From positions 30,001 through 62,000 of the forward strand of contig NW_008806282.1 of the NCBI RefSeq assembly GCF_000400465.1: a DNA stretch of 32,000 nucleotides. The letters run 5' to 3'. Below the pieces are notes generated by a model, which worked only from the letters and a program-made list of their open reading frames with translations, did not search any database and was not told the origin of the DNA. Below are positions 1-32,000 of this stretch, piece by piece. The position numbers were made by a program, and so were the translations under genes. The DNA is from Wallemia ichthyophaga EXF-994 (Eukaryota; Fungi; Basidiomycota). The stretch's first letter is position 1. Every line of letters begins with the position of its first letter.

Positions 1-1845
1 AATCCAAAGAACTACGCAGATGCACCAGAAGGCTCTCCAAGAGAGATAACCGGCTATGATAAATTGCGTGGCGGGCTCGTTGACGGTGAATTAGACTTTG
101 ACGAAAGGACAGGAATGAAAAACTACATAGCTAATGAAGACGGTGATTGGGACACTAGTTCAGAATATATCCGCAAAAATCTAATCGAATCCATCGAGCT
201 CGGCAGAGAGGCGAGAAACGGTGGTACTGATGAGCAAATGTGGCATGCTTTGTATTTGCTTGGCAGAGCACTTCATTGCGTCGAAGACTGGCCAGCACAT
301 TCAAACACAATCGAAGTCACCCTGCAATCACTGGGCTACTCAGATGTTTTCACTCACGTCGGAAGCAATGTAAGGGTTGAAGCACCCGACGGAAGAATGG
401 TATCGCCAATCGTCACAGGAACATTTGGAGGTGCAGACTTCCTCCATTCCCTCCTTGGTGAGGCTACCGACAAGCTAAGCAGTCAAGGAATAGGTGATTT
501 GAGTACGACTCTGTCTCAAAACAGGGAAAGCAATAACTCAGACCGGTTCAGAAAACTATTAGCTATGCTGCTCAAGTCCAAAGATAAGGGGGAAGCTGAT
601 AATGACGATGAGGAAGGCCACCCTAGTGCTGATGACACAGTCAACAAACTGGATGACATCAGTCGTCACACGCATGAGGACTCTATTGATGAGAGTGAAG
701 TTCGCGATATAATTAGGCAACTAATTAACATTCACGACGATATTGCAAGAACCATTGATGCAGTTATCGAGAAAGTACCCTTCATAAGCGATATACTGGA
801 TGAGGCTTCTAATACACTGCAAGTTTTTATATTTTCCACTTTAGAACCTGTTCTCTCGCCTATTTTAAAGGATTTAAAGGACGTGATGTTCGAAGCCTCA
901 GCTTGCGTAGTCGATGACGACTCTCAGCGTGAGGTCTTTGATGATCCCGACGCAAGCGACCCAACTCACTCGATGCTTGCAAAGGACCACTTTGGAAACG
1001 TACTTAACGCGCCTGCTGGTAGACTGGCGAAGTTGATGATCACCCACATTGTCAATGCTGTAGTTAAGGATGGCTGGGATGGGGAAGCGTAAGTGTCGCT
1101 GCAATTTTCACACCAGTGCTGACGCGCTATGCATAGGGACCCTAGCTCAATCGCCGATGAAGCTCTTCAAGCTCTCCATCATCCAGATTTTCAAAATGGT
1201 TCTGCTATTCAGGAAGATATGATGCAATTCGTCAAAGATTGGATTGAGTCTCAAGGAGAAGAAAAAGATGAAGTCCTGCGTAGATTGGAGAGAGACAGCG
1301 TTCTCGAACATCGCAATACAACTGATGGACTAAGTGGTGGGTCAATGAACCCAACTGATCAGGAGAAATACGGCAAATACTATGGTGCCAGTCAGGGTCT
1401 TCAAGGTCTTGCTGCGTCTGGGGCCCTGGATGGACTTCCTGGAGGCGAGCAGCTGAGTGAAGGTCTTACCGCCTTGCAACTTGGTGGTGGTGACACGAAT
1501 GAGTCTGTCGAACGCTCAAGATACGGCAGTAACAACCCAGCTCAGTACCGATCAAGCCACGAGGATAGTGGTGAGTATGCTAACGAGAGCTATGGCTCTG
1601 GCTTCAACTCAGGAAATGAATATCGTTCTGGAAACCATTATCAATATACTGGCTATGGAGGTCAGCAATCTCCTTACGGTGGTGGCGGATTACAGCCTAA
1701 CTACGGCAACAGCGGCTACGGTGGTCCACAAGCTTATGGTAACCCTGCTTACCCGGCATACCCAAACCAGCAATATGGCTACGGTTATACTGGTCAAGAG
1801 TACGGTAATGCGTACGGACAAGATTCAAACTATTACACTCAATAA
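1..1845 (+). CDS. het-c: Het-C (heterokaryon incompatibility C family) protein, 5'-truncated, with a Gly/Tyr/Asn/Gln-rich C-terminal tail
   Basis: Frame 1 is open from base 1 (NPKNYAD...KLRGG..ELDFDERTGMKNYIANEDGDWDTS). Het-C motifs are LGRALHCVEDWPAHSN, PIVTGTFGGADFLHSLLGEA, DPTHSMLAKDHF and ALHHPDF. A 48-nt GTAAGT..GCTGAC..ATAG intron at 1089-1136 joins ORFs 64-1092 and 1129-1845 in frame. Confidence 0.9.
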
Positions 1846-1974
1846 TACCTGCTGAATTGACAAATATATCTTGATGACGTCTACGATTTACTTTCTTCGA
1901 CAGATGAATGATTTGCTTTTACAATTCTCCTTATCAGTGTTGTCATATTGCACTTTAATGTCGGCTTTAAAGGC

Positions 1975-1982
1975 TATATAAA
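1975..1982 (+). promoter_or_regulatory. TATA box (TATATAAA) upstream of the degenerate helicase locus
   Basis: Canonical TATATAAA about 165 bp upstream of ATG 2145, in the gap after the Het-C stop. Confidence 0.5.
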
Positions 1983-2144
1983 GCCAGTATCATCTCACAT
2001 CCGACTGGTCGACGTCATAGCTGTGATAAGGTGGTATGATGAAAGTGATTGTCATAATAGCACGTTGCTTTCTAACCGAATTTGACCATCTTAACTTTAC
2101 ATCTTTGCTCTAATCTTCCCAAAATATCATCACTTATACCTCTT

Positions 2145-4145
2145 ATGGCATTATCTTTGAAGGAGATCGTTGCTGAAAAAACGAGTCTTGCCAAAGAAGC
2201 CATGGAGGCTAATCAAACGCTGGGCGATAAGCCAGCTTCGGCAAACTTGGAGAGATCTACGCTGTAAACAGACTCATCTCGGGAAGGCTCTGGAGATACG
2301 ATGCCACCGCCTGATAAAAGTTTATTATCTCTTCTTCAGCAGCAAAAACAAGTGATGGCATCCAATAGCAATAAATACGATGCTAATAGTATGACCGGGA
2401 CATCTATTCATCCCCGCTCTAGATTTTATAACAACTATAGGCAGTAATTGCAGGGCTACAACCAGTCGAATAACATTTATCAATCGACAGAAGAAAGTCA
2501 ATTTGACGCATACATTCAGCAGTTGCCATGTTTCGTAGCACCAGAGAATTATGTTAAGGCGAAATGGGAACAGACCCTGTCTATATCAAAAATTTGCGCA
2601 CTTTATTTATTGAAGAAATCAGCTAAAAGTTTGCACAATCTTCCAGCCCAGAAATGAGAGAGACGGAAGTCAACAGTGATTTCACCGCTCCGGCAACTAG
2701 CACCGCGAGACCAAGTCTTATATACCAGAGTCCAAATTACTATACACTGTGGAAGACAACTACTCAAGCTCTTTGTGGACAGCTTGACATGAAGTCAAGT
2801 GTTGAAGAATTGCTGCAGGGCGTGAACCTCAAACCATCGGCCTCTGAGGAGGTATACTTTACCCAGATTGAAGGTGATATGTGTAATGACAAGGACAATA
2901 AGATGAGCACAGACGAGATGACTAAGTCTGAAATTGTTCCTGACGCGGAAGCGCAAGATGAAGACAAACAAATGGAAAAAATTAAAGTTGACTCAGGTGA
3001 AAATCAAGCTGCAAAGAAGAACCAAATGATAGTAGCGACTCTGAGAAAACATTAAGGGACAATAAACACTTTTAAGACCAGTCAAGTGAGGATGTGAAGC
3101 CTGACGTGAAGCCTTGCAGTACAGAACTCGAACAAGAACACAGCAAAGAAGCAGAAAACATACTGAGATCACTACGCATTCTTATTTTTACTCAACATCC
3201 ACCTAACGAGAAGACAACAATGAAATGCTTTGGAAATTTTGAGAACTGGTCCGTTTCTTTAACCACTCAACAACTTATTTAACATTAGAACAGTATCGCA
3301 ATCAACAGCTTTTCTAAAAATAAAGAGATATTCCACATTACTAACGCGCTGGTAATTATGGGAACATTAGCTGATATTTATGGATCATTTGGTCAGATTG
3401 GCATTAGCTTGCTCACTACAGTTGTATTTGATGACGTGAGTCTTATTTGAGCAAGCACCGGATTTACTGACAAAACCAGCTCGTCAATAATGACGAATGG
3501 CAAGAAACACTCTCAGCTGTCGCACGCAGAATAGAAGAAAAATAATCAACCTCAATACAAGTTATTGTTTGCTCTAGCTTTTTTTTTTCACTCGAATTGG
3601 TACAAGATATGGTTTCGGAAGTACCATTAACGGTACTTGGATAAATCAAACCAATGGTCCTTAGAGGTGTTGACGATTTTCTTTTCGAAAGACACTTAGC
3701 TCCTGACGATAATATTGAAAAAGACTTGGCGGAATTATCTGAAACATCACCATTCATAGTGTACTGCGCTTTTGACAAGCACGCTGAGAAACAATATGAA
3801 AAAATCAAGCCATTGCAGAGTTCATCCTGCCTGGTGAAAAAGCACATACTGGAAGATACTCAGCTTATTGAGGAGTTTAATCGTGGCGAGAAGAAGATAC
3901 TGATAACTACGTCGATAATGTCAAGATCCAAGGCAGTGGAAGAATCACCGCTAGTCATCGTTCAATCGGCTCCGCATAACCTGGAACAGTATTCGAATAT
4001 CGTTGGGAGGCCAATATTCTCTAATCACAAAGTCAAATGCATCATAGTTTCTAGTTCAGAAAAGGAGACAAACATTATAAAGACTTACAGGCAGAATTTT
4101 CAACTATTACTGAGCATTCCGAATGATTGCAAGTATCTTTACTAA
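2145..4145 (+). pseudogene. Degenerate DEAD-box (eIF4A/Dbp5-like fold) pseudo-helicase with in-frame TAA stops: pseudogene or recoded gene
   Basis: The C-terminal RecA domain is recognisable (FIVYC; EEFNRGEKKILITTSIMSR; LVIVQSAPHNLEQYSNIVGR). Splicing introns 3249-3293 (GTCCGT..AACAG) and 3436-3479 (GTGAGT..TACTGAC..CCAG) gives an N-terminal RecA-like segment (LVIMGTLADI..TTVVFDD|LVNN; QVIVCSS). In-frame TAA occurs at 3543 and 3642. Further TAAs (2265, 2445, 3073) and frame changes (about 2500-2650 and about 3000) lie upstream. Confidence 0.7.
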
Positions 4146-4272
4146 GTCACCATCTCTCGATAACACTCAATATTATGAAATTATATCACTATTCACCTCT
4201 GACTAGTCACGCAAATTGTAATTGCAGGAGCATACTTATGAAGTTCATGAATGTCAAAGAAAATTATCAAAT

Positions 4273-5464
4273 TTATTCAGCCTTGACTTTAATGGCTGCT
4301 GTTGGAGAGAAGTTGTGTGGGCGAGCAGAGAAACCAATCTCGAGAGAACGGCCACCATAGATGTAACCGTTGAACTTTTCGATTGCCACACTAGCGGCGG
4401 CAGTTGAGTAGAATTCAACGAGACCAACACCACGACTACGTTGAGTGCGAACATCCATCAAGATCTCAGCCGTCTTGACGTCACCAGTAGTTTCAAACAA
4501 GTCGACTAAATCTTCGTTTGTTGTTGAGTATGGCAAGTTTTTGGTAACAATTTGAGGGTTTGGAGCGGCAGCAGCAGGTACAGGACCAGGACCAGCAGGT
4601 GCTCTTCTGGCAGCTTGATATGGAGTTCTTGCTGGTCTTGGTGAGTTTGCAAACTTGTCCTCACGGACTTCTATTGGTCTACCGTAGAATTCGTAGTTGT
4701 GGTACAACTCGATTGCGTTTTGTGCGTCTTCTCTTGAAGAGAAAGAAACGATACCGTTACCCTTTGACTTTCCATCAGGGAAGAATTGAACATCGGCTCT
4801 AACTACGTGACCAGCTTGTCTGAAGAGGTCTTTGAGGTCTTGCCAGCCAACTTGGAAAGGCAACTGGAAAGGTGTGAGGGGAGATTCAGGGGAGGAAAAG
4901 CCGGAGCTAAAGCCATAAGACTCACGTTACCGATGAACAATTGAGTACCTGGAGCTGCAACTTGGGCAGGACCAGCACCATAAGCACCACGGGTGAATTG
5001 CTGGGTACGTGAAGGGGTTGGGTTAGCACCGAATCTAGCCTCTTGTTCTCTGTCCTATAAGGTGTGAGGCTAACTGAGGTATATTCACGTGTGGCTTACC
5101 TCTCTAACGAAGACTGGTCTACCAAGAAGATCTCTGTCTGAGTAAGACTCGATTGCGATTTGAGCTGATTCTGGGGAAGTGAATTCAACGATACTGAGAA
5201 TTGTGAGCGAGGGTGAGAGCGGATAAAGACTCAAAACTCACCCGCAACCCTTTGAAAGACCATTTGGAGTGATCAGTACCTCAGCGTATGCTACTTCAAG
5301 GGATTCTATGGGGTTTGTGAGCACGCAGTCCATCCAACAGCCAGCACCAACGACTCACGTCCCTCTGCGTTGTCTTCAAAGAACGCCTTCAAGTCCTCGT
5401 CCTTGACATCGTAGCTGAGATTTCCAACGTAGACTCTGTTCTCCCTCTTTGAGAATTCTGCCAT
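4273..5464 (-). CDS. GBP2: Three-RRM RNA-binding protein (Gbp2/Hrb1-like)
   Basis: ATG at 5464 (MAEFSKRENRVYVGNLSYDVK). Introns 5306-5358, 5194-5241, 5055-5099 and 4864-4925 are all GT-AG. It has three RRMs with SKGCGIVEF..GRPVFVREDRE, SKGNGIV..GRPIEVREDKF and SRGVGLVEF..YGGRSLEIGF. Confidence 0.85.
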
Positions 5465-5646
5465 CACACCTAAAATTTCGAAGTTGTGGTCAGAGAGGAT
5501 AGCAGCGCGAATTATGATTTATAAAAAAATAAGTTTAGAAGGGATGTTTTAGTGGCGTGATTAGATGCTCTAGCGGGGCTGTAGATTCATATTCCATTTG
5601 GACCTGTTCCCCAGGCTTAACTCATCTCCCCAACCACCAACAACAA

Positions 5647-6821
5647 ATGTTGTACGCTGAGCGAGATGACTTTAAAGATTTAATTCCAATTCCCCAAGAT
5701 GAAGGCCCTTCTCCATTGGCTCCGATTAACTATTCCCAGAAGTGTAACCCTCGTGCGTTCCGTCGTTGTCATACCGCTCACGATTTCTTCAGATAGAGAT
5801 GCGATGGATATGTTTCGAGCGGTTGTCGACATCAACGAGAAGTCTGAGAGAGCCCTCGGCCTGACGGAAGATATCATTCGCATGAACGCTGGCCACTACA
5901 CAGTCTGGTCGGTACTCTTCTTTGTTATCTGTGCGAGACTGAACAACGTTTCATAGGCATTACAGGACAACTATCTTAGTAGAATTAGGCTTGGATCTTC
6001 AATCTGAGCTCAAGTTGATGGACGAGCTGTCTACAGAGTTCCTCAAATCATACCAAGTCTGGCACCACAGGAGGCTCTGTGTTGGTTTGCTCGCAACTAC
6101 CACCTCCCCATTCGCCGACAAAAACTGTCCAGCTGCAGTTACAATCTCATCCACCCCACAAACCTCCTCACCACCCCCACCCTTACCGTCTTCTATCGAT
6201 CTGGCTAGATATGAGCTACAATTTATTGCTAACCTATTTCACGCTACCGAAGATCCCAAAAATTATCATACATGGGTTTACAGGCAGTGGATATTGACGT
6301 ACTTTGATAAGCTATTTCAAGACCAAGATCGTCATCATGAATTGGAATTCATTGAGTCACTCATAAACGACGACATCTACAACAACTCAGTCTGGTCGCA
6401 TCGTTTCTTCTGTCTCTTCAAGCTGGGTTGGTTGCACACCTCACTAGAAGCTGAAATCGAGTGAGCAGACAGACATCAAAGCTTTTTTAATTACTCACCA
6501 AACAACTCCAGGTATGTTTTGATCAAGATCGGTATAGCGCCAAGCAACATGTCGAGCTGGAATTATCTCCGCGGCATTCTCAAGGTGAACAGAAAAGGGT
6601 TGAACCAACAACGTGTATTGCAATTCTCGGAAACGCTCGTCAAAGCGAAAAGCGCGTCGGACGACATGAATCCTCCATTACCTGCTTTAGAGTGGCTGGC
6701 AGATGCTGCACTGGAAGACAAAAACCCTATTGCCACAAAACACTACCTAACCTTGAAAGATTTGGACCCCATTCGCAGACACTACTGGACTTGGAAATCC
6801 CATCTAGCTTTGTCTGCCTAG
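5647..6821 (+). CDS. RAM2: Protein farnesyltransferase/geranylgeranyltransferase-I alpha subunit
   Basis: IPQDEGPSPLAPINYS..YRDAMDMFRA..EKSERALGLTEDIIRMNAGHYTVW; PFTA repeats KSYQVWHHRR, DPKNYHTWVYRQW, DIYNNSVWSHRF, APSNMSSWNYLRG. Introns at 5744-5792, 5908-5956 and 6461-6511. Confidence 0.92.
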
Positions 6822-7009
6822 ACTGACACATACCCTTTAAATGTATATTCATCTGTATATTCTTTAAATGGAGCTTGCGCATCATCCTAAAACGACAAAT
6901 TATCGAGACACAAACTTCAGACATACTATTACTGAAAACAATTCAAATTACATAGGATTTTAAAAAACCTAAAGAATAACGAAATATCTAATGATAAAAG
7001 CAAAGACAC

Positions 7010-9272
7010 CTATTTATTTTGACGACAATTTCCCAAAGTAAAGACATCTAACGTTATCCCTCGGGTCATCCTCTTCAAACTCGTCAATGATTCCAAGATT
7101 GGCGTGAAGATAATGTATATTGCCCCAACCATCAACCATGCTAGGCCGATACTTACCCAAGCCTTAAATCCCGCTCTTGGCAAGATGTAGCCTGTGCCAT
7201 AGAGTGCGAAAGTTACTGTGAATATCATAACTGTAACCCAGAGAAGCGAAGAAAACGCAGCCAGCTTTATCGATCGTGTCAAATATTCAATGTCAGCTGA
7301 ACTGAGATTCCCTTGACTAGTATTGTGTGAGTCTAGATCGCTAAGCTCAGGTGTGGCTTCCTCTACATCCTTGAAGGATTTCTCATCTGCTTGAAGAGTT
7401 TCGACGACAACTTCTTGTTCTGGGGGTGCAACATGTGCTTCTGACTCTTTCACTGCCTTCCTGCCAGTGTCTTTAGTCTTTTCAAAGTCATGATTATCAG
7501 GGGAAATCAGGGATCCAACGACTGAAATAATTATAGAAAGCCCGAATGATACTGTGTTCCCTGCAAGCATCGGGAAGTCCTCTATCGATAATTTTGTTAG
7601 CCGTCTTTAATCAAATTACGCAGCGACGTACGTCCGGTTGTTGTCTTATCGACAACGCCATTATTTAGCTTATATGCCGTGACTATCCATGCAATAATAC
7701 CGAGAGGAAGTGAGATGAGAGTTGCACCTATGCAAGCAACTTTATTGGCTTTACTCCACATAATGCAGCAAATCAAAGGAGCAACGGCAGGACATAGAAT
7801 AATGCCCATCAGCTCATACAGCCACCCCATTCCGATACCGATATAGTAAAATATAATTCCAAGCACGGCCTGGCAGATACCAAAACCAGCAACGCTAGCG
7901 TGTGAGACGAATAATGTCTGCTTATCAGTTGCGTTCGGCTTTACTCTATTGAAGACATCGTAAGTTACAAGTGTCGAGACTGCGACTAGCTCAGCGGAGG
8001 CTGCGGCAAAGAAGGTGAGATGAAGGCAGCTTTGTGAATATTTTCACTCACATGCCGCTGTGGATGCAAGGAAGAGCATGATTAATACTGCATTCGCACC
8101 CGAATTTCCCATCAATGCTGATGCAGCTGCTGATGCAGGTAGGCCAGCAGTCACTTCTGCCGATGACAAAGAAGAAATCGCATCCGAGTTCTTGAGTGCC
8201 GCGCCAGCTAAACCGAGACATGTTGCCAAAGCAAATGGAATGGGATACCAACACATACTGCCTATAACAAATGATTTCGTGATTGAACGCGGTTGTGATG
8301 CCACTGCTCTGTTGACATATGCTTGATCTAAGTACACTGTGCCGAAGTTACCGCATAGGTTGATGAAAAAAAACGTGATGCCTCCTAATGAGCGAAACGT
8401 CAGGTACGAACCATCCGCATTACCTTCGACAGGATGACGTGAAGCCTGATCGACCAGCATATCGTAAAGACGATCAAGCGAGCCAACTTCAGGAGCTGAT
8501 GTGTAGGTGTAGAAGCAAAAGCCTATAATGACGCCGTAGAGGACGATGGTGTGTAGGTAATCTGCAATAAGTGATGCCTTTAGACCCCCAATCATGATGT
8601 AGATAGAAACACTCAGTGGTGTAAGCCATACTGCCGCCATGACAGGAACATTTGTGAGACTATGGAGAGTATCGGAAATACCGACAATAAGCATCGCACT
8701 GACTATCAAATTGCAGGAAAGCGCGAAGCTGAGAAACACATAGTGGCCTATCTTGCCCCATCGTGCACCTGCTATTTCGACGAAACTATGCGCGTAAGGC
8801 CATCGTATTCTCATACTACTTGCCAAGACTGAGAAGACTAAAATTTGCAAGCAGGCACCTAAGCAAACTGTTTAAGTGGGTTCTTGCGTATATGCCAGCA
8901 TTTCTCACCAGTTGCGTAGCTGTAAGAGCCTAGCAATCCGTAGGAGTAAGTTTTAGAAGTTGACGTACTATGCTTTGTTTAATGACTGAGGACACTATTC
9001 GAATGGAAACTCACAGCAAAGTAGCACTCCAGCACCATGCAGAGACAACTCCGCTTGAGATTAAACCGGTAGGCACAGATCTACTGGCAGAGTTGAACTC
9101 TTCAGCCGTTTGGACCTTGTTCCCATAGCGCCTCTGTAATGCGTTTATAATAAGCATCAACGCACTAAATCCTGCAAGGCGTCAGGATAAGACGTAGATA
9201 TAAGTCATACTTACCAAAGCCTAGAATTAGCAAGACACAATAGCCATTGAGTTGTGGTAATGGCGGCTCCAT
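7010..9272 (-). CDS. DUR3: Urea/polyamine transporter, sodium:solute symporter family
   Basis: MEPPLPQLNGY..EEFNSASRSVPTGLISSGVVSAWCWSATLL; GNFGTVYLDQAYVNRA; SAELVAVSTLVTYDVF; GMGWLYELMG. Five introns (9172-9214, 8968-9014, 8859-8908, 8001-8051, 7582-7631) give a continuous frame. Confidence 0.9.
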
Positions 9273-9337
9273 GTTTGATCAGTTGGGAGTATATTCGCAA
9301 CAGTGTAAGATTGCACTAGCATTCTCGTCCCAAATCT

Positions 9338-9406
9338 TTATCGACATTATCGTATTATCTTATCACCATGAAGCCTTATCTCGGAAGGTGCGTAGCCGAA
9401 GATAAG
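9338..9406. promoter_or_regulatory. Cluster of six GATAA elements (GATA-factor / nitrogen catabolite repression sites) upstream of DUR3
   Basis: TTATC at 9338, 9347, 9355, 9360 and 9376 plus GATAAG at 9401, all 66-134 bp upstream of the DUR3 ATG. Confidence 0.7.
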
Positions 9407-9752
9407 TGTATAATTTCAGATTGGCTTTTGATTTAGATATGGATATTGCGTTTGAGACTTAATTTATTTTGCATATCTAATCTAATGTTTCAAACGAAAT
9501 TAAGCTGTGATTTAGAATGAGAAGGAATAGTGAGTAGTTTAGTGTCGAAATTGTAAAGAGAATAGGAAATAATGAAATACAGACGCTCAAATGTACCCAC
9601 ACATCTCGCATGTCTAACCTTTCAATTCGATAAGAAAGCGATATATGAAATATAAAACGCAGACAAGTGATTTATGTTGATGTTAACACCCTGCTAGCAC
9701 CTGATTTTGTATTTCACCGGGAACGACAATAGCGTCGATGCATGCTTGTATT

Positions 9753-9774
9753 CTAGCATTCGGCTAGCATTCGG
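9753..9774 (+). repeat. Tandem direct repeat CTAGCATTCGG x2, with a third CTAGCATTC copy at 9316-9324
   Basis: Read directly from the sequence in the DUR3/PPT1 divergent intergenic region. Confidence 0.6.
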
Positions 9775-9899
9775 CCGTAATTAACGTCTACTGCTTGCTT
9801 AGTTCCTTATTCTCAGCTGCATAGACAGACTTCATTAAAATTTGGACACCTTCCTCCATCCAAGTATCTGGTTCTCGTTAACTTCGAGGTTTATTTAAG

Positions 9900-11405
9900 A
9901 TGAGTAGCCATAAGGAGAAGGGCAATCAGTTATTTAAAGGTAAGCTTTCTTAATTCCCAAAATATCGCTCACGATTCATAGATAAGGATTTTGTGAAGGC
10001 GATAGAGGAATGGTTGTTGGTAGAACCGCCAACCGAGCAGGTCTACAACAACATCGCTACAGCCAAGTTTAAGCTCGAGGAATTTGGGCTTGCCGAAGAA
10101 TTCAGCACAAAGGCTTTATCGCTCAACAGCAAGTTCGTCAAGGCTCTTTATCGCAGAGCTATGGCACACGTAGCCGTATTACACTTCAAGCCTGCTATTG
10201 CTGATCTCAAGGCTGTAATCGCCATTGAGCCTTCAAACAAGGTCGCCAGCCATCACCTAGCTGAGATTTCCAAGATCCATCGCAAAATACAATTCGAACA
10301 GGCCATCGCTACTGAAGACGAGAAGAAAGCCTCAGATACAATTAGAGAGATGATTGACAACGGCGGCTTGGAGATTCCTTCAGATTACGATGGCCCTACC
10401 CTCGACTCCTCCAATCTCATCGATTCACTCATTGAGCACTTCAAGAGTGGTAAAACGTTGCACAAGCGTGTTCTTTTTGAGTTGGTGCTCAAGACAATGG
10501 ATATATTCAGCCAAGAGGAGTCTCTGGTAGATGTCTCCATCCCAGAAGGCGTCAACATGAACGTTATCGGTGACACACACGGCCAGTTCTTCGATTTGAT
10601 TCATCTCCTCGGATTGACGGGCAAGCCATCTGAAACAAATTACTTGCTTTTCAACGGAGACTTTGTTGACAGGGGCAGCTGGTCTACAGAAGTCATCATT
10701 CTGCTCCTTGCGATGAAATACCTGAATCCAAAGTCCGTTTACTTGAACCGTGGAAACCATGAGACACGTCAAATGACACAGGTGTACGGATTTGAAGGAG
10801 AATGCAAACACAAGTACCCTACTGACCTCACTTACAAATCTTTTGCTCAACTCTTCACATATCTGCCGATTGCCCATCTTATCTCATCAACCAAGAAACC
10901 AGAGACAACGTTAAGTAAATCTGACATACTCACGAAGGATGGTTTCAAGAGATTCTTTGTCGTTCATGGTGGTTTATTTTCCAAGGACGATGTGACGCTT
11001 GAAGATATCCGCAAAATCAAACGCAATAGAGAACCAGGCCAGGAAGGTTTAATGTGCGAAGCGCTGTGGACAGACCCACAAGAGGCCGACGGACGGGGGC
11101 CATCTAAGCGAGGAGTGGGCGTAGGATTTGGTGGTGATGTAACAAAGCGTTGGTGTGAGTTGAACGAGGTTTGTGCTGTCATTCGCTCCCACGAGGTTAG
11201 ACAAGATGGATACTCATGTGAGCATGACGGCAGACTAGCGACAGTGTTCAGTGCACCAAACTACTGCGATACAAGTGGGAACAAGGGAGCGTGGATGAAA
11301 ATCGACGCATCTGGAGATATCAAGACTACACAATTTGCTGCAGTTGAGCATCCACCTATCAAGCCAATGGCTTACTCGAGCGGGATGGCCAGTATGATGG
11401 GATGA
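9900..11405 (+). CDS. PPT1: Serine/threonine protein phosphatase 5 (TPR + PPP catalytic domain)
   Basis: ATG 9900 with a 42-nt intron at 9940-9981. N-terminal TPRs (KEKGNQLFK..; KALYRRA); PPP motifs GDTHG, GDFVDRG, RGNHE, HGG, RSHE, SAPNY; C-terminal PMAY. Confidence 0.95.
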
Positions 11406-11677
11406 AGTTGGAGTAGGACAAAATACATTCTTGAGAAAGCTGCATGTTTAAAAATTAATAATTTGTGATTTATAAAAGATAGATAAAATGCATTTAACCG
11501 TAGCTTTACAGTGGGATTAGCATAACAAGACATCGGAATCAATCTGAAACGATTTGAAACAGTATGTCACTGTGTCACCGCCCTTAACATGAATCTTATG
11601 TACTCGTCTCCTATCATTCCTAAGCGTGCCAGTCTCTGTTCACGAGTAACTATCACTACCAAAACTCAAAGCACGAA

Positions 11678-14600
11678 ATGAGGGCGTACTTGGCGCCAAT
11701 AATATACCTTGCAATTATACCAATAATAAGAGCATTTCCGAAGATAGATTATGACTCCCTGGGAACTGCATCGATTTTTGGCTCATTTGCTGCAATCGAC
11801 GACATTTCAAACTCTTTCAAATCTGCACAAAGCTATGATAATAACTCTTACACCCTTTTGTCCCGGCCCAGCAATGCTTCCGAGTGGTCTTCTCTCGGCT
11901 CTACCAACGAGTACGCGCATATCAACTCAGCGTGTACGATCAATGACTTGACATTCGTCGGTGGTGATTTTGATTCAATAAATGGTCAGCAGTTCACAAA
12001 ATTCGCGGTTTACTCACCTCATAATGGCTGGAAACCTTTGGGTAGCGTGCAGGGCGTGATCAATGCACTTTACTGCGATGCTTCAAATTCACAAGTTTGG
12101 GTTGGTGGTGCATTCGACGCAGTGGATGATAATATGGGGGCGAATATAGTCGTTTGGAATGTACGCGAAGAGCATTGGCAACCCTCTGCTGTGTATGGTT
12201 TGAATGGCGCCGTGAATGCCTTTTCGGTCTCGGATGATCAACTGTTTATCACGGGTAATTTCACATCCACATTCAATCAACCAGATGTCAAGCAATATCC
12301 AGAAGCATTGGATAGAATAGTTAATGCACTCCAACCAGTACCTTTCGATGACGCTGACGTTACTGGTTCAAAGGGTTCAGATAACCCAGCATACGCCGAT
12401 ATCAAGAATCTCGCGTGTGTTGGCGGTAATTCTTTTGACACCCCTGATGGAACGAGTGGTGTCATGTACATAGAGTGGTTCGATTCACACAATGTGGCCG
12501 GATTCCGTATCGCGAATACAGTTGACGAGGGTCATGCATTGACTGGCTTTGTGTGAGTTATGCTGCATCTATAATTACCAATTCCTGACGAGAAATAAAG
12601 CATAACCACCATACCAGAAAAGCAAGTCATTCCATTAACTTACAATCCTGTTCACGCACCTGGAACGAACATGACTTGCGAAAATGAATGCCCGATAGCT
12701 CTCTCAGATGAGAGAGAATTCAACGACTATATCATACCTGGTGGCTCGCGCAGACTTGGCGGGTTCGCTATCAACATGATAGACTGGACCGGTGCTGGTC
12801 CAGGCTTGCGCTCGGTTGAAGTACTTGGGGCTGGCAGCGATGCCTACGCCATTAGTGAATTCAATGAGTTGCAAGAGGGCTGCTACTCTAATGGAAATTC
12901 CTCCAACGTTACAACTGTCGGTAATTGGAATTCTGTCAATCCATCTTCAGAATCGTCAAACAAGGTTCTTTCAGCGTCGATTCAAGACGTCGATCAAATT
13001 CCTTCTCTTACATTCAGACCGTACGTCGGCGAGCGTGGTCTCTACGAAATATACATATCAATTCCAGGTTGCGCTGGTCTCGATGATTGTGAAAGTAGAA
13101 GCGCCGTTGATGTCGGAATGCAGTTGACTGAAAGAGGTCATTATATCAATGACACAATCACTGAGATCGATAACAGTGACTTTTCCTGGCCGATCTTCAG
13201 GGGAATGGTCGACGGTTCATCAAACACCTTCGCGCCCAACATTACCATTAAACCAATAATGGCCGAAGAGGGCAAGACTATTGCTGTGCAGAAGGTATCA
13301 TTGCATCTGCTCGAGATCCTTCCAAATGAGATGGCGATCGGAGGTCTGGCGTACAACTTAACCTCAGGGAACACTTTGGATGCTAGTGCTGATCGCGAAA
13401 TTTCAGATCAGAACTATCTAGATAGAGCTCTGGTTTCTTTGTCAGACGCTATCGGTATTCAATTCAAAGAGGGTGAACAAGATCTTAACTATATCAAGGC
13501 AATCGCTAGCACAGATTCGAATATATTCATTGGAGGTAATTTCGTCGGTTTTAATGATACAATGAACAACATTACAAACATTGCCCATTTCAACGACAGG
13601 TTGCACTCTCTCCCGGGCGGCGGAGTCAACGGCAATGTCAACAAGTTAACCGTCGTAGATGATCAAGTGTATATTGCAGGTAACTTTACGCAAGCTGGCT
13701 CAACTCAATGTCAAAACATTGTTATGTACGACCATCGCCATAAGAGATTTGAGAAACTTGGTCAGGGTGTCGATGGTGAGGTTTATGATATGACCTACTC
13801 CCCAGACTCAAACAGGCTGTACCTAGCTGGCAATTTCACGAACGCTCTCATAGACGAGAGTGCCAGTGTAACAGTAGGAGGGCTAGTTTCATGGGATCTG
13901 AAAGACAAGTCATGGAGAAATGACAACGGCGTTGTGTTTTCAGAGCTGGTTAAAGGAGTTGCAGTTCATGACAAAGATTTACTGGTGTATGGTACAGTGG
14001 ACAGAGTAGCGAAATTTTCTGCCAATGGTGCAGCTAAAATATCCTCGAATGGGTTGAGTAGTGTAAGTGCTACCAATTCACTCGGAAGCACAAAAACATC
14101 GTCGAGCAAGTCGTCAAGAAAGCGAGCAGCTCCTCATTTGCCTTCAGCCTCATCTGTTGCGCCCGCAATTAATGCGGGTAGCTACTACGAGAATTCTACG
14201 AGTTTATACACAATCTTGGGCGGTAATTTCACTTTCAATGATGGTCATTCGGGTGCGGTTGCTTTAATTGACCAAGACAGCAATATGCATGCATTAGGTG
14301 ATGGTGGTGTTTCTGGTGATGTTCGTGCTATGATGGTTGTTGGTAATAAGTTATTCCTAGGTGGGCAGCTCAGAGCTGGCAACTCTACCGACGTGGCCAT
14401 ATATGACCTGAAGAAAGGTGCCTTCGTCGACGTTGGAAATGGCTTGGAAGGTACAACATCTAGTTTCGCTTACAATCAAATCTATAATAGTGCCATTGTT
14501 TCAGGTGACTTCAATGCTGTGTCTGGAAATCAAGACTGCTCGAATATCTGTCAATGGGATATAGGTGATGGTCATTGGAACAGCCTTGGAAAAGGCGTGA

Positions 14601-15836
14601 GAGGGTTTATTTCTGACGTAGACGTTGCTGGTGTGAGTGTTAAGTGTCGTGCATTGTAATTACGACTAACACAACTCCTAGGATGACGACCAATACGCCG
14701 TCGCAGTTGGCGAGTTTGCAATTGACAAGGAAGGCGACCTTATCTACATTGCAACATACGACTACGAGGACAAAAACTGGTCGAGATTGGGCGATGGTAA
14801 TTTACCTGGCATACCCACAACAGTCAAAACCGATGACAGGAATATTGACAACGTCTTTATTGCTGGCAGGCGCACAGACAGCAATCAGACGTACATCTAC
14901 AACTACGACGGTGATACTTTTAGTGATATCTCTAATGATATGTTTCAAGGGACTGGCAGAATACATGGGTTGGAATTCCTCCCAGTGCAGGAGGTGGATG
15001 AACAGGAGCAGAAGGAGCGTGAAGAAACGATAATGGAGAATGACAGAATATTATATGTGACTGGTGACATTGACTTGCGCGGCGTTGGTCGTGTGTCATC
15101 AGTGATGTATGATGGATTGAATTGGCATCCTCATCTCCAAACATTCGGCTCAGATGGTAGTGCAGGATCTCTAGCATCTATTATGTCCTCCTCTGACTTT
15201 TCATTTTCTTCAAGAGGTGAGTAGACAAGAGGTTAATTGGACTACTTACCTAACTAGAATACAGACTTGCTGGCACTCGGTATAATTATCCTCATTTCTA
15301 TTGCGTTGGGATTGGGTGTTGTCTTATTGATAGCACTGATTGCGATACTGATATCTTTGTGGGAACGTCGTGGAGAATCACGTCCAATTCTGTTGGAGAA
15401 TGACGAGAAAGATGAGCAGGTACGGCCATCGTCGTTGCTGGCGAATATAAACCAAGCTACTACCAACATAGCTCGAGGCTCGACGACGAACGCACAAACA
15501 CTTGCACCAACGCCAATTATTAAGCTCAACGATCAAGACACAGGGAAAGGAAAGACAGAAGAGGTGGGTGAGATGGATGACAGTTTCAATAGGTCATATT
15601 CCACGGGTGCATCGACGTCAGATAATCCGCCTCAAATATCTCCAGCCGATCTCAATAATGGTGTAGGGTATAGGTGTTATTCGAGGTATGACTTTGCTGG
15701 TGATCGCCAGGGTGAAATACCTTTGATTGTCGGTCAGCAAGTGCAGGTTCTCAATGATAGCGATCAGGACTGGTTCTTTGTTCGCGACCCTGCATCTACT
15801 CATGAAGGTGTCGTGCCCTCTTCGTATCTTTTCTAG
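11678..15836 (+). CDS. RAX2: Rax2-like cell-polarity protein (signal peptide, beta-propeller-like ectodomain, one TM helix, C-terminal SH3)
   Basis: Hydrophobic N-terminus, repeated 'lfvGGxF' and 'G.V..L' blades, TM segment LLALGIIILISIALGLGVVLLIALIAILISL, and SH3 (YSRYDFAGDRQGEIPL..SDQDWFFV..EGVVPSSYL). Introns 12553-12600, 14633-14681 and 15217-15264 join four ORFs in frame. Confidence 0.85.
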
Positions 15837-15918
15837 TTATGGTAGTTATTAGCAGTTGAATTATTTATTATTCCTTATTGTACATAGCAATTTAATTAAT
15901 CTCGAATATCTGTTGGTG

Positions 15919-18325
15919 TTATATTAAAGGGTGTATGAGAGAAGCAAATGAATGACTCACGTTATCCGAGTCAGACCATGTGTCTTGGTTTTCGGACACC
16001 TTGACTCGCTTCTCAAAATAAATGGGCTCTCCGGTAGTCTCACTCGTGATTGGAATCCAGTCATCACCAATGTTCTTAAACCACTTGACTCTGGAATGAG
16101 CGTAAGATTTGTCACGACTGCGACGATCTCTTTGTGCTTGCTCGAGGTAATTCTTATACTCTTCAGCTATATCAGCATTGCCTTGCTCCAAAGCTCGCTG
16201 ATCAGGTCTGCGTCGAGAATCTGTAGGCGGGAGAATATTCTCGTTTACCATTTCATTCAATCCAACAGCATATCTGGAGAAACCGTAGTAATCTTGACAG
16301 TCGGGAGGGAATTGGTTGATAGATTCCCACAGCTGCTGGAATCTGTCCGTTGAGTGTCCGTGGTCGTCGACTAGCTGACGAACAAAATTTTGCGACCATC
16401 TGCCATTCAGTCTGCACAGACGGGTGTGACTGCTATCTTCTATGGAACCCTCCACATAGCCTCGTGACGATTCACCGCCAAAGAAACTACCCTCTTTGAA
16501 CGCAATGGTGGATGATTCGCCCGTGGTCTCGTTCTTTATATCTAAATCACCCGTGTGTTCGAGATATGGGGAGGACATGACTAGGTTGCGAATAAATGAG
16601 CTGGGCTTGCGCCTGGAGGAGGAGTGTGTGTTAGTGTGTGTTGGTGGAGTAATAAAAGCGCCACCCACCATGTGTAAATATCGCCGGTAGATTTGATGGT
16701 CAATTTGGCATTACCAATGGGGATAATTTCCATACTCTTGCCCCAGAACCTGAAATGTGTTAACTTAATCACACTGTTACAACGAAATAAACTCACTTCT
16801 GTTTGACACCCGACGTTGCCACGTACGTCCAATCTTCACCCTGTGCATAAGCAGCCACTAAAGGCGGATGATGGGTAACCTTCTCACTGAAGAAAGCAAA
16901 TTGGGGGGTGATGAGCTCGTATGTCTCACCAAGGAGAGGATTGAAAGGTTTCCTAGTCGATCTGTATTGCGTGCACGAGTAGCTCGAGACGCAGAAAGCG
17001 GCAATACAGGCCATACGCTCGACACTACTCTTGGCTTTGATGGCCTTGTCGATGAGTTCTACGTACTCAAAATCCTCAGCTACCTTCTGCAGTAGGGAGA
17101 GGGGCTCGTTAAAGCTCACTGGGAAGGAGATGGTGGTGAGGTCTTTGCCAACGTTTTTCTTCAAGACACCAAGCAGACCAATTTCCTGTGATTATCGTGC
17201 GATTGTGAGTTGGTGTCATGTCTTCAAATTTAAGACAACTCACATCACCAGAGATCGGAGCAGGTAGTTGCTGCCGCCGTGAGAGCTGCATGGGGCCATA
17301 TTTGGAGGTGACTTCACCCGACACTTCTTCTTTATGGTACGTGCCCTCTTTATCCACCTCATCGTCGTCATCTTGAACATCAACGTTGTCATTATCGTTG
17401 TCATTATCGTTGTCATTATCGTTGTCATTATCATTGCCGTCATCATCGTCATCGCCGTCGTCGCACTCGTATGCCTCACCAAAGGTGTCGTGGGCGTCAT
17501 AGAACTCAAAGTCATTGATAGAGGAAGTGCGTGAAGGGGCGTAGCGCGAGGGTGCGGGAGGGTTGTTGGAAGACTTTCGATTGTTACTGTCGTAATGCAT
17601 CGAATATATCTCCTGCTGTAGTCTTCTTAATTCGGCAGTAGAATCGAGCATCCGTTCAAAGAAAGCATCGTAAGCTCTGGGGCTGTATGGGGAGTGTGTA
17701 GAGTCGGAAAAATCTTCATTTGATGAATTGAGCTTAGGTGATTTGTGGAATATGTTTAGTAGACCACCTTGAGTGTGTGTGTGTGTGGTTTCGCGTGAAC
17801 TTGATTGGTTATGACAATTCTTTAAATTCTCTAGGTCAAATTCGAGGAGGTCGATAAGTTTAAGGGATTTGTTCATGTTATCAGTTGGGGTACTAGTATT
17901 CTCAGCCACAGTTTGGAGTGCAGGATTAGTTGTATCGAGGAATAAACCCAATGTCTTCATCCAGGTTAAGTACTCCTCACCTGAATTGAATTTTATATGC
18001 CAAGTCGATGTACCGCCGTCAATGGTCACAGTGCGTCGATTGCTGTGAGATAACCAGACGCTGGAACGGAGGTTAACGTGATCTCTAACTGTGTCTGTAT
18101 TTGTGACTGCGTAGTTGAGAATCCCAGAGGACTACAAAATGATCAACGCGTATCCATTAATACTGTCATTTGGCTTACGTAGAGTCTGAAATAACGCCTA
18201 GCGAATCCCTGCATTTTCTTCTGTTTCTTCTTGAGTAAATATCCCTCGATCATTACTCTACCTGTGTTATTATCGTGTATCGACATCCTCTGATGAGAAG
18301 GACGTGAAGGTCGTGATATTGACAT
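15919..18325 (-). CDS. OSH3: Oxysterol-binding protein with N-terminal PH domain (Osh3-like)
   Basis: PH domain (IEGYLLKKKQKKMQGFARRYFRL); OSBP motifs KKNVGKDLTTISFPVSFNEPLSLLQ, KPFNPLLGETYE, EKVTHHPP, PPTDSRRRPDQRALE. Introns at 18132-18178, 17186-17243, 16750-16796 and 16613-16668. Confidence 0.9.
17385..17432. repeat. Perfect 12-bp tandem repeat (GTTGTCATTATC)x4 encoding an Asp-Asn run in the OSBP linker
   Basis: Four exact copies read directly; they translate on the minus strand as (DN)n. Confidence 0.85.
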
Positions 18326-18392
18326 TATGGACGTGTCGAATAAAGGAGAAAATCGGTAAAAATAAATTAAATTCTGAAATACAAACTACATT

Positions 18393-18981
18393 CTAAGTCT
18401 CTGAGCTGCATCCACGGCATCCTGTGGTGTTGTTAGCTATAACCATCTCCACGGCTTTTACACACCACAATGCACACACTCAAAAGTCTGTCCATCCTTG
18501 AGGTGAGCCTTTGGTACTCTACAGATACACGTAGATCCTTCATAGTTCATGTCTCTGCTCTGTATACACCGCGTACAGCACAGCTTCTCGTATCCCTGTT
18601 TCTTCCATTTGGCTATCAAATTGGCGTCTGCATAGCCCTGCTTCACCAGCCAATCGTAAAGTTCCTTGGATATTTGCTTACGTTTGTAGTACAAGTCGAA
18701 TATATCTGTGGGATGTTAATTGGTGCCACTCTTACTACTAAATACCCCACATCTTGATCTCGTATGCGATATTCTCATTACAGGCCACAGTGTCTCGTTC
18801 TTACGCTTCCCATCCACTGTTTCTGCCTCCACGTCGCGCATCTTACGAGTATAATCTGGAGTGAGAGGCGCATGAGATGTGTTTATATCGCAAGACACTC
18901 TGCCGCACCCTCTAATATCTGCTCAATAGCTTCAAATCCTTCTGGTGGCTGCTTTGTGCGCTGTGTCCTTATCTTTGGCAT
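18393..18981 (-). CDS. BUD31: Splicing factor Bud31/G10
   Basis: [88 protein letters not shown], assembled across three short GT-AG introns. Confidence 0.95.
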
Positions 18982-19070
18982 TGTGGTGGTGAATGTGGGT
19001 GTATAACATGTGATTAATAAAGATATTTACAATATTCGCTGTGTATTCTTAACTCGTTCAATAATACCCT

Positions 19071-19884
19071 TTATCCCCTACGAGCAGCTCGATTTGGTGT
19101 CCACTCCTGCGTCTTCCCTGTCCCTGGAGCGAATTCACCCGCCTGTTTCCTCAAACGACCCTCTTCTTGCTGCCTTTGATGCATTTCATTAGGATCGAAT
19201 CCATGTCTGCGTTCTTCCACATGCTCCATTGTTTCCTCGGGTGTTCTTCCTGCCTCTTGCGTTTCGATAGCTGGTTCGAATGCCTCTAGCGGGTTTTGGT
19301 TGTAATGTTGCTGTGCCTTGATGTGCTCGTGTTGCTCGTGTTCGTGTTGCATATCTACCTCTGCAGTGCCACTCTCCGGCGCAGGCACAGCGCCTCTACT
19401 CTTCGCGAAAGCTGCATCGATACGCGCTGCATTCTGCTGTGTGCGCTGTATCCTGAGCAAATCCGATTCCAACTCCTAGGTAATATTCAATATCAACTCA
19501 CGTAATCACCACTATCCACCCCCACTCACCTCGATCGACGGCGGAGAGAGACGCGTGTGCCTGAGCCACGCCTGCCACTGCGCTGGCATATTCTTGCCGA
19601 CCAGAGCCCAATCGACCTGGCGCGGATACCTGACTGAGCGCTTCGGACGTTCTTTGTAGTCTGTTGTGGGTGGGTGCTCGAAATACTTGTTGCCTGAGAT
19701 TAGACATTAGATTGGGGTAATTCACCCTGCTGTATAGTCCCACCCTCTAAATCGTATCCCACGAAATACCTGTCACTCTATCCCGCATCAGAATAGCCAC
19801 TACACAGCCACAGCCACCCACTGGCTTTGGTATTTTGCTCCATAAGAAGCTGAATATTCCGCTGCGTGCTGGTGATTTAAGCAT
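19071..19884 (-). CDS. NDUFAF2: Complex I assembly factor, NDUFA12/NDUFAF2 (B17.2L) family
   Basis: Spliced model (introns 19778-19821, 19694-19743, 19476-19529) reads MLKSPAR..RYFVGYDLEGNKYFE..RSVRY..MPAQWQAWLRHTRLSPPSIEELESDLLRIQR. The G.DL.GN.Y.E and QW.AWL.HTR..PP motifs are family hallmarks. Confidence 0.85.
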
Positions 19885-19924
19885 GACTGACGGTGATCGT
19901 GGTAATCCTTCTTGATCAAACACC

Positions 19925-20913
19925 ATGATAAGGGGTGTGAAAATTAGGTGGTCTGGGCACAGCAAACTCAGCACACTCAGCACATTCAGAACTCTCTCCA
20001 CATCCACCACACACCTCCAAAGCCAGCTGCCGAATCCCAACGCCGAAAAGGAAGCCAAGAAAGAAGCCTATCGGCACGACCTCGATGAGCAAGTGAGGCG
20101 ACAAGAGGAAGCTGCGAGCAAAGCGCAAGACAGTCAACCCACACTTGCTTACCTCCCTCGAGCATTAGGGGTAGTAGACAAGCCCTTATCCAGCGCGAGT
20201 GCGACTGAGCAGAGCTGGACACAGCGCAGCAGAAGCTATTTCTCTGAAACTAAATTAGAGGAGCGGAGGAGGTTATTGTTGAAAGAGTCGCGCAATGCTT
20301 ATTATACGGATCTCAAACTCATTCAGCAGCACGGCGGGAAAACGTGGATGGCACCACCCTCCCTCATCCAGCAGCAACGTGCACTCTTTTTCCCCGATAT
20401 CAAAGGTACCCTTTTGAGAGACGGAAAGAGTACAAGACATACTAGCGACCTTCTCCCAGGCAAAATATCCCTCGTCGCTATCATGAGCACACGTATCGCC
20501 CAGGAACACGCCAAGTCTTGGTCTGAACCTTTCCTCAAGGCGTTTGCAAACACCCCCGCTTTTCAGTATTTACAGGTAAGTGCGATATCGCGTATATCTC
20601 ACACAAACTAACACAATATCCTCAGATCAACTCTCAAAGCAACCCTCTCAAAAGCTGGCTTGTCACACTTTCACTCAACAACCTCCGTCGTATGGTACCC
20701 ACCCAGCTGCAGGATACTTACCTTGTCAGCTCTCAGTCACTTGAGACCGAAAGGGAATATCTCGCTTTCGATAACCAGTACGCAGCTTATGTTTATCTAG
20801 TCGATCAGCAAGGTAAAATTCGCTGGGCAGGTGCTGCTTTTGCCCAGCAGAGGGAGATTGATGCTGGGATCAAGTGTGCAAGTGAGTTATTACAGCGGCT
20901 GCATGGGGAGTAA
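19925..20913 (+). CDS. ATP10: Mitochondrial ATP synthase F0 assembly factor Atp10
   Basis: Presequence-like N-terminus; YYTDLK..HGGKTWMAPPSLI..RALFFPDIKGTLL; YVYLVDQQGKIRWAG. Intron 20576-20625 (GTAAGT..CTAAC..CAG). Confidence 0.9.
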
Positions 20914-20927
20914 ATGATGCATGCATT

Positions 20928-21884
20928 TTATAGATTTGTTTTGTCTAGTTTGGTGGTTATGCTCTGTGTGTGTGTGTTTTCGTTGTCCTTTTCCTCTTTA
21001 TAGTTATGACTGTTGTCACCGCTGTAATTTTCACTCTCACTGTCCTCCTCACTCCCACTGCCACTCTCTTCTTCACTTTCCTCACTCTCTTCCTCGCTCC
21101 CGCTCTCTTCAATCCAGTTCTGGTGGTTGGGGTTCGCCTGGAGCAGATCATCCTCCTCATCATCCTTCTGTCTGGCTTGCTGATATTCACGCTGTTCGTC
21201 TGCCATGATATGCTCCTGCTCTGCGACAATCTCCTCGCTGCTAGCGCAACCCTTGTATCTCTCCAGCAAACCTTTGTTAACTTTGAGGAAAGAGTGACCC
21301 CAACTAAATTTCGATAGCAGTGTTTCCGCACACATATCGAAACCGGTGAGGAAGAAAGTAGCAGCGAGGGCCTCAACGCAATTAAGTCTCCACGGCTTAC
21401 CGTAATTGACAGGATTAGTAGCGATGAGATAAGGGAGGAGGCGTTCATGCGGGCTCTTTATCCTGCCCCACGGAATCTCGTCGAGTCTAGCCCACGAGCA
21501 CTCCACGACAGCGGCTCCACTAGCGGCAACGATATCTTTGTCTGCGGGGCTGACGGTGAGGGAACCTTTGGGTCTGGAGCGTGTAAGAAGACGGTGTGAC
21601 TTGCACTAGGACACCCACGATAGCACCACTCCTCTAAACCGCTGGCCTACTTTCATATCCTTGATGAGCCCCTGCCGAGACAGCTTCTTGCCGGAACAGC
21701 GACGTGGATCGCAGTGGTTGAAATCCCACATCGCTACAGGTACACCGAGACTGGCAACGAGACCATCACGCTTCTCTTCCCGCCTGCTCTTTATACCCAT
21801 CGGTGCATCATCTATCGCAGAATCAGGCCTCTCACCCAACTCGAATACTTTGTAGTCGTAGCGCTTGTTGTGGGATTTGGGCAT
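20928..21884 (-). CDS. TSR3: 18S rRNA aminocarboxypropyltransferase Tsr3
   Basis: VAMWDFNHCDPRRCSGKKL; SPADK; VECSWARL; RLLPYLIATNPVNYGKPWRLNCVEALAA; acidic tail. Intron at 21574-21618. Confidence 0.93.
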
Positions 21885-22016
21885 TCGGTGGAGATGGTGG
21901 TAGTTGGGGTACAAGGGAGTTTTAGAGAGATGAATGGCAATAAGGAGAGATTAGCAGAGATTGTTGCATCTATCTTCTATGGCTTCTATCCTTTACACCG
22001 ACCATCCATCTCGACG

Positions 22017-23549
22017 ATGGCCAGCAATGATTTTTATAAATTTATGGGAAATGGGGAAAACAAGGAGAAAATTGAGAATGAGTTGGAGTATAAGCAACAG
22101 CAGCAGCAGTATCAGCAGCAACCGCACGAGTATCAGCAGCAACCACACAACCACCAACAACACTACTTGAGCCAGGTATCGCCATTGGATAACTACTACA
22201 ACCCAGAATATACACAGGATGATATTGATCTTTTATTGACACCGTTTTTATCCCCCACACTCACACCCGCACTCACACCTTCACTCACACCTGCTCTCAC
22301 TCCCCACTCTGTCTTCTCTCAACCGCCTTTAAACACTGATGATCACATTAGCATCGCCCACACTCAAAATGATATTCATTCAGATTTATTTAGTCCTCTG
22401 ACGTCACCCGCTCTATTGCCCACACCAAACTCACCTAAGACATTCACCACACAAAACACTCACCAAAGAACCGGTTCTCATTCTGCTAGAAGAGGCGCTT
22501 CTACTGAGGCCAGGGCTAATAAGATTAGACCGTCTCCCGTTATGAAACCTCTTTCTTCGAGGTTGAGAAAATTTGATCTAGACAGCAGCAACCTGGAAAA
22601 ATCGCCCATCAACCTCGACTTAGACGCTGCTTCTATGCCGCCCCCACCAATTACCAACCAAACCAACCAATCAAATCTAGCACCGGTTACTCCAGCTTCT
22701 ATTATGAACATGTCTAGTAACAGCAATTCACAATCCTCACACACCTCCTCAAGCTCAAGCGGAACAGCCACACCGACCACACAAAACACTCTCACAGACA
22801 TGGCTAACCTCTCCCTCCACTCTGACTCAAACTACGCCAATGTCCTCACTGGCAGGAGCATCAACCCTAAAATGGCAGACTTGTTAGAATCCCAAGCGCA
22901 CGTAGCAGGTCACGATAACGCTGCCAAACGCGCTTCACACAAGGTCGCCGAGCAGAGGAGGCGAGATTCCCTCAAACACTCGTTCGACGACTTGAGAGCT
23001 TTGCTGCCACCCGTTGTCGATGACAACGATCACGATAGCGCTGGTGTCAGTGAAGGTAGACTCGACTTGCGTTTGGAGATGAAAGACATGGACTCGGCTC
23101 AGATTAATAAAGGTGTTTCTAAAGTTGTTCTCTTGAAACTCGCCAACGACTACATCACGATTCTCAACCATCGGCTCGGTAGACGTGACAATATTATCGC
23201 CAGTTTGAGAGACGAGGTGGCTGAGTTGAGAGGGGGGAGCAAATGCGGAGGTGATGGTGATGGTGGACAAGATGGTGAAGCTGGTCATGCTAGTCAAACT
23301 AATTCAGTGGATAACAACACCTTCTTGCATAACATCGACGCCGTCGAACACCACATCCAGCAGGCTGCTCTGCTCGCTATGGATGGAAACGTGCACCAAA
23401 AGAGGGAGTCTATTAGCGAGCCTCCTGCTGCCCACAAGGGCGCGTCGAGCAGAGGCAAAGGCAGGATTAGAGGCGCGAGCAAGGCTGCCAAGCAATACCT
23501 CCAACAGGCCACACAAGACAAGACTCAGACACAGACTCAACAGAAATAG
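22017..23549 (+). CDS. PHO4: bHLH transcription factor, Pho4-like
   Basis: C-terminal bHLH KRASHKVAEQRRRDSLKHSFDDLRALLP...VSKVVLLKLANDYI. The long Ser/Pro/Thr-rich N-terminus has repeated SP/TP sites (LSPTLTPALTPSLTPALTP, FSPLTSPAL). Start placed at the first in-frame ATG beyond TSR3; gene symbol by family resemblance only. Confidence 0.75.
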   Translation: MASNDFYKFMGNGENKEKIENELEYKQQQQQYQQQPHEYQQQPHNHQQHYLSQVSPLDNYYNPEYTQDDIDLLLTPFLSPTLTPALTPSLTPALTPHSVFSQPPLNTDDHISIAHTQNDIHSDLFSPLTSPALLPTPNSPKTFTTQNTHQRTGSHSARRGASTEARANKIRPSPVMKPLSSRLRKFDLDSSNLEKSPINLDLDAASMPPPPITNQTNQSNLAPVTPASIMNMSSNSNSQSSHTSSSSSGTATPTTQNTLTDMANLSLHSDSNYANVLTGRSINPKMADLLESQAHVAGHDNAAKRASHKVAEQRRRDSLKHSFDDLRALLPPVVDDNDHDSAGVSEGRLDLRLEMKDMDSAQINKGVSKVVLLKLANDYITILNHRLGRRDNIIASLRDEVAELRGGSKCGGDGDGGQDGEAGHASQTNSVDNNTFLHNIDAVEHHIQQAALLAMDGNVHQKRESISEPPAAHKGASSRGKGRIRGASKAAKQYLQQATQDKTQTQTQQK

Positions 23550-23658
23550 ATACAGTTTGTCTGGGATTATATGAATATGGATTTCCTTCATGTTTTTATC
23601 TTTTCTATTGTTGTTTTAGACTTTTTTTTGTAAACATACATGTTTTATATCTTGCATC

Positions 23659-24500
23659 ATGCGCTCATCAAGCGATATCGAGTTCCTCAAGCTGCTGCTC
23701 TCAGACTCGAATTTGCCAACAGGCGGTGTGAGTTGGGATTGATATGTTTCTATAATTTGTGCTAACATAAGCGCCAGTTCGTTGCCTCATCTGGACTGGA
23801 GTCCTTTATCGGCCATGGTCAATCGCATGGTCAGCTCACGCACACCGCCTTGATCGACTTCCTCCGTTTCAGTTGCGACAACACAGCCAGCACGACGTTG
23901 GCGTATATAAGCGGGGTGCATAGCATAATACGCGACACACCCACACCCACACCCACGCGCACACAGCTCGAGCAACTGAAGCGACTTGATGGGGTGCACG
24001 ATGCACAGATGCTCAACCACGCCGCAAAGCGCGCGAGCAAAGCGCAGGGGATGGCCATCCTTACGCTGCACGCCAAGTCCTTCGGCGGCCACGACGTCAT
24101 TCGCGATTTCCGACACGCCGTTCGGAGTGCGTCTTCCGAGGGCCATCTGGCCATTTGCTGGGGACTGATGACTGCTGTGCTTGGTATGCCCTCGCAAGAC
24201 GCTCAACATCTCCATCTTTTCCTACACGCTAGATCCCTCCTTAGTGCCGCTGTTAGACTTAATGTCCTCGGTCCGTACGCTGCGCAGAAAATCCTCCTGC
24301 ATGACGCTCGAGATATCGTTGATAGCGCCTTTCACCGCTGTTGTCATGTGCGCGTTGGTAATCTAGATTCGGTTGTTGGAGATTATGTATATGACACAGA
24401 CGATGCAGACGACCATATCGGCCCTGCTACGACTTGGCCTTTGATCGAACTTATTGGCAGCAGGCATGACTTACTCCACACACGCATTTTCAATAGCTAG
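23659..24500 (+). CDS. ureF: Urease accessory protein UreF
   Basis: LLLSDSNLPTGG|FVASSGLES across intron 23728-23777; ASKAQG.AILTL; GHLAICWG; LFLHARSLLSAAVRLNVLGPYAAQ; LIGSRHDLLHTRIFNS. Confidence 0.92.
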
Positions 24501-24563
24501 CACACAGCACGCAGCACACTCCGATCACATTGTAAAGTCAGTACAGTTATACACTTATCTATA

Positions 24564-25354
24564 TCAAAGATGGAAACTCTTCACCAACTTATTAAACCCA
24601 CTCGAGCCACTCTGTATCATAAGTTCCCTCAGTGTCTCAAATGGTGGTTGAGCTTTCCTTCTCATCCATAACTTCTGTCGCAGGACATGGTACTTCTACT
24701 TGGAGTCAGTTGGTGATCACCTATACACCCAGATACCCACTTCCTTCTGCTCGTTGGGCACCATTCTCCATCTGAAACCAGCGAGGACCATCATAGTCTG
24801 AGGTGAAATTTGGAGTAATCGTCCGGCTTGATTCTGCACGCCAGCTCATCTGCATCAGCTGAACTTAGCGATCTCATAATTCTCTCGATCAGCTGCTTCG
24901 GCTCCTCTCTGCGCCACATCTCATACTGGTGTTTGAAGTAGTAGCAGAAGCAGCCGCCCGATTCCTTCATGTTGACATACACATCTACAAACTGATCGAA
25001 CTTGACGTGAGTAGTTTGTTTACTGCGCTTGTTTATCATCTCGGACGTCTTTCCTAACATGTTGCCTTTACTAGGAATGCTAGGTTGGTATATATGTCTG
25101 TTTTGCGCTTTAGTAGCGAGTGGTGGTGCTGACATATTGACGTGCGTGCGCGTGCGGAGACTAGGCGATGTAAGCATCATTTTTGTTTGCGTAGATCGGG
25201 TATCATCTGTTTATCGTGTTAGTTGTGCGTAGTGATCATCACGCTTCGCAGTACCTCGCTTGCTAGCAGAGAGTCCTGCTCTCGCTGCAATAGGTATCTT
25301 GGGATATTCGGTGCGGATACTTTTCACGTCAAACCAGTTGACCATGCGTAACAT
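24564..25354 (-). CDS. Hypothetical protein with an HMG-box-like C-terminal segment; exon structure uncertain
   Basis: Clear introns at 25207-25254 (GTACTG..CTAAC..CAG) and 24696-24740 (GTGGGT..CTGAC..TAG). Segments CFCYYFKHQYEMWRREEPK and TMMVLAGFRWRMVPNEQKEKYHVL resemble HMG helices, but joining them needs a non-canonical intron or a frameshift near 24800-24840. The start could be 25354 or 25180. Confidence 0.4.
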
Positions 25355-25622
25355 TCTTTATGAGTATTGGGAAGGAAGTAGAAGTGTCACGTACTTTTAA
25401 GATCCCATTTAAACACCTCCTTTAGCTGTCTTTGTTGCAGGTTTAGCCCACCCTCATTGTTTTCATGCAGAAATTTGAAATTTGTTTTGTAATACTGCTT
25501 ACCCACCGGCTGTACCTTTGGAATTTGAAAATGGAAATTTTTACACCACCCTTCATCCTCACAAGATCTCAACGTTGTAATACTTAGCTTTAAAGATAAA
25601 ATCAATACAAACTTTTACAAAG

Positions 25623-28390
25623 CTAGATAAATTCGCTAGTTTTGTCCACATAGTAAGACAAAGTATGCTTGATATCTTCGACAGCCGATGAAGTCGCAAC
25701 AAAGAGCTTGAACTCTCCCGCCTCGATTACCCATCTGCTCTTAAAGTCATCGAAATAGCTAAAGGCGCGTTTGCCTAGCATTAGAGTCACTTCCTCAGAC
25801 TCGCCAGGAAGAATCAAGTTGGTTTTGGCATACGCTTTCAATTCAAGGAATGGTCGAGCGAGACGAGACTCCACGTCATTTACGTAAAGCTGGATAATCT
25901 CTCTGCCAGCGACGCTGCCTGTGTTCGTCACCTTCATCCTGATTAAGACGTCATGACTATCACTTGTCTGGTCCACACGTGCATTAGTTACGTCGAACGA
26001 GGTATAACTCAATCCTTTTCCAAATGGAAAGAGGGGTTTTTTACCAGTCGTTGCAAAGTGCCTGTATCCCACAAAGACTCCTTCAGCATAAACCACACGA
26101 CCATTCTCTCCGCCAAAGTTGAGGTGCGATGGACTGTCTCTCAACTCGACTGGCATAGTCAGTGGCAACTTTGCAGATGGGTTGAGCCTTCCGAACAGGA
26201 TATCTGCAAGTCCATTCCCAACTTCGTTCCCGCCATAAAAGGCCTGATACACACCCTTCACTTTGTCCACCCATGGTAATTCAACGGGTGTGCCGCTTTG
26301 AACAATAGCCACTGTGTTGCTATGCGCTGAAGAAATGGCATTCATAAACGCGTTGGCTGAATCGGGCAGTTTCATGTCTGGTCGATCAAAACCTTCACTT
26401 TCAAAATCATTGTTGAGACCGACAAAGCAGAGAACAAGATCAGCACCCTTGCAAGCATCTAATGCCTCCTGTAGAAACTCGTCTTGAGATTTGCTTGGAG
26501 AAATTCCAAATCGAATACCGCCCCGAGAATGAGGTGAAAGTGTACCTGCAGCCTGTGCACCTTCGCTGCTATAATAAAGCCTAGCCATTATCGAGTATTG
26601 CTTACCTTCTTCAAGCTTCTTGACAACTGTGCGCTCTTGGGAACCAGAGTTGAACCATAATGTACCTGGCTGAGGGTTGGTTGAATTGTCTACAACCCTC
26701 TCACCGTCGACGAAGAGATCAGTTTGACCAGCGCCAGCAATACCAATTTCATAGTTATCCGTCTTATTTGGAGTAAAAATCCCTGATGCTTCTGCCCAAC
26801 ACGTCAATGGGACTGTCTCAGGTCCAGGCAGATTGTCGTTGAAGAACAGGTGCGAAGAGTGCCTGTCTCCTGCTTAGAGATTACAGCAAACAATCAAGAC
26901 ATACTTACGCGTAAAGCTCGTGAAGTGGCTTCGCCTTCCCAGCGGCTGGATCGCTGCCGTAGAACTTCACGTCAACGCCAGCTCTACCATCGGCAGTCTT
27001 AAGCTCTGGGCCGAATAATGGGGTGAGCTTGTGCGCATTTCCTCCGCGCGAGTATACAACCTCAGCGCCAATCTCCTTTGCTTGCTCACGAATCGCGTCT
27101 AGCGGTGATACAGCGTATGAAGCTCTAAGAGCGGCAGATCCACCACCGGAAATGATAGCAGATTCTGCGTTTGGTCCGATCACAGATATCTTCGTAGTGC
27201 CCTTCTTGATTGGCATTACATTTTCTTCGTTTTTAAGTAGCACTACACCATTTGCTGCAGCTTCTCTGAGTGTTTGACGAAGCTCTGGTGTGTCATGAAC
27301 TTTTTCTGGTGTGGCTTCATCAATGCCACTCTTACGGACCTTGTTGATAAGCTCAAGAACCTAAGGTGGATTGTTGGTTACGTCAATAACACTACGATAA
27401 TCTTACATTTTTCACTCTAGCATCTATGTCCTCAATAAAAACCTTCTTTGCAGTTAAAGCACGCTGAAGAGCTGCCCCACGGACGACAGACGGACCAGGC
27501 ATCTCCAAATCGAGACCGGCATGCGTAGATTCTCCAGCCGAATACGTACCAAACCAATCAGACATAGTCATACCGTTCCAACCCCATTCACCGCGGAGGA
27601 TATCACCCAACAAGCGTGGGTCTTCAGAGCAGTGTAAACCGTTGACACGATTGTAAGCGGTCATTACAGACCAAGGCTTGTGTTCCGATTCCCTTAATGG
27701 AATTTCAAAAGCGCGAAGATATATTTCCCGAAGTGCTCTCTCGGATATCTCGGATGACATTGACATACGCTCAAATTCCTGATCGTTGCCAACATAGTGC
27801 TTGATTGTAGCTGCCACACCCTTATCTTGTAAACCCTTCACAAAATATTTTGCCAAAGTGCCGCTCAATTCGGGATCTTCGCTGTAGCTTTCGAATCCTC
27901 GACCGCCAAGAGGGCTTCTCTGGATGTTGATAGTGCTTGAACAAGTAGATGAGTGACGGCAAAAGCTAATCAACTGGACTCACGGGGCTAAGAGGACGTG
28001 CACGCCTGTAAATGCTCACTTAGTATTACGTCATTACGGTGGTGCTGCACCGACTAACCTTTGGCGATACATTCGTCGGCCAGAGCACTACCAACTCTCT
28101 CTAAGAGCTGATTATCAAAGCTTGCACCCAGCGCTGTCGCACCTGGAAAGCACGATGATGGTGTACCCTCAAAGAAGTCTAAAAGCCGTTAGAACTTGAC
28201 AAATAGCCTTGCGCCGCCACTAACTAATTCCTCTAACACCATTTGGTCCATCTGAAGTTCTAATAGATGGAATTCCCAGTCGAGTATTGTTAACGGTATG
28301 CCACATGTCTTTACCGGCAAGCAACTCGATCTTCTCTTTAACAGTAAGCTGCTGAAGAAGCTCTTCAACGTTTAATTCTGGTAAGGTCAT
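25623..28390 (-). CDS. Intracellular GH3 beta-glucosidase with PA14 and FnIII-like domains
   Basis: LTVKEKIELLAG; SDGPNGVRG; FESYSEDP; IKHYVGNDQE; nucleophile motif MSDWFG; ESEGFDR; YAEGVFVGYR; PLFPFGKGLSY; LKAYAK. Five short GT-AG introns and no signal peptide. Confidence 0.93.
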
Positions 28391-28528
28391 TATTTGGTAG
28401 TGATCTGGATAAATAGAAGGTGATTGTGACAAGGTAAGATAGTGCCATGATAAAAAAAAGGAAGCAAAGATTAATTTAAGATTATATTAAAGGTATAGTG
28501 GTCAACATATTGCATATTCCTGTCATAA

Positions 28529-30643
28529 TTACGTAGACTTGTCTTGACGAGATTTATATTTCATCATCATTTCCTCGACGTGTTTCTCGTCCTCCTCATC
28601 CTCCCTATTGAGATTGTCTAGATCTTCCTCTTCTATTTCTTGAAATCTTGGTTGATTCTTTGGATCTTGCATAGGGTTAGATGTCTTAATAATTCCATTG
28701 CTATTCAGTCTATCAAACGCGTCAAACAGTTTCTCCGCTTCCGCTTCCTTCAGAGGCATGTTAGTTTAGTTTCATATTTATAAACTAAGCTTACCTTCTC
28801 CTCCTCGGTCATTTCCTCTGGGCCACCTGTACGATCTTCTTCATAAGCTCCAGTAACAGGGTTCACTCCATTTTCAGCAGGATCACCAGCACCAGCACTG
28901 AGCATGCCTTTTGAAAAAAGGAATCCTGCTGCGTTTCCAAATCCAATAGTTGAAGACATCTGCGAAGGATCGCTATCGCAGAGAGCAAAGATCAATTCAC
29001 CAACAGTATTTTTGATTGTGGAGAATAGTGAGCTTGTCAAGAATCTAACAAGTACACCTAAAAGATCACCTCTCTGTTCGGCTTTCACTGATCGATCTAT
29101 ATCGTCCATACCTAGAGTCTGTCGAAGTGATCCTTTAAAGCCGCCGGCGTTACGCTGGTCTTCAACAACAAGCTTCCGCAAAAGCATGACAAGTGGCGCA
29201 AGTGTTTCCTCGAGGTTTAATCCCAAACTTGCTGCTTTGGTCTTGGCTTGAGTACTATCAATACTCTCACCACCCTCTAAACTGCTTGAGGGCCAAAATG
29301 TTGACAAAACCGTGTTGAGGAGTTCTAATAATCTACTCAAGAAAGGGAAGGTGTCCATATTATCACAGTTCAGCCTGGAAGGATCGCTCTGCGCTACCGA
29401 AGCGCGTGAAATTGTCTTAGACAATCGATTAATAGCAGCTGTAGGAGAAAAGATCGAGTTTGAATTAGGGTTGGACCAAAGCTGAGTGAATGGCTTAAAT
29501 GGGAAGCAAAGTAGGGCGTGTATTAGTTGAGGAATTGGTTGAGGCATAGGCGAAATCGTGTTGACACTATTTGTACTAGCACTTAAATCCATAAAGAGCT
29601 GAAGAGTAGGTTGTAGTAACTTGTTGAACTTTTCATCCCAATTTTCTCCTAAAATTGAATCTTGTTGAATTGTCTTGTGGTGCAGCGTGATGTTGAAGAA
29701 AAGTTTGAACATGTCTGTGATCAGTTCTTTTGACCGTATCGGTATGCTAATAGATTTTTGTGAAGGAAGAATATATGGGGTATATTGCAGTAGACGCTGG
29801 TTGATATAGCGTCAGTTGTGACAATATGATGAGCAAAAACTTTTCTTACCGCGTGTATTACATCCACGAGATTCTCCTCATGCACTAACTTGTAAACAAT
29901 TGGATGTGGCTTAAGTGTACAGAGAAAAAGACATCTCGCTGCAACAAAGTGAATATCGGAAGTATTTTGCTGTGCCTGATTAAGGGGATTTGAGAAAGGA
30001 GAGGATGGAAAAAAGCAACTAACCTTTAAAGCTTGAAATGCTAGAATTGGCGCACGCGTTTCAACGACATTAGATCTCGCTTCATCGTGGAGCAATAACG
30101 TGTTTGCAATTGTAGTCAAGACTTCCAATTGGGCTTCAGATTGACACAATGGGTCAGACGATGAAATGTAGGATGGACGATGGGATTGTAATCTGCTAGT
30201 GAGGGAGGGAGTTGATGTATTTGATTCACGAAACGACTTCCTCTCCATCACGCTCGATAAGCAATCTAATGCTTCAACAGTGGTGAGTGGTGTGGTTCCA
30301 ATGGGAGAGCGCCCTAAGACCTTTATAACTTTCAGGGCAGCAAGTACAGCTGCGTCTGGTTTAGCGAGAATCCTAAATAATGGAGCAATGGAGCTCACTC
30401 TGTAAATCCCACTTGTCAGATACACCGCCTGGCTTGAGATCTATAAGAAGCTGGCTTAAGAATGCATCCCTATCTTGAGAGCTTATCTCGCTGTATTCTT
30501 TGAAATGGTGAGATATGTAGAAATCAACGAGCGAATAACGAACCAAGAAAGCCAATGAATATTTCAGCTGACTGGAATGCTGATTTCTCAATAGGCTGCA
30601 ACGATCTGTAATGCGATGCCTGTAGGATGTGTGAGAATGCCAT
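28529..30643 (-). CDS. RIC8: Ric8/synembryn G-alpha chaperone/GEF
   Basis: IGFGNAAGFL, VNPVTG, EMTEEEKEAEAEKLFDAFDRL..NGII. Introns at 30498-30543, 30356-30398, 29976-30023, 29797-29849 and 28748-28794. The start codon (30643 or further upstream) is uncertain. Confidence 0.85.
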
Positions 30644-31111
30644 AGCGATAACAAGTAATTGAACCGACGAATCCCATATGATATCGCTGATTTAAACTTT
30701 CATGATCTCTTTTCGTCAACTCCTTCTGAAAATATCCACTGAACCTTTTCATTGCGTGGTCGACAAGCTCCTCGAATTCCAACGCAGCACATTTCGGCGG
30801 TAAAATAATTACATGATTGTGACTACAGAGAAATTATATTCTGCACGCTAGGAGTACGTGCTAAGCAGCTGTGCCCTTGCGTTTATCCACTCTCTTTACA
30901 ATGTGATCACGGAGAAACTAAGGAGTTCAAGAATGTGTTTCATATTCGTTGTAAAATGATTAGAATATACTAAAGGCCTTGCAAATAAAACCCGGTAGCC
31001 TCTCGACGACGTTCTGCTGTAGCGCACGTCAATCAGCGGATGTCGGAACGTGTCTTCTTCCAATAGGAACGCTTGCGAAACTAATAATAGCTTCATAAAA
31101 TGTTTGGACAT
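30588..31111 (-). CDS. Hypothetical protein with no recognised domain; possibly a 5' extension of RIC8
   Basis: ATG 31111 opens ORF 30896-31111. A GTAAAG..CTGTAG intron (30823-30899), or two shorter introns, joins it in frame to the open segment HNHVIILPPKCAALEFEELVDHAMKRF...AAY*. It fills the gap between photolyase and RIC8. Confidence 0.35.
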
Positions 31112-31274
31112 GTCTTATTGGTTTTGATTTTCACATGGCATGCAAAGTTTCTTAAAATCACATTGCACATTGCACCCTGATGCAGTTACAAACTTGGGAG
31201 GCTTTTAGTTGTTATTTGAATATTTCACATCTTTTCATACAAGGTTAAAGCAAGAATTGCACTCAAGCAACAGA

Positions 31275-32000
31275 TCACTTGGCCTTACGCTTGAGAAGAC
31301 TGTCACCGTAAAGCTTCTTGGCGTACTGCTCTTTCATTCTTGCCATGCATTCCTTGTTGGCTTCCTTCTCATCAATCATAGGCTCTGGATAGTCTTTCCC
31401 GATTTTCTGAAAATGTGTTAGATCGTCCTCCTACGCATGGCTCACTCACACATCCAGCCTTCTTCTGCACATCTTCAGGTGCTTCCCAAGGCTTGTAGAT
31501 ATATTTGTCCGGATATTCCTTCAGCTCTGGTACGTACTTCCTGACTAATTTGCCCGTCTTGTCATATTTGGAGGGAAAGGTCGTCATACCATAATTTCTG
31601 TAGTATTGGTGGAAAAATGCTGAACAAGATAACCACATCCAATTGCCAGCGTTGGAAGCTGGGTCTTGGTCAACCAAGTACCTATCAAATACCTCAGCAC
31701 CTCTCTCCCAGCTAATATACAATTGACCTCGGGTGAGGAAACCCGCAACACAGTGTCTGGCGAGATGGTGCATCCAGCCTTCTTGCTTGAGCTGACGCAT
31801 AGCCGCATCGACCCATGGAAATCCTGTGTTGCCATGCTTCCACTTCTCGAGAGCTTCCTCGTCCTCTTTCGATCCTTTTGGACGGGGGAAAATCTTCTCA
31901 CCATCCTCGTCATAAGCGTTGCAGAGCTTCCAGTCTATGACTCTGCATATTTTATTCCCTCTTATCTGTCCGAAAGGCTTTCCAATGCCCAGTTGAGCTG
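31275..32000 (-). CDS. (6-4) photolyase / animal-type cryptochrome, C-terminal FAD-binding part; the gene starts beyond the window
   Basis: KWKHGNTGFPWVDAAMRQLKQEGWMHHLARHCVAGFLTRGQLYISWERG..NAGNWMWLSCSAFF. Both His residues of HHLARH, associated with (6-4) repair, are present. Intron 31407-31449; stop at 31275. Confidence 0.92.

Follow-up and report, generated by a model that had tools for sequence, protein, structure and literature searches.

The nearest described relatives of the gene reported here are the DEAD-box proteins of the eIF4A/Fal1 group (eIF4A-I, eIF4A-III), which it resembles in its colinear match, its length (~400 aa), and a RecA2 domain above the Pfam threshold. It differs from them in lacking Walker A, in degenerate motifs II, III, and VI, in an identity of just ~20–25%, and in being broken in Wallemia ichthyophaga, a halophilic basidiomycete of the Wallemiomycetes. 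In-frame stops within conserved fungal reading frames also have described counterparts. Restorative editing is known from sexual-stage ascomycetes, where UAG is converted to UGG (PMC5496914, PMC10962958) and the edited premature-stop genes encode Trp at the edited codon (PMC5496914, PMC11169179). The A-to-I-edited genes of Fusarium and Neurospora (PUK1, AMD1, CHE1) share with our locus a species-fixed stop inside a conserved ORF, and the RIP-mutated genes of filamentous fungi acquire TAA or TAG from CAA or CAG. Unitary pseudogenes with several null alleles offer a further comparison: Like them, the locus is single copy, keeps a largely conserved position, has an intact counterpart in a relative, and combines fixed nonsense with polymorphic further stops, frameshifts, and splice losses, lowered GC, and a substitution pattern that is neutral-like over part of the gene. 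Unlike them, it has a higher nonsense share and a lower missense share than neutral downstream of the first stop. We interpret positions 2654–4145 as the unitary pseudogene of a lineage-restricted pseudo-helicase derived from eIF4A (~380–450 aa, three introns), and assign this reading a probability of roughly 0.8.

Sequences compared comprised a Wallemia relative (L001), W. ichthyophaga strains at NCBI from a 2019 population study, and independent Logan assemblies. The window, the whole 32,000-nt stretch analyzed, was 99.8% and 97.8% identical to two W. ichthyophaga assemblies. It carries TAA triplets at 2265, 2445, 2555, 2624, 3053, 3073, 3543, and 3642; an earlier sequence-only reading had listed the two core stops (3543 and 3642) and other TAAs at positions that we confirm (Table 1). 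The 3543 TAA was found in 9/9 further W. ichthyophaga sequences spanning the site, and all NCBI gene models of the locus (P0002–P0009) terminate there. Because nine other independent sequences carry it, the assembly error once offered as an option is refuted. Two short Logan contigs (L009, L010) were considered as possible transcripts and rejected; both are genomic.

Table 1. Features of the locus, in window coordinates
Feature	Position	Strand	Remarks
TATA-like box TATATAAA	1975–1982	+	Read from sequence; ~170 nt 5' of ATG 2145, ~670 nt 5' of ATG 2654
Upstream leader or degenerate N-terminal extension	2145–2653	+	TAAs at 2265 and 2445, species-wide
Exon 1	2654–2873	+	Begins at ATG common to all NCBI models (P0002–P0009)
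Linker in place of Walker A region	2874–3124	+	Frameshift; TAAs at 3053 and 3073
Exon 2	3125–3248	+	Motif Ia remnant RILIFTQHPPNEKT vs. ALVLAPTRELA
Intron, 45 nt, in frame	3249–3293	+	GTCCGT..ACAG; contains TAA and TAG
Exon 3	3294–3435	+	Remnants of motifs Ib and II (IMGTLAD; VVFDD joined to LV)
Intron, 44 nt	3436–3479	+	GTGAGT..TACTGAC..CAG; conserved in L001; used by NCBI models
Exon 4	3480–4145	+	Motif III remnant CSS, entire RecA2/Helicase_C, motif VI remnant NIVGRP; natural TAA terminator at 4143–4145
First premature TAA	3543–3545	+	Fixed in W. ichthyophaga; identical in L002–L009; L001 = Ser (TCG)
T10 run	3572–3581	+	T9 in L006 and L007 (frameshift); T7 in haplogroup B and L001
Second premature TAA	3642–3644	+	Haplogroup A only; haplogroup B = Ser (TCC); L001 = Ser (TCA)

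The relative identifies what the stops replaced. At both core positions L001 encodes Ser (TCG and TCA), as does haplogroup B at 3642 (TCC), and at 3073 L001 has Asn. Reaching TAA from these Ser codons requires a C>A transversion, not the CAA>TAA change that the sequence-only reading had offered as one option; its suggestion that the stops would read as Gln fails in the codon alignment, and the relative does not have CAA at the core codons. The sole stop aligned with CAA in L001 is 2265, within a weakly aligned stretch.

The same comparison documents past constraint. The C-terminal helicase domain of L001 is open (237-aa ORF, P0001), and between the window and L001 exon 4 has a dN/dS of 0.11–0.12 (dS ~1.2) at 71–73% amino-acid identity; exon 1 has a dN/dS of 0.30 at 68%. 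A dN/dS below 1, proposed earlier as a check, is borne out in the C-terminal helicase domain, where a value of ~0.11 between species indicates that the gene was long functional and was lost recently.

Both introns proposed earlier (3249–3293 and 3436–3479) are canonical and are retained here. The third is predicted at the linker, which is probably spliced out whole (2874–3124) or in part (2997–3124); NCBI models excise 3032–3081 within it instead. Its donor (AAG/GTGA) and acceptor (YAG/AACTCGA) occupy homologous sites in the window and L001, and the putative intron is frame-preserving in both (251 nt and 309 nt, respectively). Splicing of the whole linker would eliminate every mid-gene stop in the two sequences alike: With this intron applied, the L001 ORF is fully open (421 or 459 aa) and the window ORF has exactly two internal stops. 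Linker-spliced numbering also agrees with eIF4A-I, query position 180 corresponding to chain residue 182 in the PDB alignment. Residues 2873–2968 of the linker region nevertheless appear weakly coding (dN/dS 0.49 vs. L001).

In-frame GT..AG pairs were searched exhaustively for introns covering the core stops, and none shorter than 147 nt excises either one; the pairs excising both are all 261 nt or longer, with poor donors, and their use would remove conserved coding sequence. The earlier statement that no plausible GT–AG intron removes them is upheld. A start at ATG 2145 is, by contrast, unsupported, since the stretch 2145–2653 contains two fixed stops, a 4-bp indel polymorphism (an insertion after 2473 in L002 and L004), and a lost GT donor at 2589–2590, which haplogroup B retains, which reads GTGAGT in L001, and which is AA in the window haplotype. 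This stretch shows weak homology to its L001 counterpart (44% amino-acid identity, dN/dS 0.40), and its 2445 stop is TGA in L006 and TAA elsewhere in W. ichthyophaga. Other products of the region were also considered. All other reading frames, antisense included, were examined for a hidden ORF (among them a 127-aa antisense ORF at 3464–3847) and rejected: Each contains 6–15 stops and has no constraint signal. Rfam, searched for structured RNA in the region at E up to 1, gave no match.

Helicase ancestry is clearest in the C-terminal half. The sequence-only reading had placed both RecA-like domains in order; RecA2 stands, with Pfam Helicase_C (PF00271) matching 3654–4145 at 37.3 bits (cut-off 23.5) and the L001 protein P0001 at 34.5 bits, and RecA1 stands in part. 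Pfam DEAD (PF00270) gave no match at E up to 1 for the N-terminal half or a 299-aa core, just the motif II–III stretch of the RecA1 half aligned to eIF4A in PDB searches, and the N-terminal half gave an unusable AlphaFold model (pLDDT 33). In exon 1, we take DMKSSVEELLQGVNLKPSA to be a remnant of the Q-motif region, set against DMNL..LLRGI..GFEKPSAIQ of eIF4A. The best matches in PDB sequence searches were eIF4A-I, eIF4A-III, and yeast eIF4A (E from 1e-4 down to 5e-6), and colinearity with eIF4A extends from roughly motif II/III to motif VI.

The ATPase motifs are degenerate in the window and L001 alike, in agreement with the earlier view that the protein was already a pseudo-enzyme. Walker A (AxxGxGKT) is missing, the conceptual protein having no GKT at all. 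In place of DEAD, motif II reads FDDL (window) or FYDL (L001) (by direct comparison, outside the printed alignments), motif III reads CSS and CSR where eIF4A-I has SAT, and motif VI reads SNIVGRPIF and SNVIGRPIL where eIF4A-I has HRIGRGGRFG. The ancestral protein had lost its ATPase motifs before the gene broke yet remained under strong purifying selection, which suggests a presumably non-catalytic role in binding or as a scaffold.

Apart from the W. ichthyophaga models and P0001 itself, searches of protein collections of 5.8 billion and 1.84 billion entries returned no homologue; P0001 run by HMMER against all 1.84 billion representatives gave no real relative, and no second gene copy or paralogue was found in the same searches. 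On these comparisons the gene appears lineage-restricted, having been seen so far in W. ichthyophaga and the relative L001. Wallemia has an orphan-like, eIF4A-derived pseudo-helicase that was strongly conserved despite loss of every ATPase motif; it is a candidate for a non-catalytic role in RNA binding or as a scaffold, and merits study in the relative that keeps it.

Within W. ichthyophaga, the locus carries many further lesions. Haplogroup B lacks the 3642 stop and has four others (TAA at 3696, 3792, and 3963; TAG at 3987). A further TAA, at 4056, occurs in L006 and L007, whose T run also carries a 1-bp deletion, and L008 is interrupted at codon 5 (TAA, 2666); L002 has lost a single base pair, and L005–L007 share a 21-bp duplication. 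Splice signals have changed as well: In haplogroup B the branch-site-like CTGAC of intron 3436–3479 is altered (AC>TA at 3466–3467), and the TAA and TAG inside intron 3249–3293 have become AAA and AAG. Over ten sequences, the lesions include seven polymorphic nonsense sites, two 1-bp deletions, one 4-bp insertion, and these splice-signal changes; ancestral residues at the stop sites are Ser, Leu, and Gln. GC content at the locus, 0.40, is the lowest anywhere in the window (median 0.45).

Substitution counts upstream of the first stop are neutral-like. Within-species changes before 3543 comprise 7 synonymous, 14 missense, and 1 nonsense (5.5, 15.4, and 1.1 expected). Of the sequence-only reading's proposal of a recently inactivated pseudo-helicase, the dead DEAD-box derivative survives, formerly constrained (dN/dS 0.11) and broken in all W. 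ichthyophaga examined; the CAA>TAA cause fails for the two core stops.

A RIP-like process had been suggested as that cause. RIP would be expected to raise TpA/ApT above ~0.89 and lower (CpA+TpG)/(ApC+GpT) below ~1.03 relative to the flanks, with C>T/G>A dominance and a repeated template. The locus scores 0.77 and 1.33 on these indices, the same as the window background, and within-species transitions and transversions number 24:24. C>T changes at CpA account for three of the four haplogroup B stops (3792, 3963, and 3987), so that the CpA>TpA idea fits part of the wider data and likens these stops to those of RIP-mutated genes; both core stops of the window, however, are transversions from Ser codons, and the gene has neither a duplicate copy nor the dinucleotide signature nor a transition excess. 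Repeats make up just 1.67% of the W. ichthyophaga genome (PMC3849046). Haplogroup divergence is 3–4% at the locus versus 0–0.4% in the flanks and a genome-wide mean of 0.32% (PMC6738226), which would suit RIP or another form of hypermutation. Weighing these points, together with the recurrence of stops in ten independent sequences that include de novo Logan contigs, we regard RIP-like or other hypermutation, or an assembly artefact, as having a near-negligible chance of explaining the locus. The prevalence of TAA among the stops, emphasized earlier, is only weakly beyond chance, as spectrum-matched shuffles give 61% TAA among new stops; other strains break the pattern with the TAG at 3987 and the TGA at 2445.

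Stop recoding or RNA editing was another of the earlier options. A full-length protein still expressed by UAA read-through, recoding, or editing would be in keeping with a 3543 TAA that is species-wide, a frame open after 3543 in the inferred species ancestor, missense changes below expectation, and stops that are nearly all TAA. Against this, the ancestral residues vary by site, one stop is TAG, L006 and L007 carry a frameshift within the same exon, splice signals are lost, and neighboring genes end normally in TAA, including the last exons of Het-C and an RRM gene. UAA is, moreover, generally the least leaky stop codon. Because the stops are UAA with Ser ancestry, A-to-I editing could not restore the residue, nor can editing of the UAG-to-UGG type (PMC5496914, PMC10962958) make Ser from UAA. 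The contrast with PUK1, AMD1, and CHE1 is similar: Those are ascomycete genes edited from UAG to UGG (Trp), whereas this one belongs to the Wallemiomycetes and has extra stops that differ by haplotype, with frameshifts. Within the 32,000-nt window no tRNA gene, suppressor or otherwise, was found. Expression of a full-length product is thus a remote prospect and the earlier option unsupported. Public RNA-seq of W. ichthyophaga EXF-994 comes from the low- and high-salt libraries of the transcriptome paper (PMC3849046), in whose supplements the gene identifier of the locus was not found.

Downstream of 3543 the substitution pattern departs from neutrality. Changes there comprise 9 synonymous, 11 missense, and 6 nonsense versus 6.4, 17.9, and 1.8 expected, giving a nonsense excess (P = 0.006) in a post hoc test prompted by the stops themselves and a missense deficit (P = 0.004); without the ascertained 3642 stop, a rough estimate of the former is P ~ 0.03. 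These anomalies, the 3-bp length of both exon 4 indels between the haplogroups, and the raised divergence could reflect lingering constraint, selection on the stops, or an older local genealogy. Neighbor-base (templated) mutation was examined as a source of the excess and rejected (adjacency 26 vs. 22.9 expected; context-matched shuffles still give P = 0.025).

The missense deficit would also fit a gene that had been split or truncated with function retained. An N-terminal product of 183–253 aa ending at 3543 would then keep a function, and RecA2 might be produced on its own from an internal ATG (3612 or 3654), through re-initiation or an internal promoter. All NCBI pipelines call the N-terminal ORF, a 163-aa Helicase_C ORF (3654–4145) is intact in the window haplotype, and both exon 4 indels that separate the haplogroups are 3 bp long and so in frame. 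The four haplogroup B stops nevertheless fall within the C-terminal ORF, as does one more in L006 and L007; the pattern before the stop is neutral, and codon 5 is a stop in one strain; and long-range re-initiation is rare in eukaryotes. We consider fission improbable.

The nonsense excess raises the further idea that the stops were favored, for example because a C-terminal fragment arising by leaky termination or re-initiation was harmful, with successive truncations accumulating independently in both haplogroups. Six nonsense changes among the 26 events after 3543 fit this idea, as do their several mutation types (C>A, T>A, C>T) and the fact that 6/9 stop-triplet-creating substitutions in any + frame fall in the ancestral frame. 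The test's post hoc nature weighs against it, however; several stops share one haplotype where one would suffice, and there is no nonsense excess upstream of 3543. Selected loss on this evidence is slightly less credible than fission. That the excess and the deficit are both real, and reflect either selection for repeated RecA2 truncation or a gene-specific UAA tolerance with the protein still made and constrained, is about as improbable as fission; if true, it would represent an unusual mode of gene loss or decoding in a basidiomycete.

Under the unitary-pseudogene reading, the likely sequence of events begins with conversion of a Ser codon to TAA at 3543 in W. ichthyophaga, which would have cut off motif III and the whole of RecA2. 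Selection would then have relaxed, and haplotypes would have separately collected further stops, frameshifts, and altered splice signals. The stops would act as ordinary terminators, leaving at most a truncated product that is probably non-functional. As an ordinary species-specific pseudogene the locus calls for no new mechanism, and recoding, editing, and RIP can be set aside; it serves as a compact case in which many null alleles segregate together. Existing W. ichthyophaga annotations of the locus disagree, with models of 66–265 aa and introns that vary by strain; annotators should mark it as a pseudogene.

The locus is, with a probability of roughly 0.8, a unitary pseudogene of the ordinary kind, and its inactivation is recent; the lost product was an eIF4A-derived pseudo-helicase, a lineage-restricted protein that is new to description. 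Pfam Helicase_C matched 3654-4145, and PDB searches, whether run with one sequence or with a profile of both species, gave eIF4A-I, eIF4A-III, and yeast eIF4A as best matches, colinear from approximately motif II/III through motif VI. The degenerate helicase motifs described in the sequence-only reading were borne out—FDDL for motif II, CSS for motif III, and NIVGRP for motif VI, with no Walker A in the conceptual protein—and the same motifs are degenerate in L001, a 53-kb Logan contig from a Wallemia relative; catalytic capacity had therefore already gone when the two species diverged. Of the two RecA-like domains proposed in order, RecA2 stands and RecA1 is only partly supported: Pfam DEAD gave no match for that half, and AlphaFold modelling of the N-terminal half was uninformative (pLDDT 33). 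The exon 1 sequence DMKSSVEELLQGVNLKPSA resembles the eIF4A Q-motif region.

Neighbouring ORFs specify Het-C, an RRM protein, PPP5, Rax2, Ric8, and a GH3 enzyme. Two W. ichthyophaga assemblies match the window at 99.8% (GCA_004918315.1) and 97.8% (GCA_004918335.1) identity, and when the helicase-like core was searched against proteins it matched only W. ichthyophaga hypothetical proteins and one Logan-assembly protein, P0001 on L001, the sole other homologue; these matches and identities show that the window comes from a halophile of the Wallemiomycetes, a basidiomycete rather than a filamentous ascomycete. L001 shares ~75% nucleotide identity with the window and is syntenic on the RRM side; upstream of its helicase-like gene, an inverted block with the sodium:solute symporter gene takes the place of Het-C, with a breakpoint near the 5′ end of the helicase-like gene. 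Within the species, nine further sequences were compared: NCBI strain assemblies L002–L007 (population study PMC6738226) and Logan contigs L008–L010, of which L010 ends short of the stops.

Across exon 4 (motif III to the C terminus), dN/dS between the window and L001 was 0.11–0.12, below the value of 1 against which relatives were to be judged, at a saturated dS of ~1.2 and 71–73% amino-acid identity; exon 1 gave 0.30. By this comparison, the gene was long functional before its loss. Both short introns proved canonical, and the second (GTGAGT..TACTGAC..CAG) is kept in L001 and used by NCBI models. A gene start at 2145 is not supported: within 2145-2653 lie two stops that are fixed in the species and a polymorphic 4-bp indel, and ATG 2654 is the supported start. 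A GT donor within that stretch is lost in the window haplotype and kept in haplogroup B and L001.

Between exon 1 and motif Ia, each species has a linker interrupted by stops or a frameshift, though not at the same sites. A donor (AAG/GTGA) and acceptor (YAG/AACTCGA) occupy homologous positions and keep frame in both, delimiting a candidate intron of 251 nt (window) or 309 nt (L001); with another donor that looks conserved, GTGAA, the lengths would be 128 and 195 nt. Either intron leaves L001 with a fully open ORF (421 or 459 aa) and the window with exactly two internal stops, and the longer also aligns residue numbering with eIF4A-I. These conserved sites suggest that the linker was spliced; over its first 96 nt, the candidate intron still has a weakly coding character (dN/dS 0.49).

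All in-frame TAAs listed from the sequence alone are present. That reading saw no plausible GT-AG pair to splice the core stops out in frame, and here every in-frame pair that removes one of them is 147 nt or longer; pairs removing both span 261 nt or more, start at poor donors, and would take conserved coding sequence with them. Every NCBI model, including the EXF-994 reference model, terminates at the 3543 codon, and the varied models look as though prediction pipelines had been forced to work around the lesions of a pseudogene. The nine further sequences exclude assembly error, an option raised initially, since all those spanning 3543 carry the TAA. L001 has Ser codons at both core stops and an open C-terminal domain, so the proposal that these were Gln codons lost through CpA>TpA mutation is wrong for both; at the 3073 stop L001 encodes Asn, and only the 2265 stop aligns with CAA, in a weakly aligned stretch. 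RIP is likewise excluded: TpA/ApT (0.77) and (CpA+TpG)/(ApC+GpT) (1.33) both equal window background, transitions equal transversions in number, a search for a second gene copy found none, and repeats make up only 1.67% of the genome (PMC3849046). Recent inactivation of a dead helicase thus survives from the sequence-only reading, without its CAA>TAA, RIP-like cause for the two core stops.

Features of the locus and its relatives (window positions unless marked L001)
Feature	Position	Sequences	Detail
TAA	3543	all W. ichthyophaga spanning it	L001 TCG (Ser)
TAA	3642	haplogroup A (window, L003, L006, L007)	L001 TCA (Ser)
TCC (Ser)	3642	haplogroup B (L002, L004, L005, L008, L009)	
TAA	3696	haplogroup B	from TTA
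TAA	3792	haplogroup B	from CAA
TAA	3963	haplogroup B except L005	
TAG	3987	haplogroup B	from CAG
TAA	4056	L006, L007	from TCA
Frameshift		L006, L007	T10>T9
TAA	2666	L008	codon 5
1-bp deletion		L002	
21-bp tandem duplication	2706 (insertion)	L005–L007	repeats RPSLIYQ
T>A changes in 45-nt intron 3249-3293	3280-3288	haplogroup B (L002, L004; L008 first change only)	both in-frame stops lost, TAA to AAA and TAG to AAG; intron opened, models P0003 and P0007 translate through
Second short intron	3436-3479		CTGAC altered in haplogroup B
12-bp imperfect tandem repeat	3092-3115	all W. ichthyophaga	GTGAAGCCTGAC / GTGAAGCCTTGC; just upstream of candidate acceptor
NCBI models	2654-3892		66, 199, 250, 253, 265 aa; introns vary by strain
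In-frame TAAs upstream of conserved core	L001 4893-4895, 5484-5486, 5493-5495	L001	one in leader (GAA in W. ichthyophaga), two in linker, removed if conserved long intron used
Inverted symporter block	7012-9272	L001 278-2659	

At this locus W. ichthyophaga falls into two haplogroups with further lesions of their own (table). Upstream of 3543, within-species changes (7 synonymous, 14 missense, and 1 nonsense; 5.5, 15.4, and 1.1 expected) fit neutrality, and GC is the lowest in the window; with the lesions, these indicate loss of function that is recent relative to the L001 split. The gene might still function in truncated or split form, but support for this is weak: in most haplotypes the C-terminal ORF is itself broken. 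Expression through recoding or editing of the stops, also suggested earlier, is very unlikely: TAA terminates flanking genes, ancestral residues at the stops vary (Ser, Leu, Gln), one stop is TAG, and one lineage has a frameshift within the same exon. Known restorative editing in fungi occurs in the sexual stages of ascomycetes and changes UAG to UGG (PMC5496914, PMC10962958, PMC11169179), whereas here a basidiomycete has UAA stops at ancestral Ser codons, and such editing cannot produce Ser from UAA.

Downstream of 3543, nonsense changes account for 6 of the 26 substitutions within the species (1.8 expected, P = 0.006) and missense changes are deficient (11 versus 17.9 expected, P = 0.004) in shuffles preserving each base change. 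The effect persists gene-wide under neighbouring-base-matched shuffles (7 nonsense versus 3.1 expected, P = 0.025), and no other reading frame accounts for it. As the stops were the reason for choosing the locus, the test is post hoc; without the 3642 stop, P is ~0.03 as a rough estimate, and the stops arise through three different mutation types. Chance is the most likely explanation, and a real excess, through either selected truncation or tolerated UAA, seems distinctly improbable.

Haplogroup divergence reaches 3–4% in 3001-4000, the 3′ kilobase of the pseudogene, versus 0–0.4% in Het-C and the RRM gene (flanks 1-2000 and 4273-4863); the genome-wide mean is 0.32%, and linkage disequilibrium decays over ~1.3 kb (PMC6738226). 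Given that decay, the local divergence would be sufficiently explained, though this is not proven, by a genealogy that runs deep at this one unconstrained locus. The two deeply diverged haplogroups are confined to this locus, and L005 and L009 are apparent recombinants of A and B.
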